Origin: a virus
Taxonomy: Duplodnaviria > Caudoviricetes
Length of the DNA: 59,387 nt
Virus record (IMG/VR): IMGVR_UViG_3300027969_000005
Coordinates: 1 to 59,387 of that record
Reading direction: 5' to 3' (one strand)
Part shown: piece after piece, positions 1 through 59,387 of the stretch
Position numbering within the stretch: the stretch's first letter is position 1
How the letters are laid out: every line of letters starts with the position of its first letter
The notes under the pieces: generated by a model
Told to the model about the DNA's origin: nothing
What the model saw: the letters and a program-made list of their open reading frames with translations, nothing else
Databases searched by the model: none
Program-made: the position numbers and the translations under genes

Positions 1-127
1 CGTCATCTTCGATGACAGGAAGATCAAAGAAATCCGTCACAGGTGTGCGCTCGCCAGTAGTGCCGTTTTCCCGCAAGATGATCTGCTCAAGCGGCTTGAC
101 CAGAATGAATGCCAACAGACCGATATC
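1..127. repeat. 127-bp exact direct terminal repeat (copy 1); circular-assembly overlap
   Basis: 1-127 is identical to 59261-59387 (cgtcatcttc...cgatatc), and a CDS reads through the junction in frame. Confidence 0.97.
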
Positions 128-790
128 TGGCGTGTCAAACGTCACGGACAAAACCTCGCGAACACCTGTATCGCCGGGAAGCAAAGTCAAAAACGGGTAG
201 TTGCTATTTGGCATTGCCACGTTGCCATTGTTTCCCGTCGCAAGTTGACCCGTGATAGACGCCGACCCGCAAGTCTGTGGAGGGCTTGTTCTGAAGAGGC
301 CGTCTTGATTGGTGTAGGTGAACCGAAAGGTCGGGCTTCCGGTGCCGAGTAGGCCTGCCATTTGAACGGCTATGACTTGCACACCTTTCCCGTCAACGTA
401 TCGCGGCAGGCCCAAGCCTTGATATAGAAACTGCTCGTCCGTCGTGCCTGTGTCGATAAACGGATAGTAATATAGAAAATCCATCAGGATCATGGGGCCA
501 GCACTAAATGCCGCCGCCGAAGGAGAGATCGCAATGGTTTTGAGGTAGGTTTTATATCCTAACTGACCAACAGGCTGATTGTGCGGAATGCCGCCATTGG
601 CGGCTTGGCTAAGTTGCTCGCCATAGAGAGGTGATGACGCATAGTAGAACGGCAGCGGGTTGCCGGGGCTTGATGTCACATCAAACCAGCAGCTATTGGC
701 AGTCGAGTTAAAACTCTTACGGAAGCCGCCGATAAAGGTCTGCCCGCGCTCTTCAGCGTCCACCAAATCTTTGTAGGACCTGATCGCCAC
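1..790 (-). CDS. Virion/tail protein, 5' part; continues across the circular junction to the stop at 59175 (about 291 aa); paralog of 58050..59171
   Basis: Manual translation from GTG 790 gives MAIRSYKDLVDAEERGQTFIGGFRK...WFDVTSSPGNP...LPRYVDGKGVQVIA. It is in frame with the 59175..59375 fragment ending TVWG; the paralog has [24 protein letters not shown] and ends VAWG. Confidence 0.85.
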   Translation of the reverse strand, partial: MAIRSYKDLVDAEERGQTFIGGFRKSFNSTANSCWFDVTSSPGNPLPFYYASSPLYGEQLSQAANGGIPHNQPVGQLGYKTYLKTIAISPSAAAFSAGPMILMDFLYYYPFIDTGTTDEQFLYQGLGLPRYVDGKGVQVIAVQMAGLLGTGSPTFRFTYTNQDGLFRTSPPQTCGSASITGQLATGNNGNVAMPNSNYPFLTLLPGDTGVREVLSVTFDTPDIGLLAFILVKPLEQIILRENGTTGERTPVTDFFDLPVIEDD

Positions 791-961
791 TTACTTGACC
801 TCTGACGTGCCGCGCAAGATCGCTGACAGGTTTGCGAGAACCGCAGCCGCCGTGTGGGCGCAAGGCTTGTAGACGATGCCATCGACCAGAAACACGGGTC
901 CATTGCATTGGACGCAAGAATACAGAGGCTCTTCGCCCTTGGCTAGGTTTGGCTGGCTCAT
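791..961 (-). CDS. Small hypothetical protein (56 aa) with CxxC...C-x-H
   Basis: Manual translation MSQPNLAKGEEPLYSCVQCNGPVFLVDGIVYKPCAH...; fills the gap between neighbours exactly. Confidence 0.7.
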   Translation of the reverse strand: MSQPNLAKGEEPLYSCVQCNGPVFLVDGIVYKPCAHTAAAVLANLSAILRGTSEVK

Positions 962-963
962 GC

Positions 964-1395
964 TTAGGTCTCCGTCACGGTGAGCGCCGAAGCGTTAAAC
1001 TGTGGCTGGATACCCGATGCCACGGCCAGCGAACTGTTCAACGGACCCGAATAAAGCACGTTACCCACACCCGTCGCCGCCGTGCCGATGGCAACATAGG
1101 TCAAGGTCGCGCCTGTAGCACCGCACTGGGGGAACTGCACCAGACCCGCATTGACCGCCGTGTTCGTTGCAACCGTCCAGCCTGCCGAAGTCCGCAAGAC
1201 CGCGACGCGAGCGTAGTTGGTGTATCCGGTCTCGTTGGTCTGCTGACTGTTGCCCGTGCCGGGATCAGCCGTGTGAAGGCTGATATACAGGTTGGTGTAC
1301 GGCGCTGACGCAGCGTTATCCGCAATGCCTGCCCAAGCGGTGGCATTGAAAAGCAGCTTTAGCAAACTGTTACAGGTGGCGACTGACTTTGCCAT
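964..1395 (-). CDS. Virion/tail fibre-associated structural protein
   Basis: LYISLHTADPG...YARVAV motif typical of small phage tail proteins; SD AGGAG upstream. Confidence 0.7.
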   Translation of the reverse strand: MAKSVATCNSLLKLLFNATAWAGIADNAASAPYTNLYISLHTADPGTGNSQQTNETGYTNYARVAVLRTSAGWTVATNTAVNAGLVQFPQCGATGATLTYVAIGTAATGVGNVLYSGPLNSSLAVASGIQPQFNASALTVTET

Positions 1396-1427
1396 GATGG
1401 CTCCTTATGCCGAAAATATAAGCCATC

Positions 1428-1766
1428 TTACACGCCCGTAAGCGTTTGGAACAGTCCATAGGTTAGGGCCGCCCTAGCAGCCCACGCGGAGGCGTAGGAG
1501 GCATATCCCGGATTGTTGGACAGGTTGGCATACCGCATCGTTCCCGCCGCTGTGGAGTACTTCTGAAGCAACCACACGCCGCTGGAAGTGGCCTTGCCAA
1601 GGTAGAGCGGATCGGTGCCGTCCAGATCGTTTAGGGGGTATGGGTCTAGGGGCGCAGTTCCACCGCCGCCGCCTCCGCCGCCCGTCGTAGGCAGGGGATT
1701 GAGCGGGGTAATGGGGTTGCCATACTGGTCCTCAAGTAGCGTGCGAAAATCGACGACGCCAGACAT
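1428..1766 (-). CDS. Hypothetical virion protein
   Basis: ORF in late operon with a Gly linker. Confidence 0.65.
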   Translation of the reverse strand: MSGVVDFRTLLEDQYGNPITPLNPLPTTGGGGGGGGTAPLDPYPLNDLDGTDPLYLGKATSSGVWLLQKYSTAAGTMRYANLSNNPGYASYASAWAARAALTYGLFQTLTGV

Positions 1767-1769
1767 GAC

Positions 1770-2336
1770 TTAGAGGCTTTCGATGAACTGCTTATGGCGA
1801 TCCACGATATCTTGCTTTTCTGCGGCCAGATCAGCAGCAGCCTTGGCCAGCGTGTCGGCTTGGGCGCTCACCGCTTCTGCCGCAGTAGCGGCCTCAGCGA
1901 TCTTCTCATCGGCCTCTGCGTGGGCTGCCTTGGCATCATCAAGTGCCGCAGCCAAAGATGCCTTCAGCTTCTTGGCCTCCGCATTGACCTTCTTAGCCTC
2001 ATCTCGAAGTGCAGAAGCCTCAAAGACAGCCTTGTCTTTTGTTGCCGCCGCCGAGGCCAAGGCATCACTAACAATGCCTTCGGCCTCCAGCTTGGCGGCG
2101 GCCAATACAGATTCTGCCTCAGCCCGATCGGCAATAGCCTGATCGCGCAGGGTCGCAATCTCTCTGGCCGGGCCAACAAGCTCGACAATCTTAAGGTTCT
2201 CGGCAATTGCCGCTTGGACCTCAACAAGCTTCTCTGCCAGCTTTACGGCCTGTCCCGATGGGTCGGACATTAGGGCCAAAAAGTTAGCCAGATCGCCTTG
2301 GCCTGCGCCTGATCCGTCAATGCTTGTGGAGATCAT
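1770..2336 (-). CDS. Ala/Lys/Glu-rich coiled-coil protein
   Basis: Heptad-like composition; start overlaps the upstream stop. Confidence 0.75.
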   Translation of the reverse strand: MISTSIDGSGAGQGDLANFLALMSDPSGQAVKLAEKLVEVQAAIAENLKIVELVGPAREIATLRDQAIADRAEAESVLAAAKLEAEGIVSDALASAAATKDKAVFEASALRDEAKKVNAEAKKLKASLAAALDDAKAAHAEADEKIAEAATAAEAVSAQADTLAKAAADLAAEKQDIVDRHKQFIESL

Positions 2337-2671
2337 TAGTAGCCCCCGCCAGTCTGCAGCACCGTAAGAACAACAGACCCGGAGCCAGAAGCTTGGGTCA
2401 TGCGAACAGCCGTCACCGGGTAAGCAATGTTGCTGTCCTTGGTGGTCGTCTGGGCCGTAAGGCTAGGATGGTTGGTCCAGTTTCCCGTCGCGGGGGTCCA
2501 GCCAGCATCTTGGATCTTGTCGAAGGTGTACTGAACCGTATAGTTGACCGTCCCGGTTACTTGGCAGTTCAAGGACACCTGAAAATTCATGGCGAAATAG
2601 TCGAGCGCGACGATGTTGGTCGTCTTCGCAACGGTGCTCGCATCTGTCGTAGTTCGCGTAATTGGCAGCAT
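2336..2671 (-). CDS. Small beta-rich virion protein
   Basis: VTGTVNYTVQYTFD...AYPVTAVR pattern common in podovirus late regions. Confidence 0.7.
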   Translation of the reverse strand: MLPITRTTTDASTVAKTTNIVALDYFAMNFQVSLNCQVTGTVNYTVQYTFDKIQDAGWTPATGNWTNHPSLTAQTTTKDSNIAYPVTAVRMTQASGSGSVVLTVLQTGGGY

Positions 2672-2709
2672 TGCCGATACCCCTTTGGTTTAAACCAACC
2701 ATAGCACCA

Positions 2710-2979
2710 TTAGCATTTTACGTCCCAACGCTTAAGTGCCAAATTTATACGGCTGTTGGGGTCATGCGCCGTCTTGGAAGATGTCAGCTTTTCCTTCATC
2801 CCGCACATTCGACTTCTAAAGTTCTCCCTGCGCTGGGCGCCCTCAGGGCTGTGAGACGCCTCAGAGGCCGTCACAGGCTTTTTGATGTCGTGCCCTTCAG
2901 CACGCAAGGAAGCCCGCCCACGGTCGTTCAGGCCGCCCTGCGATGACTTTCCTTCGTTACGGGTCCATGCACCAGACAT
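2710..2979 (-). CDS. Basic phage protein, DUF6321-like
   Basis: AWTRxEGK..GGLN..GRAS...RR..F..RM...SRIN.AL..W signature recalled for DUF6321. Confidence 0.65.
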   Translation of the reverse strand: MSGAWTRNEGKSSQGGLNDRGRASLRAEGHDIKKPVTASEASHSPEGAQRRENFRSRMCGMKEKLTSSKTAHDPNSRINLALKRWDVKC

Positions 2980-2995
2980 GATCGGTCCTTATAGT

Positions 2996-3018
2996 AAAAC
3001 GGGGGCGCAAGGCCCCCG
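2996..3018 (-). terminator. Rho-independent terminator
   Basis: CGGGGGC/GCCCCCG stem followed by TTTT on the minus strand. Confidence 0.6.
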
Positions 3019-3041
3019 CTTCCCGGCCAAGTAAGCCGTAT

Positions 3042-3329
3042 TTAGTTGTAGTCCACTTGGACCTTGTGGCCCTTCGGAGTGGTGCCCTTCGCCGCAGAGG
3101 TGAAGGGATTCTGATCCGAAGATGCGCGACCGCCGCTCTTGCGGGCCTTGCGGCCTGCGTGAGGGGCGTCAGCAGCGCCATGGACCTTGCCCATAGCCTT
3201 GCCACCACGCTTGCGCTCCATGGCCTCGCCGGTCACCTTGTTGGTGCCAGTGTAGCTCATGGGCTTGGTGTTCATATCTTCAGCGGCGCTGTTGACGCCG
3301 CCCGTAGCGCGAGATTTACGTCCCTTCAT
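3042..3329 (-). CDS. Small basic protein with xxxGG motifs (probable internal virion protein)
   Basis: RATGG, RKRGG, RKSGG motifs; lies downstream of the capsid genes. Confidence 0.7.
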   Translation of the reverse strand: MKGRKSRATGGVNSAAEDMNTKPMSYTGTNKVTGEAMERKRGGKAMGKVHGAADAPHAGRKARKSGGRASSDQNPFTSAAKGTTPKGHKVQVDYN

Positions 3330-3340
3330 TGGGATGCTCC

Positions 3341-4576
3341 TTAGGCTTGAGTGACGCCAAACAGGCCCACAGTGGACCCGACGTTGTAGACTGCAGGGGA
3401 CTGCTTGAGAACAATACGGTTAGCACCGCTAGAGGCAGCAGTTTGAAGCGCATATGTGCCCCGAACATCGCCGGTCGTGGTGGTTGCAACCGTAGTGACC
3501 GCAGCCGTGTAACCGGTAGCTGCCGTAACCAAGACGGGGTTCAGCGAGGCTGAATAGTCAAGGATCACATCGCCCCAATTGTCCGACCGGATTGGCAGGC
3601 CAATGATGTTGGTCGTGCCGACGCTGAAGGTGATCGTGTCAGACACGGTAGGCGTGACTGAAGCGATGTACTTAAATGCCTTCTTGCCATTGACAGCCGT
3701 GCTCTGAGCAGAGGCAGTCGTCAGGGCGATAACTTCAGTCATTGGGTAGCCGTAGATGTCATACCCAGCAACAGTGAAATTGATGTTTGCGGTCGGAGTA
3801 CCAGATGTTGGTGTAATGCTAACGGCGCGACCAAGGATGGCCATTGGGTTCCAAAGCTGGACAGTGCCCGCCTGACCAAATGGAACGCGATGAGCCAGCA
3901 GGGCGTTGATCGTGCTGGAGCCCAAGGCCGCCGTAATGGTGATTGGAGAGCCGCTGGTGCCAGCCGCCACAGGTGCGCCGCTGACGGTGTAGGTGCCGGT
4001 GAAGCCGGTGCCTGCACCCGCTGCAGCCGTGGATGGGCCATAGCCAGTGATGATCGTACCGGCGGCGATGCCGGTGCCGGAAATCACCATGCCAACAGTC
4101 AATTGGCCAACCGAAGATGACGTCGTGACCGTGAGGATATTGCCTGCAACGCTGCTGACGCCACTTGAGATGTAGCCAGACACCGAAGTGTAGGCATCAA
4201 TCCCAACAAGGCCAGTGACCGTCGCGCCAGTGTCGGCACGAGCGATCGACTGAGCAACAGCCACGCCCGTGGTCGATGAGCTAGACGAAACTAGTGTCAT
4301 CGCCGTACCGGCTGTAGTTGCGGCAGCAGCCGCGATGGCTGCGGCTGCTAAGGTATAGGGCACCGCGTTCAAAGACGTGATGGCCTGCGTCCCTAGGAAG
4401 CCACAGGTCGCGGCACCAAAGTCCTGCCCCGGCGTGTAGGTGTATGGTAGGCGCGGATCAAGAAGAGCCGCACCCCCAAAAAACAGCGACGGACCAAGCT
4501 CCGGATTATATTCGGAAGCTGGGTACGGGCTTTGCCCGTAAGAAACTACGGGACCAGAAAAAGCCGAAATGGACAT
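3341..4576 (-). CDS. Capsid-associated/fibre structural protein (Thr/Gly/Ala-rich)
   Basis: Immediately after the major capsid gene; beta-rich; carries an inserted GT-rich module. Confidence 0.7.
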   Translation of the reverse strand: MSISAFSGPVVSYGQSPYPASEYNPELGPSLFFGGAALLDPRLPYTYTPGQDFGAATCGFLGTQAITSLNAVPYTLAAAAIAAAAATTAGTAMTLVSSSSSTTGVAVAQSIARADTGATVTGLVGIDAYTSVSGYISSGVSSVAGNILTVTTSSSVGQLTVGMVISGTGIAAGTIITGYGPSTAAAGAGTGFTGTYTVSGAPVAAGTSGSPITITAALGSSTINALLAHRVPFGQAGTVQLWNPMAILGRAVSITPTSGTPTANINFTVAGYDIYGYPMTEVIALTTASAQSTAVNGKKAFKYIASVTPTVSDTITFSVGTTNIIGLPIRSDNWGDVILDYSASLNPVLVTAATGYTAAVTTVATTTTGDVRGTYALQTAASSGANRIVLKQSPAVYNVGSTVGLFGVTQA

Positions 4577-4588
4577 GGTGCCCTCTCC

Positions 4589-5503
4589 TTACGAGGTTGG
4601 GAACGATCCGTAGATCGAACGCCAGTTATAGTAACCGAAGGAGTAGCGTTCGTAACCTTTCACCAATAGGTTGTCAGTCACGAAGTCAACTTGCATGTCG
4701 GTTTCGAAGCTAATGCGCTCCATGTAGGACAGACCATCGATGTTGGTCAGCAAGAACCAAGCGAACGACGAGGTCAAGAAGTCGTTGACCATGTAACCTT
4801 CTGGAAGGCCACCGGCTGCAGACATGATCGCGTTGACGTCGTTATCGGCAGTGCCGGGACGCAGTTCGGTCTTGGTCAGGCGGATTGCAACAGGCTCCAA
4901 CTGAGGCGGAATGATCAGCTTGCGGCCACGGCCAAAAACCTTAAGACCGGCTTGGTCCTTGAAGTTTGTCCGGATCGCGATCATTGCGTTCAGCAGGGTG
5001 GATTCGTTCAAGTCCACATCAGTGGTGGGCTTGTTAGCCACGGTGCCGCCGTCGATTGGGTGAGCTGTCGAGCACAGTGCAACGCCGTCACCGCCAACAG
5101 AGGCGTTGTAGGTTGTGGCGGTGTTCAAGACGTTCGCGCCGTAGATTTCCTTGGTCTGGCCGAAAGATTCGATCAGGCCGAGGTTCGACGGATGGAATTG
5201 CGTCTTGTACAGGTTGTCATCGATGGCCTTGCGAGTGATCGCATAGCCAAGGGCGATTTCCGAGTGCTCTTGGTTGTAGACAAAACGCTCACCGGCACTG
5301 TTGTCAAAGGAGGTCTGGCCACCTTCGGTCTTCAACTGAGCCAGACCGAGGTAGCGCATTTCAGCGGTACGCTCGAGAGCAAGCTTAGAATCGTGCTTCG
5401 TGAAGATCTTGTCGTACTGAGATGGGATCATCTCATACTTGCCTTCAATCCCCCGGAGACCGGGGAGCAGAAGGTCTTTAATTGCTGAAAGATTGACAGC
5501 CAT
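4589..5503 (-). CDS. Major capsid protein (Mu gpT-like, HK97 fold)
   Basis: MAVNLSAIKDLLLPGL...K.EGG...ALGYAIT...DGVALCSTAHP...KLIIPPQL...ERYSFG..W..IYGS; size and position fit. Confidence 0.9.
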   Translation of the reverse strand: MAVNLSAIKDLLLPGLRGIEGKYEMIPSQYDKIFTKHDSKLALERTAEMRYLGLAQLKTEGGQTSFDNSAGERFVYNQEHSEIALGYAITRKAIDDNLYKTQFHPSNLGLIESFGQTKEIYGANVLNTATTYNASVGGDGVALCSTAHPIDGGTVANKPTTDVDLNESTLLNAMIAIRTNFKDQAGLKVFGRGRKLIIPPQLEPVAIRLTKTELRPGTADNDVNAIMSAAGGLPEGYMVNDFLTSSFAWFLLTNIDGLSYMERISFETDMQVDFVTDNLLVKGYERYSFGYYNWRSIYGSFPTS

Positions 5504-5516
5504 TGTCCTCTATCCC

Positions 5517-6107
5517 TTACGCGATGCCGGTCGGGCCAGCACCGTTGGTGCGGGTCGAGGCGTTGTTGAAGCCGACAATGACTTGGTTGTAGGCGGCGGT
5601 GATGTCTGTGCCGTTCTGGCCGGGAGGGCTAGAAACAAGGCCGACGACGCGGAATGGCAACGTGACCGTAGTCGCTGGGCTTTCGACAAACATGCCGGAA
5701 ATGCCAGTGGCGGTGTTGCCGGTGCCGACGTTCAACTGGATATACTCACCAATGTTGGCAAAGCCGATATTGGTAGCGCCAGCCTGAACGACGAATTGCG
5801 CGTTTGGATCATCGATCACATAGGCCTCAACGTCGCCAGTGGCATCCGAACCGGGCCAGTAGTTTGACCAGACGGTGCGCTTTTGCGAGGTAGAGGTGTA
5901 CTTGCAGCCGACAAAGATGCCTTCGACGCGGACGGTCGAGGCGGTCGCCTGAGCGATGTAGCCGGTGGTCAGCGGGATAACCGCGTCACCGCTGAAGATT
6001 GCTGTGCTGTTGCCGGAGGCAATGTAACGGACGTTCTGTTCAAAGGTGGGAACTGAGCCCGTACCCTTGACTTGTCGAAAACCGAAAGGCGAATTTGTAT
6101 TCGGCAT
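5517..6107 (-). CDS. Head decoration/cement-like protein
   Basis: MPNTNSPFGFR...IF.GD.V...GIFVGC.Y...YVIDDPN family directly upstream of the capsid gene; SD AGGAG before ATG 6107. Confidence 0.7.
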   Translation of the reverse strand: MPNTNSPFGFRQVKGTGSVPTFEQNVRYIASGNSTAIFSGDAVIPLTTGYIAQATASTVRVEGIFVGCKYTSTSQKRTVWSNYWPGSDATGDVEAYVIDDPNAQFVVQAGATNIGFANIGEYIQLNVGTGNTATGISGMFVESPATTVTLPFRVVGLVSSPPGQNGTDITAAYNQVIVGFNNASTRTNGAGPTGIA

Positions 6108-6231
6108 GACGGGTTCTCCTCTTGGGAAAGCCATCATCGCGCCACCGAGGGCGATTCAGAGCCGGGGATATGCAAAATCTCCACACCGGGGGAGAATGAC
6201 CTTAGAAATAAGCCGCTTTCTGAAAAAGCGC

Positions 6232-6265
6232 AAACAAAAAAAGGGCGACCCGAAAGCCGCCCCTT
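6232..6265 (-). terminator. Rho-independent terminator
   Basis: AAGGGCGG...TCGCCCTT stem followed by TTTTTGTTT on the minus strand. Confidence 0.75.
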
Positions 6266-6269
6266 AATC

Positions 6270-6902
6270 TTAGTCCTTAGGGATTGGAATTGCCTCGTAA
6301 GATTTGCTGACCTTGGCGAGGGAATTGCCCTTATTGTCTCGGCCAAAGTGCCCATCCGGAGCCGCATTAAGCTGCGCCTCTTTGTGGCGAACCTGATTGC
6401 GAGCGCGAAGCTTTTCGATCTCACGGGCCTCTTCAGTAAGCTCCATGGGACGTTCCATCAGGACCATGCCCTTGCGCTCGATCGTAGAGAACCGACCGCC
6501 GTCAGGCATGTAGGACGGGTGACGATCTGCGGGGACCGGCTCCCAGCCCTTGCGGGCCAAAGCCACCTGATAGGCCGGGTCCTCTTGGCCAAGGATGGTC
6601 TTGCGCTTCCACTCATACGACCAGCCAGCCGGGACGTCAGACTGGTTGATGTGGAAATCATCCGTACCCTCATCCATGTTGCCGCCGTTGTGATTGCGGA
6701 TTTCCGCAGCCCGGCGAGCAGCGCGGGTGCGGGGATCTTCTTCACGGGGCGCGGCGCGAAGGTCTTGGCGAAGCGACTGGCGCTCGACATACTCTTCGGG
6801 CTCCTGCTCCGTGACCATGGCTTCCTGCTCGATCTCTTGAGCAGCATCTTTCAAGGGGTTGTTCATGCGTGCGCGGGTGCGCTTTGGGGGCGACTGTTCC
6901 AT
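6270..6902 (-). CDS. Conserved head-module protein
   Basis: P.GWSYEWKR...GQED...GWEPV motif typical of the gene between scaffold and capsid in such phages. Confidence 0.75.
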   Translation of the reverse strand: MEQSPPKRTRARMNNPLKDAAQEIEQEAMVTEQEPEEYVERQSLRQDLRAAPREEDPRTRAARRAAEIRNHNGGNMDEGTDDFHINQSDVPAGWSYEWKRKTILGQEDPAYQVALARKGWEPVPADRHPSYMPDGGRFSTIERKGMVLMERPMELTEEAREIEKLRARNQVRHKEAQLNAAPDGHFGRDNKGNSLAKVSKSYEAIPIPKD

Positions 6903-7801
6903 TAGTGGAGCTTCCCTTCCTTCTGGAGAGCCAATTTGTTGCGGGCATATTCCTGATCGGTCATGCCCATCATTTTTGCCATTTCGCGTTCATCAGAATT
7001 GAGACGAACGACATTGGGTCGGCTGCCCGTGCCCGTGCCGCTGCGCGAGACTGGCGCAGCAGGCGGTGCGGTTCGACGCTGAGTAACCTGAGCTGCAGAT
7101 GACGTAGGGTCATTGTCGAGGTTCACCTGTGTGGATGGCTTAATCCGCAGGGTGTTTTCAATCTCGGCAAAATACTCATCCGAATCGACCGGGATATCGT
7201 CGGCCACGGCCAGATTGTGCGCGGCCAGCATCTTTTGGAACAGGCGCTGGTCGGTGGCATATTCTGGGTGAGCACGCACCCAAGCCGCAGATCGAGGCGA
7301 AAGCTGCGCGGCCATAGCCTCGACAGGATCGGCCACATAGGGCTGCGGCGCGGCCTGCTTGGGCTGGGCTTCAAGCGACTGCTTGCCCTGCTCAAGCTGC
7401 AAGAGCTTCGCAGCATTGGTGGACATTTCCGACTGAAGGTCAGCGGCCCGATCGTAATCGCCAAGGCTCATGGCCTCGCGATAATTGGCCTTCAGGATTT
7501 CGTTATTCTGCGTGACCGTCGCGATCGCGTTGGTCACCAGATGGTAACTGTTTTCCTGAACCTCAGTTTGGGCAGTGAAGGCGGCCTGATTGGCCTCGTT
7601 CGCCCGGCGCTCAGCCTGAAGGCGGGCATCACGCTCACGCTCATACCGCTCCTTCATTTCCCTCAGGGCATCCTGAGGCTCAATGACCGGGCCAGATGGG
7701 GCGGCGTCCTCGACCTTTACGACCTCAACATCGCCCTCAGTCCCCTTAGGGGCCTCATCAATTTCAATATCGACATCAATTTGATCGTCTTTGACAGACA
7801 T
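6902..7801 (-). CDS. Capsid scaffolding protein (putative)
   Basis: Acidic N-terminus, coiled coil, C-terminal VRL...E...A..MG.T..EYA helix; position. Confidence 0.7.
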   Translation of the reverse strand: MSVKDDQIDVDIEIDEAPKGTEGDVEVVKVEDAAPSGPVIEPQDALREMKERYERERDARLQAERRANEANQAAFTAQTEVQENSYHLVTNAIATVTQNNEILKANYREAMSLGDYDRAADLQSEMSTNAAKLLQLEQGKQSLEAQPKQAAPQPYVADPVEAMAAQLSPRSAAWVRAHPEYATDQRLFQKMLAAHNLAVADDIPVDSDEYFAEIENTLRIKPSTQVNLDNDPTSSAAQVTQRRTAPPAAPVSRSGTGTGSRPNVVRLNSDEREMAKMMGMTDQEYARNKLALQKEGKLH

Positions 7802-7810
7802 CTTCTGCTC

Positions 7811-8203
7811 CTACCAGACCATGTCAGGGTGCGGAATGCGCCCACGGACATTGGTGTCATCCAAAATGCGGCACAGGACATTGTTAATCGTGATGCTCCA
7901 GCCATCCGATGGGCGGAAGACCAGCCAGTCATTCACGTCAATATCCATGTCCTTGAACCACTGATCGCTACTGTCAACGAATGCGGTCGGACCCTTTTTA
8001 ACCACAAGGCCGACCTTGCCTTGGATCTTGTCCTCATCAACCGTCTGAGAGGTCAAATAGATGCCGCTCTTGGTCTTTTGGGGGCGCACATAGACGGCCA
8101 CCACGACTTGATTGTTGAAGATTTCCAGATCAGAGATGTCCCCAAGCTCGGCCAGAAGAACGTCTTTAGGGTCGGTTTCGTGCGTCATAACCATATGAGG
8201 CAT
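7811..8203 (-). CDS. GroES-like co-chaperonin
   Basis: Mobile-loop KTKSGIYL, G.VV..GP, D.L.F and RILDD..V.G motifs of Cpn10. Confidence 0.85.
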   Translation of the reverse strand: MPHMVMTHETDPKDVLLAELGDISDLEIFNNQVVVAVYVRPQKTKSGIYLTSQTVDEDKIQGKVGLVVKKGPTAFVDSSDQWFKDMDIDVNDWLVFRPSDGWSITINNVLCRILDDTNVRGRIPHPDMVW

Positions 8204-8214
8204 ATGTTTTCTCC

Positions 8215-8412
8215 TTATCGATTTGAGATTTTAGTCTGCACTTCATCACAGTAATCGATCACAGAGCGCATGCCCTGCAATCTCCCTACATGCTGCTTGT
8301 ACTCGGCATAATCAACCGGTGTGCCGGTCGAAAGCACATCCTTGATGCGTTCAATTTCTTCCTCAAGGATTTTCTTAAGCTCGACCTCAAATAAAATATT
8401 GATATTCATCAT
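8215..8412 (-). CDS. Conserved small phage protein
   Basis: L..G...DYAEYK..VG...G pattern usually found next to phage GroES. Confidence 0.75.
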   Translation of the reverse strand: MMNINILFEVELKKILEEEIERIKDVLSTGTPVDYAEYKQHVGRLQGMRSVIDYCDEVQTKISNR

Positions 8413-8432
8413 GTTTTTGGGCGTCCTAATAA

Positions 8433-8461
8433 ATAGGCGTCCCGATGATCAGGACGCCTAT
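8433..8461. terminator. Stem-loop, probable terminator
   Basis: ATAGGCGTCC-N9-GGACGCCTAT just after the stop of the 524-aa ORF. Confidence 0.6.
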
Positions 8462-8468
8462 CTGTATC

Positions 8469-10031
8469 TTACTGTTCCCCGTAAAGGTCAATTTTCTTTA
8501 ATCGACCTAGGCCGCCGCCCGCGCCAGTGGTGCCCTTGGCCATTGCGTGGGCCACGCGGCCACCGCTTTTGCGCGGCATGGGCATGCCCGGAGGCGGACC
8601 CATTGGCGGACCACCGGGGGGCGGACCCATGGGCGGCATCATGCCGGGAGGTGGGCCGCCGGGGGGCGGGCCGCCCATAGGCATACCCGGAGGTGGGCCA
8701 GCGGGCGCGACAGGAACCGGAACGCCGCGTGGCGGCATTGGCGGTGCGCCAGCGCCGGGCTGGGCCTGCTGGCCACCGGGGTGGCCGCCAATGATGATGT
8801 TAATGTTTGTTTTGCCCTTGCCTGTGCGACCGCCATGCTTGCGGGCCATACGGCCACCGGTCGGGCGCGTACCTTGGAAGACGCCGTCAGAGACGCTGCC
8901 GCCGTCTTTCTTTGCGCCAAGGAGCATAGCGGCGGGGGACAGGTACTTTGCGGCTTTGGGGTTTGCCGCAAGCGCCGCAGCGGGCGAAAGCATCTGAAGG
9001 ATGCCGCCGTCTGCCTTGTGTGCGCGACCGCCATCCTTGCGGGCCGTGTACCCCCCAGAGCACTTAGCGCAAGAGCAAGACCCGCCATGCTTCAGGCCCT
9101 TCATGGACTTCTGTCGGTCATGCTTTTCGTCCATCTCGGACTTTTCCCAGTCCGCATGAGACATCTTGTATTTAGCAGCTAGCTTCTTGTCTTGGCGCAT
9201 GTCCTCTTTCGATCCTTCGAAAGAGGCCTCTCCGCCCTTTTTGTAAGGGACGGGACGACTTGCAGCAGCGCCAGCACGACCGGCGGCAGCCGTAGCTGCA
9301 GCATTTTGAGCAGCGGCAGCCTTTGCCATGCGGATTTCTTCAGGCGATGGGCCTGATGCCACAGTCTTAACTGGGACTTTAGGCGGTACAGCCTTGTCGA
9401 GTTGAGCGGCAGTGCGTCCAAAGTCGCGACCCTCATTGTTCATGCTGCGGAGACGTGCGGCATTAAGCTCACCACCATCGGCACGCTTCTGACGACCACC
9501 AGCCTTATAGGCTTGGCGACCGTTGCCAGTAGGCTCACCGCCACCGCCGCCGCCCGAAGAGGAGCCAGAAGGAAGACCCGCCGCCTTGGCCGCCATAGAC
9601 GTAGCGCCATTAAACGCCATTCGTGAGGTTGGGACAAACGACTTGTCCGATGGCCCGGCAAGCCCGCCCTCAGACTTTTTAGGGGCACCGCCGCGCTTAA
9701 AGCCTCCGACATGCTTAACGCCGTCGCGCTTTTCGTTGGCTTCCTTTTGATTTCGGTTCATCAGGTCAATGGCGTAGGTGCTTCCACCAGACTTGCGAGC
9801 CATGCGGCCCGCGTTGGGGCTTGGGGCGCAGCCATCGACCTTGTCCATGACCTTGCCACCGCGCTTGAACTGGCGGCGGGAGATGGGGCGCATGCCTGTG
9901 GCCTTGTCAGCATCCAAAGGATCAGGCGTCACATACCCCGATGCATCAACCTTTTGGTTTGGATCGGTTCGAGTGATGCGTGCGATCTTGGCATGCATCG
10001 CCTTTCGGGCTGCTTTGGCGGCTTCAGACAT
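8469..10031 (-). CDS. Low-complexity basic protein with about 13 xxxGG motifs and a Pro/Gly/Met tail (probable internal virion protein)
   Basis: Repeats such as FKRGG, RKSGG, YKAGG, RADGG, YKKGG, RKDGG; SD GGAG before ATG 10031. Confidence 0.8.
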   Translation of the reverse strand: MSEAAKAARKAMHAKIARITRTDPNQKVDASGYVTPDPLDADKATGMRPISRRQFKRGGKVMDKVDGCAPSPNAGRMARKSGGSTYAIDLMNRNQKEANEKRDGVKHVGGFKRGGAPKKSEGGLAGPSDKSFVPTSRMAFNGATSMAAKAAGLPSGSSSGGGGGGEPTGNGRQAYKAGGRQKRADGGELNAARLRSMNNEGRDFGRTAAQLDKAVPPKVPVKTVASGPSPEEIRMAKAAAAQNAAATAAAGRAGAAASRPVPYKKGGEASFEGSKEDMRQDKKLAAKYKMSHADWEKSEMDEKHDRQKSMKGLKHGGSCSCAKCSGGYTARKDGGRAHKADGGILQMLSPAAALAANPKAAKYLSPAAMLLGAKKDGGSVSDGVFQGTRPTGGRMARKHGGRTGKGKTNINIIIGGHPGGQQAQPGAGAPPMPPRGVPVPVAPAGPPPGMPMGGPPPGGPPPGMMPPMGPPPGGPPMGPPPGMPMPRKSGGRVAHAMAKGTTGAGGGLGRLKKIDLYGEQ

Positions 10032-10110
10032 GATGTTCTCCACAAAACCGGCGTCCCGGCATTAGTTGGCCACAAGATAGCACACCCTGTAAAAGCGGCG
10101 AGATGATTTT

Positions 10111-13100
10111 TTAGCGGCGCTTTTGGGCCCTCATGGCGACGCCAATGGCCTTGTTGACTGTGCCGCCCTTGTTCAGGCCGTAGTCTTTCTGCCGCTCAAG
10201 CCCCTGCTGAATGCTCTCAAGCATGCGATCATTGATCGGCTGGGTTTGCTTTTGTTCCTCAAAGAGCTTCCTAGCGGTTGATCGGCCCAAACTATCCGGC
10301 GAATAGGGGTGAATAATTTGACCGCTTTTTGTCGGGTTAGACAGCATCTGATCAATCACGTCAGGCATGGCATAGTGGCGCTGAACCAAGGGAACATCGC
10401 CCCAATATTCCCCCGGCGTGTCGGTGGAATATGTTGAGTGTTCAAAGGATTTAGGGTGAGTATCGGTGGCGTCAGGATTAAATTTTACAATTCGATGCCC
10501 AAGCATGTTTCCGGAAGCGCCCTTAACATCTGGATCGGAAATTGCAGCACGGGTTACGCCCACAGAGGGAAAGCCCTTTTTGGCCCACAAGGCAGTGTCC
10601 ATATATTTCACAATGTCACTGCGATGGCCGCCGGGAAGATCGCGGGCAAACTCACTTGCGGCCTTGGCGTTTTTGATTCCCGGCCAAGTCTCAAGATATT
10701 TGATAGCAGAAGCACGTTTGGCGACAGACTTATCGTCCGTGCCCTTTATGTGCTCACCGCGCATGATGCTCTCATCAAAAGCTTTTGCATCGGCTTTTGA
10801 GATATCTAGCGTCGGAATTTGAGCCATTAGGGCATCAAACATATTGTGCGATGAATCCACCGCCCTTGGACCCATTGGCCCAAAAGCACCGAAAACAGGA
10901 CCAGTTTTGGCCGCAGCCCGAATGACCTTTTGCAAAGCGGTCGCATGAGATGGGTTGTTTGCCCAGACCTGACCCTTGTTGGGCTCGCGCATGTAGGATG
11001 TGCCAGCATGCAGATCGACCGGCCAAGCAAGCTCCTTGCCGTTGATGTGCGTCAGGCGGCCAAGGGCAGATCGGTCACCGCCTAAATTCAAAAGCGTTCC
11101 GCCCTCTTTGTGCAGGGCCTCCCAGCTTTTATGCTGAATGTCCTTAGGGGTAACGCCGGGGATGTTCGCAACCGTTGCGGAAACGTCAGAAACGCCCATG
11201 GGCTGCTTGACGTTATAGAAGCTGCCGGTTCCAGTCTCGCCGCCCATTGGCGTCTTTAGGCTGCGGGCAATCATCAAAGCCGAATTGACGCTCTTAGGAT
11301 CGGCACTGAAGGGACTTGAGACCCTTGCCAAAGCCGCCCTGACCCTATCCATATCTGGCGATCCGCCCTTGCTAAAGCCAACCTCGCCACCCTTGGCATA
11401 TGCCTTAAACCCGCGCTTAAGGATGCTCTCGCGCATGCGAGGCGTGATGGTCAGGCCGGGCAGTGGTACGGAACCGTTTAACGAGGCAGGCACCCAATCA
11501 GCACGGCTCTCCGCCCCAACCTCATGATACCCCAAATGTGCTTCGGGATCGTGCTCACGAGCAAGCTTTATCAATCGGTTTGGCAAGAGCTTGTCGTAAT
11601 AGCCCTCCATGCCCTCTCCGCCAGTTTTTAAGTCGAGGTTAGATAGCTTTTTCCAATCACGATATGGCCCGTGAACCCGATCTCCGTGCCCGGCATGAAT
11701 CTTGTCCGCAATTTCTTTTCCAAAAATATCGCTTATTTCAGAATGAGTTTTTCCAGCGTGAGCCGACAACTCTTCACCGTTTGAATCATGAGCAACGACG
11801 GTGTGTGTGCCGTCCTCTTCAGGCTCATATTCAATATGGTCAATATGATGACTTAAGTCATATCTATTTGCCTGCTCTTTTCCGGGCGTCCAAACGAACT
11901 TATCGTAACCACCTTTAGCGGCCTCAATAAGTGCCCGCTTCAGCCCTAGATCGGTCCAGTTTTCGGTTTTATTAATATATGGGGCATCCGGCCCTATTCC
12001 GGCCACTCCTTTTTTTCGTGCATCCTGACCCCAATCGCTTTGCAACTCTTCAAGATGTAACACCTTTTGACCTTCAGGCGTAGATCGATCAGACATACGA
12101 AGATGTGCGACAACATTGGGTTCGTGCCAATGAGAAGATTGATAATTCCCCCCGAGAGCATCATTCTCAGGAAGATGCATTAGCACTTCTCGATAATTTC
12201 GTCTTGGCCCAGCCATTTGGTATTTGTGGTACATCGAGGCCCCGTGAGAGTTGCTAGGAAGCTCCTCTCTATCATCCGTAAAAAAGTCTTCCGGCAAATC
12301 CCAATCAGGACCATCCAGAATGCCAGTTTGGTTGGCCGGATTGGAGGCAACCTTATATTTGCCGTGTGGATGGTATGTCTTTTCAAGCAATTGCGGAATG
12401 CGATTGTGAAAATGATGAACCAAATCCTCTTTGGTTACGCTAGGTTGATTAGCAAACGCTTCATTTGCTCCCGACCATTTAAATTCATCGGCCTTTACGC
12501 CGGGCGATGTGGAAATGGCACGAAGCATGTCCTGAGGACGCCCCTTGGCCTGCTTTAGACTGTCGGCAGCCTTTGCCGCTTGGCTGTATAAGCCCGCATC
12601 GTTCAGATCATTGCCATCATCAACCTCGCCGCCCGCAGCCCGATGCACAGCCTGCCGATCGCGAATAACTTGCTCGGGGTGCTCAATGCCAATTGCCCCG
12701 CCCTCAGGCACCTGATGGCGCATAGCCTCGATCTGCTCAGCGGCGGTCGCATGCGTACCTGCAGCCGATACGACTTCGTGCCCTTCGTGGTCACGAGCGA
12801 CAACAGCCACGGGATGCTCGCCTTGCATGATACGCTTGGCGATGTCCTGCTTGGAATAGGGACCAAGGCCCAAAACCTCATTTAGGCGGTGTTGACGTGA
12901 GGCTTCGTGGATTTGCTCTTCGGTCACCAGCGCCGGGTTGAAGTGGAACGTGCCATCAGGCGTAATAGTCTCGCCAGCGCCGTCAGGAGCTTCAGGAGCG
13001 GGGTTTCCGCCCTTGGGGTACATGACAGCCTTCCGGCGGCCCTCCAGCAGTAGCTGGCGCTGGTGCTCAAGCGTCTTGTCGCTCTCGGGCAGGGTCTTAC

Positions 13101-13290
13101 CTTCGTCGTTGGTGTCGATCTCGCCGCCCTCGGAATACCCACCATTGGCGTATCCCCCGCTAGCCCGCTCGACCGGCGCACCATGTCCAAAGGTCGGAAT
13201 GTCTACCGACGCAAAACCCGGATCGACTTTAGATGCGATCCGCTTTGCAAGCATGATGGCCTGAACGGCTGAACTGGGGGCAAGTTTCAT
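10111..13290 (-). CDS. Large multidomain (polyvalent-type) protein, probably packaged/ejected
   Basis: About 1059 aa directly after the portal; domains separated by xxxGG linkers; central NYRE...SSHW...AH.R...EE.QSDW.Q domain. Confidence 0.75.
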   Translation of the reverse strand: MKLAPSSAVQAIMLAKRIASKVDPGFASVDIPTFGHGAPVERASGGYANGGYSEGGEIDTNDEGKTLPESDKTLEHQRQLLLEGRRKAVMYPKGGNPAPEAPDGAGETITPDGTFHFNPALVTEEQIHEASRQHRLNEVLGLGPYSKQDIAKRIMQGEHPVAVVARDHEGHEVVSAAGTHATAAEQIEAMRHQVPEGGAIGIEHPEQVIRDRQAVHRAAGGEVDDGNDLNDAGLYSQAAKAADSLKQAKGRPQDMLRAISTSPGVKADEFKWSGANEAFANQPSVTKEDLVHHFHNRIPQLLEKTYHPHGKYKVASNPANQTGILDGPDWDLPEDFFTDDREELPSNSHGASMYHKYQMAGPRRNYREVLMHLPENDALGGNYQSSHWHEPNVVAHLRMSDRSTPEGQKVLHLEELQSDWGQDARKKGVAGIGPDAPYINKTENWTDLGLKRALIEAAKGGYDKFVWTPGKEQANRYDLSHHIDHIEYEPEEDGTHTVVAHDSNGEELSAHAGKTHSEISDIFGKEIADKIHAGHGDRVHGPYRDWKKLSNLDLKTGGEGMEGYYDKLLPNRLIKLAREHDPEAHLGYHEVGAESRADWVPASLNGSVPLPGLTITPRMRESILKRGFKAYAKGGEVGFSKGGSPDMDRVRAALARVSSPFSADPKSVNSALMIARSLKTPMGGETGTGSFYNVKQPMGVSDVSATVANIPGVTPKDIQHKSWEALHKEGGTLLNLGGDRSALGRLTHINGKELAWPVDLHAGTSYMREPNKGQVWANNPSHATALQKVIRAAAKTGPVFGAFGPMGPRAVDSSHNMFDALMAQIPTLDISKADAKAFDESIMRGEHIKGTDDKSVAKRASAIKYLETWPGIKNAKAASEFARDLPGGHRSDIVKYMDTALWAKKGFPSVGVTRAAISDPDVKGASGNMLGHRIVKFNPDATDTHPKSFEHSTYSTDTPGEYWGDVPLVQRHYAMPDVIDQMLSNPTKSGQIIHPYSPDSLGRSTARKLFEEQKQTQPINDRMLESIQQGLERQKDYGLNKGGTVNKAIGVAMRAQKRR

Positions 13291-15620
13291 CACTCAGATC
13301 CTTCAGTGCCCAGTTCGCGTTCAATCGGGCCAAGCTGGCTCTCGGCAGCAGCCGCGCCTTCTGGATGCAGCATAATATCCCGCGCCAATTGAAGCAATTG
13401 AATGCGCTCACGGCTGTGGCGGTCGAAGTCACGGTTCTTGTCCTCAGCATCGCGCTCAGCATGCTTGACGGTAAGCTCCTCGCGGCGCGTCTGGGCATCC
13501 ATCATCTTGGCCTCTACGGCCATCAGATCGGCCTGCGTGTCCTGCTGCTGCATGCCCCCGCCAGCCAGACCCTCTTGGCGAGGCGCGAACGCACCGCTTT
13601 GGATCTTGGCATCGACCTCTTTCATTTTGGCCTGTGCGCTCGTGGTCTGAGCGTCGGCGGCCTGCTTCTTGACCTGAATTTCGGCCATGACCTTTTGCAG
13701 TTCTGGCGGCGGTGCGGCTTGAGCCGTCTTGGGCGCAAGGAACTGCTGCGGGTTGTTCCAGCCGATAGCCTGCAGGGCCGCAGTGTCGATCGCCAGAGGA
13801 TCGTACATTGACGGATTGGCGGCCTGAAGCTGCTTCAGAGCCATGATCTTCATCACACGCTGGCCGTGCGAGGCAGTGTTAGGGTCTGCCTGCGGCACCA
13901 GTTCGCAATTGTTGATGGCCTGCAGGAACATCTGCTCGTCCCATTGCGTGGCGGACGCATTCTTGCGCTGCCAGAAGCTCTCAGGATGCTCCTTAAAGCA
14001 CTCGACGAGCAACTGAAACTCCGCCGCCTGCGAGGCGTGGATGCGCTTGTGGACGGCGTTCATGACCTTAGTGGCCTGCTCGATCATCGCCAGCGTCGTT
14101 CCGACAGGCGCTTCAGCCTTGCCCTCACCGACCTGTTGCTCAGATGTGCCGCCGATTCGCATGCCGGTGTTGGCCATGTCGCCAACAAGCTGCATCAGCG
14201 CCTGCGAAGGTGGCTGATAGGGCAAAGGCATGATGGCCTGACTGATGGGTAGACCACCAGTCTTGACGAGAGCACCACCGCCGGGCGGCACGCGGAAGAT
14301 ATTGGTGTTCTGCCGCGCCCCAGTGTCAGCCATGAGGAAGCCGGGGAAGTTCGAATACATTCCGGCGTCCAGAAGCTCGCGCCATGCGGCTGTGATGGCA
14401 TTGGTCGTGTTCCCAAGGATGTGAAGCAGGCCGATGTCATAGAAGCCCATGCCCGGCACAAAGGTGTACTTCACAAACGTCGTGCGGGCATCTGGAAGGT
14501 CTTGCGTTTCCTCGTCATAGTTCCGAACGATCGACAAAATCTCACGAGACGTCAGATCGATCGTCACCCGGTAGGGGATTTCAAGCCCGCTGATCTTGCC
14601 CTTGTGCTTGTGCTCAAAGCCCGCAATATCAAGCTCGCAATAGCACTCGTAGATTTCCCGATCACGGTCCTCAGGGCTTCCGGCGTTGGCATCTAGGCCC
14701 TGCTGGTTTTTTTCTTCGCGCTGCAGGCTGTCCAGCTTAGGCGCATTGGGCATGCCCAGATCAATATCGCGATAGACGCCCAAGATCTGCAGGCGCTTAA
14801 CCGTCGAGGGGCGCATATAGACGCGGTGCGTCACGCGCTTGGCGTTAGACAGGTCTGTGGCGCTGTTATTGACGATCAAATCGTCGGCATCGACTGATTC
14901 GCTGACCGGACGATTGCGAAGAGGGCAGAAATACACCTTTTTGAACGACGTGCCGCCAAACCCCAGCATCAAGAGCATGCGGTCGGTGTCTGGGTAATAT
15001 TCCTTGGCCGTTGCAGTCAGATAGTGGTTTAGGTCGCGCTCAAGGGCGTTGGCAAGCTGGTCTTCGCGCAGTTCGGCGTTGTTATCGTCGTTGCGGATCT
15101 TTACCGGACCATCTGTGGGCAGCATTTCAGACCGTGCATTGGCCTGAAAGCGCAAGACGGCCTCCAAAAGCAGCGGGTGGCGCACTTGGCTCATGCCCTC
15201 GACGGGCGCACCCTCTGCAGAACCGCCAGACTTGCCAATCTCGATCTTTAGGCCAAGAAGCTTTACGCCCTGACTGCGCTCTTGGATCCACTCCTCGCGG
15301 CTTTTTAGGTCAGACTCAATGCCGCGAAGCAGTTCTGACGAAATGCGGCCCAACTCACCGTCTTCGATGTCCTCAACAAGGTTATCGAACCACTCCAGCG
15401 GCCCACGGTTAGCCGCCTCCCCCAAAGGCGACCCGTCAAGCGACACAGTGACCGATCCGTCGCCATGTTCGATCTTGATGATATTGCCCTTTTGGTCAAC
15501 GTCCGGCACATCTTCGGCCTCGTCGCCCATTTCGATGACGACATGGTCCATATCGGGCTCAGCAGCGGCCCCAAGGCCACCAAGGCGGATGTTCGGCGTC
15601 AAACCGGGTGTCATGGCCAT
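13290..15620 (-). CDS. Portal protein (P22-like)
   Basis: SR.EW...HPLL.EAV..FQA.A..E..P..GPV...G..FKKVY...GFY..GL.H..G...PVGTTLA..E motifs; follows TerL. Confidence 0.9.
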   Translation of the reverse strand: MAMTPGLTPNIRLGGLGAAAEPDMDHVVIEMGDEAEDVPDVDQKGNIIKIEHGDGSVTVSLDGSPLGEAANRGPLEWFDNLVEDIEDGELGRISSELLRGIESDLKSREEWIQERSQGVKLLGLKIEIGKSGGSAEGAPVEGMSQVRHPLLLEAVLRFQANARSEMLPTDGPVKIRNDDNNAELREDQLANALERDLNHYLTATAKEYYPDTDRMLLMLGFGGTSFKKVYFCPLRNRPVSESVDADDLIVNNSATDLSNAKRVTHRVYMRPSTVKRLQILGVYRDIDLGMPNAPKLDSLQREEKNQQGLDANAGSPEDRDREIYECYCELDIAGFEHKHKGKISGLEIPYRVTIDLTSREILSIVRNYDEETQDLPDARTTFVKYTFVPGMGFYDIGLLHILGNTTNAITAAWRELLDAGMYSNFPGFLMADTGARQNTNIFRVPPGGGALVKTGGLPISQAIMPLPYQPPSQALMQLVGDMANTGMRIGGTSEQQVGEGKAEAPVGTTLAMIEQATKVMNAVHKRIHASQAAEFQLLVECFKEHPESFWQRKNASATQWDEQMFLQAINNCELVPQADPNTASHGQRVMKIMALKQLQAANPSMYDPLAIDTAALQAIGWNNPQQFLAPKTAQAAPPPELQKVMAEIQVKKQAADAQTTSAQAKMKEVDAKIQSGAFAPRQEGLAGGGMQQQDTQADLMAVEAKMMDAQTRREELTVKHAERDAEDKNRDFDRHSRERIQLLQLARDIMLHPEGAAAAESQLGPIERELGTEGSE

Positions 15621-15841
15621 GTCTTAGTGCCCTCTATCTCAACGTCTCGCAGGCATTCCATCTCTTCTTCGAACAGACCAATGCCTTCCATAGCGGCCAC
15701 ATTATCAGTTTTTGCGCGGATGTTGTAGGTGCGGGTTCGATCAAACGGCGCGAGGCCCGTAACGACCACTTCCCAAAGGGGTTTTGGTCCAAATTCGATC
15801 TTCTCGACCGATGCGGTCGCCAAAATACGATCGGTAATCAT
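15611..15841 (-). CDS. Hypothetical protein
   Basis: Fills the TerL-portal gap. Confidence 0.65.
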   Translation of the reverse strand: MITDRILATASVEKIEFGPKPLWEVVVTGLAPFDRTRTYNIRAKTDNVAAMEGIGLFEEEMECLRDVEIEGTKTWP

Positions 15842-15852
15842 CGCTATCGTTC

Positions 15853-18489
15853 CTATGCGGGGTAAAGCGGCTGCAATTGGCCGCCGGGATAGGTCTTCAT
15901 GGACTCGATCTCTTCAATTCGCTCAGCGCCACGGGTCAAAAGCCCAATATCACGCATGTGGCGCAAGGCCTGAGACACCGTATCGACCATATCGTCGTGC
16001 TTTCCCTTAGGGAATTGTCCGACTTGGGTGATTAAGGCTTCTGCCCACGACCGATCTGGCGCATAGATCATGCCCTCGGCAAACAGATGCTGGATCGAAT
16101 AGAGGCGAGACAGCTTATCTTGGCTCTTTGGGTCGTGAAGCTGCACGCCAAACCGCTCGTGGTTATACAGACGCCGGATTTCCTGCGCCACAGAGTGTCC
16201 GGCGGCCTTGTTCTCGATTAAAAGCACGTCAACCTTGAGCGACCGGCATGTCTTGGCGACCTTTTCGACCAGTTCGTGGATCTCCAAACGTGCCTCCCAA
16301 GCATGCATCAGCATGACCTTGGGCGCGGCGTCCATATAGGACCGGTCGATATACATTGGCCGACCATCAGCATCCAAAATGCGCGAGGCCTGCGCCGTCG
16401 TTTCAGACGTGAAGACGCCCCAGATGCTCAGGGCGCTAGGGTCATTCATTGTCTTGGTCGTATAGGCGGTGTCCAAAGACGCCACGATGTAATCCATCGG
16501 CGGGAAGGACGCATCCTCCCACAATTGCCACCAGTCTCGCTTGATGACACCGCCCCCGGCGGGCTCAGGACGCTGCTGTAGCTGACCGGCGGCGGAGAAC
16601 GGACCCAAGGCACGCTCAAGGCGCGACACCTCTGCATCGCCAAACCGCTCGGGCCAGAGCAGTTCGCCCGGTTCGCTTCGTGGATCCTTCCAGCCGATAC
16701 CAGATACAAATGACCGCTCAGGTTCATAACGCATGGGAAGCATCAGGTGCGTCCAGTCATCGCGCTCCTTCTCAAGGATGTGGCCGGTCAGGTCGTCTTC
16801 GGCCAGACGCTGCTGGATGATCACGAACGCGCCCGTCTTGGGATCGTTGAGACGGGTGCTCATGGTGCCGTCCCACCACTCCTTGGTGGTCTCGATCGTG
16901 GCCTCAGAGAAGGCCTCAGACGCAGCGTTGGGGTCATCGACGATTATGCAATTGTGGACGAGAACTCCATCAGCAAAGAAGTTGCTAAATTCCTCAACTT
17001 GTATGTCATAGACCCACTCCTCTCTTGTGCCCAAAGATGCAACAGAGGAGACACCGTCAAAGTTCCAACGTGATGTTTGGCATGACAAGGCTGGCAAAGA
17101 GTAATCAGGTTTTCCGGCTCGTTGTTTTGAGGGTTGTGATCCACATGATGGACATGAAGAATTGATCTTGCATGAGATCCCCGTGGAAGCTTCATCTCCG
17201 CCTCCCCGCAAGCTGTGCATTCGTGATCGTCCCGCTCCAAAACAACCCGCCTCATTAATTTGTAAAGATTCGAGTATGGGGAATTGTTCTTGAAGTTTGA
17301 GTTCAATCTCCCCCGCATTCTGTCCGAATGATCCGCATCCGCACAAGCTGGAGAACAATATATTGTCCATATCTTGCCGCTCGGCATAAGTTTCATTCCG
17401 AAAATCGTTCCACAGCGGGGGCAAGATCGTTTCTTTTGATTTTTCCACCGCCATATTGCCTTGCAAGCATCCGAACAACATTTCGAGTGTCGGGTCTTTC
17501 TTGGCTTTTCGCAAACGACGCATTGAGCCGTATTTTTTGTCGCATGATGTGCTGAGCAACATATTTTCGAGCAATAGGCATCCCGACTGTTTTGCTTGAG
17601 CGCCTTCCTTGCTTCGTATAGTTGTTTTTCCGTCCGCTTCCCGCAATTGTCGCAAATCAAATGAAGAACTATTGTCCTTCCCGTTTTCGACAATAAGCCC
17701 GTCTCCTCTCCCCATTTCAGAAGCAAAGATATATCCCCACCCCGGTGAGAAGATTGGATGGTCTCCAGTACAGATAAATCGATTTCCCGAAAATGAATCC
17801 AATTGATAGAGGTCATTTGACTTCCTACGGTGTGTGGCTAAAATTTTAGAACTTACCACCTTACCCCGTGAATGATCAAACGCCAATATAATGTCACCGA
17901 TTTTTAGAGATTCGATTGGAACATGGCCCGCAGGCGTTGAAACCATCGTTCCCGCCACAAAACAGCTTCCGCCCTCACCGGTCACCGCCGCGCCAACGGA
18001 CGTGATCAGGCGCTCACCGCCCTTGTCGTTGGAGAAACGGCTTTTGGTGTTTTGGTCGCTGTTGAGCGTAAACCGATCACCCCACATGGACTGATACCAC
18101 GGGCTCTCGATCAGGCGTCGGCACTTGACACTGTCTCGCAAGGTCAACTGCTGGGCATAGGACGCATGCAGGAACTGCACGCCCGGCCCAGAAGTGGGGC
18201 CGCGATAGCTTTGCGCCCATGTCCATGCTGGAAAAGCCACCGAAGTAATCGATGACTTTCCAAAACGCGGAGGCACATTAATTATTAGACGTCTAATTTC
18301 CCCATCAACAACGGCTTGCAGATGTTCCGCAATTGCCTCGATGGGCCATCCGTCAGTCCATGGTGAGCTATCGATGTAGCGCCACGCATGGGTCAAAAAC
18401 AGATAGAGGCTGTCTTCGTATTCCGCCCGATCCAAGTCGAGCAATTGTCTTTTGGCATCGACCGTCAGACCACCAAGATCAACCTTCAT
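15853..18489 (-). CDS. terL: Terminase large subunit, intein-containing precursor (about 878 aa; about 540 aa spliced)
   Basis: Walker A INVPPRFGKS; Walker B (C)IIVDD directly after the intein; nuclease motifs SLDTA, IENKAAG, HDDMVD; start codon approximate. Confidence 0.93.
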   Translation of the reverse strand: MKVDLGGLTVDAKRQLLDLDRAEYEDSLYLFLTHAWRYIDSSPWTDGWPIEAIAEHLQAVVDGEIRRLIINVPPRFGKSSITSVAFPAWTWAQSYRGPTSGPGVQFLHASYAQQLTLRDSVKCRRLIESPWYQSMWGDRFTLNSDQNTKSRFSNDKGGERLITSVGAAVTGEGGSCFVAGTMVSTPAGHVPIESLKIGDIILAFDHSRGKVVSSKILATHRRKSNDLYQLDSFSGNRFICTGDHPIFSPGWGYIFASEMGRGDGLIVENGKDNSSSFDLRQLREADGKTTIRSKEGAQAKQSGCLLLENMLLSTSCDKKYGSMRRLRKAKKDPTLEMLFGCLQGNMAVEKSKETILPPLWNDFRNETYAERQDMDNILFSSLCGCGSFGQNAGEIELKLQEQFPILESLQINEAGCFGAGRSRMHSLRGGGDEASTGISCKINSSCPSCGSQPSKQRAGKPDYSLPALSCQTSRWNFDGVSSVASLGTREEWVYDIQVEEFSNFFADGVLVHNCIIVDDPNAASEAFSEATIETTKEWWDGTMSTRLNDPKTGAFVIIQQRLAEDDLTGHILEKERDDWTHLMLPMRYEPERSFVSGIGWKDPRSEPGELLWPERFGDAEVSRLERALGPFSAAGQLQQRPEPAGGGVIKRDWWQLWEDASFPPMDYIVASLDTAYTTKTMNDPSALSIWGVFTSETTAQASRILDADGRPMYIDRSYMDAAPKVMLMHAWEARLEIHELVEKVAKTCRSLKVDVLLIENKAAGHSVAQEIRRLYNHERFGVQLHDPKSQDKLSRLYSIQHLFAEGMIYAPDRSWAEALITQVGQFPKGKHDDMVDTVSQALRHMRDIGLLTRGAERIEEIESMKTYPGGQLQPLYPA
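16944..17693 (-). CDS. Zinc-finger HNH homing endonuclease overprinted in the +1 frame inside the TerL intein (249 aa from TTG 17693; frame open from ATG 17816)
   Basis: CDNC, YCSKIC, CVVC, CSDAC, CPRC, YCSPAC repeats; VLERDDHECTACG...LHVHHVDHNPQNNEPENLITLCQPCHAKHH; AGGAG at 17707-17703, 9 nt before TTG. Confidence 0.88.
   Translation of the reverse strand: MSKTGRTIVLHLICDNCGKRTEKQLYEARKALKQNSRDAYCSKICCSAHHATKNTAQCVVCEKPRKTRHSKCCSDACKAIWRWKNQKKRSCPRCGTIFGMKLMPSGKIWTIYCSPACADADHSDRMRGRLNSNFKNNSPYSNLYKLMRRVVLERDDHECTACGEAEMKLPRGSHARSILHVHHVDHNPQNNEPENLITLCQPCHAKHHVGTLTVSPLLHLWAQERSGSMTYKLRNLATSLLMEFSSTIA
16951..17964 (-). mobile_element. Intein (338 aa) in TerL, inserted just before Walker B
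   Basis: Block A CFVAGTMVST, block B CTGDHPIF, block F VYDIQVEEFSNFFADG, block G VLVHN, +1 Cys; exteins TGEGGS|CIIVDDP. Confidence 0.93.
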
Positions 18490-18970
18490 TTGCCTCAAAT
18501 TCCTCTTCATCGGAGGTGTCTTTGTCGTATTGACCCTGCTTGTCGATCGCCTTTTCAAGGATCTCACGCAGTGAATCGCGCTGATCTTGGGTCAAATCGC
18601 GGCTATCGACCGTCTGCGTGCTGGTCTCGCTTTGGATCGGATTGCCGTCTGGGCCGGTAAGCTCAGTGCGGTTTGTCTCACGCCAGCCAAGCTGCGTCTT
18701 TGCCCAGAACATGGCTGCAGGGGCGCAGCTTTTGTGGTTGATGTCCGTGGCAATCTGGAAAAGGGTCGAGACGACCTTAAAGTTCTTCTCGCCCTTCGCC
18801 TTCTTAAGCTCAGCGGGATAGTATTTGACCAGCGTATCGACATGCAAACCCATCATGTCGGCCACCTGAAGGTTGGTCATACCCATGCCAGCAGCCTCGG
18901 CCACTCGCTCGCGGCTTTCGTCTGTGGCAACATGGGCTGGTCGTCCGCGTCGGCGTGGTGCGTCGGTCAT
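18479..18970 (-). CDS. terS: Terminase small subunit
   Basis: GRP.H, HTH, AAMFWAKTQLGWRE and ELTG.DG.PI motifs; directly upstream of TerL. Confidence 0.85.
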   Translation of the reverse strand: MTDAPRRRGRPAHVATDESRERVAEAAGMGMTNLQVADMMGLHVDTLVKYYPAELKKAKGEKNFKVVSTLFQIATDINHKSCAPAAMFWAKTQLGWRETNRTELTGPDGNPIQSETSTQTVDSRDLTQDQRDSLREILEKAIDKQGQYDKDTSDEEEFEANEG

Positions 18971-19032
18971 GGGTGCATCCTATTCATTTGGTCTAATATA
19001 TCTGTGCGCCGGTCGAAAAACTAGCCCCCCAT

Positions 19033-19389
19033 TTAAGTTGGATTGCAAGGCCATGATTCCATCTGGGCCTTAACGACCAGCAATGGCGCTGAATCGTTTC
19101 TGGTTGCCGGGTGACGGGTGATGTAGCTGATCACAACGTCCTTGACCTGACCGACTGTAACACCTGCGGGGGCACAATAGGGTTTGGCCTTATTGGATAG
19201 GGCCCAGAGCGTAAGTGTCGCATCTGCGCCACGGATGTAGCCAAAACAAACGCCGCGCCCCCATTCGTCGGAGCTTGTGCAAAAGCCCAAAAGCTCATTG
19301 CCGTCGTCCGGAACCACGTCTCTGGCCTGCGTGGCCGCAGGCACAAGCACGATCGCGATAGGTAGGATTAGCTTCAATAGGTTGTTCAT
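19033..19389 (-). CDS. Secreted Rap1a-like (T6SS amidase immunity family) protein
   Basis: Signal peptide, then GNELL..C...C.GYI.G...C.P..VT..Q...VV..YI..HP......A..LV..A....WPC. Confidence 0.75.
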   Translation of the reverse strand: MNNLLKLILPIAIVLVPAATQARDVVPDDGNELLGFCTSSDEWGRGVCFGYIRGADATLTLWALSNKAKPYCAPAGVTVGQVKDVVISYITRHPATRNDSAPLLVVKAQMESWPCNPT

Positions 19390-19535
19390 GATCCAATTCC
19401 GTTCAAAACAATTTTCGCGTGAGCCAAAAGCCAAACGCAGGAATACCAAGAAAAGCAGGCCGCCGGTGCAAGCACCAAGACGGCAATGAATGCGGCGACG
19501 ATGGATGTCGCCCATGAAACGGACTTATCGCTCAT
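19386..19535 (-). CDS. Small membrane protein (49 aa)
   Basis: Manual translation MSDKSVSWATSIVAAFIAVLVLAP...; starts inside the boundary repeat; stop overlaps the next ATG. Confidence 0.55.
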   Translation of the reverse strand: MSDKSVSWATSIVAAFIAVLVLAPAACFSWYSCVWLLAHAKIVLNGIGS

Positions 19536-19737
19536 CACTCCCCCTCCTCGGGCTGTAGGGCAAGTCTAGCGACGGCTGCCCCGGCGATTACCAACCGGCC
19601 AACAATAGTGCTGAGGTCAGCAGCACAGGGCTTACGCTTTGGCAGAGACACAGGCTGTATCTCTTGAGCTTTTGCGTAGCCATGAAAGTCAAAAATGCTG
19701 AGTTCGCTCATCACTCCCCATCCTTGGGCTGTAGGGC
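19528..19737. repeat. 34-bp gene-boundary direct repeat at 19528-19561 and 19704-19737
   Basis: tcgctcatcactcccc(c/a)tcct(c/t)gggctgtagggc, 2 mismatches. Confidence 0.85.
19535..19711 (-). CDS. Small hypothetical protein (58 aa) flanked by direct repeats
   Basis: Manual translation MSELSIFDFHGY...ARLALQPEEGE; TGATG coupling at both ends. Confidence 0.55.
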   Translation of the reverse strand: MSELSIFDFHGYAKAQEIQPVSLPKRKPCAADLSTIVGRLVIAGAAVARLALQPEEGE

Positions 19738-20040
19738 GGCGCGGGCAAGTTCGATGCTTTCCAGTTCATCTTCCACCTGCTCATCTGACAAATTCGAGCC
19801 GTTGCCAGCCTCGCTTTCGCACCAAGCAAGCAACCTATTGATCGCATGTTCCAGCCGCTCGATCTGCGCCGCCTCCCGCTGCGACCGTGCCAGCAGGATT
19901 TCATATTCGATTTTTATCTCGCGATAGACCTCGGCCTCGTGTTTATAGGCCTCGATTTCCGCCGCCTGAGACGCGATGGTGGCGTCACGCTCGGCAATAC
20001 GAACAGCGTGAACCTCGGCCATTTCCATAATCGTGCTCAT
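19711..20040 (-). CDS. Hypothetical coiled-coil protein
   Basis: ORF; ends ARAALQPKDGE. Confidence 0.65.
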   Translation of the reverse strand: MSTIMEMAEVHAVRIAERDATIASQAAEIEAYKHEAEVYREIKIEYEILLARSQREAAQIERLEHAINRLLAWCESEAGNGSNLSDEQVEDELESIELARAALQPKDGE

Positions 20041-20522
20041 GCCGCGCCCTCCGGCTGAGTGATGATGGCGTAGTGGGTGACTTTTTGCCAAAATCGGTTG
20101 TCTGCACGGCTTAAACCATAAGGCGGCATGTACGGATTTTTGGGATCATAATTATGGGTCATAACCCAAGCGTTTAAATCGATTGGACAGATACTTGACC
20201 CATCATGCTTAACCCAAACCATCCCCGGCTTGGCCTCGGCTGCTGCGAGGGCGCGGCCTCGTTTGATGCTAGCAAGGACCAGTGCGTGATTATCAAAGTT
20301 TTCGCTTGGGGCAATCAAATCCCAAGCCTCCGCAATATCAGGATCAACCGCCACAGGCTTCGGCTCCGGCTCTGGCGAAAATGGCCTTTCGCCTTTTGAG
20401 CAAGCTTTTAAATCGGCAACAAATTTTTCTAACGCTACCAAGCGATCCTCCATAATCTCTCGGTCGGTTTTGATCCAAGCCTTGCCCTCAGACAAAAGTA
20501 TAGTTCCTGTTTGTTCGTTCAT
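20037..20522 (-). CDS. Hypothetical protein
   Basis: W..HDG..CP motif; overlap-coupled to neighbours. Confidence 0.65.
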   Translation of the reverse strand: MNEQTGTILLSEGKAWIKTDREIMEDRLVALEKFVADLKACSKGERPFSPEPEPKPVAVDPDIAEAWDLIAPSENFDNHALVLASIKRGRALAAAEAKPGMVWVKHDGSSICPIDLNAWVMTHNYDPKNPYMPPYGLSRADNRFWQKVTHYAIITQPEGAA

Positions 20523-20690
20523 CAGATCGTTCCCTCCTCAACCATGGCCATCACGGCCTCGCTGACGCCATTGCTGGCCTTCTGGTAAAGCTGCCATGCC
20601 CGATTGTTGCGCGAGCGTGTCCAGAGCCTAAAGGCCTGCTGCTGCTTTACCTGAGCGGTCTTGAAGCGTATTTGTGCCTGTGTCGCCACG

Positions 20691-20981
20691 TCACGCCTCC
20701 GCCTTTTTTTCGATAGCCCTAACTATATCCACAGCCGTTTTGCGGATCAGATCTTCAACCTGAAAGACAATCTCATCAATCATGGCCATATCGCCCGCAC
20801 AAGATGCGGCAATCGTCGTGCCCATGTTAAAGATTAGGGACGACATAATGGCCTCCAGAGCGGCGTCAAAACCCTCTTCACCAGCAGCCGTCACCCCCCA
20901 CAATGCGCTTTTCAATGATGAACTCAGGATCGTGTGGAAGTCTTGAGGCGACATAGGTTCGCTTGCGTTAATCAGTTTCAT
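20691..20981 (-). CDS. Hypothetical protein
   Basis: Coupled ORF in operon. Confidence 0.6.
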   Translation of the reverse strand: MKLINASEPMSPQDFHTILSSSLKSALWGVTAAGEEGFDAALEAIMSSLIFNMGTTIAASCAGDMAMIDEIVFQVEDLIRKTAVDIVRAIEKKAEA

Positions 20982-21598
20982 TGGTCGCCATCCTGCATGT
21001 GCGATGAGAGGAACAATCTGCGAAGCCAGCGCGGGACCCTTGCGACGTCGCGCTTGTAGGCAATAATCTGCGAGCGGTAATACTCACCATCGGCTTGGTA
21101 CATGATCCTTGCGGCAGCGTTTTGCGCTTCCTTGCTATTCAAGGCCCGATCGTATTGTTGGGCCGCGACTTGAGCGAGACCCTCAAGCTCTTGGATCTTG
21201 CCCTTAAGCTCCTCAACATAGGCGTCGCGATCATCTGCCGTGGCCACATGGACAGCGATGTCCTTTTGGTATTGGTCAATGCCAACGGTGAGGCGCTCAA
21301 TGGTGTTGGCGCGTTCGCTAATCACCGTCTCCAATCGGCTGATTTCGCTTTCGTGGATCTTGATCTGCTGCTCAAGGCCGTCGATCAAATTCAGATGCTG
21401 CCCGGCAACAATCCTCACCGCATCCAGTTCGGCACGGATGGTGTTGTACCGATCAGTGACAGCAGCGCACGATTGCCCTAGAGCCACGCATTCGGTCTCT
21501 AGGCGCTCAGCCTTTGCCTTCCAATTGACGCGGATACCTGAGGGCGTTTCGTCCTGCGGCATTGGGGAGGGCATTACGCCCTCCTTTCGCTTAGCCAT
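20978..21598 (-). CDS. Coiled-coil protein
   Basis: Long heptad region; C-terminal PRWLRRLF. Confidence 0.7.
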   Translation of the reverse strand: MAKRKEGVMPSPMPQDETPSGIRVNWKAKAERLETECVALGQSCAAVTDRYNTIRAELDAVRIVAGQHLNLIDGLEQQIKIHESEISRLETVISERANTIERLTVGIDQYQKDIAVHVATADDRDAYVEELKGKIQELEGLAQVAAQQYDRALNSKEAQNAAARIMYQADGEYYRSQIIAYKRDVARVPRWLRRLFLSSHMQDGDQ

Positions 21599-21600
21599 GA

Positions 21601-21864
21601 TTATAGCCCTCCGATCGCGGACAGGTACAGGTCGATCAACGCCTCAAGCTCAAGGCGCTTAGCGCGATCCATCTTCCGCATGGCTACGATCTTGCGGATA
21701 GCCTTGACGTCGTAGCCATCGTACTTGGCTTCGGCATAGACCTCCTTAAGGTCACCAGCGATATCGTCAGCATCTTGATTGAGGCGCTCGATGCGCTCAA
21801 CAATTGTGCGGAGGCGGGTTTGTGCTTCGCCATTAAGCACGTCGGCGGAAACTTTGTCGGTCAT
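21601..21864 (-). CDS. gapR: GapR-like nucleoid-associated protein (DUF2312)
   Basis: DVLN..AQ..L..IVERIERL...KEVYAEAK..G.DVK...DRAKR.E....DLYLSAIG closely matches Caulobacter GapR as recalled. Confidence 0.9.
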   Translation of the reverse strand: MTDKVSADVLNGEAQTRLRTIVERIERLNQDADDIAGDLKEVYAEAKYDGYDVKAIRKIVAMRKMDRAKRLELEALIDLYLSAIGGL

Positions 21865-21868
21865 GTGT

Positions 21869-22102
21869 CTATTCTCCCTTCAGGAATGCGAGGAAGGTGC
21901 TGGCAATCTTGACGGTGCCATCAGTGCTTAAATTATTCTTAGCGCATATCGCCTGATAGCTCAGCGCACGGTCCAGCGCCTTAAGGCGAAGGTCGGTGTC
22001 TTCCTCGCCGCGAGCATTAGCGGCAACCATTTCAAGCAAATCGTAAAATTTAATTCCGTCTAAGCCCTTACCATCTGCTTCATCGTCGATGTGGTCGGTC
22101 AT
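21869..22102 (-). CDS. Hypothetical protein
   Basis: ORF upstream of gapR. Confidence 0.6.
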   Translation of the reverse strand: MTDHIDDEADGKGLDGIKFYDLLEMVAANARGEEDTDLRLKALDRALSYQAICAKNNLSTDGTVKIASTFLAFLKGE

Positions 22103-22205
22103 GTTGTCGTCCCTATAAAATTGAGCCATTGCGGCGTGAGTCATCGTCTGACACACGCACATTTGCATGGTTCGATATTATTTCCAATAGGGAAGTGGAT
22201 TTATT

Positions 22206-23189
22206 TTAATTGCCGTCGATGACGGCTTGACCCCGGAAGTAGGCCACGTTTTTGATCACGCAGCAAAGCTCTGGCGGAAGCAGTTCGCCATTACGGAACG
22301 TCAGTACAGCAAAGCCGGACGTGTGCGGCGAGGGGTTATTCTCGGCATAGTCAAACTGCGGGGCTTGAGGGTCTGCAAGGCAGCCGGTGTCCACACCCCA
22401 ACGATGTCCGTTATAGTCCCCCCATGGCGTCACCAGAAGCCTGTGGAGGTGGCCGGTCACAATCGAGCGACCCGACTTGAGAGTGTTATTGTACGCGGCA
22501 TGCTGACCGTTGGCATACCGATGCTTAATCATCGTATTGTCGCTGACGTTGAGCGACCAAGCCATGTTCCAAGCCGGGAACCGCTCATCCAGACGAAGGA
22601 TCGTGCCCTCAAACCCCGGCGCGACCGTGCAAAGGGTGCGATCTAATCGCGCATCGTGGTTGCCAATGTTCCAAAACAGTTCGGCCTTTTTGCCCGGCGC
22701 TGCCATCACAATCTCGTGCAGGCGCTCATCGCAGACCTCAAGCTCCTCCTTAACCGAGGGCAGCTTGCTCCAGCCCAAAGGCGGATGTCTGCTGACACTT
22801 GCCCCATCGAACGCATCGCCATTGTTGACGATGACGGCAGGCTTAAGATCCTTGATGACCTCGAGGAGGGCCATGTTGGCAATGGTCATGTCTTGGTTTG
22901 GCCACCAGTGGCAGTCCGAAAACACCACTATAGTGCCCTTGTCTAGGTCGAAGTCGTTCTGGCGCTTGTAGGCCCGGCCTATGTCCGTCTGCCAACCGTA
23001 CCCAGAACCGCCGTGCGCTGCGGAGGTGGTCCTAAGGAATATGCCCTTATTGGATAGGGCGGCGCGTCTTAGGTAAACCGCCCTGACGTTGATGCCCAAA
23101 AACTCCGATACCCTTTGAGGGCTGCCCCCTGCTCGCTCCCATGCATCGACAAATGTAGCATCCGTTGTGGCGTGGGAATTTGCGGGCAT
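22206..23189 (-). CDS. Calcineurin-like metallophosphoesterase with an N-terminal HTH-like segment
   Basis: SDCH, GDAFD, GNHD, H and GHLH motifs. Confidence 0.88.
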   Translation of the reverse strand: MPANSHATTDATFVDAWERAGGSPQRVSEFLGINVRAVYLRRAALSNKGIFLRTTSAAHGGSGYGWQTDIGRAYKRQNDFDLDKGTIVVFSDCHWWPNQDMTIANMALLEVIKDLKPAVIVNNGDAFDGASVSRHPPLGWSKLPSVKEELEVCDERLHEIVMAAPGKKAELFWNIGNHDARLDRTLCTVAPGFEGTILRLDERFPAWNMAWSLNVSDNTMIKHRYANGQHAAYNNTLKSGRSIVTGHLHRLLVTPWGDYNGHRWGVDTGCLADPQAPQFDYAENNPSPHTSGFAVLTFRNGELLPPELCCVIKNVAYFRGQAVIDGN

Positions 23190-23552
23190 GGTCTACCTTA
23201 CGTTACTACGGTTGGCTATCCTCGCGATGGTGGCGGCAGTATAGGCGATTTTTGTTTTTTGTCATACCCCCCATGTTTTTTTTAGCGGAAGGGGGTGGGG
23301 GTGTTGGGCCGGTGGGCGTTTTTGGCATTTTTGGGCGTATGACGTTGGTGTGCACGCATACCCACCATAGTGTCTTCGCTATGCTACAGGGGGGTGTCGG
23401 GGGGCGCTTTTCATTTCTTTTCCGCGCCCGAAACGACCGCGTGCAGCGCAGCATTGCTATGTCGTTGTTTTTATTCAGCTTTCTGTCGCGCTGTCGCTTG
23501 CGCCTTCGCACTTGCAGCATGATCACTTGCCACCTCGAACCCGTCAAGACGC

Positions 23553-23581
23553 TTGACCCGCAGGGCGATACAGCCTATCGT
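23553..23581 (+). promoter_or_regulatory. Sigma70-like promoter for the plus-strand island
   Basis: TTGACC-17 bp-TATCGT upstream of ATG 23616. Confidence 0.5.
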
Positions 23582-23615
23582 GATGGAAGTAATCACATCC
23601 AATGAGGACGATCCG

Positions 23616-23990
23616 ATGACTGACTATCCCAACTACGACGGCCTGAAGGCCGGAGGTTTTCCCCGCGTTGGCCCGCCCGCTGACTGGCCGCACTTCGGTG
23701 TGACCCACCGCACCGCCGACCAGCAGGCCCTGATCGCGCAGGCGCAGCGGAACTCAGGCTTCAGCGCTCATCAGGTGTACAACAGCACGCCAGAGGGACT
23801 GCAGCGCCTGCGTGCCCGCATCGGCCCGCTGCACGTCGTCAACACCCACATGCCGCTCGCAGCGGGCGAGGTGGCAGAGCTACGGCCCAAGCTGACCCTG
23901 ACCCGCGTGCTGGGCGCTCTGGTCGATCTGGGCGCGACCGTGGGCTTCCTCGCCTTCGTGGCGTTCCTGCTGTCGAGGGCAGGCGCATGA
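23616..23990 (+). CDS. Hypothetical protein with C-terminal transmembrane helix
   Basis: SD GAGG; hydrophobic C-terminus. Confidence 0.65.
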   Translation: MTDYPNYDGLKAGGFPRVGPPADWPHFGVTHRTADQQALIAQAQRNSGFSAHQVYNSTPEGLQRLRARIGPLHVVNTHMPLAAGEVAELRPKLTLTRVLGALVDLGATVGFLAFVAFLLSRAGA

Positions 23991-24208
23991 TGACCGGCGA
24001 CGACTATCGCGCCCTGCTCGCACGCAACCACCTGAGGCAGGCCGACGCTGCATGGATCTGTGGCGTCGGGGAGCGTCAGGCGAGGGCGTGGGCGGCCTTG
24101 GGCGATCAGCCCATACCGCAGGCAGCGGCGCTGCTGCTGGCCGCGTACGACCAGCAGAAGATCGACGCCCGCTGGCTCGTGACGACGATCGGCACCGCAC
24201 CGAAATAA
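23987..24208 (+). CDS. XRE/Cro-like HTH protein
   Basis: YRALL....L.QADAA..CGV..R..R.W...G...IP pattern. Confidence 0.7.
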   Translation: MMTGDDYRALLARNHLRQADAAWICGVGERQARAWAALGDQPIPQAAALLLAAYDQQKIDARWLVTTIGTAPK

Positions 24209-24213
24209 TATTG

Positions 24214-24295
24214 TTGACAGGGTGATTTACCCTATGGCATAGGTTGGGGGCGGGGCGATGTGCCTCGTCGCCAATCCTATGGAGCTACCCCAATG
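24214..24295 (+). promoter_or_regulatory. Promoter/operator plus shared leader cassette
   Basis: TTGACA followed by GGGTGATTTACCC; leader CAATCCTATGGAGCTACCCCAATG. Confidence 0.65.
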
Positions 24296-24520
24296 ACCGC
24301 CATCCGCACCGACGCCGCCTTCGTTACCGCCCTCGCCAACAAGAAGGGCTATCTGCCTTTCGGTCCTTTTTGTACGCTCGACGGATCCGACACCGCCGCT
24401 TGGCTGCGCGAGCGCGGCTTCGACGTCGTCCGCAACTATGACGCCAAGACCCACGGCGTCGCCATCACCGCCTGCGGCATCACCGTATCGACCAACGGCT
24501 ACGTTTCGCGCCTAGCCTAA
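24293..24520 (+). CDS. Hypothetical early protein
   Basis: GGAG SD; high-GC3 codon usage. Confidence 0.7.
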   Translation: MTAIRTDAAFVTALANKKGYLPFGPFCTLDGSDTAAWLRERGFDVVRNYDAKTHGVAITACGITVSTNGYVSRLA

Positions 24521-24546
24521 CCCCACCAGCCTCAAGGACCACGACC

Positions 24547-24810
24547 ATGACCGAGACTATCCACACCGCCTACTCCATCCATAGCCGCAACGGCTGGACC
24601 GTCTATCGCGCCGTGGCCATCGTGCAGCGCGACGGCGACGCCTTCCGCCACACGCGCCGTGTCGGCATAGGCGACAGCGCTCAAGAGGCGCAAGACGACG
24701 CCGTGGCCCACGTCATGACCACATACCGCGACGAGGGTCTGGATGCGCCTCACGCCATCATCCACCACGGCAAGCGCAAGGCCCTGTTGATCGACACCAA
24801 CCAGTTTTAG
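24547..24810 (+). CDS. Hypothetical early protein
   Basis: AAGGA SD; followed by a terminator. Confidence 0.7.
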   Translation: MTETIHTAYSIHSRNGWTVYRAVAIVQRDGDAFRHTRRVGIGDSAQEAQDDAVAHVMTTYRDEGLDAPHAIIHHGKRKALLIDTNQF

Positions 24811-24833
24811 CCCCACCGCCCACGATACCCCGT

Positions 24834-24866
24834 AAGCCCGCCAGTTTGACCGCTGGCGGGCTTTCT
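24834..24866. terminator. Terminator between convergent genes
   Basis: AAGCCCGCCAG-N8-CTGGCGGGCTT. Confidence 0.8.
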
Positions 24867-24872
24867 GCGTCA

Positions 24873-25481
24873 TCAGAAGGGTATGTCATCATCCAGCCCT
24901 GCGCGGCTGTCAGCGAGTTTCAGAAGCGGATCGTCGATCGACGCACGCACTGCGACCACCGTAGCGCCCGGAAACGACCGCTTCACAGACTGGATGAAAT
25001 GCCCGCCCTCGACCATCCGGGCGACCTCCTCCAGCGTCCACAGTTCGACGTCACGACCTCCAGCGTCGTAGGTTGCCGCCTCCGAGGCGCTACGGGCGAG
25101 CGCCAGCACCCTTCCGTTGGCCAAGGCTATCTCCCAGACCCCAGACGCCAAACGTGGCTGTGCGGCCTCCGTAGCGACCCGGTCAGCAGCCTGCCACGCC
25201 TTGACCATCCGCTGCGACTGCACACGCACCTCCTCCAGATCGCCATGATGGATCGCATGGTTCACCAAATACCGCTGCCGGTCGAACCGCTCCCGCAGCC
25301 CGACATCGACCAGCATCCGCAGGCGACCCGCACCCCACCTTCGCTCCATCTCGATCGCCACTGCGTCCATCTCATCCAGTGCCGCCTGCCCCGCGATGTA
25401 GGTGCCGGGCGACCGCTGCCAGCTTGGTGCCGCCGGTCTTTCCACCGCCTTGGGTGCTGGTTTCTCATACTGCCTCGCCAT
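24873..25481 (-). CDS. Conserved replication-region protein with an acidic DDIPF tail
   Basis: ERRWG.GRL..LV...RF..Q; ends LDDDIPF (SSB-like interaction tail). Confidence 0.75.
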   Translation of the reverse strand: MARQYEKPAPKAVERPAAPSWQRSPGTYIAGQAALDEMDAVAIEMERRWGAGRLRMLVDVGLRERFDRQRYLVNHAIHHGDLEEVRVQSQRMVKAWQAADRVATEAAQPRLASGVWEIALANGRVLALARSASEAATYDAGGRDVELWTLEEVARMVEGGHFIQSVKRSFPGATVVAVRASIDDPLLKLADSRAGLDDDIPF

Positions 25482-25530
25482 AGGGATTTCCTTATTTAAA
25501 GATTGGCTTTATTGATTATACCTATACAAC

Positions 25531-25839
25531 CTAAACGATCATACCAACTTGCTCAATGACCCACTCCAGCATGCCGGGGTGATAATCCTCCAGCAGCCTT
25601 GCCGATCGGTTGCGGGCGGCCACCCCATCCTTCACGCCGATCTGCCACATGCGCTTGGGCACCTTCTTGGCATCAAGGTAAAGCTGCGTCGAGATCCAGC
25701 CATGCTTGGACCAGTCCACGACATGCACTAGCAGCCACTTGCCCTTCTCGGCGATGATCACATCATTCGCCCTGCGCGACATCCTCACGCCCCCGACCAC
25801 ATAGGCCAGTTCGTCTGGGCCGATCCTTCTTCTGGCCAT
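25531..25839 (-). CDS. Hypothetical protein
   Basis: SD GAGGAG upstream. Confidence 0.55.
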   Translation of the reverse strand: MARRRIGPDELAYVVGGVRMSRRANDVIIAEKGKWLLVHVVDWSKHGWISTQLYLDAKKVPKRMWQIGVKDGVAARNRSARLLEDYHPGMLEWVIEQVGMIV

Positions 25840-26010
25840 TGTTCAATCTCCTCTCAGATCATACGCCCAGCAGGGCATTGGGCTAATTCTGTCATATGGG
25901 TCGAAGACCCATAGGGGGGCGAAGCGGAGTGTCGCGAGACCGCGCCAAGCGGGCGAAGCGTACCTCCGCGCAGACCCCCCCCTATTTCACTAATGTTCAT
26001 AGGGGGGGCC

Positions 26011-26185
26011 GACTTCCGCAAATGAACTTCCGCAAACCTCCGCAAACCTCCGCATTGATTTCATTGAGCTTTTAGACCGACTTCCGCAGACTTCCGCAGA
26101 CTTCCGCAAATGCCCATTTGTTGATTTCATTGAGCTTTTAGACCGACTTCCGCAAACCTCCGCAAACCTCCGCAAGACTTCCGCA
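26011..26185. repeat. Iteron array, putative replication origin
   Basis: 11 copies of YTCCGCA, mostly at 10-bp spacing, plus two copies of TTGATTTCATTGAGCTTTTAGACCGACTTCCGCA; directly after the primase-helicase. Confidence 0.8.
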
Positions 26186-26189
26186 ACCA

Positions 26190-28340
26190 TCATTCGGCCT
26201 CCTGAATGGGCTGCCAGCCGTTGTCCGCACGACCGATGACCCGCAGTCCGCGAGCCTTGGTATTCTTGTTGTGTGTGTCGAGCGCGATGACGTTGTTCAC
26301 CAGCCAAGCCTCGATCATGGTGGCCGCCATCTCTGGCGTGATGCCCCAGCCAATGATGTGCTGAACCGCATGGCGACCCTCGTGGCGGGTCTGTGGGGCG
26401 TTGGACCACGGCTTGTCTGAGTTCCAAGCTGAGGACATCGCGTCGAGGATTTTCTGGCAGATTTCTTTCGATGGCCATGCGTCGGCCTGCGGCGGTTCCT
26501 CACGGGTGATGTGGGCATAGAGCGACTGCGTACCCCGGACATCGCCCGTGTCCGTCAGCGCGAGCCTGAAGGGCACCTTCCAGCCATCTGCTGCTGCCTT
26601 GATCTTTTTGGCGGTGAGGTAACCGATTTCCTCGCCCTCCTCTCTGGTGACGGACAGGATGCTGTCGGCTGCGCCATCGAGGACGGATGATCCGCGCATG
26701 GTGCCGGTGGACTTGGCGACGTGGTGAACACCCAGCACCGCGCAGCCGAAGGTCTCGCGCACCTCGTCGCAGGCCTTGATGAACAGGGTGATCTCCTTGG
26801 CCGCATTCTCGTCCGCGCCGGGCAGGACGCGAGAGACCGTGTCCACCACGATCATGGCCGGTGGATCGCCTGCGCGGTTGGCCGTGGCCTCGATCGTGCG
26901 GAGCAGGCGGTTGATGTCGTCGCGCTGCATGAAATTGATTGACTGATGGACGAGGTAGAACGGCACGTCGTTGACGTTCTGGCCGGTGCCCTGCTCCCAC
27001 GCCATGATCCTGTGTTTCATGTCCGTGGTGCCCTCAGGGCTGATATAGATCACCGGCCCATGGCGCTTGATGTCGCGTTCGAACCACTGGTCCTGCTTGG
27101 ATGCGATGCTGAGGGCCATGCCGATGGCTATGAACGATTTACCTGAGCCCGGTGCGCCGGGGATGAAATTGAGGCTCTTCTCGATCAGCAGGCCAGAGAT
27201 CAGCCAGACCGGATCGGGCAGGCGCTTGATCTGGCCGATGTCCAGAGCCTCATAGGTGTCGGCTATCGGTGCAAACTCATCCGTGATCTCGCCGGTCTCA
27301 GGATCGTAAGCGGGTGCCGCGTCCGGTCGATAGGGCGCGGCGTCCTGCTTTGGGCTGGGTTGACTAGCTGCCTCCGCCACCTTCGTGTTCCACATGCCGA
27401 TAGCTATGGCCCACTTTTGCTGGAACAGGCTGATGCCCCTGCCCTCACGCTCAAGCAGGATATGGTTGGCTGTGCCGGGCTCTCGGATGCGCGATTTGAC
27501 GTTGCGCTCGTAAAGCTGCCAAGCGTCTCGCATGTGCTCTGGTTCGGTGGGGGCGATGGGGAAGCCCGCCGTCTCCCTGTAGAGGTCAAGGACGCGACCC
27601 CAGATCAACCGGGTCATATAGTCCTCACGACCATCGATGATGGCTCCAAAGGCGTCCGTGGCGGCCTCAGGCGTCGGTGTGGAGGTGACAGGCCCCTGTG
27701 GCTGCGTGTCAGCGCCGCTGGCGGCTGTCCTGCCATGCTGGGCTAGTAGGGCGTCCACAGCATTGCAAAGCCACATGGGGGCTTCCTCGGCATCCATGTC
27801 CCATGGTGCCAGACCGTCGAGCCACTGGTAGACGCCCAGCACGCCCTGAGACGGCGGCAGCATGGCAAAGCCTCCGAAGCCCCTGATGTCCACGCCGATA
27901 GGCGTCTTGCCTGTCGGAGGTGTCCACCAGTCTGGGGCTGCGAACACAAGTTGCAGGCCGCCGGACTGCGTGCGCTGCGTCCATGTCTCGATGGCCATGC
28001 CATTGTTGTGCAGAGCCAGCAGGCCCTGCCACCACTGGTTTGCTGCGTCCGTTTTTGACGTATCGAGGTCCAGCACCCAGTAGCGTTTGCCGTGCGCCTT
28101 CACGCCGGTGATCATGCCCATATTGATCCGCAGGCGATACTGGCCAGATGTGGCGTCGTACCACTGCGTGAACAGTTGATCGTCGATCAGATCGTTCTCG
28201 TGAATCCGCCATGGCACCGCTGGCCGCTTCCACTGATCCGATTCGCCCGGCGCGAGAGCCGGGACGACCTGAAAGCCTTTTGATCGGTACATATCCGCCC
28301 ACTGCTGGGGCGACGAAAATTCGGGATCGAAATCGGTCAT
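26190..28340 (-). CDS. Bifunctional primase-polymerase (Prim-Pol) fused to an AAA_25/RepA-type helicase
   Basis: N.GMITG...VLDLD...T.SGG...GVDIRG.GG....PPS; Walker A GAPGSGKS, IVVDT, VHH..K...RGSS. Confidence 0.9.
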   Translation of the reverse strand: MTDFDPEFSSPQQWADMYRSKGFQVVPALAPGESDQWKRPAVPWRIHENDLIDDQLFTQWYDATSGQYRLRINMGMITGVKAHGKRYWVLDLDTSKTDAANQWWQGLLALHNNGMAIETWTQRTQSGGLQLVFAAPDWWTPPTGKTPIGVDIRGFGGFAMLPPSQGVLGVYQWLDGLAPWDMDAEEAPMWLCNAVDALLAQHGRTAASGADTQPQGPVTSTPTPEAATDAFGAIIDGREDYMTRLIWGRVLDLYRETAGFPIAPTEPEHMRDAWQLYERNVKSRIREPGTANHILLEREGRGISLFQQKWAIAIGMWNTKVAEAASQPSPKQDAAPYRPDAAPAYDPETGEITDEFAPIADTYEALDIGQIKRLPDPVWLISGLLIEKSLNFIPGAPGSGKSFIAIGMALSIASKQDQWFERDIKRHGPVIYISPEGTTDMKHRIMAWEQGTGQNVNDVPFYLVHQSINFMQRDDINRLLRTIEATANRAGDPPAMIVVDTVSRVLPGADENAAKEITLFIKACDEVRETFGCAVLGVHHVAKSTGTMRGSSVLDGAADSILSVTREEGEEIGYLTAKKIKAAADGWKVPFRLALTDTGDVRGTQSLYAHITREEPPQADAWPSKEICQKILDAMSSAWNSDKPWSNAPQTRHEGRHAVQHIIGWGITPEMAATMIEAWLVNNVIALDTHNKNTKARGLRVIGRADNGWQPIQEAE

Positions 28341-28440
28341 GCGGCATCCATTGTGTTATTGTCCGCTGACGACCGCCACATATTGTGCTTGGCGCACAAT
28401 CAGGTTAGATTGTCTTCGGTCCTTTGAGTTGTCTGACTTT

Positions 28441-28478
28441 GGCCGGTGTTTCTGAGCGGAGGCACCGGCCTAATTTTT
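28441..28478. terminator. Stem-loop, probable terminator
   Basis: GGCCGGTG...CACCGGCC followed by a T-rich tract. Confidence 0.5.
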
Positions 28479-28480
28479 GA

Positions 28481-28843
28481 CTATGGATCAACCCCCAGCG
28501 CACGGTCAATCAATTCTCTGCCCCTCGGTGCGAGCAGATATCCAACCATTGTTGTGGTGATGATATCCGCCCCCAGCTTTTTCCGCATCCGGCTGACATA
28601 GACCTTTACGTCGTGGTTGGTCTGGGGGTCTTCGGTCCTCTGGTGAACACGGTTCGCATGCAGGAAGTCTGAGCGTCTGGGGCGACCATTGGCATGGTAC
28701 AGGTGCATGAGGATACCAGCCTCATTGGGCGTGATGCCATAGGCCATGCACAGCTTGGCGTGCGCCTCTGTGTGGGCGTAGCCGATCTGCAGTTCCAGAT
28801 CAGCGATCTTGGCCTTCAGCTCTTCGCATTGGGGACAGGTCAT
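28481..28843 (-). CDS. OmpR/PhoB (CtrA-like) winged-helix DNA-binding protein lacking a receiver domain
   Basis: ITPNE..IL..L...VKVYVSRMRKKL....I.T...GY.L; N-terminal CxxC and coiled coil. Confidence 0.75.
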   Translation of the reverse strand: MTCPQCEELKAKIADLELQIGYAHTEAHAKLCMAYGITPNEAGILMHLYHANGRPRRSDFLHANRVHQRTEDPQTNHDVKVYVSRMRKKLGADIITTTMVGYLLAPRGRELIDRALGVDP

Positions 28844-29316
28844 TTCAGGCCTGCCCCATAAATCGCGATCAGGGATGCGTCTGATCGACCGTCGTCTTTG
28901 ATGCGCTTAAACAGATCAGCCTGATCGGGCCAGATTTCCATAGCCCTCTGGCGCGATCCGTCTTTGCCGCCACGAACCTTGATAGCCATCTGCCAGACCT
29001 TCGGGGTGACGATGGTCGTGGGGATCCCACAGGCGGCCAGAGCGCCGATCACCACGCCTGTGCTGTAACCGAAGCTGAACACGCTGGTGACGCCTTGGCC
29101 GGGCATAGCACCCACGCGCTCAACGCAAGCGGAGGCGATCTGCTGCTCCTGCGACGACAGAATGTGCGCGACCATCGCCGGGCTGATTTCGCGTTTCTTT
29201 TTGCCAGACCGCATGACCTCAAGGGTTGGCATGTCGTGGACCTCGATCTGGTGCGAGGCGGTGTCGTAAAAGGCGATGGCCCCGGACAGGCCGGGATCGA
29301 TACCGATGACTATCAT
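28840..29316 (-). CDS. RuvC-like Holliday junction resolvase
   Basis: IGIDPG..GA, VERV.AMPGQGV.S.F.FG, P..W, DG.SDA.LIA. Confidence 0.88.
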   Translation of the reverse strand: MIVIGIDPGLSGAIAFYDTASHQIEVHDMPTLEVMRSGKKKREISPAMVAHILSSQEQQIASACVERVGAMPGQGVTSVFSFGYSTGVVIGALAACGIPTTIVTPKVWQMAIKVRGGKDGSRQRAMEIWPDQADLFKRIKDDGRSDASLIAIYGAGLK

Positions 29317-29452
29317 TTGGTTGTTTCCTAAATTTCTGTTTTGAACCAGACAAAATGAGGGATCTGCGCCGCCTGCCGATACGCCGCGATGACGTAGGCT
29401 GGCGGCGCGGCGGCAGGGCGCAGGACGGTAAGCTGCGCCGGGGTGAGGGAGA

Positions 29453-29776
29453 TCATTCTCCAGACTTGCGCTTGAGGGCCGCGTCGGCAAGGGCGCCCAT
29501 CGCAGGGTTTGCGGTGTGGTCGGCGATCAGTTCCTCGCCATCGGGGTCATTACCCCAGACGAGAAGCATCCAACCGACCTTGTTGCCGGTGGCGTCGAAA
29601 AACAGCATCTGGTCTTCGTCGGTCTCACCGATGTCGTCCCAGATCTCATAGAAGGTGGTGGATCGTGGCGACCACTCCTCGCCGTCATGGACGGCGATCG
29701 AGTAGCCTTCAGCCAGCGCGGCCTTGACCAGACGGCGGGCGACGCGCTGCTCACCCCTGTTAAGTTCTGCGTACAT
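29453..29776 (-). CDS. Hypothetical acidic early protein
   Basis: Leader GGAGCTACCGAAATG; V.DGEEW...GND..ELIADH. Confidence 0.7.
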   Translation of the reverse strand: MYAELNRGEQRVARRLVKAALAEGYSIAVHDGEEWSPRSTTFYEIWDDIGETDEDQMLFFDATGNKVGWMLLVWGNDPDGEELIADHTANPAMGALADAALKRKSGE

Positions 29777-29787
29777 TTCGGTAGCTC

Positions 29788-30156
29788 CTATGAAAACAAA
29801 AGCATCAGGCCGTAGAGCAAGCCACCACCTAGCGCCAAGGCGCAGAAGCCGATGCCCATGCCCATGAGCCCAAACATGAACCTGTCGAATAGGCTGTCGC
29901 CCCCGTAGCCCCCGCCCTTTATCGCGCCAATCAAAAACCCGCCGATCAGGAAGATCATGATAACCGCAACGGCGGCCTTGCTGGTGGGCTCAGGGTTTAA
30001 ACGATGCACGCAGTCTGCGTAGGCGATCTGGGCCTGTGTGTTGGCCGTCTGGGCGTTGAAGCCTTGGATGAGCACCCGACAGGACATGTCGTGCGCGCGC
30101 TCGGTTGCGGCGATTGCCGCGCTGTTCGCGGCGATGATAGCTACTGTAGCTGGCAT
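29788..30156 (-). CDS. Membrane protein with two transmembrane helices
   Basis: Two hydrophobic segments; GGAG SD; downstream of a promoter. Confidence 0.7.
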   Translation of the reverse strand: MPATVAIIAANSAAIAATERAHDMSCRVLIQGFNAQTANTQAQIAYADCVHRLNPEPTSKAAVAVIMIFLIGGFLIGAIKGGGYGGDSLFDRFMFGLMGMGIGFCALALGGGLLYGLMLLFS

Positions 30157-30207
30157 TATATTTTCTCCATAAAATAAAATAGGGACGGGGATGTCCCCGC
30201 CCCTCGA

Positions 30208-30236
30208 TACCTATATCGGGCAAATCGCCCTGTCAA
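30208..30236 (-). promoter_or_regulatory. Promoter/operator
   Basis: TTGACA followed by GGGCGATTTGCCC on the minus strand. Confidence 0.6.
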
Positions 30237-30244
30237 CCGCCTAT

Positions 30245-30814
30245 TTACCGATGACCAACCGCATGTCGAAATTTCCGCTTCGGCGGCGGGCTGGCAATGG
30301 TGCCCATCTTGCGGTGGAACCGGCAATAGGATGACCCGTCGTCCTTAGTCTCGCCGCACATCTTCATGCTGTCGCCCTCGCCGGGCTGTAGCGTCTCCAC
30401 AGGCCACCGGCACCCGCCAGAGCGCAAGAGTGCCAAGGGTGCCGACCAAGCCCCTGTGGGCGGCTCTGGCGGCGTTTCTGTGGCTTTTTGAGGGACTATG
30501 GCCATGCGGGGCTTCTCAGGCTCTGGGGGTTTGGGTGGGGCCGCAAGCTTAAAAGGGACACGCTTCCACGGGTTGGCGAAATTGTGCCGAACGCCACGGT
30601 TATTGATCCTTTTAAACGTGATCGTGGATTCTGGCAATTCAGGCGCGACGCCCTTGGTCCTGAGGCGGCTCAATTTGCCTATCACCGCGTTTCGGGTCAC
30701 GCCGTAGCCAAGTTCCTTCGCGATCTGGGAGGCTGTTTTGCCCGCAACGTACATATCGACAAGGCGCGTGATGGCATCCTCTGTCCAGTCAAAGCAGTCT
30801 TCTCTTTTGGTCAT
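30245..30814 (-). CDS. gcrA: GcrA-like cell-cycle transcriptional regulator
   Basis: WT......L......G.TASQIA..LG.GVTRNAVIGKL.RL and C-terminal CRWP...CG......YC..H. Confidence 0.88.
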   Translation of the reverse strand: MTKREDCFDWTEDAITRLVDMYVAGKTASQIAKELGYGVTRNAVIGKLSRLRTKGVAPELPESTITFKRINNRGVRHNFANPWKRVPFKLAAPPKPPEPEKPRMAIVPQKATETPPEPPTGAWSAPLALLRSGGCRWPVETLQPGEGDSMKMCGETKDDGSSYCRFHRKMGTIASPPPKRKFRHAVGHR

Positions 30815-31164
30815 TGAGTGGACCCTTCCATATGAAAGAATTGTATAGGAAATTGCGATAGTGCTGCGGCCCGACACCGATCGATCAGGGTGTCCTCCGG
30901 TTCACAGCAGGCATCGCAAATGAAGCCGATCAGGTGGGTCCGATCGGTGTAGCCATCCTTGATCGAGTAGGTGATCGAGATGGCGGCGGCATCGAGGGCG
31001 ACGTCGGGCAGGACGTCGGAGCAGACGGCGCAAATACCGCCGGGCCGCGATCTGGCCAGATTGTCGCCAATCTCTCGCATGAGGGCGGTGATGACCGGAT
31101 CGTCACCACCGAAGGACATATAGAGGGCGGCCTGCTCTGGCCGCACCACAAGGCAGTTGATCAT
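30811..31164 (-). CDS. Zinc-finger hypothetical protein
   Basis: CAVC...CDAC. Confidence 0.65.
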   Translation of the reverse strand: MINCLVVRPEQAALYMSFGGDDPVITALMREIGDNLARSRPGGICAVCSDVLPDVALDAAAISITYSIKDGYTDRTHLIGFICDACCEPEDTLIDRCRAAALSQFPIQFFHMEGSTQ

Positions 31165-31385
31165 TTGGCGTCATCCTCAGAAAGCGTTGGATGTCCCCAG
31201 CCTACCTGAAGGTGGCCGTGGTCTGGCCTGTAGTGCATGCAGCCCTCGCTCCGATCAGCCACGGATATCGGCAGGCCTGCAGCCATCGCCCGGCTTTCGG
31301 CATTGAGGGTCAGGCGCATGTCGCAGAACGTATTGAGGCACTTCAGCGGCGGCTTGCAGAAGGTCATGTCGCGATAGACGATCAT
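31161..31385 (-). CDS. Small Cys-rich protein
   Basis: YRDMTFC....C.N..C..R pattern. Confidence 0.65.
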   Translation of the reverse strand: MIVYRDMTFCKPPLKCLNTFCDMRLTLNAESRAMAAGLPISVADRSEGCMHYRPDHGHLQVGWGHPTLSEDDAK

Positions 31386-31753
31386 GCGGCACCCCCTTTG
31401 CGGGCGAGGGTCCAGATTCTAAGGTCTAGGGGGTAAACCGCAGCCGCCAAGTCTTTCGCCCCCGAAACGCGGGCCATCAAGCAGCCCTCGGCGGCCTCAG
31501 AGATTGCCGCGATTTCCCATTCGTACTTGTCAATTTCGGACAAAAACACGTCCCCCACCTCCTGAACCGGCGCGGGCGGGTCGCAAAATTCGAGGATGGT
31601 GTCGTTGTGGATGGTTATGAGGGGCCAATCGCCGTCTTCGTCCCTGTCGCTTTCAATTTGAATTTGTACGCAGTCGGAAAAAATACTTCCAATCTTGGCC
31701 CGCAACGTTACCCACTTTTCGATATCCGCGTATTCTAGTTCCTTGGCTTTCAT
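31382..31753 (-). CDS. Hypothetical protein
   Basis: ATGA coupling; SD AGGAG. Confidence 0.6.
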   Translation of the reverse strand: MKAKELEYADIEKWVTLRAKIGSIFSDCVQIQIESDRDEDGDWPLITIHNDTILEFCDPPAPVQEVGDVFLSEIDKYEWEIAAISEAAEGCLMARVSGAKDLAAAVYPLDLRIWTLARKGGAA

Positions 31754-32049
31754 GATCGGTCTCCTTTGGCTTTGGCGATGGCGGCGAGCAACAGCGCAAC
31801 AGCTTTTTCCTGCTTGTCTGGGCAGTATTGCAGGATGTGCGCCGCCCCTTGACATGCCTCCAGCAGATCGGGCGCAGCGGCGATCAGGCGGGCGTTGGCC
31901 CTGTCTTCAGCATCGGACCGACCAAGGTACGATTGGCCTATGATCTCAGAATCACAGGTACAGATGTAAACGTCGATAAAATCTTCATTTTGGTTTTCGA
32001 CCCATGTGCCGACAGCATTCCAAGGGCCGGGGGTGTGTTTGGTGGTCAT
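31750..32049 (-). CDS. Conserved phage early protein (HTPGPW...ANARLIAAAPDLL family)
   Basis: Both signature motifs present. Confidence 0.8.
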   Translation of the reverse strand: MTTKHTPGPWNAVGTWVENQNEDFIDVYICTCDSEIIGQSYLGRSDAEDRANARLIAAAPDLLEACQGAAHILQYCPDKQEKAVALLLAAIAKAKGDRS

Positions 32050-32267
32050 AACCAAACCTTTCTCTCGATGATGCGGCCACGCGGGCCGAGGTGGACGAAT
32101 GTCTTTAGGCCATCGCGATCAACATAGACGGTCGCGGCCTTGTCGAAGGTCTTGACCTGTACAACGTCACGCTGGGGCACCACGCTCACGACCAGCTTTC
32201 GCATGGTCGATCGCTGGCTGATGTTGAGCTTGCCGATCTCGGCGGCGATGTGTTCTCGGTCCATCAT
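32046..32267 (-). CDS. Hypothetical protein
   Basis: TAATG coupling. Confidence 0.6.
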   Translation of the reverse strand: MMDREHIAAEIGKLNISQRSTMRKLVVSVVPQRDVVQVKTFDKAATVYVDRDGLKTFVHLGPRGRIIERKVWL

Positions 32268-32503
32268 TACTCTCCGAAGACCAGAGGTTTGCACGACTTC
32301 AGGACGACCCAGTTTCGGTTGACAAGGAACGCATAGCACCAGCCGCGACCCTCAACCCACTTGTAGGCATTGGTGACCACGTTGCCCCAGTGAACGTCCA
32401 AGGCAACGTGTATCAGGTCACCGGAAATGCGAGCGACATGCGAGGGGCGGGGAAGGCTGATGACTTTGGTGCCGACAGCGGGCACTTCGTAGGCGATGGT
32501 CAT
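32267..32503 (-). CDS. Hypothetical early protein
   Basis: Leader CAATCCTATCTGGAGCTACCCAATG. Confidence 0.7.
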   Translation of the reverse strand: MTIAYEVPAVGTKVISLPRPSHVARISGDLIHVALDVHWGNVVTNAYKWVEGRGWCYAFLVNRNWVVLKSCKPLVFGE

Positions 32504-32539
32504 TGGGTAGCTCCAGATAGGATTGAATAGGGTAGGGGT

Positions 32540-32568
32540 AGAGTAGGGGGTAATTTACCCCCTGTCAA
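32540..32568 (-). promoter_or_regulatory. Sigma70-like promoter with a palindromic spacer
   Basis: TTGACA-GGGGGTAAATTACCCCC (17 bp)-TACTCT. Confidence 0.75.
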
Positions 32569-32843
32569 CCGGGATTGTAGGCGTTCAGTTCGAACACCAT
32601 GCGCTCCCACGTCTCATCGACGGGGCCGCCTGCGTCAGCGACTGCGGCGGTATAGTCCTCGAAAGCGATGCGGTCGTCGGCCTCGCGCCGGGCGATCTCG
32701 GCGCGGACAGCGTCGGCCTCCGCATGCTTGCCTGCCGCGAGGAACAGGAACCCGCCGCGAGCGTCGGTGTCGAACTCGGCGTTGAGGCGGTTAAGGGCTG
32801 CAGCGAGGTGCAGATCGGAGAAGATAGAATAGTCGATAGCCAT
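32565..32843 (-). CDS. Hypothetical early protein
   Basis: SD AGGAGG before ATG 32843. Confidence 0.7.
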   Translation of the reverse strand: MAIDYSIFSDLHLAAALNRLNAEFDTDARGGFLFLAAGKHAEADAVRAEIARREADDRIAFEDYTAAVADAGGPVDETWERMVFELNAYNPG

Positions 32844-32873
32844 GTCGGCCTCCTGATGTGATAAGGTGTCCTC

Positions 32874-32945
32874 ATCCTGAACCGGCACTAACCGCCTGTC
32901 AACCGAATAAATCGTGTTGACAGCGGATTTAATGCCCCCTACTGA
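32874..32945. promoter_or_regulatory. Back-to-back divergent sigma70-like promoters
   Basis: TGTCAA 32897-32902 (minus strand, -10 CAGGAT) and TTGACA 32917-32922 (plus strand, -10 TACTGA), each with a 17-bp spacer, at the strand switch. Confidence 0.7.
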
Positions 32946-32990
32946 TGGGCCTCGATCTTATCTCATCCCTCATCCAATCGGAGCCGACCA

Positions 32991-33746
32991 ATGAACCCCT
33001 TTGAAACCTACGGCATCAGCCACCTTTCGCCTTCTTCCTGCAACACGTTCATCGCCAGCCCGGCCATGTTCGTCCTTCAGAAGTGCCTCAAGCGTTCGAC
33101 GTCTGTCGGACCAGCCGCCCATCGCGGCACCAGCGTCGAGAGCGGCATTGCTTACGGCCTTGTCAATCCTTCGGCCAGCCTTGCTGACTGCGTGGCCATC
33201 ACGCAGGCCGAGTTCTCCAAGCTGACGTCTTTGATGCCTGAGGACGCCAAGACCGACAAGGAGGCCGCTGGCCTCGCTGGTATGGTCGAGCAGGGCCTGA
33301 ACGAGCTTCGCCCCTACGGCGTGCCTACGGGCCTGCAGGGCGCGATCTCTTACGACGTCGAGGGCCTCGCTGTGCCCCTGATCGGCTACTATGACTTCCT
33401 CTGGGAGGACAAGGGCATCTTGGTTGATCTGAAGACGACGCACGCCCTACCCTCCAAGATCAGCATCAACCACGCCCGTCAGGTGTCGCTCTATCGCGCC
33501 GCCCTCGGTGACAACCTGTCGGCACGCATCACCTATGCGACGTCGAAGAAGGTTGCCACATACGAGCTTGAAAATCCCCGCGAACACTTGGAGGTTCTGG
33601 CTAAGGTTGGCCGGGCCATCCAGCGGTTCCTGTCGATCTCATCGGATCCGATGGAACTGGCCAGCTTGGTTGTTCCGGACGTGGACAGCTTCTACTTTAA
33701 TGACCCGATCACACGTCAAGCGGCGTTTGACATCTGGGGCATCTAG
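32991..33746 (+). CDS. PD-(D/E)XK exonuclease (PDDEXK_1-like)
   Basis: HLSPSS, RGT.VE, G.YD......VDLKTT and RQV..Y motifs. Confidence 0.85.
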   Translation: MNPFETYGISHLSPSSCNTFIASPAMFVLQKCLKRSTSVGPAAHRGTSVESGIAYGLVNPSASLADCVAITQAEFSKLTSLMPEDAKTDKEAAGLAGMVEQGLNELRPYGVPTGLQGAISYDVEGLAVPLIGYYDFLWEDKGILVDLKTTHALPSKISINHARQVSLYRAALGDNLSARITYATSKKVATYELENPREHLEVLAKVGRAIQRFLSISSDPMELASLVVPDVDSFYFNDPITRQAAFDIWGI

Positions 33747-33808
33747 AAATCCCCATCATGGGGTAAGGCAAGCGGCCAGCCATATGGTCGCAACAAGGAA
33801 ACTGCAAA

Positions 33809-34480
33809 ATGGCTATCTATGACAACGTCGGCTCCGATTCCTCTGGCGGCGGCGATATCATCCCCATCGTCAAGTACGATGCCCGCGCCGGTCGGATGTT
33901 CCGCATCGATCGTGAAGACGGCACCAACACGCCTGTCGATATCACCCGCGACTTTAAGGCTGTCTTTGATTTCGAGAACATCGAGATCGGTTACATCCTG
34001 TTTGCTGCAGGGTCCGCCCCAAGCTTCGCCATGGCGCGGTTTGGCAGCCCCATGCCCGCAGCGCCTTCGCCTCTGTACAAGCGCGGCACGCGGGTCATGA
34101 TCAAGCTGGCAAGCTCTCTGGGCGGTGACGTCCGTGAGATCGCCGGTAACAGCCGGGCCTTCCTTGACGGCATCAATGCCATCCACACGGCCTATGAGGC
34201 TGGCATGGCGGCGAACCCCGGCAAGCTGCCTGTCGTGGCTCTGAAGGACACGATCCCCGTCACCAGCGGTCAGGGCGAGAAGAAGTCCACAAACTACACG
34301 CCGGTCTTCGAGATCGTCTCGTGGGCTCCTCGGCCTGCCGACCTTACCTACACGCCACGGGCAACCGCAGCGCCCGCCACGGCGGCTCCTGAGGCCTCCA
34401 GAGGCTCTCCGCCAAGCACGGGGTCTACCCGTGCGGAGCCGCCTAAGGCATCGCCTGTTGCCGACGACGACTTCGGCTAG
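33809..34480 (+). CDS. ssDNA-binding/annealing protein (putative)
   Basis: Follows the exonuclease; P.FEIV.W..RP and acidic C-tail DDDFG. Confidence 0.65.
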   Translation: MAIYDNVGSDSSGGGDIIPIVKYDARAGRMFRIDREDGTNTPVDITRDFKAVFDFENIEIGYILFAAGSAPSFAMARFGSPMPAAPSPLYKRGTRVMIKLASSLGGDVREIAGNSRAFLDGINAIHTAYEAGMAANPGKLPVVALKDTIPVTSGQGEKKSTNYTPVFEIVSWAPRPADLTYTPRATAAPATAAPEASRGSPPSTGSTRAEPPKASPVADDDFG

Positions 34481-34487
34481 TAAAGGT

Positions 34488-34518
34488 GGGGCGGCTCTAG
34501 GGCCGCCCTATTCTTTTG
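34488..34518 (+). terminator. Rho-independent terminator
   Basis: GGGCGGC...GCCGCCC followed by TATTCTTTT. Confidence 0.65.
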
Positions 34519-34528
34519 GAGACTATCA

Positions 34529-34774
34529 ATGCGATTCCAGATCACCATGAACATGCCGTCGCGCAACGGTAACCCCGTCCACCAGATTGTTGGCGAGCAT
34601 CCGGCCATGAGCCTTGCTGAGTTCGTCGAGGCGCTCAGCGGCATCGATTTTGTTGTGGTCGAGGAGCTTTACCGGGACGTGGATGCCAACAAGCACGTTG
34701 GTGACTATTACAGCGTCGGATCGATCGCCCTGAACCCTCTGTTCATCGGGAAGGTGAAGGCCTTAAAGGGCTGA
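34529..34774 (+). CDS. Hypothetical protein
   Basis: GGAG SD; MRFQITMNMPSR.G..VHQI. Confidence 0.7.
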   Translation: MRFQITMNMPSRNGNPVHQIVGEHPAMSLAEFVEALSGIDFVVVEELYRDVDANKHVGDYYSVGSIALNPLFIGKVKALKG

Positions 34775-35045
34775 GCCAAGACCGCTTAGGCGCTGGCTTT
34801 GCCATGCCCTTCCATGCCTCGATCGCCAGACGGTGGCGCGTGCTGCAGTCGGCGTAGCTGCTGACCACACCGACCTCCCATATCAAGCGTTCTGGATCAA
34901 TGGCTGGCTGGGGCGGCGTTGCCAGCGGCTCGCACGGCGACGCTAGGTTCGCCGGTGGTGGTAACATTTGCGTCTGCCACATGGTTGGCGAGCAGGCTGT
35001 ACATAGGGATAGACAGAGCGCAGCGGGGATCCACAGCAGGAGCAT
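34743..35045 (-). CDS. o-spanin (Rz1-like lipoprotein)
   Basis: Lipobox-like LCTAC, Pro-rich PPPANL..PC, and Y.DC..RH; overlaps the i-spanin 3' end in another frame. Confidence 0.7.
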   Translation of the reverse strand: MLLLWIPAALCLSLCTACSPTMWQTQMLPPPANLASPCEPLATPPQPAIDPERLIWEVGVVSSYADCSTRHRLAIEAWKGMAKPAPKRSWLSPLRPSPSR

Positions 35046-35292
35046 TGAGGTAATACTCCTTGATGGTATTTGTGCGCTGGAGATTGACGCTGGCGACACG
35101 CTTTTTTTCCTCTTCATATTGGGCTGACAGAAGGTCGATCTCGCCCTGCATCTTGATGCGCTGATCCTCTGCGGCCTTGTAGGCCTTGGATGCTGAGGCC
35201 TTGGCTGATTGATCGCGGTTTGAATAGCCGGTGGCGCACCCCAGCACAAAGACGGCGACGATCGCCCCAATGACATATGGCAGCGGAATCAT
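34897..35292 (-). CDS. i-spanin (Rz-like)
   Basis: N-terminal transmembrane helix plus coiled coil, within the lysis cassette. Confidence 0.72.
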   Translation of the reverse strand: MIPLPYVIGAIVAVFVLGCATGYSNRDQSAKASASKAYKAAEDQRIKMQGEIDLLSAQYEEEKKRVASVNLQRTNTIKEYYLNAPAVDPRCALSIPMYSLLANHVADANVTTTGEPSVAVRAAGNAAPASH

Positions 35293-35447
35293 GAAATGCT
35301 GCCATCTGGCACTAGGGCCGCAATCACGCCCACCACCACAGAGACGTAGGACCAAGGCGCAGGCAGGGCAGATGCTGCCGTTACGCCGCCGCCAATCAGA
35401 AGCCATGTTGAACGCTCGCTTAGGCGAGCTTTGATGAAGGCAATCAT
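35289..35447 (-). CDS. Holin (putative, 52 aa)
   Basis: Manual translation MIAFIKARLSERSTWLLIGGG...VVVGVIAALVPD; two hydrophobic segments; lies between endolysin and spanin. Confidence 0.65.
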   Translation of the reverse strand: MIAFIKARLSERSTWLLIGGGVTAASALPAPWSYVSVVVGVIAALVPDGSIS

Positions 35448-35908
35448 TTTGCGATCCCCGGTGTGTAGGCCATTCGTCCATTGACGACCGTGGCCGTTAG
35501 TTCCTGTTTGCGGTTAGGCTCGTGGGCCTTGAAGCTGACGTGGACCCATCCCGAACTTGGGATACCCGGCTTATAGCACTCAAGGATCAATTGGTCATAT
35601 TCGAGGTGCTTTTCAATCCAACGCGCCAAATCTGCGTTGGACATGCCGGGTACTTCGATGTCGGCGGCCTCACCGTCCATGTGCTGGCTGTTGGGTGCGC
35701 CGCCCATCGATCGATTAAGGGCCACGCAGCGGTATCCAGAAGTGACCATGACGGGTCCGAAGCGTTCGCGGATAGGCTCAAGCACATGGACGCACAAGGC
35801 CCTCAGCGCCTCTCTGTGGGCCGCTGAGGGCATGTTGTCGATGCCAGCGCGGTCTCCCGCTTGGCTTTTGATCATTTCCTCAAGGCTGAAGTGAGGGCTG
35901 AGGTTCAT
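35444..35908 (-). CDS. Endolysin, peptidase M15 family
   Basis: SGYRC, SQH..GEAAD and WVHVS zinc-peptidase motifs. Confidence 0.9.
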   Translation of the reverse strand: MNLSPHFSLEEMIKSQAGDRAGIDNMPSAAHREALRALCVHVLEPIRERFGPVMVTSGYRCVALNRSMGGAPNSQHMDGEAADIEVPGMSNADLARWIEKHLEYDQLILECYKPGIPSSGWVHVSFKAHEPNRKQELTATVVNGRMAYTPGIAK

Positions 35909-36183
35909 TTGGCACCTTTTGGTGGATCGTACTGGCCGGGGCGCTTGCCCTCATCCCGCTCGATGGCCTTTTCACAGTGATCTTTGTCGATCCATCCTAG
36001 CATTTTACACAGCACACAGCCAACAAAACGACCGCGCCTTGCGTCCTTACCAAGGCGTGACGACAGGGTTTCGTCCTCGTCGCCGCCTGTGAGGGTGTTG
36101 AGCAGTTGGTCAATGGCTACGAAGACCCGAGCGGCGTAACCGATCAGGCCCTTGCGCTTGGTCAGGAAGGGGTCTTGGTTCAT
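35905..36183 (-). CDS. Conserved phage protein (DQLLN...DET.SSR...DHC)
   Basis: Signature motif; lies between tail and lysis genes. Confidence 0.75.
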   Translation of the reverse strand: MNQDPFLTKRKGLIGYAARVFVAIDQLLNTLTGGDEDETLSSRLGKDARRGRFVGCVLCKMLGWIDKDHCEKAIERDEGKRPGQYDPPKGAK

Positions 36184-36671
36184 ACGATGGCCTCGTCAGG
36201 GAGTGCCTCTTCGCCGTTCGGCACGGGCGGCTCGTTGGCAAGGATTTGGGCTGCGCGACCGGGGGCGATCAGACCGGCGGCCTCAAGCAAGGGGACGCCC
36301 GTCAGGATGTCGGGGTCTTGCAAGTTCACCGTCGTGGCCGCGTCCAGCATGTACTGATAGTCGGCAATAATGGGGTTGACCACGCCAGCGGCGCGGATGT
36401 CGATGCGCTCCTGCTGATAGAACAAGCGCAGGAAGTCCACCTTGTTTAGGATCACGGCTGGGGGCGGAGCGGGCGTAGGCTCAGGCGGCGCAGGAGGGCG
36501 CTCAGACAGGATCACCCAGCCGTCAGACTGAAGCTGCGCGACCTGCGTGCCCGTCAGAGCGGGAGGCGCGATAGGCGTCGAGTTGGGCGGGATCGGCCCG
36601 TAGGGGTCGAACGTCGCCGGGTTGGTGTAGATGGCTTGGCTGTCGTAGGCGTAATAGGTCAGATCAACCAT
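36180..36671 (-). CDS. Tail fibre assembly/chaperone-like protein
   Basis: PPNST..APP, FL.LF...ER..I and GRA.QIL motifs; follows the fibres. Confidence 0.65.
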   Translation of the reverse strand: MVDLTYYAYDSQAIYTNPATFDPYGPIPPNSTPIAPPALTGTQVAQLQSDGWVILSERPPAPPEPTPAPPPAVILNKVDFLRLFYQQERIDIRAAGVVNPIIADYQYMLDAATTVNLQDPDILTGVPLLEAAGLIAPGRAAQILANEPPVPNGEEALPDEAIV

Positions 36672-36672
36672 G

Positions 36673-37776
36673 TTAGGATGCCTTTATGTAAGCGGTGGTG
36701 CCGGTGAAGGTTTGGACGACCGGGAGGGTGAAGGTGGTTTGGGCTACGGAGTAGGCTATGGTGGCGGAAGAGGCTGAACCATTGGCTACGGCAACAAAAT
36801 TCTGCACTCCTAGTAAACCGCCATAAGCAACAGAAGACCAACTTAAAGCCGCTGACATTGTTCTCGCAGTCCATGTTATCCCATCGGAAGATGAGGCTGC
36901 GGCAGTGCTTTGGGAGACTGCTACAAAAGCTCCGTTACCAAAAGTTACCGAACGCCAATTTCCTGATGAGGGTAAAGTTCGCTGGGTCCACGTGATCCCA
37001 TCTGTTGATGTGGCGGCGATGTTAGTCTCTGCTATTGCCGAAAAAACACCGTTTCCATAAGCCACGGCAAACCAATTCGCACTCGCAGGCAAAGTTCGCT
37101 GGGTCCACGTAATGCCATCGGGGGAAGTTGCAGCAATATTAGCGGGGCCTTGCGCTACCGCAACAAATGTTCCATTGCCATATGTAACGGAAGACCAATT
37201 TGCACTTGGCAAAGTTCGTTGGGTCCATCCCGCGCCGTTGGTTGATGATGCCGCGACGGTAGACGGACCCGTTGCTATCGCTACAAAAACGCCACTGCCA
37301 TATGCTGCGGATTGCCAAACGGGTGCCGTTGGCAAGGTATATTGGTACCAAGTAGCACCGTCATATGATATCGCAGCGACGTTGGTACCGCCAACCGCCA
37401 CAAACGTACCATTTCCAAAAGTTACGGCCCTCCAGTCCACGCTTGCTGGTAAGGTCCGCGCTGTCCACGTTATGCCGTCAGGAGAAGACGCGGCAATAGT
37501 AGAATTTGCAGCAACTGCTGCAAAAACACCGTTTCCATATGTTGCAGAACTCCACTGTGCAGACGCGGACATTGACCTAGCCGTCGCCGTAAACGCCGTC
37601 ACAGGCGTCGTCACCAGCGCAGCCAAAACGGGATACGAGGACGCCAAATATGAAGCAGTCGCGCTATTCAACGGCAAATACCCCGGAGCCGACAGCGCAT
37701 AGAGCGAGTAGGTGTAGTCCCCGACGTTCAGGCCGGTGGTGCCGAAGTTGACCGTGTTTGCGATGTTGCTAGCCAT
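36673..37776 (-). CDS. Beta-propeller tail fibre/adhesin paralog 4 (type B)
   Basis: S.DGITWT.RTLP....W..V.YGNG.FVAV repeats. Confidence 0.8.
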   Translation of the reverse strand: MASNIANTVNFGTTGLNVGDYTYSLYALSAPGYLPLNSATASYLASSYPVLAALVTTPVTAFTATARSMSASAQWSSATYGNGVFAAVAANSTIAASSPDGITWTARTLPASVDWRAVTFGNGTFVAVGGTNVAAISYDGATWYQYTLPTAPVWQSAAYGSGVFVAIATGPSTVAASSTNGAGWTQRTLPSANWSSVTYGNGTFVAVAQGPANIAATSPDGITWTQRTLPASANWFAVAYGNGVFSAIAETNIAATSTDGITWTQRTLPSSGNWRSVTFGNGAFVAVSQSTAAASSSDGITWTARTMSAALSWSSVAYGGLLGVQNFVAVANGSASSATIAYSVAQTTFTLPVVQTFTGTTAYIKAS

Positions 37777-38891
37777 TAGGTCGCCTTAACATATGCAGTG
37801 GTGCCAGCCTTGGGCGCTACTACGGGGAGGGTGAAGGACGTGGCGTTTACGGCGTAGTCTATTGTGGCTGCGGCAGAAGATGAGTTTGACACCGTTACAA
37901 ACTTGCCCGCACCAAAGGCTAGGCCGTACCATGTGGTGGAAGAGGGTAGGGTTTGAGATGCCCAAGTGATCCCATCGGGTGAAGTGGCGGCGGCAGTGGA
38001 CTGAGACACCATGACGAAAGTATTGTTGCCGTAGGCGCTTTTGGTCCACGTGGCCGAGGCTGGCAAGGTTCGGGCGGTCCAGTTAAACCCATCGGTAGAG
38101 GTTGCGGCGACCGTGCCGGTTCCACCTGAGTTGGCTAAAAAGATGCCGTTGCCGTAAGATAGGCCCGACCAGTTTTGTGCGGATGGCAATGTGCCCGCTA
38201 CCCATGTGATACCGTCAGCCGAAACGCTTGCGGCGGTTGACGCGCTTGAAGCTACCGCAACAAAAACGCCATTACCGTAAGCAACTCTAAACCAACTTGC
38301 CGAGGCCGATAGGGTTCGAGATGTCCAAGTGATCCCATCTGGGGAGGTGGCGGCAAGGGTAGACGAGGCGGCTACAGCGACAAACAGGCCATTGCCAAAT
38401 GTTACACTTGCCCAATTCCCAGACGGCATAGTGCGCTGCGTCCATGTAATCCCATCGGGAGACGTTGCCGCAACAGTGGATGGGCCGCTTGTTACCGCCA
38501 CAAAAATGCCATTTCCAAAAGTAACAGACCGCCAGTCTTGCGCGGATGGAAGGGTTCTCGCCGTCCATGTAATCCCGTCAGGCGAAGTGGCGGCTGCGGT
38601 GGACGTGGTAAATAGCCCGCCCGTCGTCACAAAGACACCGTTGCCAAAGGCCACATCGCCCCAAGACGCGCTGGAAGGCAAAGTCCTAGCCGTCGCCGTA
38701 TAGCTCACAGGCGTAATCACAGGCACGATCAGCGCCCCAAGCGCAGGGTAAGACGACACGAGGTAGGACGCCGTGTAGCTATTCAGAGGCAAGTACCCCG
38801 GCGAGGGCATGGCATACTGAGAGTACATCCAGTCGCCCACGGACTGTGTGGTGGCCCCGAAGTTGACAAGCGATGATGCGTTAGTGGGCAT
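37776..38891 (-). CDS. Beta-propeller tail fibre/adhesin paralog 3 (type A)
   Basis: Same repeats and conserved termini. Confidence 0.8.
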   Translation of the reverse strand: MPTNASSLVNFGATTQSVGDWMYSQYAMPSPGYLPLNSYTASYLVSSYPALGALIVPVITPVSYTATARTLPSSASWGDVAFGNGVFVTTGGLFTTSTAAATSPDGITWTARTLPSAQDWRSVTFGNGIFVAVTSGPSTVAATSPDGITWTQRTMPSGNWASVTFGNGLFVAVAASSTLAATSPDGITWTSRTLSASASWFRVAYGNGVFVAVASSASTAASVSADGITWVAGTLPSAQNWSGLSYGNGIFLANSGGTGTVAATSTDGFNWTARTLPASATWTKSAYGNNTFVMVSQSTAAATSPDGITWASQTLPSSTTWYGLAFGAGKFVTVSNSSSAAATIDYAVNATSFTLPVVAPKAGTTAYVKAT

Positions 38892-38893
38892 GT

Positions 38894-40006
38894 CTAGGTC
38901 GCCTTAACGTATGCGGTGGTGCCGGTGATGGGGGAGATTACGGGGAGGGTGAAGGTGGTTTGGGTGACAGAGTAGGCTATGGATGCTGCGGCTGTTGTTG
39001 GGCCTTGAGCCACAATAACAAAGTTTTGCGTTCCGGGTACGCCTCCGTAGCACCCCCCAACGTAATCTGCTGCAGGCAAGGTTTGGGCCGTCCAAGTTGT
39101 GCCATTGGTAGATGTGGACGCAACAGCCGTAGTTCCGGAAATTGCAACAAAGCTGCCATTTCCAAACATAACTTTTCGCCAAGTAGCAGAAGCAGAAAGC
39201 GTCCTTGATGTCCAAGTAATGCCATCGGATGACGTTACCGCAGCATTTGATCCGTAGGCCACCGCGACAAACGTACCATTCCCAAAAGCCACACTAGCCC
39301 AGTTTGCCGCCGATGAAAGCGTTCTGGCGGTCCATGTAAAGCCATCGGGAGATGTGGCTGCGGTGGTTGATAGCGATCCGCCCATAACGGCAACAAAGGT
39401 ATTATTTCCGAAAGCAACGCCAATCCAACTTCCTGAAGATGGAAGAGTTCTGGATGTCCAAGTGATACCATCTGGGGATGTTGCCCCCAAGGCAGACCCT
39501 TGCATTACGCCAACAAATATACCGCCTCCAAAACCAACATAGTATAAAGAAACGGGTGATGTTCTAGATGTCCAATTAATACCATCGGGTGATGTTATTA
39601 CACTTGTGCCGCCACTTAAAGCAACAAATATGCCATTACCAAAAACAACATCTGTCCATCCCGTTCCGACAAATGCGCTGGTTACCCAGTTTATTCCATC
39701 TGAACTAGTTGCTATGCGGCCATTACTAGCGCCACCCGTGCTAACAGCAACAAATTTTCCGTTTCCGTAGGCTACTGCGTTCCAGTCGGCTGATCCGGGC
39801 AAAGTCCTAGCCGTAGCCGTAAACGCCGTCACAGGCGTAGTCATCAAGGCGAACAGCGCAGGGTAAGACGAAGCCAGATACGAAGTCGCCGCATTATCCG
39901 CAGGCAAAAAGCTAGGAGCCGACCGGGGTCCAATCGCGTAGATGAACTCCCCCACGGCTGGGCCTGTGGTGCCGAAGTTGACGAGGCTTGCTGCTGAGAC
40001 TGCCAT
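38894..40006 (-). CDS. Beta-propeller tail fibre/adhesin paralog 2 (type B)
   Basis: Same repeats and conserved termini. Confidence 0.8.
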   Translation of the reverse strand: MAVSAASLVNFGTTGPAVGEFIYAIGPRSAPSFLPADNAATSYLASSYPALFALMTTPVTAFTATARTLPGSADWNAVAYGNGKFVAVSTGGASNGRIATSSDGINWVTSAFVGTGWTDVVFGNGIFVALSGGTSVITSPDGINWTSRTSPVSLYYVGFGGGIFVGVMQGSALGATSPDGITWTSRTLPSSGSWIGVAFGNNTFVAVMGGSLSTTAATSPDGFTWTARTLSSAANWASVAFGNGTFVAVAYGSNAAVTSSDGITWTSRTLSASATWRKVMFGNGSFVAISGTTAVASTSTNGTTWTAQTLPAADYVGGCYGGVPGTQNFVIVAQGPTTAAASIAYSVTQTTFTLPVISPITGTTAYVKAT

Positions 40007-40008
40007 GA

Positions 40009-41118
40009 TCAGGTCGCCTTAACGTAGGCCGTGGTGCCGAAGCGAGCAGGCACGACGGGGAGCACGAAGGTGGTGGCGGTTACGGCGTAGTCAATAGTGG
40101 CCGCTATGGTGCCGGTGGTAATGGATGTAGCCACAAATTTACCCGCCCCAAAAGCCAAACCAATCCAATTAGATGAGGATGGCAATGTTCGTGCAGTCCA
40201 TGTGACGCCATCGGAAGAGGTCGCAGACGCAGAAGAGCCGTAAGCAATAGCTACAAAACTATTGTTTCCGTATCGTACTTGTCTCCACGTTGCGGTGCTT
40301 GGAAGGGTTCTTGACGTCCAATCTAACCCATTTGTAGACGTGGCGGATATTGTTCCAGAGGTAAATGAAAGAGCTGAAAACACACCATTTCCAAAAGCGA
40401 TGGTCGCCCACGAGGACGAAACCGGCATAGTTCCTAAAACCCAATTTACGCCATCAGAAGAAACAGCCGTGTTTGTTGCCGGGGAGGCAACCGCTACAAA
40501 AACGCCGTTGCCATAAGTTATGTCAGCCCAATTTAAAGAGGAAGGTAGCGTTCGCGCAGTCCACGTAACTCCATCAGTAGACGTAGCAGCGGCGTTGGTC
40601 GCGGTTCCCCCTATGGTTACAAAAATACCATTCCCGAAGGTTACTGCGGTCCAAGTTGATGAAGAAGGAAGCGTTCTAGCGGTCCAAGTTACACCATCGG
40701 GAGAAGTTGCTGCTGAAGTTGATCCGTTAGCGACAGCTACAAAAACACCATTTCCAAAAGTCACAGAATACCAAGATGCGGCGGATGGAAGCGTTCGTGC
40801 CGTCCAAGTGATGCCATCTGGAGACGTGGCGGCAGAAGTGGTGTTTGCCCCCAAAGTTACAAAAACGCCATTTCCATATGCAATAGCTTGCCACTGGGCA
40901 GTGGCTGGCAATGTCCTAGCCGTAGCCGAATAAGCCACAGGCGCAATCACCGGACTAACAATCGCAGCCAAGGCCGGATAGGACGACACAAGATAGGACG
41001 TGGTGTAGCTGTCCAGAGGCAGATAGCCCGGTGCCGTCCGCGCATAGGCGGAGTACAGCCAGTCCCCAACCGCTAGGCCCGTGGTGCCGAAATTGAGAAG
41101 CGTCGAGGCGTCAACCAA
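40009..41118 (-). CDS. Beta-propeller tail fibre/adhesin paralog 1 (type A)
   Basis: Same repeats and conserved termini. Confidence 0.8.
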   Translation of the reverse strand: MVDASTLLNFGTTGLAVGDWLYSAYARTAPGYLPLDSYTTSYLVSSYPALAAIVSPVIAPVAYSATARTLPATAQWQAIAYGNGVFVTLGANTTSAATSPDGITWTARTLPSAASWYSVTFGNGVFVAVANGSTSAATSPDGVTWTARTLPSSSTWTAVTFGNGIFVTIGGTATNAAATSTDGVTWTARTLPSSLNWADITYGNGVFVAVASPATNTAVSSDGVNWVLGTMPVSSSWATIAFGNGVFSALSFTSGTISATSTNGLDWTSRTLPSTATWRQVRYGNNSFVAIAYGSSASATSSDGVTWTARTLPSSSNWIGLAFGAGKFVATSITTGTIAATIDYAVTATTFVLPVVPARFGTTAYVKAT

Positions 41119-42145
41119 TTCGCATTATCCATGTTGTGCCGATATACTCGAACGTCACGCAGACCCCCTTAGTGGAGATCGTCACGTCCTGAGACAGCGT
41201 GTTGATGGTATTGCCGTTTCGAAGCACGGTTAGGTTATTGGTCGCGAATCCATTGACCGTGTCGGTCGTGCCCGCGTCAAAGATCGTGATCGGCTTATCG
41301 CCTGCGGTGGGTGATGCCGGAAGGGCGATCGAGAAAGCCCCGACCGTGATTGTGTTACAGGCTAGATAATCCCCGGCGACAGCCGTGTAGTTGGCTGTCT
41401 TGAGGACTGACACGCCAACGCCGATCGCATTACGGGCACCGGCCTGCGTGATGCTGTTTGTGCCGCCATTGGCAAAGCCAAGAGTGCCTGTGAGCACGAT
41501 AGCGCCTGATGTGGCCGTGTTGGGCAGAAGGCCCGTCGTGCCGCCGCTAAATGTCGTGACGCCGCTGGCAGCCGCTGAGTTCCACGACAGGATGCCAGAG
41601 CCATTTGTCGATAGGAATTGACCAGCCGTGCCGTCAGCCGCAGGCAGCGTGAATGTCACTGCTCCGCTGACCGCCGGTGCCTGAAGGCCCACATAGCCCG
41701 ACGTCGAGCCTGCGAAGCGCACAGCGGACGCTAGGAAGGTTCCTGATGTGGTGACAGCCGGGCTCATGTTTGTGCCGTCACAGTTCAGGAAGGCGCGGTA
41801 GCCCTGCGGGATCGTGCCGCTTGTGCCACCGCCGCCCGATGAGATCGTGATCGAGAACGCGCCACTGGTGTTGTTATAGATTGTCCAGTTGCCGCCGATG
41901 CCCGCCGGAAACTGGTAGTTCACGTTGGCGCTCAGCGTGCCTGAGATGATGATACTGGGGGACTGATATTGAACGTCTGTTAGAACGACCGTACCGGACG
42001 CCGCCACGGCATTGATCAGCGTCGTGCCGCCAAACGCCCGATCGATGATGTCCCAGTCGTTATTGACAGGGATCGACCATGTATTGACGTAATCGCCGTT
42101 GGCGGGCTTCTCGATCTTCTTGTTGGTCGTATAGGTTGACGTCAT
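41111..42145 (-). CDS. Tail fibre (proximal/anchor) protein
   Basis: STYT......P..G....W...N N-terminus; TLPAADGTAGQ.L.TNGSG.LSW; LPASP..GD...D. Confidence 0.8.
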   Translation of the reverse strand: MTSTYTTNKKIEKPANGDYVNTWSIPVNNDWDIIDRAFGGTTLINAVAASGTVVLTDVQYQSPSIIISGTLSANVNYQFPAGIGGNWTIYNNTSGAFSITISSGGGGTSGTIPQGYRAFLNCDGTNMSPAVTTSGTFLASAVRFAGSTSGYVGLQAPAVSGAVTFTLPAADGTAGQFLSTNGSGILSWNSAAASGVTTFSGGTTGLLPNTATSGAIVLTGTLGFANGGTNSITQAGARNAIGVGVSVLKTANYTAVAGDYLACNTITVGAFSIALPASPTAGDKPITIFDAGTTDTVNGFATNNLTVLRNGNTINTLSQDVTISTKGVCVTFEYIGTTWIMRIG

Positions 42146-42155
42146 CGGTTAGCCC

Positions 42156-44585
42156 TTAAATTGCCCGCTGGGCGATATCCAGCGCCTTAACTACAGCCGT
42201 GTCCGGTGCATTCAAAAGCGGTTCCGTCGTCTTGTCAGACACCGTCTTAGCATCTTTTGCCATTTTGATCAGGCGGTTTACCAAAAATTCATGGCGGTTT
42301 TTATCAACCCGTCCGCCCGATGCGCGACCGGGGCGGCCCGCAACATATTGTTCGACGCTTGTGCCGTTGTCATCACGACGACCGGCTCTTGCTGCAAGAG
42401 GGCCGCCCGCAAACCATGCCGACTGAACGTCCTGAACATTGCCGTAGCGTTTGTAAAGCTGCGCCGCCTTGAACCGAGCAATCGCCTCTTGAATCTCTGG
42501 GCTAGCAATAAACTCATCAACAGACACTTCACGCCCCAAAGCCGCCTTTGACCATTCCGGAAGGTTCCCCGGCATAACCTGATACTTGCCCATTGCCCTT
42601 TGCCCCGCATATGGGCCTTTTTCAACCACGGTGCCGCGCTGCTTGTATGGGTCAGTTTCGCCATACTGGTCTGTTCCGCTTGTTTCCCTAGCGTGCAGGC
42701 CCTCCATGATCTGGTCAAGCTCAGGGACGTCCTGAGGCTCTTTGTTGACAATCCCTTGTTTCTCTACCTCCTGCGCCTTCATTGGCGCGGAGGGCCCCTC
42801 CTGAGGCGTCAGGGGGCTAACCGCATCTGCAGCATGGGATGCGTAAGACAAGGGCTTGGTTACGGCCTGCTGTGTCGCGAGATCGACGCCGCGACCGATA
42901 CGACCGGCGGCATAGTTCACGGACCCCATGGCTCGTGGCGAAGATGCGGCCAGATGCACCACGGCGCCGGGAACACTGGCCATCGCAATTCCGGGCGATG
43001 CATACATCAGGGCCTGACGCAGACCGCCGGGCAGAACTGAGCTTAGCTCGTAACCGGCGATCATAAATGGCAGATTGGGGTTGTGCTGCGCCATGCTGCT
43101 CAAAAGGTCTTGGCTTGCCTCGCCCTTACCGAACTTGGACTTCATGACCTTTTGCAAGACTTTTTGATCGGACAGATTTCGTCCAACGCCAAACTGGTCC
43201 TTCATCGCCTTAATTTCGTCAGAGGCAGATCCGTACTGCTTCATGATGTCGGCATATTCGGGGTGCTTGGCACCGATCTCTTTTAGCGTCTTGTTGTACA
43301 TATCCGTGGCCACACGGTAGGCATGAGGATCATTTTTGTACCCAGACCGAATGTCGCCAATCATCTGCTTGAGAGCATCAAAGCCTTCAAGGGTATGAGC
43401 GGTGCTGCCGATAGGCTGGGATGCAAATTGATTGGCCGCATTAGCAATTTCTTGAAGCGCCCTTTCTGCTCCGGGATGCTTCGTTACTGCAAATCCGGTG
43501 TTGGGGTCACGGAACTGGATGCTTTTAAAATTATCGGATAGGGCAGTATTGATCCCGTGCCAATTTAAGGGCGGCAGGACACCGTTGGTGGCAGCTTTCA
43601 TGCTGTTCACATATTCGGTCGATTTCTTTTTGTTAGCCGCTTCTAGGGCATCATCCAAAGCATCAACAAGCTCAGGCGCATTGCGCTTGGTCATTTGTGC
43701 CTTAAATGCCGCACGCTGCTCGGGGGTGGCCTTGGCAGTGGCGGCCTCGGCGGCCTTGGCCAGAGAGGTTGCGCTGGCACCAGTCGTAAGCGACTGAACA
43801 CTTGGGGCAGCCTTGCCGACAGCCTGAAATGGCACCTTAGCTGCCTTTAGTGCAAGCTGTACCGGATCGGAAAATTCTGCAATTTTGCCCAAGGTAGATG
43901 CTGTTTTGGCAAGGCCAGCACCCTTGGCCGCAAGGCCTGCGCCACCTAAAAAGGAGGAGGCATCCATCATAATGCTGGCAGGGTCCGTGGCGAGGGCCTT
44001 TTTGAAGCCAGCCGCACTGCCATAGGTCTGCTTATAGTGCCCCAGAAGGGCATTGAGCATCGATTCGTCTTTGGCCTTTGTGGCCACATCCTGCTTCTGG
44101 CCGAACGCGCCGATGCCCTTGGAAACAGCGCCCGTACCCAATTGCTTTAGGGCACCAAGCGTTTCGCCCGGATTAGTGACCGCAGACCAAACGCCACTAA
44201 GGGCCTCGCCCGTGCTAGGGAGAAGGTTTTTGGCAAAGCCCTGAGCAGTTTGGCCTAAAGTCAGTTCCTTTTCCGCAGGCTTAGGCTTGGCCACGGCGGC
44301 CATGTATCGAGTAGGTGCTTTTGGGGCCATGGGCGATCTTGGCGCAAGCGGGATTATGGGGTGCGGAGGGTTTGCCCTGCCCGGCTTGGCTGTCTGTGCA
44401 CTGCTTGCTGTGTCGGGCGTGGACCCTGACAAAAAGGCCGCAACGGCACGCTTTGCATCATCACTAGGAGCATCGCCCTGAGACATTGTTTCAGGGGCCT
44501 GTGATGCAGTATCAGACTTAAACCGCTGTACTGCCGCTAATGCCTCAGGGCTTGGCGAGCCTTCTGATTGATCATCAAAAGCCAT
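42156..44585 (-). CDS. Ejection/internal virion protein with a C-terminal lytic transglycosylase-like domain
   Basis: RETSG...A.GKYQ.MP.N...W...Q......YG......AW.AG at about 42340-42720. Confidence 0.75.
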   Translation of the reverse strand: MAFDDQSEGSPSPEALAAVQRFKSDTASQAPETMSQGDAPSDDAKRAVAAFLSGSTPDTASSAQTAKPGRANPPHPIIPLAPRSPMAPKAPTRYMAAVAKPKPAEKELTLGQTAQGFAKNLLPSTGEALSGVWSAVTNPGETLGALKQLGTGAVSKGIGAFGQKQDVATKAKDESMLNALLGHYKQTYGSAAGFKKALATDPASIMMDASSFLGGAGLAAKGAGLAKTASTLGKIAEFSDPVQLALKAAKVPFQAVGKAAPSVQSLTTGASATSLAKAAEAATAKATPEQRAAFKAQMTKRNAPELVDALDDALEAANKKKSTEYVNSMKAATNGVLPPLNWHGINTALSDNFKSIQFRDPNTGFAVTKHPGAERALQEIANAANQFASQPIGSTAHTLEGFDALKQMIGDIRSGYKNDPHAYRVATDMYNKTLKEIGAKHPEYADIMKQYGSASDEIKAMKDQFGVGRNLSDQKVLQKVMKSKFGKGEASQDLLSSMAQHNPNLPFMIAGYELSSVLPGGLRQALMYASPGIAMASVPGAVVHLAASSPRAMGSVNYAAGRIGRGVDLATQQAVTKPLSYASHAADAVSPLTPQEGPSAPMKAQEVEKQGIVNKEPQDVPELDQIMEGLHARETSGTDQYGETDPYKQRGTVVEKGPYAGQRAMGKYQVMPGNLPEWSKAALGREVSVDEFIASPEIQEAIARFKAAQLYKRYGNVQDVQSAWFAGGPLAARAGRRDDNGTSVEQYVAGRPGRASGGRVDKNRHEFLVNRLIKMAKDAKTVSDKTTEPLLNAPDTAVVKALDIAQRAI

Positions 44586-47500
44586 TATTCGCCCCCTGTG
44601 AAGTATCTATGGAAGCCTTTTCCATATTTTCCATCAAGCGCCTGAATTGCAAGATCTCTGTCGGCCCTAGATCCACTAATCAAAATCTTTTTCAGATCAG
44701 GGAAGCCGGGCTGCAAAAGCGTCTGAGTAATTGCTGTTCTGTCCCTGTCGTAATCGCGTGTTGGGTGATCAGCATCAAACGCCTGAAGCGCCTCTTGAGT
44801 AATTATCCCGCGAGGCATGCCGTTTGAATTTTGATTTTCAGCATCAAAGGCTTGAACATATTTTGCCTTATCAATTTGACGCAGACTTTCCACATACATA
44901 TCGGCAATCAGGCTCATAGAGGCCTGTCTGGTCAGAGCTTCAGTGGGGACTGCAGAAAGAACGCGCTCAAATGCGCCAAGCGATTCTTGGCCCGCACCTT
45001 GAGCGGCAAGCATGGCGCGAGCCGTAGCCATTTTCTGAGCGACTTCAGCCTCAGCCAATGCGTCCGGGTTAAATTTGATGCTTGATGCCATTTGTGGATC
45101 AAACGGCATTGTATCAACAAAAGAGTTCCAAGCACTGGCCACAGTTCTCTTAAGCGGGGCAAGATATCCCGGCTTTAAAAAGCCATCATCATTGAAGGCA
45201 ATAGAATCGGCCCATTTGCTAACGCCGAGCAAAGATCCCTTTGCAGCCTGACTGGCCGCCAAGGTTTGATCATACTCCTTGTTGGATCGCTCCTGTGTTT
45301 CGGGGGATGCTAAAAACCAGCGATTACTAGCCTCATGCGCCTTATTGACCCCCTCTTTGCCTAAAATTGGAGATACTGGAATCGTGCTGGGGGCACCAAG
45401 CTTTTGCTGCCCCAACATGGCTCCAGCGGGAACGAGGCGATAATGTGTCTTTCCGTCTGGGCCGATATAATTCCCATTTGGATCTTCCTGCGCGATGAGA
45501 CCCTTTTTAACAAGGTCGGTCATATCCTGTTGGGTTAGAACGCCCTCGCGAAGCGTCTGAGCCTGCTGGAAGCCGGTTCGAGCTTTGATCTCGCCAATGT
45601 CGGCCTGCTGCTTGCGGATGTCCATGTAGGACTTAGCGCCCGCACCAACGCCGCTAGCTAAGGCTACGCCCAAGCTACGGGTGGGCGCAGTTCCCATGGC
45701 AGCGAGGCCAGCCAGCAATGGCACGACGTTCTCGGAGTGGCTGAGATAGTCTTTTGCGCCGGATAGGAATGGATGCCTACCGGCAAATGCCGCCTCATCA
45801 GCGCCGGGGACATAAGCAGCCGTGGGCAACACGCCGCCAAGGCCCTGCGGGATAACGTCGCGCTCGCCGGTCCTTTGATTGACTGCCATAGGCTTAGGTG
45901 CGGCTTGAGCCATACTGCCGACACCCATAGGGGTAGGCATAGCTGTGGCCATGGGGGCCACAGGCACTCCACCAAGGCGACCTTCCTGCTGCGCCAAGGA
46001 TGGGGTGGCAGGAGGGGGTGCACCAGCGCCAGCGGCGCCTAGGCCGCGCTGGCGTGGCGCAGGAGCAGCGATTGGGCGCTGAGCGGGCTCTGGCGCAGCT
46101 TGCGGGCCGTAGCCCGGCAGCAAGCCGCCGGGGGCCGTGGCCGCCCTGATCTTGTCCTGCAAATCGTAGGCTTGCTTATTGGTTTCGTACTTCTTGCCCA
46201 GATAGGGGAAGTCGATGATGTTTTTGGACGCAGCAAAGCCAATGGGGTCTGCGCGGTGAAGCGCCGTCCCGATCGGGTTTTCAAGCTGTGCGATTCGCGC
46301 CTTTTGTTCGTCGGACAACTCCTCGACCTCGCCGTCCGTCGCATAACCCTTGCGACCGACCGCGCCGCCGGTATTCATGGCCATAAGGAATGGAGCAATC
46401 GTGGCAATGCTTGCACCAATCCCAGCGATTTTTCCAGCCGTGTCGAGCCCGCTATCGGGCTTAGCGGGCATATCACCCGGCTTAAGAACCTCAAACTTCT
46501 TCTTTTCATCCGGAATGTCTAGGCCATTTCCGTTTTCGCTTGTGTCATAAGGCGTGCCGCCTGTGGCAAATGTAAGGTTGGCCGAGGGCTTGAACTCATA
46601 ATCAAAGGGCTTAGCCGTTTGAGCAGCATCCTTCATAAGCTGGTCGCCCTTGCGAGCGGCCATAAAGTCTTGAGCGCCCTTGCCAGCCGTTGCTGCGCTA
46701 GACGCTATGCTGGCAATTTTTGCCGCCTTATCAAGGCCGCTCTCCTGCTTAGGTGGCGGAGACCCTGCCTTGAGCATTGCTGGTGCAGGTGCGCTGCTGG
46801 CAGGCACAATACCCCCCATAGCGCCGGGGCCGCCTGCGGATGGACCCGCAGCAGGGCCTGACAGGCCGCCATACATACCCTGAGAACGCTGCATCATCTG
46901 CTGCGCTAGCGCGGGATCAAAGCCAACCTCACCACCGGCGGCGTGGGGGCGATAACCTTCAAGCTTTGCATATTTTTCAATTTCTTGATTTTTTTGATAG
47001 GCGTCATAGGCCTTCTTGATCTTGGCCCGCGCCTCGCCGCTACCCTTGTAAATTTGCTCGCCCTTCGTCGCCAGATCGGCAATCTGCGATGCCTTATCAA
47101 GGCCGCTCTCCTGCTTAGGCATGTCCGCAGGCTGAAGCATTTCAGGGATGGGTAGGTTGGCCGAGGGCACAATCCCGCCAAGGCCCGGTGTCGATGCGCC
47201 AAGCATGCCCGGCTGTCCGGGCTGCGCCAGCGTGCCATACATGGCATTATAGTTTTGCAGAATCTGCTGCATCAGGGCCGGATCATACCCGCCCATGGGC
47301 ATACCGCCGTCAGCAAAGCCCTCGCCGTAGCTACCGGGGTTCACACCGCCGCCCATGCTGGCAACGCCGCCCGCATAGAAGTGGCCGCGTTTGGCCGCAT
47401 CCTCAGTGGCCTTGCCGTAATCAACCGTCTTGTAGCCACCGGCCAGACCCACGGCGTTGGGGTGCTTATCCTCGACCTCCTGAGCCATAAGGCCGATCTG

Positions 47501-50056
47501 CTGACGCTTGTCGCCGCCCTTATAGTTGTAGCTATAGATCGGCTGGCCATCGAAGGTCTTACCGACCTCTTTGACGTTCTCCTTAAGGCGTTCGTCAGAG
47601 AAGAAGCCGCCGGGCTGTGTCGTCGTGGTCGTGTTGCCAGATAGGGCGCCTGTTCCCTCAGCAATATTTGCCAAGAACTGCGCCGTTTGGAACGGATAGG
47701 ATTGCTGCTGCAGGAACTGGTTGTACAGCGCCTGCAGGCCAGCCTGCTGGGTCTGCTGCTGCATCTGACCAGCGGCAAGCTGCGCTTGCGCACCCTGCAG
47801 CGCCGCGCCCTGTGCGCCAGCACCAAGGCCCGCCATCTGCTGGGACGTGTTTGCACCCATGCCATATTGCTGCTGGGCCAGAGCCGCACGCTGCTGGGCA
47901 GTGTTTGCGCCCTGAGCATATTGCTGCTGAGCCAAGGCCGCACGCTGCTGAGACACTGTCGATCCCATGCCAAACTGCTGCTGGGCCAAAGCCGCCTGCT
48001 GCTGAGCGGTCGTTGCACCCTGTCCAAACTGCATATTGCCGATGTTGGCTTGGTTCATGGCGGTGCCAGAGCCCATGGCATAACCCTGCTGAGCCAAAGC
48101 GGCCTGCTGCTGAGCCGTCGTGGCACCCATGCCGAACGTCTGCTGAGCATTAGCGGCCTGCTGCTGAGCCGTCGTAGCGCCCATGCCGAACGTCTGTTGG
48201 GCCAGCGCAGCTTGCTGCTGAGCCGTCGTGGCACCCATGCCAAATTGCTGTTGCGCCAAAGCGGCCTGTTGCTGGGCCGTTTGCGCCGACATGGCAAATT
48301 TCTGCTGCGCCATGGCCGCCTGTTGTTGGGCCGTTTGAGCGCCTTGAGCAAACATCTGCTGACCGGCCCCAAGCTGGCCCTGTGCCAAGCCCATGCCTTG
48401 CGCGTATTGCTGCTGGCCGACGCCCTGAAGGCCCTGTCCAGTCGTTTGATTTTGGTTAAGGATTTGTTGACCTAGGGTCGAGAGATTTTGGCCCGCGCCA
48501 GCCTGCTGGCCGTAAATCTGCTGACCGATCTGGGCAAGATTTTGACCCGCACCGGCCTGTTGTGCGTAAAGCTGCTGAGCCATGGCGGCCTGCTGCTGGG
48601 CAGCCGTTAGCCCCTGACCAAAGCCCTGCTGGCCGATGCCAAGTGTCGTCTGTGCCCCTTGCTGAATCGCTGCACGGTTGGCCTGCTCAGCCGCCAGATT
48701 GACGCCCTGCTGCTGCTGGGCAGCGCCAAGGGCTTGGCCATAGCCTTGGTTCAAAATGCCAGAATAGATTTGAGCGTTAGCAAGCTGCTGCTGCTGAGCC
48801 AAGCTGGCCGCAGCGATGCCTGCACGATCACCCCCGAAGGCCCCTTGCTTGATCGCATTGCCGGTTTGCCCAGACATCGCTTGCTGGTTTTGCTGGTCGA
48901 GCATGCCCTGCGTGCCCTGAAGCACGGACGAGATGTAGGGGCTCATAAACTGGCCGATCTGTTGGCCGCCAATTTGCCCCGGACTAACGCCCTGCATTCC
49001 TGCCTGATTAAGCGCCTGTGCCTGTTGCTGGAATGGTTGAGCGCCCGCCAAGGACTGATTGATCTGAGACAGTGCCTGATAGTTTACCGGAGCAGCCGCC
49101 CCAAGACCCTGAGCATATTGCTGGATGGCCGCTTGGTTCAGGGGGTCGGCCTGATTTAGGCTTTGCTGATACTGAATATCGGCACGCTGGTTGTAAGGGT
49201 CTGCCGCAGATAGGCCGGTCCTGTAAAGCGATGCCGCATCTTGATTATAGCCCTGAGCCCCAGAATAGGCACTCGACATATTGTTGACAGCATTTTGCTG
49301 CAAAGGCTGCACGCTAGAATAGGCCTGAGATAGCGTATTTCCGGCCTGATCGGTGCCCTGATAACCAGCCCCAAGGCCGCCAAACAGTGTGCCATAGGCC
49401 CCGGCGGTATTTTGCATCCCAATATCTTGAGCATTAAGAATGCTATTGCCAGCCGTGTTGGTCATGGCATTACCGGCCCGCTGAGCATTGAGGATGCTAT
49501 TGCCGGAAGCATCCGTCATGGCATTACCGGCCTGCTGAGCATTGTAGATGCTGTTACCGGCGGTATTATTGCCCGCATATCCAAGCATCGCGGCATTGCC
49601 GAGGCCACCCAAGGCTCCACGATTGATGTTTTGAGCATCATACATAGAGTTGTTGATGGTGCCGTATGACGCCCCAACACCAGCCTGACCTTGATTATAT
49701 CCCGTATTTAGCGGATCATATGCCTGCTGGGTTCCATACTGGCCAGCCTGCTGAGCATAATTCAAATCGTTATAGGCTTGGCCCGTATTGTATTGGCCGA
49801 CATTCTGCGCGTTCGTAAGGTAGCCAGTAGCGGCCTGATAATAGGGCTGGGCCTGATTGGCGGCGACATTTGTGTTATAAATGCCGGTCATCTGTGTTGA
49901 CGTGAGGGGGGCGACAAAGTCGTTCACATTTGTCGAGTATTCCTTAAACGGCGTACTCGCGGCGTCCTCAGCACGCGCATTGACCGCGTTGTAGCGGGCC
50001 AAGACTTCTGGGGGAATCGATACGCCCTGCGTGGTTGTCGAACTCTTGCCGCCCAT
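44585..50056 (-). CDS. Giant ejection/DNA-transfer protein (1823 aa) with Q/G/A repeats and an internal peptidase S74 domain
   Basis: MGGKSSTTT start; 18-aa repeats; SDERLKENV...G.MAQEVE...VDY from residue 820. Confidence 0.82.
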   Translation of the reverse strand: MGGKSSTTTQGVSIPPEVLARYNAVNARAEDAASTPFKEYSTNVNDFVAPLTSTQMTGIYNTNVAANQAQPYYQAATGYLTNAQNVGQYNTGQAYNDLNYAQQAGQYGTQQAYDPLNTGYNQGQAGVGASYGTINNSMYDAQNINRGALGGLGNAAMLGYAGNNTAGNSIYNAQQAGNAMTDASGNSILNAQRAGNAMTNTAGNSILNAQDIGMQNTAGAYGTLFGGLGAGYQGTDQAGNTLSQAYSSVQPLQQNAVNNMSSAYSGAQGYNQDAASLYRTGLSAADPYNQRADIQYQQSLNQADPLNQAAIQQYAQGLGAAAPVNYQALSQINQSLAGAQPFQQQAQALNQAGMQGVSPGQIGGQQIGQFMSPYISSVLQGTQGMLDQQNQQAMSGQTGNAIKQGAFGGDRAGIAAASLAQQQQLANAQIYSGILNQGYGQALGAAQQQQGVNLAAEQANRAAIQQGAQTTLGIGQQGFGQGLTAAQQQAAMAQQLYAQQAGAGQNLAQIGQQIYGQQAGAGQNLSTLGQQILNQNQTTGQGLQGVGQQQYAQGMGLAQGQLGAGQQMFAQGAQTAQQQAAMAQQKFAMSAQTAQQQAALAQQQFGMGATTAQQQAALAQQTFGMGATTAQQQAANAQQTFGMGATTAQQQAALAQQGYAMGSGTAMNQANIGNMQFGQGATTAQQQAALAQQQFGMGSTVSQQRAALAQQQYAQGANTAQQRAALAQQQYGMGANTSQQMAGLGAGAQGAALQGAQAQLAAGQMQQQTQQAGLQALYNQFLQQQSYPFQTAQFLANIAEGTGALSGNTTTTTQPGGFFSDERLKENVKEVGKTFDGQPIYSYNYKGGDKRQQIGLMAQEVEDKHPNAVGLAGGYKTVDYGKATEDAAKRGHFYAGGVASMGGGVNPGSYGEGFADGGMPMGGYDPALMQQILQNYNAMYGTLAQPGQPGMLGASTPGLGGIVPSANLPIPEMLQPADMPKQESGLDKASQIADLATKGEQIYKGSGEARAKIKKAYDAYQKNQEIEKYAKLEGYRPHAAGGEVGFDPALAQQMMQRSQGMYGGLSGPAAGPSAGGPGAMGGIVPASSAPAPAMLKAGSPPPKQESGLDKAAKIASIASSAATAGKGAQDFMAARKGDQLMKDAAQTAKPFDYEFKPSANLTFATGGTPYDTSENGNGLDIPDEKKKFEVLKPGDMPAKPDSGLDTAGKIAGIGASIATIAPFLMAMNTGGAVGRKGYATDGEVEELSDEQKARIAQLENPIGTALHRADPIGFAASKNIIDFPYLGKKYETNKQAYDLQDKIRAATAPGGLLPGYGPQAAPEPAQRPIAAPAPRQRGLGAAGAGAPPPATPSLAQQEGRLGGVPVAPMATAMPTPMGVGSMAQAAPKPMAVNQRTGERDVIPQGLGGVLPTAAYVPGADEAAFAGRHPFLSGAKDYLSHSENVVPLLAGLAAMGTAPTRSLGVALASGVGAGAKSYMDIRKQQADIGEIKARTGFQQAQTLREGVLTQQDMTDLVKKGLIAQEDPNGNYIGPDGKTHYRLVPAGAMLGQQKLGAPSTIPVSPILGKEGVNKAHEASNRWFLASPETQERSNKEYDQTLAASQAAKGSLLGVSKWADSIAFNDDGFLKPGYLAPLKRTVASAWNSFVDTMPFDPQMASSIKFNPDALAEAEVAQKMATARAMLAAQGAGQESLGAFERVLSAVPTEALTRQASMSLIADMYVESLRQIDKAKYVQAFDAENQNSNGMPRGIITQEALQAFDADHPTRDYDRDRTAITQTLLQPGFPDLKKILISGSRADRDLAIQALDGKYGKGFHRYFTGGE
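47860..48350 (-). repeat. 54-bp (18-aa) coding tandem repeats GMGATTAQQQAALAQQxF
   Basis: Near-identical ctgctgagccgtcgtggcacccatgcc units every 54 bp. Confidence 0.8.
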
Positions 50057-50060
50057 AGAT

Positions 50061-50558
50061 TTACCCCGTCACTTCCGCATTTTGCCCAGTCGTTGCCCCG
50101 TAGAGCCAAAAGGCTCCAGCCGGTTTGCCGAATTGACGTTCGTACATTCGGACCTTGGCCTCAGTACGGCTGTTAGATAGTACCCCAATTACTAGGGGTA
50201 TGCCTAGAGTGTCCGACACCTCTTTGCTGAACTCGCAAAGCCGCTTGGCCCGGCCACCCTTTGCCGCTCGATATTCAGGGTGGATAAAGATGGCCTTTTC
50301 CTCAATGACCAAATCATCCGAATACCACATGGTGCCGATCCTAAGCAGAATGGCCCCCTCGATAATGCCGCCGGGTTTGCCAATGCATCCCATTAGGCCG
50401 TTGTCCTGATGGACGGCTGGCCAGATTTGCTCCAACAAACGTCGGACGCTTGGCTGCAGAAAGCCATTTTCATCCGAGGCGGCGATCGCCAATGCCATAA
50501 GTTCATCAAGGTCGTGCGGCGTTCCAATTCTGATCTTTAGCTCTTCAGATTCGCTCAT
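50061..50558 (-). CDS. GNAT-fold acyltransferase-like protein
   Basis: IR..T..D, E..IFIHPEYR....A..L and R.YE..G motifs; precedes the ejection gene. Confidence 0.7.
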   Translation of the reverse strand: MSESEELKIRIGTPHDLDELMALAIAASDENGFLQPSVRRLLEQIWPAVHQDNGLMGCIGKPGGIIEGAILLRIGTMWYSDDLVIEEKAIFIHPEYRAAKGGRAKRLCEFSKEVSDTLGIPLVIGVLSNSRTEAKVRMYERQFGKPAGAFWLYGATTGQNAEVTG

Positions 50559-50568
50559 AATTAATCCT

Positions 50569-51405
50569 CTAATCGCGTTTGGGTCCGGGCAAATTCTTAA
50601 GGGTCTCTACGGTCTTTGCCCGCATACGTTTGACAAAATCATCTAAAACACGGTGGCCCGCTTCAAGATCGCCGCCGCCCGCCACCATAACCTCTTTTGG
50701 CGACAGAACATACTCCCCACCAGCCGCAACGATCGGCACGGAGCCTGTGTGCTCTCCGCCACCAGCCTTACCCGGCAGGGGTTCGTTGTAAGGCCCTCCA
50801 GAGGCTCCGTAGGGCTGATCGCTGTCACTCTGGCCATATGGGGCCGACGTGCCGCTGTAGGGCGCTGTGTCGCCGCTGTAGGGCGATCCGCCGAACATCC
50901 GGCGCATGTGCTTAAACCCGGCCATGGTGTTGCCTTCGCCCATGGCGCTGATGATGTCGGCGGGGATCACATAAGACCCGGACGGGACATGCATCGGTAG
51001 GTGATCCGTGCGGCCTGCTACAGGGCTATGGATCGGGCCTGTGTGAAGATGATCGCCTGCGGGCTCAGGAGCGCCCCACGCATGACCTGAGAGGCCGCCG
51101 GGCGATACTGTGGTCGTGGTGGTTTCTCCCCCACCAGCCTTGGCCGTGCGAGCGGACTGCTTAAAGGCCTCTGCGGTTGGCGCACCCTTGGTGCCGGGCC
51201 TACGCATGTGCTCCTTAGAGCCGTGGGCAATCCGCTCTTGCTTAGCATGGATGTTGGCATAGAGGCCGCCGCCACCAGCCTTACCCACCGACCGCGCAAC
51301 ATTAAGGGCCGCAGCAATGCTCTGATTGCGCGGATGGCCAGCAGCGATCATTTCGCTGATGTTATGGCTGATCGTCTTTTGGGACTTGCCCTTGGATAGA
51401 GGCAT
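50569..51405 (-). CDS. Internal virion protein with a duplicated D..P...G(S/E)YV module
   Basis: MPL.KG.S...IS.NISE; GRTDHLPMHVPSGSYVIPAD and VPIVAAGGEYVLSP; three KAGGG. Confidence 0.75.
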   Translation of the reverse strand: MPLSKGKSQKTISHNISEMIAAGHPRNQSIAAALNVARSVGKAGGGGLYANIHAKQERIAHGSKEHMRRPGTKGAPTAEAFKQSARTAKAGGGETTTTTVSPGGLSGHAWGAPEPAGDHLHTGPIHSPVAGRTDHLPMHVPSGSYVIPADIISAMGEGNTMAGFKHMRRMFGGSPYSGDTAPYSGTSAPYGQSDSDQPYGASGGPYNEPLPGKAGGGEHTGSVPIVAAGGEYVLSPKEVMVAGGGDLEAGHRVLDDFVKRMRAKTVETLKNLPGPKRD

Positions 51406-51414
51406 GACGGTTTC

Positions 51415-52176
51415 CTATGCAGCCGTGTTGGCAATCAGCACGCCCTCAACGGCAATGCCGACAGCGGCAGTTCCGGTCGGCGTGTTGGCTTGCCACTGGA
51501 TATCAGTTTTTTGGGCATACCCACGGGGAGATACGCGCATGCTGGAATATGTGTTGGCAAATGGGGCTTGAAGCAAAATCTGCTGCAGACCAGTTTGCGA
51601 CAATGTCAGCACCCGATAGGTGCAATAGGCGGACGAGGTATTGCCTACTTGGTTGGAGTAGGCGTTTGATCGCGTAAGATAGAAGGTGTACCCGTTTGGC
51701 ACGGTATAGACCATCATTTGGCTCTTGCCGCTGCCAACCAGCATCTCGGCATATTGAATTGTTTTGCCAGCGTTACCCAAATTAATGATGCCAATGGCAT
51801 TAACCGATCCAGCAGCCTGTATGCTATTAATCCGTAGATAGCTATTGACGGTTGTCACGCCCGTCGTGCCGTTTGTCAGGATCAGCGTCTCTGAGATTTG
51901 ATTGTAAGATGCATCAAGACCATTGATCAGCACCGATACGTTGGTGTCAGACGCCGACGATGACCAAAGCAGCATAGTCGTGGCCGAGACAGGGTAGGTA
52001 TATGCCGTGGTGTTTTCCCATACGGGGATAAAGGTCGTGCCCACAGATGGCTGATAGCCATAGATGTTGACCACTGATGCGCCGGGCACAAGGCCGCGAG
52101 CCACTTGCATATACCATGGGGCCGAAAGGGTGCTTTCCGTCGAGCCAGCAACAAGGGGAAACTGGGTAATGCTCAT
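51415..52176 (-). CDS. Virion structural protein
   Basis: QVARGL.PG..., ET..L.NG...VTT, YTVP.G.T.Y pattern. Confidence 0.7.
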   Translation of the reverse strand: MSITQFPLVAGSTESTLSAPWYMQVARGLVPGASVVNIYGYQPSVGTTFIPVWENTTAYTYPVSATTMLLWSSSASDTNVSVLINGLDASYNQISETLILTNGTTGVTTVNSYLRINSIQAAGSVNAIGIINLGNAGKTIQYAEMLVGSGKSQMMVYTVPNGYTFYLTRSNAYSNQVGNTSSAYCTYRVLTLSQTGLQQILLQAPFANTYSSMRVSPRGYAQKTDIQWQANTPTGTAAVGIAVEGVLIANTAA

Positions 52177-52589
52177 GTGGATGCGCCCCCTGCAATCATG
52201 ATCGTTACCGCCGTAGTCGAGGCCGACACCTGTATCGTGCCATTGGCAGATAGGATAAGCACAGCCTCCCAAAGCACAGTCGTGTTGGGCGGAACCGATA
52301 CGTTATAAAACACTGCATTGGCCGCGCTGGCCGTTCCCCCGTAGGGAACCAGATAGACCGAAACGGTGGCCGTGGATGACGACGTGTTGCAGATATTAAT
52401 GGTGTTGATGTGGGTCGGGCTAAAGGCCTGCGCCGTATAGACCGTCGATACAGACGTTGTGGCCGCGCCAGACGCCAAGAGTGTCGTCGGAAGGTTCTTG
52501 TACAGGCTCAGAAGGTTGGTTGCCGTGTTGCCGATGGCCACGACGTTATTCTTGATCGCTGTTAGGATGTCATCGATTGAGGCGGCCAT
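52173..52589 (-). CDS. Small beta-sandwich virion protein
   Basis: T.YT...I..I.ICN...A...N......VPPN.T...L..NGTIQ pattern. Confidence 0.7.
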   Translation of the reverse strand: MAASIDDILTAIKNNVVAIGNTATNLLSLYKNLPTTLLASGAATTSVSTVYTAQAFSPTHINTINICNTSSSTATVSVYLVPYGGTASAANAVFYNVSVPPNTTVLWEAVLILSANGTIQVSASTTAVTIMIAGGAST

Positions 52590-54889
52590 TAGTACTTCCC
52601 ATCCGGCTGGAACCGATAGCGCATATTACCGATGCGCCAAAAGCTGCCAATATCGTTGCTGCTCATTTCAATCGACACAAGACGGCCACGGAACCGGGGC
52701 GACACAAACGTCGTTCCCTGCGTTAGCGCAAATGGGCCATAGGCCGTAGGTGTCTCGCCGGGATAGTCAGCGACATAGAAGGTCAGGTTGACTGTCGCAT
52801 TTTGAGCACCGTTGTAATAACCCCACTTCATGTCTGGCCAGACCTGATCGATGAAGGTCTTTACGTCACCATCGCTAAGCGTGAAGTAGCCAGTTCTGAA
52901 GTTGGACGCCATAGGCAGATTGTCGGCATCTGTCGATGTCTCATGCTGATAGATATAGCCCAGATTGGGGTCGGCACCGATCGGTGGGCCAAGCACAGAC
53001 TGATCAATCCAAGCCGTTCTGGCCAGTGTCCCAAAGTCCCAAACCTGAAGGTTCACGTTAAATTTGGCATAGGCGCTGACTTCGCCGCCACTGGTCGTGG
53101 TGGGATAATACCAAGTGATTTCGCCAAAGCGGGAGTTGACCGCGCAACGGATTTTTGAGGTTTGGGTTGTATCAATGTCTTGGAAGATGACGTCCCAGAT
53201 CGGGCAGGGCACGGGCATCACGCCGCCCCCCGAAAGAGAATAGAACGACGAAGGCCCCATCCAATAGACGGACCCGTTGATGGTTCCGGCAGCCTTACGG
53301 CCAATAAGGCCGCAGCCGGTGCCAATTTCGTTGAAGGAATAGACGTAAGGCTGGCCGGTATATTGCATTGCCCAGACGCCAATGTCTGTCCAGATCAGGC
53401 CCTGCTGTGGCCCTTGCAGGGCACCAACAATTCGCGACCCCTTAGGTATGCGATATGAGCCAGCTTGGTTTGTCACATTGCCGATCCAAGTGTTGTAATT
53501 GTTGACGTCACACCAGCGGATCAAAAGCGGGTCTTGAATGCCCGTGAAGGTCGATCCAAACGCGATGATCTGGCGCTGAGGCATGGCCACGAATATGCCA
53601 TCGTTCATTGTCGGCGCATTGGGGATAACTGTCGCAATGGCCGCGCCGGTAGAAGGGTCCCACTGGTAAATAGGCTGGAAGGCAGCGTTATTGACCGTTG
53701 ATCCGGTGCATGTTGCCGTTTGTGAAATGCTTACGGTATAGGTTCCTGCGCCGCCCGTGGTGCCGGTAACCTGTGCCAAAATTACCGTGCCCCCCGTAGC
53801 CGTGCCGCCAGTTAGGATTTGGCCCGCTCGAATGGTTCCGGTGACGCCGGATGCCGTAAGGGTCGTGGTGCTGATGGACCCGGTAAATGTCGCAGTCTGA
53901 ACGACATCGCCATAAACGGGGCACGACAGCAGAATCTGGCCCCAGTTGTCGAGCGTCCAGTCGGTTGCCGGAATTGCAGTTCCCAGTGATGGGTCACTTG
54001 CCCCGGTGCCATATCCGCCATAGCCGTAGGCATTAATGCCATACCCACTGCCGACCTGAATCGCGCCAATCCCGAAGCTATATTGATATCTGGCCAGTCC
54101 GCCATTGATGGTCGCCGTAGTGGTTGCCGTGGCAATTACGTCGCCATTGATTGTAAATGTATTGGCACTTGGCACCGTTTGGATAACGTAATTGCCGCGA
54201 AGGGTGATCCCACCCACGATTGTGGTGACCAAAATTGGAAAGGTATCACCGACCGAAAAACCGTGGTTAGGCAGCGTTACCGTAACCGCATTAAAGGCAG
54301 CGGTTGTTGCGAAGCTTGCCAGCACCGGACTGACAGATGTGCTGCTGGCGAGCTTTGGGTTGCCATAAATGTCAACCGAAGCAATCTGAAAGATCGTGGC
54401 GCTGTAGAGGATATTCGTCGTTGGGTAGACGCCAAAAAGGATCAGTCCGCCGATGCTGATGTGCGTTTCGATAAAAATAGAATTGTACTGGGTGATTAGC
54501 GTGGTCACATTGTCCGTGATGCTCACGACGTTAGTTCCGGCAGTCGTGGCCAGAACAGGTGTGACGTTATCCACAGACGACTGCGGCGTGATTATCTTTT
54601 GAACACCATCCGTAATGACGCCCAATTGCGCCGAAAATCCGGAGTTTTGTGTTCCGTAGGCCAAATGATTGATGAAATTCTGGTCGGCCCAAGCCCACAA
54701 GGCCCGAACGATAATCGTGATCTGGTTGGAGTAATATTTTGTCCAGCCGCCAAGCTTTTGGATAAGGCCCAAGCCATTGCGATCGTAGATGAAGCGAACA
54801 AGCTGAGAGGTAGAGATGCCAGCCTCGTTAAGGGCTGGCGTCTCATTCTCATCTAGGCCCGGCTTAAGCTTAACGGATTGATGAGGCAT
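52589..54889 (-). CDS. Tail nozzle/DNA stabilisation protein (P22 gp10-like)
   Basis: K.GGW, W.LDNWG, DPLLIRW.D, LIWTD, F.EI.WYYP, RTAW.D and R.RGR...W..G..R....PDG motifs. Confidence 0.8.
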   Translation of the reverse strand: MPHQSVKLKPGLDENETPALNEAGISTSQLVRFIYDRNGLGLIQKLGGWTKYYSNQITIIVRALWAWADQNFINHLAYGTQNSGFSAQLGVITDGVQKIITPQSSVDNVTPVLATTAGTNVVSITDNVTTLITQYNSIFIETHISIGGLILFGVYPTTNILYSATIFQIASVDIYGNPKLASSTSVSPVLASFATTAAFNAVTVTLPNHGFSVGDTFPILVTTIVGGITLRGNYVIQTVPSANTFTINGDVIATATTTATINGGLARYQYSFGIGAIQVGSGYGINAYGYGGYGTGASDPSLGTAIPATDWTLDNWGQILLSCPVYGDVVQTATFTGSISTTTLTASGVTGTIRAGQILTGGTATGGTVILAQVTGTTGGAGTYTVSISQTATCTGSTVNNAAFQPIYQWDPSTGAAIATVIPNAPTMNDGIFVAMPQRQIIAFGSTFTGIQDPLLIRWCDVNNYNTWIGNVTNQAGSYRIPKGSRIVGALQGPQQGLIWTDIGVWAMQYTGQPYVYSFNEIGTGCGLIGRKAAGTINGSVYWMGPSSFYSLSGGGVMPVPCPIWDVIFQDIDTTQTSKIRCAVNSRFGEITWYYPTTTSGGEVSAYAKFNVNLQVWDFGTLARTAWIDQSVLGPPIGADPNLGYIYQHETSTDADNLPMASNFRTGYFTLSDGDVKTFIDQVWPDMKWGYYNGAQNATVNLTFYVADYPGETPTAYGPFALTQGTTFVSPRFRGRLVSIEMSSNDIGSFWRIGNMRYRFQPDGKY

Positions 54890-54895
54890 GCGCCG

Positions 54896-55666
54896 TTACC
54901 TCGTCGATGTCGCTGCATCAGGAATAGACATAGACGACCAAGCAGAGACGCCAAATTTCTTGCGCTGCTCGACCACATTGGTGTCTTTCATGATGGTCAT
55001 GTATTGAGCCTCGTAGCTCTGCGCCATCGCCGGGTCATCACTCATGCGGCCAAAGTTGCGCTGGTAGGCGCTGATATAGATCATACTGGCCATGATCAGC
55101 ATGTCCGGAAGGTTTGTGCTAATATAGGTCGTGCCGGTGCTGGCGAGGGCCGTAGTGGCGTTTTGATAAAGTGTTGGCAGATTGACTGTGCCCGTAACAG
55201 TAACGCTGTAGGCCGTGTCTGGGGCTGGCCCCATCATAATGATGTTTGACGTGTTTCCGCCGGTTGCATAATCGCCGCCGTACATGGCAAAATATTTTGG
55301 CATGCCGGTGTTCAGGGAGCCATTGTAGACGTTCTGCAAAAACTCTTTGGTCGTGGGCAGAAGCGGATATACCGATCCGCTAGCGTTTACGGCAAGCGTT
55401 TGCAGGGTCTCAAAATCGTTAGAAGAGATTGAAAACATATTGGTGTTGGGCGTCAGGGTATAGTCCTTGCTGGTCACCGCAGGCAGCAAGTCGATATCAC
55501 GCATGATCCGCTGCTCAGCATAGTTGAGCATCTGGGGGATGATGGCATTAAATGCAGCGTCCACGCCCTGAACCACACCAGACACAGTCGTCGTATTGAC
55601 GACAGCCATGGTGGCAATCTGCGTGACGTAGCCGTTATATGTTAGAGGCGTCAAACCGGAGGCCAT
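54896..55666 (-). CDS. Head-tail adaptor protein
   Basis: AE.RI.R, G.PKY.A, GP.PD..Y and PD.L..A motifs. Confidence 0.75.
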   Translation of the reverse strand: MASGLTPLTYNGYVTQIATMAVVNTTTVSGVVQGVDAAFNAIIPQMLNYAEQRIMRDIDLLPAVTSKDYTLTPNTNMFSISSNDFETLQTLAVNASGSVYPLLPTTKEFLQNVYNGSLNTGMPKYFAMYGGDYATGGNTSNIIMMGPAPDTAYSVTVTGTVNLPTLYQNATTALASTGTTYISTNLPDMLIMASMIYISAYQRNFGRMSDDPAMAQSYEAQYMTIMKDTNVVEQRKKFGVSAWSSMSIPDAATSTR

Positions 55667-55737
55667 CGGGGTTCTCCTATTTCCTTGAGGACGCCTTTCG
55701 CAAAGCTACCAAAAAACGTGCTTAAATTCTAGGGCCG

Positions 55738-55971
55738 CTATCTGTCGGCCTTCCCATCTAGCTTATCATAGATTTTGTCGAGCAAGTCATGAACCCGTGT
55801 GATGTCCTGACGATAGTCGTCCTTCTGGACGTAATGTGATGGCAGATCGCGCTCAAGCTTGGATATGTCCTCACGCAGGGCCTTAACTGCCGCCCAAAGC
55901 TCTCTGAGAGCCCACCCAAGAATACCGGATACGGCCACAACGCCATATTGCATGAACTGGTCAAACGTCAT
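55738..55971 (-). CDS. Small membrane/coiled-coil protein
   Basis: N-terminal transmembrane helix, LP..YV.KDDY..D...KLD.KAD. Confidence 0.7.
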   Translation of the reverse strand: MTFDQFMQYGVVAVSGILGWALRELWAAVKALREDISKLERDLPSHYVQKDDYRQDITRVHDLLDKIYDKLDGKADR

Positions 55972-55973
55972 GA

Positions 55974-56615
55974 TCAGATCCCCACGGGAATTGTGGTGTA
56001 ACCATATGGCAGGCCCACCAAGGCTGTTTTGATGATGGTTGTGGGCGTCAGAAGCGCACCGGCGGCGACGGCAGCGCCGGTGAGATAGGTAAACGCCATG
56101 GCTGAGGTCACGACAACGCTATAGAAGCCCGCAGCGGCAGAATTGGTCAGCCCCTCGACGGCCACCTGATCATTGGTAGACAGGCCGTGGGCCACCCGGC
56201 ACGTCACGGCTATTGTGGTGGTACCGTTGGCCGTTACGGAGAGCAAGGACAGTGGGCGGCCATAGGTGATGCCATTGGTTAGCGGCATGACGGCATTGGG
56301 GTCTAGGCCCACAGGAGCGCCATATGGCTGCCCTGTGGCTGACCCGGCCTCATCGGTGATGAAACTCTCGACACGGGCATTGATGATCGGCGTAGGGTCT
56401 GCGGGCAGCACGATGGCGCGAAGCTGCTCTTGCGGCGTATCGGTGCAGCTATCGCAAACCAGAACACGGACATTTGCTAGCTGAGCGCCGCGCCAGTCAT
56501 ACTGCCATTTCAGATCAACGTGATTGTAGCGAAAGCCGCATCGATCGCAGATCGCATGCGCTCGAGGTGAGCTTGCGCTTGTTCTGGCCCGCCCGGCTTG
56601 AGATCCATACGCCAT
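55974..56615 (-). CDS. Virion protein with an N-terminal Zn ribbon
   Basis: AICDRCGF.Y....L...W...VC..C.D.PQ; C-terminal HGL...D.V module. Confidence 0.75.
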   Translation of the reverse strand: MAYGSQAGRARTSASSPRAHAICDRCGFRYNHVDLKWQYDWRGAQLANVRVLVCDSCTDTPQEQLRAIVLPADPTPIINARVESFITDEAGSATGQPYGAPVGLDPNAVMPLTNGITYGRPLSLLSVTANGTTTIAVTCRVAHGLSTNDQVAVEGLTNSAAAGFYSVVVTSAMAFTYLTGAAVAAGALLTPTTIIKTALVGLPYGYTTIPVGI

Positions 56616-56618
56616 GAT

Positions 56619-57308
56619 CTAAGCCCTAAAATAGCCAGAGATCATTGGGACGATGTACTGTTGGGCGGTTTCAATGTTCTGAGATGCGGCAATGCCGTAG
56701 GCCTCGTCGGCCAAGGGTTTGAGTAAGGCCACTTTATCGGGAGCCCAGATCAGGGCCAGACGTTCGGCAAGGCCAAAGGCAAAAGCCTCAAGAAAATAAT
56801 AGGGAAGTTCTGCCTGCTGAGCGTTGGTGAACTCTGCGTCCTGAATCTGGCGAACCCGGTAATAGTTGAGCGAGGTCTGAGTGCCATCAGGCACCGGCCA
56901 GAGGGTGACGGTTGGCGACAGAAGGCGGTCAAACCAAAAAACGGTCGGGAAGCCAGACTGTGTCGGATTGGGATATGACGCATATTCGGTGCGACTGATC
57001 GGCATGATCAGGCGGTTTGTCGGGGTCGCTCCGCTTGTCGTGTTGATGTAGGCATCAAGCATCACGATCGTGCTTGAGGGCACTGAGTAGGTGGACTGCC
57101 CGGCCACAAGTGGAACGGTCTGTAGATCGACTGTCCACAGGTTGACGCCCATAGACGACCACCGGCCAAGCAGCATGTTAGACGCCATGCGGGCGCTTTC
57201 CATGTGCTCTTGCAGAAGGGCCGTGTTTCGAATGCCGCAGAGATTGAACGCATATAGCGTTATCTCACCGATAGACGGGTTGAAGCTATAGGTGCCGGAT
57301 GTAGTCAT
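56619..57308 (-). CDS. Head-tail adaptor protein (second)
   Basis: MTTSGT..F, W...G.NLWT, ISR.EY...PN....G.P, LWPVPD and P..F.EA...GLA motifs. Confidence 0.75.
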   Translation of the reverse strand: MTTSGTYSFNPSIGEITLYAFNLCGIRNTALLQEHMESARMASNMLLGRWSSMGVNLWTVDLQTVPLVAGQSTYSVPSSTIVMLDAYINTTSGATPTNRLIMPISRTEYASYPNPTQSGFPTVFWFDRLLSPTVTLWPVPDGTQTSLNYYRVRQIQDAEFTNAQQAELPYYFLEAFAFGLAERLALIWAPDKVALLKPLADEAYGIAASQNIETAQQYIVPMISGYFRA

Positions 57309-57337
57309 TTTGCATCGGTCCTCTCTGTAGCGTCACC

Positions 57338-58048
57338 TTACTTCAGGGCGAGGAATTTTGAAACCGTTAGTGCGTTAATTAGCTGCTGCCCCATCGTGCC
57401 ATCGACGTTGTATTGCGCGGCTATGGCCCGCCACACCGCAGCGGCGAGGCTTTCGGGGGACAAGACGGACTGGCCGGTGATATTGGCCGCCAGATCGCCC
57501 GTGGCGTATGGCACCAAGGACAGTGAGCCTGCGCCCGATAGTGATGCCTGAACCGATGCAAAGGCCGTGAGGGTGGCTGCGACTGCGCCAGAACCCGTTA
57601 GATTATTGCTGATCAGTTCTAGCTTGCCGACCAGCGACGGTGGCGGTGTGACGTTGCCCGCGCCTGTGAGCGAGGCGATAAGCTGGGCGATTAGGGTCAG
57701 GTTGCCGTTGGTGATATCGCCCGCGCCAGTCAGGCTGGCGTCAGATGGCAGACCGCCCGCTAGGTTTCCGCTTGATACCCCGTTGCCGTAGATTTGGTTG
57801 CTTGACCCGATCTGGCCCGCCTTCTGCGGGATGAACCAAGACAGGGTTGGGTAGCTTCCGTTTGGCAGCGCATACAACGTCAGCGCCGTGGTCGTCATAT
57901 CCTGCATCATGCGGTTACGCCGACGACCGGACTGGACGAAATTACTCTGATTACCGCCGTGGATTGTGCCGGTTTGACCCGGCAAATAAGCACCAGTGTA
58001 TTTTAGCGGTAGCTTATTGTAATTGGAGTAATTCCCAACCAGAGCCAT
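57338..58048 (-). CDS. Virion/tail protein
   Basis: Repeated L.G.G.. beta motifs; LSP..LA.AVW. Confidence 0.7.
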   Translation of the reverse strand: MALVGNYSNYNKLPLKYTGAYLPGQTGTIHGGNQSNFVQSGRRRNRMMQDMTTTALTLYALPNGSYPTLSWFIPQKAGQIGSSNQIYGNGVSSGNLAGGLPSDASLTGAGDITNGNLTLIAQLIASLTGAGNVTPPPSLVGKLELISNNLTGSGAVAATLTAFASVQASLSGAGSLSLVPYATGDLAANITGQSVLSPESLAAAVWRAIAAQYNVDGTMGQQLINALTVSKFLALK

Positions 58049-58049
58049 T

Positions 58050-59171
58050 TTAGCCCCACGCTACGTCGATAGAGCCATAGAACGCTGAGTTGACCGGAGT
58101 TGCTGCGCCTGCGTACATCAGCCATTGCAGATTGGCACCGTCATAAATACGGGGCATTGACGGAAGCTGATTGACCAAATCGCGCTCGGATGCCACGCCA
58201 ACCGTGGTAATCGGAAGCGTAAAGATTGGCTTGGCGAGAACCACGACCAGCGAGCCAGAAGTCATTGTGGCCGAAAGGTTGATGGTTTGAATAGACTGGA
58301 TGCCTGTGTCGCCTGCCGCCAATGGCATGAACGGACCATACTTGCCCGCACCCGTTCCGGTATGGACAAGCGCCCCTACAGGTGACGCTGTGTTGGCAAT
58401 CGGTAGTGAGGGGCTGGCAGGCGTCAAACGGCCCGACACGCCCGCCGCGTTAGTGTAACCTAGCTGGATGGTTGGCGTACCAGCGCCCATGACGACCGAA
58501 GGCACGATAAACGCCTGAACCCCCGCGCCTGTGGCATAGCGGGGCAGGGTTTGAGTTCCCGTGAATGATTGTGCGCCCGTCGTGGTAACTGACGACACGG
58601 TAAACATCGCAATCATATCAACCAGCATGAGTGTCGCCGGGGCCGTAGTTGCCGCCGCTGAGAACGCCGAGACGTTCAAGATATTCTTGATTGATGGCGA
58701 GACGGCACCGCCCGTGTACAGTCCGTTGGTCGTTGCCGTGCCTGTGATAGTCTGCGATGTGACGGTCTGAGAGATGCTGACGTTGTAGGTACCACCCGCG
58801 TTGGCACCTGTACCCGTACCAAGTGAAGTGATGTAGGTACCCGCCGTAACACCCGTGCCAGATAGCAGCATACCGACAGTAAAGCGGTTTGTGCCGTGGG
58901 TGGTGTCGGTAAACACCGTGCCTGAGATTGAGCCGCCTAGCGCAGCCGTCGTGGCACCGATAGACGTCGAGTCCGACAGGGACTGAAACGCTAGGTTTGC
59001 CGTCGATCCATGCGTCGAGTTCTGAAACGGATTGCCCGCGCCTGTGCTTAGGTCGTACCACTGGCCAGCGACCTGTGCCGTGACGGGAAGGGCGTTCTTG
59101 TTCCAGTCAGTGCGGTTAAACTGCGAGGCAGTAATCGCGCTGATGATTTGATCCATCGACTGAAGAGCCAT
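58050..59171 (-). CDS. Virion/tail protein; paralog of the junction-spanning gene
   Basis: 373 aa; shares motifs with the 790-start gene plus an inserted GT-rich module. Confidence 0.8.
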
Positions 59172-59174
59172 GAG

Positions 59175-59387
59175 TTATCCCCAAACCGTTTGAATTGTGC
59201 CAATGAAGTTCGACTGGTTTAACTGGTTGAAACCGGGGTTCATTAGCATCGAAAGATAGGCGTCATCTTCGATGACAGGAAGATCAAAGAAATCCGTCAC
59301 AGGTGTGCGCTCGCCAGTAGTGCCGTTTTCCCGCAAGATGATCTGCTCAAGCGGCTTGACCAGAATGAATGCCAACAGACCGATATC
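59175..59387 (-). CDS. 3' part of the junction-spanning virion protein that starts at 790
   Basis: Position 115 corresponds to 59375; the frame is continuous with the ORF from 790. Confidence 0.85.
   Translation of the reverse strand, partial: DIGLLAFILVKPLEQIILRENGTTGERTPVTDFFDLPVIEDDAYLSMLMNPGFNQLNQSNFIGTIQTVWG
59261..59387. repeat. 127-bp exact direct terminal repeat (copy 2)
   Basis: Identical to 1-127. Confidence 0.97.

Follow-up and report, generated by a model that had tools for sequence, protein, structure and literature searches.

A putative HNH homing endonuclease gene nested in the +1 frame of a terL intein in a freshwater phage genome

The large terminase gene (terL) of a complete freshwater phage genome of 59.4 kb with direct terminal repeats (the window, i.e. 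the whole 59,387-nucleotide stretch analysed) very probably carries a mobile class-1 intein without an endonuclease domain of its own, the homing enzyme being encoded instead by a free-standing-type zinc-ribbon HNH gene nested there at +1. The layout itself is real and occurs widely, but it has already been published, including the HNH/terL combination in Brucella phages, and what we contribute is detail rather than discovery. A first-pass annotation had read the locus as a separate +1 HNH gene that dictates the sequence and leaves a stop-free filler in the intein, and this core reading is supported by profile and codon-phase comparisons and by predicted folds; the HNH protein would be translated independently. 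It knew of no earlier description of the architecture, but nested genes of this kind have been in print since 2015 (PMC4422536) and feature in preprints of 2025-2026.

The intein and the gene within it

The TerL ORF is matched by phrog_38, the terminase large subunit (E 1.8e-81), and by Pfam Terminase_6C at residues 767-869; its limits are those of the open frame and do not fix the start codon of terL. The intein lies directly ahead of the Walker-B-like IIVDDP motif, where an insert of 338 aa in an open TerL frame had been proposed, and is recognized by Intein_splicing (PF14890) at TerL residues 224-539 (45.3 bits, cutoff 35.8), by PT-HINT (31.0 bits, cutoff 27.7) and by N-terminal Hint profiles at residues 195-298. 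Its motifs run from Cys1 through TGDH (block B) to VYDIQVE...NFFADGVLVHN, followed by Cys+1. The splicing residues, C1 (CFVAG), T66 to H69 (TGDH), VHN338 and C+1, are all present, and C1, T66, H69 and N338 do not vary among 40 sequences. Judged by profiles and residues, the insert is a complete class-1 intein, and the layout is not that of a split intein or fractured gene, one 904-aa ORF covering both lobes. In an AF2 model of the TerL frame the splicing lobes have pLDDT values of 92-98 overall (about 97 for residues 1-95, which are all-beta, and 92-97 for residues 300-338), and the intervening residues 96-299 fall to 38-60 and are predicted to be disordered. Pfam finds no domain over these residues and no nuclease domain anywhere in the TerL frame, in agreement with the earlier statement that the in-frame insert lacks LAGLIDADG and HNH motifs. 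The GC content is about 46% in the insert vs about 56% in its flanks.

The +1 frame had been described as open from 17816 to 16944, and an ORF of 290 aa is found there; it begins 751 nt downstream of the TerL ORF start on the same strand, and thus in the +1 frame, and it ends at a TAA (16946-16944) 7 nt into the C-extein (Table 1). The predicted HNH domain was recovered as a marginal PF01844 match at residues 213-249 (21.6 bits vs a cutoff of 21.4), PHROG 1271 ('HNH endonuclease') being a far better match (E 8.5e-24); with E up to 0.1, Pfam lists only HNH, HNH_3 and HNH_2 for this ORF, and no Endonuclease_7. The six Cys-pair motifs pointed out previously (C55/C58, C82/C86, C99/C102, C114/C118, C132/C135 and C154/C158) form an array, to which a MYM-type zinc finger is a weak profile match; all 12 cysteines are invariant or nearly so in 13 sequences, as are C55, C58, C82, C132, C135, C154, C158 and the following H163 in 48. 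The catalytic core comprises C200/C203, H223-H224, N232, N236, C241/C244, H245 and H249, of which C200, H223, H224, N236, H245 and H249 are invariant in the 48 sequences and C203, N232, C241 and C244 are conserved in at least 90% of them. TerL-frame words such as LRQLR were rightly taken for shadows of the +1-frame CxxC codons: read at +1, atTTGCGACAATTGCGGg encodes CDNCG.

The predicted fold of the HNH ORF has a mean pLDDT of 89.7 over its whole length, with helices at residues 256-268 and 272-286 (pLDDT 96-98). Foldseek searches of the PDB return ScoMcrA, Cap5 and EcoKMcrA with probabilities of 0.97-1.0, E values of at least 4e-3 and TM-scores of about 0.2, only a core of approximately 80-110 residues being aligned, and profile matches extend to the HNH domains of McrA, IscB and group II maturases (E 2e-3 to 8e-3). 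The best match in BFVD, a library of viral structures, is a Brucella phage HNH protein (E 1.7e-13). On the profile matches and the conserved residues, the +1 ORF is a putative zinc-ribbon HNH (beta-beta-alpha-Me) nuclease.

Table 1. Coordinates of the terL intein, the nested HNH gene and associated features
Feature	Position	Strand	Evidence
terL (large terminase) ORF through intein, 904 aa	15853..18567	-	ORF list, Terminase_6C, phrog_38
N-extein, ending ...AAVTGEGGS	17965..18567	-	ORF, locus comparison
Class-1 intein, 338 aa, CFVAG...VLVHN	16951..17964	-	PF14890, site shared by 45/45 loci
N-terminal splicing domain, intein residues 1-95	17680..17964	-	Predicted fold
TerL-frame filler (HNH gene read through without stops), intein residues 96-299	17068..17679	-	pLDDT, identity, stop avoidance
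C-terminal splicing domain with blocks F and G, intein residues 300-338	16951..17067	-	Predicted fold, locus comparison
C-extein, starting C-IIVDDPNAA (Walker-B-like motif)	15853..16950	-	ORF, locus comparison
Putative HNH homing-endonuclease ORF, 290 aa, +1 frame	16944..17816	-	ORF, Pfam, PHROG, homologues, fold
Cys-pair zinc-ribbon module array, HNH residues 55-158	17343..17654	-	Conservation, weak MYM-type zinc finger match
HNH catalytic core, residues 195-250	17067..17234	-	Pfam, conservation, structure/profile matches
Overlap 1, constrained in both frames: HNH residues 1-46, intein residues 50-95	17679..17816	-	Codon-phase analysis
Overlap 2, constrained in both frames: HNH residues 251-290, intein blocks F and G	16947..17066	-	Codon-phase analysis, helices
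Best-supported initiation site, AGGAAG (17826-17821), ATG (17816-17814)	17814..17826	-	Conservation, constraint onset
Second candidate start, AGGAG (17707-17703), 9 nt, TTG (17693-17691)	17691..17707	-	Sequence; TTG in 5/8 close relatives
Sigma-70-like promoter match, TTCACG, 18-nt spacer, TAAAAT, 9/12	17843..17872	-	Just upstream of HNH start

Constraint in the two reading frames

When the HNH protein sequence and codon set were held fixed, the TerL frame was open in none of 2000 synonymous shuffles of the HNH ORF, which contained a mean of 17.7 stops where none is observed; the third frame has 16 stops vs 14.5 expected. The 200 or so residues of stop-free filler that had been suggested correspond to intein residues 96-299, the stretch of low pLDDT. 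A TerL-frame stop can arise only where a T-ending HNH codon is followed by one that begins with AA, AG or GA, and T-ending codons make up 0/76 of those ahead of such codons in the window vs 80/219 ahead of others; across all 45 loci (the window and its 44 nested relatives, described below) the corresponding figures are 0/3267 and 2268/10404. Since synonymous codon choice removes every stop-creating pair, an open TerL frame costs the nuclease close to nothing, and avoidance of T-ending codons before AA, AG and GA codons provides a checkable rule for how a 290-codon overlap can be cheap. The nested layout is neither chance nor artefact.

The codon phase of substitutions, analysed in eight sequences, changes along the intein from TerL to HNH and back to TerL. 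The alignment was built on the +1-frame translation and could favour the HNH frame, yet in this same alignment the signal is TerL-dominated at both ends of the intein. In the core, variability is highest at HNH codon position 3 (0.61 vs 0.41 and 0.36 at positions 1 and 2), which is position 1 when read in the TerL frame, and amino acid identity is 0.49 in the HNH frame vs 0.27 in the TerL frame, as would be anticipated if the sequence is governed by the +1 frame, as proposed earlier. Over intein codons 1-48 the pattern is reversed, TerL position 3 being the most variable (0.62). Within overlap 1 the TerL third-position variability drops to 0.35 vs 0.62 upstream (permutation p < 5e-5), with amino acid identities of 0.47 in the HNH frame and 0.46 in the TerL frame, and in overlap 2 all three codon positions lie at 0.32-0.39, with identities of 0.48 and 0.47. 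The resulting per-frame constraint map of the intein/nuclease overlap has approximately 204 codons constrained in the HNH frame only and about 85 at the two ends (HNH residues 1-46 and 251-290) constrained in both, in place of the 250 dual-coding codons estimated previously. Substitution phase therefore indicates that the HNH frame is under purifying selection among the closest relatives.

We advance only tentatively the further reading that the two HNH ends are obligately dual-coded: residues 1-46 would share their DNA with block B and the last part of the N-lobe, residues 251-290 would do so with blocks F and G, and the C-extein would supply the stop codon. The high pLDDT and conservation at these overlapped ends may reflect the demands of the splicing blocks encoded in the TerL frame and not HNH function. 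Should dual coding hold, the intein and nuclease would form one inseparable selfish unit, in which the nuclease could neither be shifted into frame nor be cleanly lost; together with the apparently split form described below, the TerL Walker-B intein family would then represent a natural series leading from invasion by a free-standing endonuclease to split inteins.

Relatives, translation start and mobility

The comparison set comprised 47 related loci (L001-L047), namely 45 IMG/VR contigs, Brucella phage Tb and Gordonia phage Clown. When the related terL inteins were examined, as had been recommended, an HNH ORF was found nested at +1 inside an ORF of 1.9-4.1 kb in 44 of the 47, the third frame being closed in all 44. 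With the window included, the intein occupies a single terL point, directly before C-hhhDDP, in 45/45, even though the N-exteins are highly divergent. Other forms occur among the relatives: L037 has an N-lobe ORF, an HNH gene of the same family and a C-lobe ORF in three different frames and appears to be a split intein form, L045 is a free-standing relative of the HNH gene, and in L047 the frame scan finds no spanning ORF. Further free-standing relatives are HNH genes annotated in haloarchaeal viruses and plasmids. The element is sporadic among closer TerL sequences, 72 of 73 close relatives having neither an intein at this site nor a nested HNH in terL, a distribution that fits homing and argues for recent gain. 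In a contig of run X4, which derives from a related phage, positions 16941 and 17972 are separated by 16 letters of different sequence, a net loss of 1014 nt that equals the intein exactly.

Comparison of these loci indicates that the nuclease does decay within the family, and activity of the window copy cannot be assumed. The HNH frame is interrupted in L014 and L032 and broken in L038, a 197-aa mini-intein, while the TerL frame is open in all three; the window ORF might similarly be a recently inactivated relic, the intein being kept only because terL needs splicing. We regard this as unlikely, given that the window ORF is full length and retains every invariant catalytic and zinc residue, that substitution phase in its closest relatives points to purifying selection on the HNH frame, and that the near-absence of the intein from close TerL relatives speaks for its recent acquisition.

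The HNH start is best placed at ATG 17816. The AGGA of its Shine-Dalgarno sequence is separated from the ATG by 6 nt, a +1-frame TAG lies 8 codons upstream (17840-17838), and the TerL third-position constraint sets in exactly at this point. The same column is ATG or GTG in six of eight close relatives and lacks a start codon in two, and a clear Shine-Dalgarno precedes it in only three of the eight; a sequence resembling one stands before it in the window, L003 and L005. Across the wider family start positions vary, with Shine-Dalgarno-like sequences ahead of the starts in many members, including AGGAGG in L010 and L037 and AGGAG in L005, L011 and L027. The TTG at 17693 with an AGGAG 9 nt before it, which had been put forward as the start, is present as described, and the homologue P0005 is called from its position, but ATG 17816 is better supported and TTG 17693 is a possible second start. 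A sigma-70-like match lies nearby, in a region with three such sites vs 1.5 expected from shuffles, and is a weak lead only as an HNH promoter.

A programmed +1 shift of ribosomes out of the terL/intein frame, which would yield a fusion of N-extein, N-intein and HNH, could account for the shared strand and fixed +1 offset of all 44 nested loci and for the overlap of the HNH N-terminus with the intein N-domain. We nevertheless consider it very improbable: a +1-frame stop 8-14 codons before the conserved ATG/GTG column in 8/8 close relatives leaves very little room for the shift, many family members have a Shine-Dalgarno-like sequence ahead of a start, and common descent accounts for the fixed offset, since a change of frame needs two simultaneous indels.

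An alternative function for the HNH protein is that of a terminase accessory nuclease, akin to the packaging HNH proteins of the HK97 type, in place of a homing enzyme. Its location inside terL is in keeping with such a role, and a functional link to the terminase was speculated upon for the brucellaphages in the accessible text of that report (PMC4422536). Within terL itself, an HNH kept in the absence of the intein is not found, 72 of the 73 close TerL relatives lacking both there; the HNH instead always accompanies the intein, at one site and in unrelated TerL backgrounds. Differences from a near-identical empty allele also gather at the junction: the intein-less L086 is 96% identical to the window in the C-extein, and the differences between them cluster within 9 nt on either side. 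We rate a packaging role as marginally less probable still than frameshifting. Finally, a sequencing or assembly frameshift disguising an in-frame HNH domain, for which no support emerged, is refuted and of negligible probability, because two compensating indels would leave frame 0 filled with stops (a mean of 17.7 in the shuffles vs none seen), the layout recurs in isolate phage genomes and at 44 further loci, and the indel check advocated at the outset finds 16933-18400 covered without gaps, at about 95% identity, by contigs of an independent run (X2, the metagenome of another study).

Under the preferred reading of a mobile intein with a nested nuclease gene, ribosomes translating terL would cross the nuclease gene in frame 0 and produce a disordered linker of about 204 residues between the splicing lobes, and the intein would then excise itself and restore TerL, as the complete set of splicing residues and the requirement for splicing in a packaging-essential gene suggest. 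Internal initiation would yield the HNH protein separately, ATG 17816 with its AGGA Shine-Dalgarno being the most likely start and TTG 17693 a possible additional one. The protein would cut the conserved GEGGS|IIVVDDP site in terL alleles that lack the intein, and repair of the cut allele would copy the whole intein-plus-nuclease unit. Free-standing relatives of the HNH gene exist, and the element most likely arose when such a gene invaded a mini-intein; it fits the view of intein evolution in which splicing comes first and the endonuclease invades later. The family is useful in this regard, in that contiguous, decayed, mini and apparently split forms can be compared within it.

Relationship to known systems

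There is a gap in annotation at such loci, as gene callers bar long same-strand overlaps, so that a 'degenerate' intein is reported and the nuclease is missed. The nested HNH genes of Brucella phages were noted in 2015: in phages Tb and Pr, F354_gp07 is annotated as 'intein present' and F354_gp08 as 'putative HNH endonuclease' (NC_019446.1; Tevdoradze et al. 2015, PMC4422536), and the available text of that paper contains no analysis of selection, filler or homing. The Tb HNH protein is homologous to that of the window (31.6% identity, E 2e-20), and the two share the host gene, an insertion point before C-(V/I)IIDDP and the +1 offset. They differ in phage lineage and TerL, and the Tb ORF is shorter, having 228 aa, a GTG start and no first Cys pair, and lies clear of the N-terminal splicing domain that the window ORF overlaps.

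Out-of-frame intein endonucleases are described more generally in two preprints (bioRxiv 10.1101/2025.01.02.630785; bioRxiv 10.64898/2026.09.14.751524), the latter of which, in the text available, credits the idea to Gorbalenya 1998. As far as the accessible portions of Gosselin et al. 2025 describe them, those inteins resemble that of the window in having an endonuclease gene that lies between the splicing blocks, runs in the same direction and uses a frame of its own; the in-frame middle lacks a recognizable fold, terL is a frequent host, and the origin proposed is invasion by a free-standing homing endonuclease, as here. Their actinophage subtype carries an endonuclease VII-like enzyme in 'frame 3' (+2), whereas the window has a zinc-ribbon HNH at +1. 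Gordonia phage Clown, which carries the same HNH family at +1, is named there as the largest class-1 intein. On domain and frame assignments, then, the window element is of the kind with a separate overlapping-frame endonuclease, outside the actinophage endonuclease VII-like subtype.

In the cyanobacterial dnaX intein the accessible text likewise reports an overlapping-frame endonuclease under purifying selection, a relaxed intein frame and co-existing intein-containing and intein-free alleles, but in a cellular host gene and with a LAGLIDADG enzyme at +2 (Phillips et al., bioRxiv 10.64898/2026.09.14.751524). The 'hidden' HNH in the DNA methylase of mycobacteriophage ShiLan is also out of frame in a stop-free insert, and its route of translation is posed as an open question; there, according to the text available, splicing domains are not detectable and the insert is thought to be retained in the protein, whereas a complete class-1 intein flanks the HNH gene in the window (Arsenault et al. 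2025, PMC11855218). Fractured genes, as presented in the available text, have a free-standing-type endonuclease gene between the intein N and C lobes but are split, the window intein being contiguous, with one ORF across both lobes; L037, with the HNH family of the window, looks exactly like the fractured form (Dassa et al. 2009, PMC2677866). Finally, canonical in-frame HNH inteins resemble the window element in that intein and HNH form a mobile unit, but their nuclease is part of the intein polypeptide, where in the window the in-frame translation is a predicted disordered linker.

The large terminase gene and its nested HNH reading frame

The window, 59,387 bp long and bearing direct terminal repeats, is recorded as a complete virus; in it the terL ORF is preceded by a possible small-terminase ORF and followed by a portal-sized one. 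Hint and Intein_splicing matches (Pfam) cover TerL residues 195-539, and the end of the intein directly precedes a Cys and then the Walker-B-like motif IIVDDP. The overlapping +1 ORF matches phrog_1271 with an E value of 8.5e-24, and the Pfam HNH model marginally (21.6 bits against a cutoff of 21.4). Working from the sequence alone, the first-pass annotation had placed an HNH endonuclease out of frame within a terL intein; these profile searches agree for both domains, and all of its sequence details were borne out on rereading the window sequence. The GC content of the insert is about 46%, compared with a background of about 56%.

Positions of the terL, intein and HNH features in the window and at locus L037
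Feature	Position	Strand	Characteristics
terL (large terminase) ORF, 904 aa	15853-18567	minus	phrog_38, E 1.8e-81; C-terminal Terminase_6C (Pfam)
Intein, 338 aa	16951-17964	minus	CFVAG start; TGDH in block B; VLVHN end
HNH ORF, 290 aa	16944-17816	minus	same strand as terL, one base out of step; six Cys-pair modules and HNH core
L037, first piece	ends near 590		N-extein and intein N-lobe
L037, HNH ORF	359-1177		strong AGGAGG upstream of start
L037, third piece	from ATG 1048		intein C-lobe and C-extein

The +1 product is predicted to fold over its whole length with a mean pLDDT of 89.7, while in the TerL frame the predicted beta lobes of the intein (residues 1-95 and 300-338) reach pLDDT values of 92-98 and the approximately 204 residues between them only 38-60. 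Across 48 sequences, little or no variation is seen at the catalytic residues (His, Asn and His) or at the zinc cysteines. Alignment A2 omits L001, L002, the broken or mini forms L014, L032 and L038, and the duplicates L020 and L043. Matches to solved structures are weak and confined to the HNH core (McrA, Cap5, IscB and a group II maturase), and among viral structure models the top-scoring hit is a Brucella phage HNH protein (E 1.7e-13).

Conservation of the nesting and selection on the two frames

A set of some 15 billion proteins, clustered at 50% identity, contains 172 representatives that match the HNH ORF at E <= 1e-10 and 36 at E <= 1e-30, and 7 of the 12 metagenomic matches at E <= 1e-3 (313 candidates) are full-length homologues with 49-62% identity. 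A tblastn search of phage records returned 62, including 41 from Brucella phages and two of Gordonia phage Clown, and in both groups the match is located under the terminase gene. The GenBank record of Brucella phage Tb annotates terL as 'intein present', overlapping a 'putative HNH endonuclease', and we have checked that the HNH frame is +1 in both Tb and Clown. A GcrA-like gene adjoins the terminase genes of Tb.

The nesting survey took 47 of 82 related loci, leaving out those that match only the short HNH core (L048-L082); in 44 of the 47 the HNH ORF is nested at +1 inside an ORF of 1.9-4.1 kb and the third frame is closed. The intein occupies one and the same point of terL in all 44 and in the window, despite widely differing N-exteins. 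The open stretch of the HNH frame is shorter than the tblastn match at nine of the 44, mostly by a few codons at the end. True interruptions of this frame occur in L014 and L032, while the 197-aa mini-intein of L038 has lost the greater part of the nuclease; the TerL frame is open in all three, which we interpret as decay stages of one element.

A spanning ORF is absent from the remaining three loci (L037, L045 and L047). Reading of the ORFs at L045 shows a free-standing HNH gene, and relatives are also annotated as free-standing in haloarchaeal viruses and plasmids. At L037 (1-2241) an HNH family member lies between two apparently separate terL halves; each of the three pieces is read in a frame of its own, and many stops interrupt the canonical read-through frame. 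This locus, on a contig of just 5.3 kb, is a candidate natural split intein (a 'fractured' terL), or else a gene that no longer functions. Bacterial prophage copies came to light through the plasmid search: four Streptomyces records (H53-H56, 85-93 kb) contain the family at 36-40% identity, annotated as an 'HNH endonuclease signature motif containing protein' that shares sequence with a 'hypothetical protein', and probably represent the layout of the window in linear plasmid-prophages.

The nested layout is more than chance or error. A sequencing artefact is ruled out by the recurrence of nesting at 44 of 47 loci, by synonymous shuffles and by contigs of run X2, from another study, that span 16933-18400 at about 95% identity with zero gaps. 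Contigs of run X1 are identical to the window, although X1 may be its own source, and uncovered parts in runs X3 and X4 were given no weight. A chance open frame is ruled out by the same shuffles, in which neither the HNH amino acid sequence nor its codon usage was allowed to change: the TerL frame acquired a mean of 17.7 stops and was open in none of 2000, while the third frame has 16 stops compared with 14.5 expected. A TerL-frame stop can arise only where a T-ending HNH codon precedes a codon beginning AA, AG or GA. In the window, T-ending codons account for 0/76 of the codons in that context and 80/219 in others; the corresponding figures for 45 loci (the 44 nested ones and the window, those without a spanning ORF being left out) are 0/3267 and 2268/10404.

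Selection on the two frames was compared by counting pairwise differences per codon position in a codon-by-codon alignment of the window and its seven closest viral relatives (L003-L009; n=8).

Pairwise differences per codon position and amino acid identity by region (regions in +1-frame codons from the intein start; TerL-pos2 = HNH-pos1, TerL-pos3 = HNH-pos2, TerL-pos1 = HNH-pos3)
Codons	Region	TerL-pos2	TerL-pos3	TerL-pos1	Identity, TerL	Identity, HNH
1-48	upstream of ATG 17816	0.26	0.62	0.36	0.57	0.26
50-95	HNH residues 1-46 over N-splicing domain	0.32	0.35	0.46	0.46	0.47
96-299	HNH core over filler (TerL-frame read-through)	0.41	0.36	0.61	0.27	0.49
300-338	HNH tail over blocks F and G	0.32	0.38	0.39	0.47	0.48

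TerL third-position variability falls from 0.62 to 0.35 from ATG 17816 onward (permutation p < 5e-5). The pattern indicates that the TerL frame is dominant in the first 48 codons and the HNH frame in the core; a caveat is that the +1 translation guided the alignment and could favour the HNH frame, yet TerL dominance is still seen at both ends of the intein. Because codon-position variability switches by region, about 204 codons are read as nuclease-coding with a read-through linker in the TerL frame and about 85 as constrained in both. The earlier estimate of about 250 dual-coding codons is too high.

The same eight sequences bear on the nuclease start. The column of ATG 17816 contains ATG or GTG in six of them and the other two have an ATG three codons later, and in all eight there are +1-frame stops 8-14 codons upstream of it. 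The start is preceded by AGGA at 6 nt in the window and L003, and by AGGAG at 5 nt in L005. The first-pass annotation had favoured TTG 17693: the TTG and an AGGAG 9 nt upstream of it are indeed present, the TTG is kept in five of eight relatives and one homologue, P0005, is called from here. It may be a second start; as the main start, it ranks below ATG 17816 on start conservation, Shine-Dalgarno context and the codon-phase shift. Start positions differ across the wider HNH family. The TAA stop (16946-16944) is built from C-extein codons, and the HNH stop lies exactly 7 nt past the intein in 19 of 45 loci and somewhere within the extein in 28. A sigma-70-like match is present at 17872-17843 on the minus strand (region total of three, against 1.5 expected from shuffles), too weak a signal to claim an internal promoter upstream of HNH.

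Empty alleles and mobility

The insertion junction was available for 73 of 80 close TerL loci, the other seven being without one. The intein is absent from the Walker-B site in 72 of these, where the empty allele reads TGEGGS/IIVVDDP (the slash marking the site), and the sole carrier, L120, has an intact HNH. This sporadic distribution is consistent with homing. The empty relative L086 has a C-extein 96% identical to that of the window, and nearly all local differences between the two are clustered within 9 nt either side of the junction (window 16942-16959 and 17956-17973), with 4/9 and 6/9 positions changed; among them are the I-to-C change, which provides the nucleophile at +1, and the ATA-ATC codons, from which the stop of the nuclease ORF arises. 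The pattern resembles a short tract of co-conversion or of target immunity. In run X4, an intein-less contig belonging to a related phage has 16 different nucleotides in place of the sequence separating 16941 from 17972, so that it is shorter by exactly the 1014 nt of the intein and has an L086-type junction; another fragment in X4 matches a portion of the intein with full identity.

Four close TerL relatives (L108, L114, L116 and L127) are empty at the Walker-B site but have another intein, about 340 aa long, inserted at the P-loop (IPPRxGK/...THN/S), with in-frame LAGLIDADG-like motifs and without a long overlapping ORF. Inteins of two kinds have therefore entered a single TerL lineage, each at its own site.

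Comparison with known out-of-frame intein endonucleases

The nesting, stop avoidance and codon phase together support the mechanism proposed at first, in which the endonuclease would be translated independently of the intein that contains it. Its novelty does not stand, since it is preceded by the Brucella phage Tb annotation, by a 2015 brucellaphage paper (PMC4422536) that noted the nested HNH, and by three further papers. Gosselin et al. (bioRxiv 10.1101/2025.01.02.630785) describe intein endonucleases in a separate frame and propose that a free-standing nuclease invaded an intein, Arsenault et al. (2025, PMC11855218) report a methylase insert with a hidden out-of-frame HNH, and Phillips et al. 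(bioRxiv 10.64898/2026.09.14.751524) present a dnaX intein with an out-of-frame LAGLIDADG endonuclease and credit the idea to Gorbalenya 1998. Out-of-frame intein endonucleases being already in print, the window element is not a new architecture. Kelley et al. (2016, PMC5050341) report reporter-based splicing of the Walker-B intein of mycobacteriophage Gaia, TerL1-e; a Gaia HNH protein is a weak structural match to that of the window (rank 14), and Gaia terL was not among the tblastn matches listed for the window and Clown HNH queries. These comparisons establish no link between the Gaia and window elements. The inteins of Gosselin et al. have endonuclease VII-like nucleases in 'frame 3', whereas the window has an HNH at +1, and its element belongs to the brucellaphage-type family rather than to the endonuclease VII subtype.
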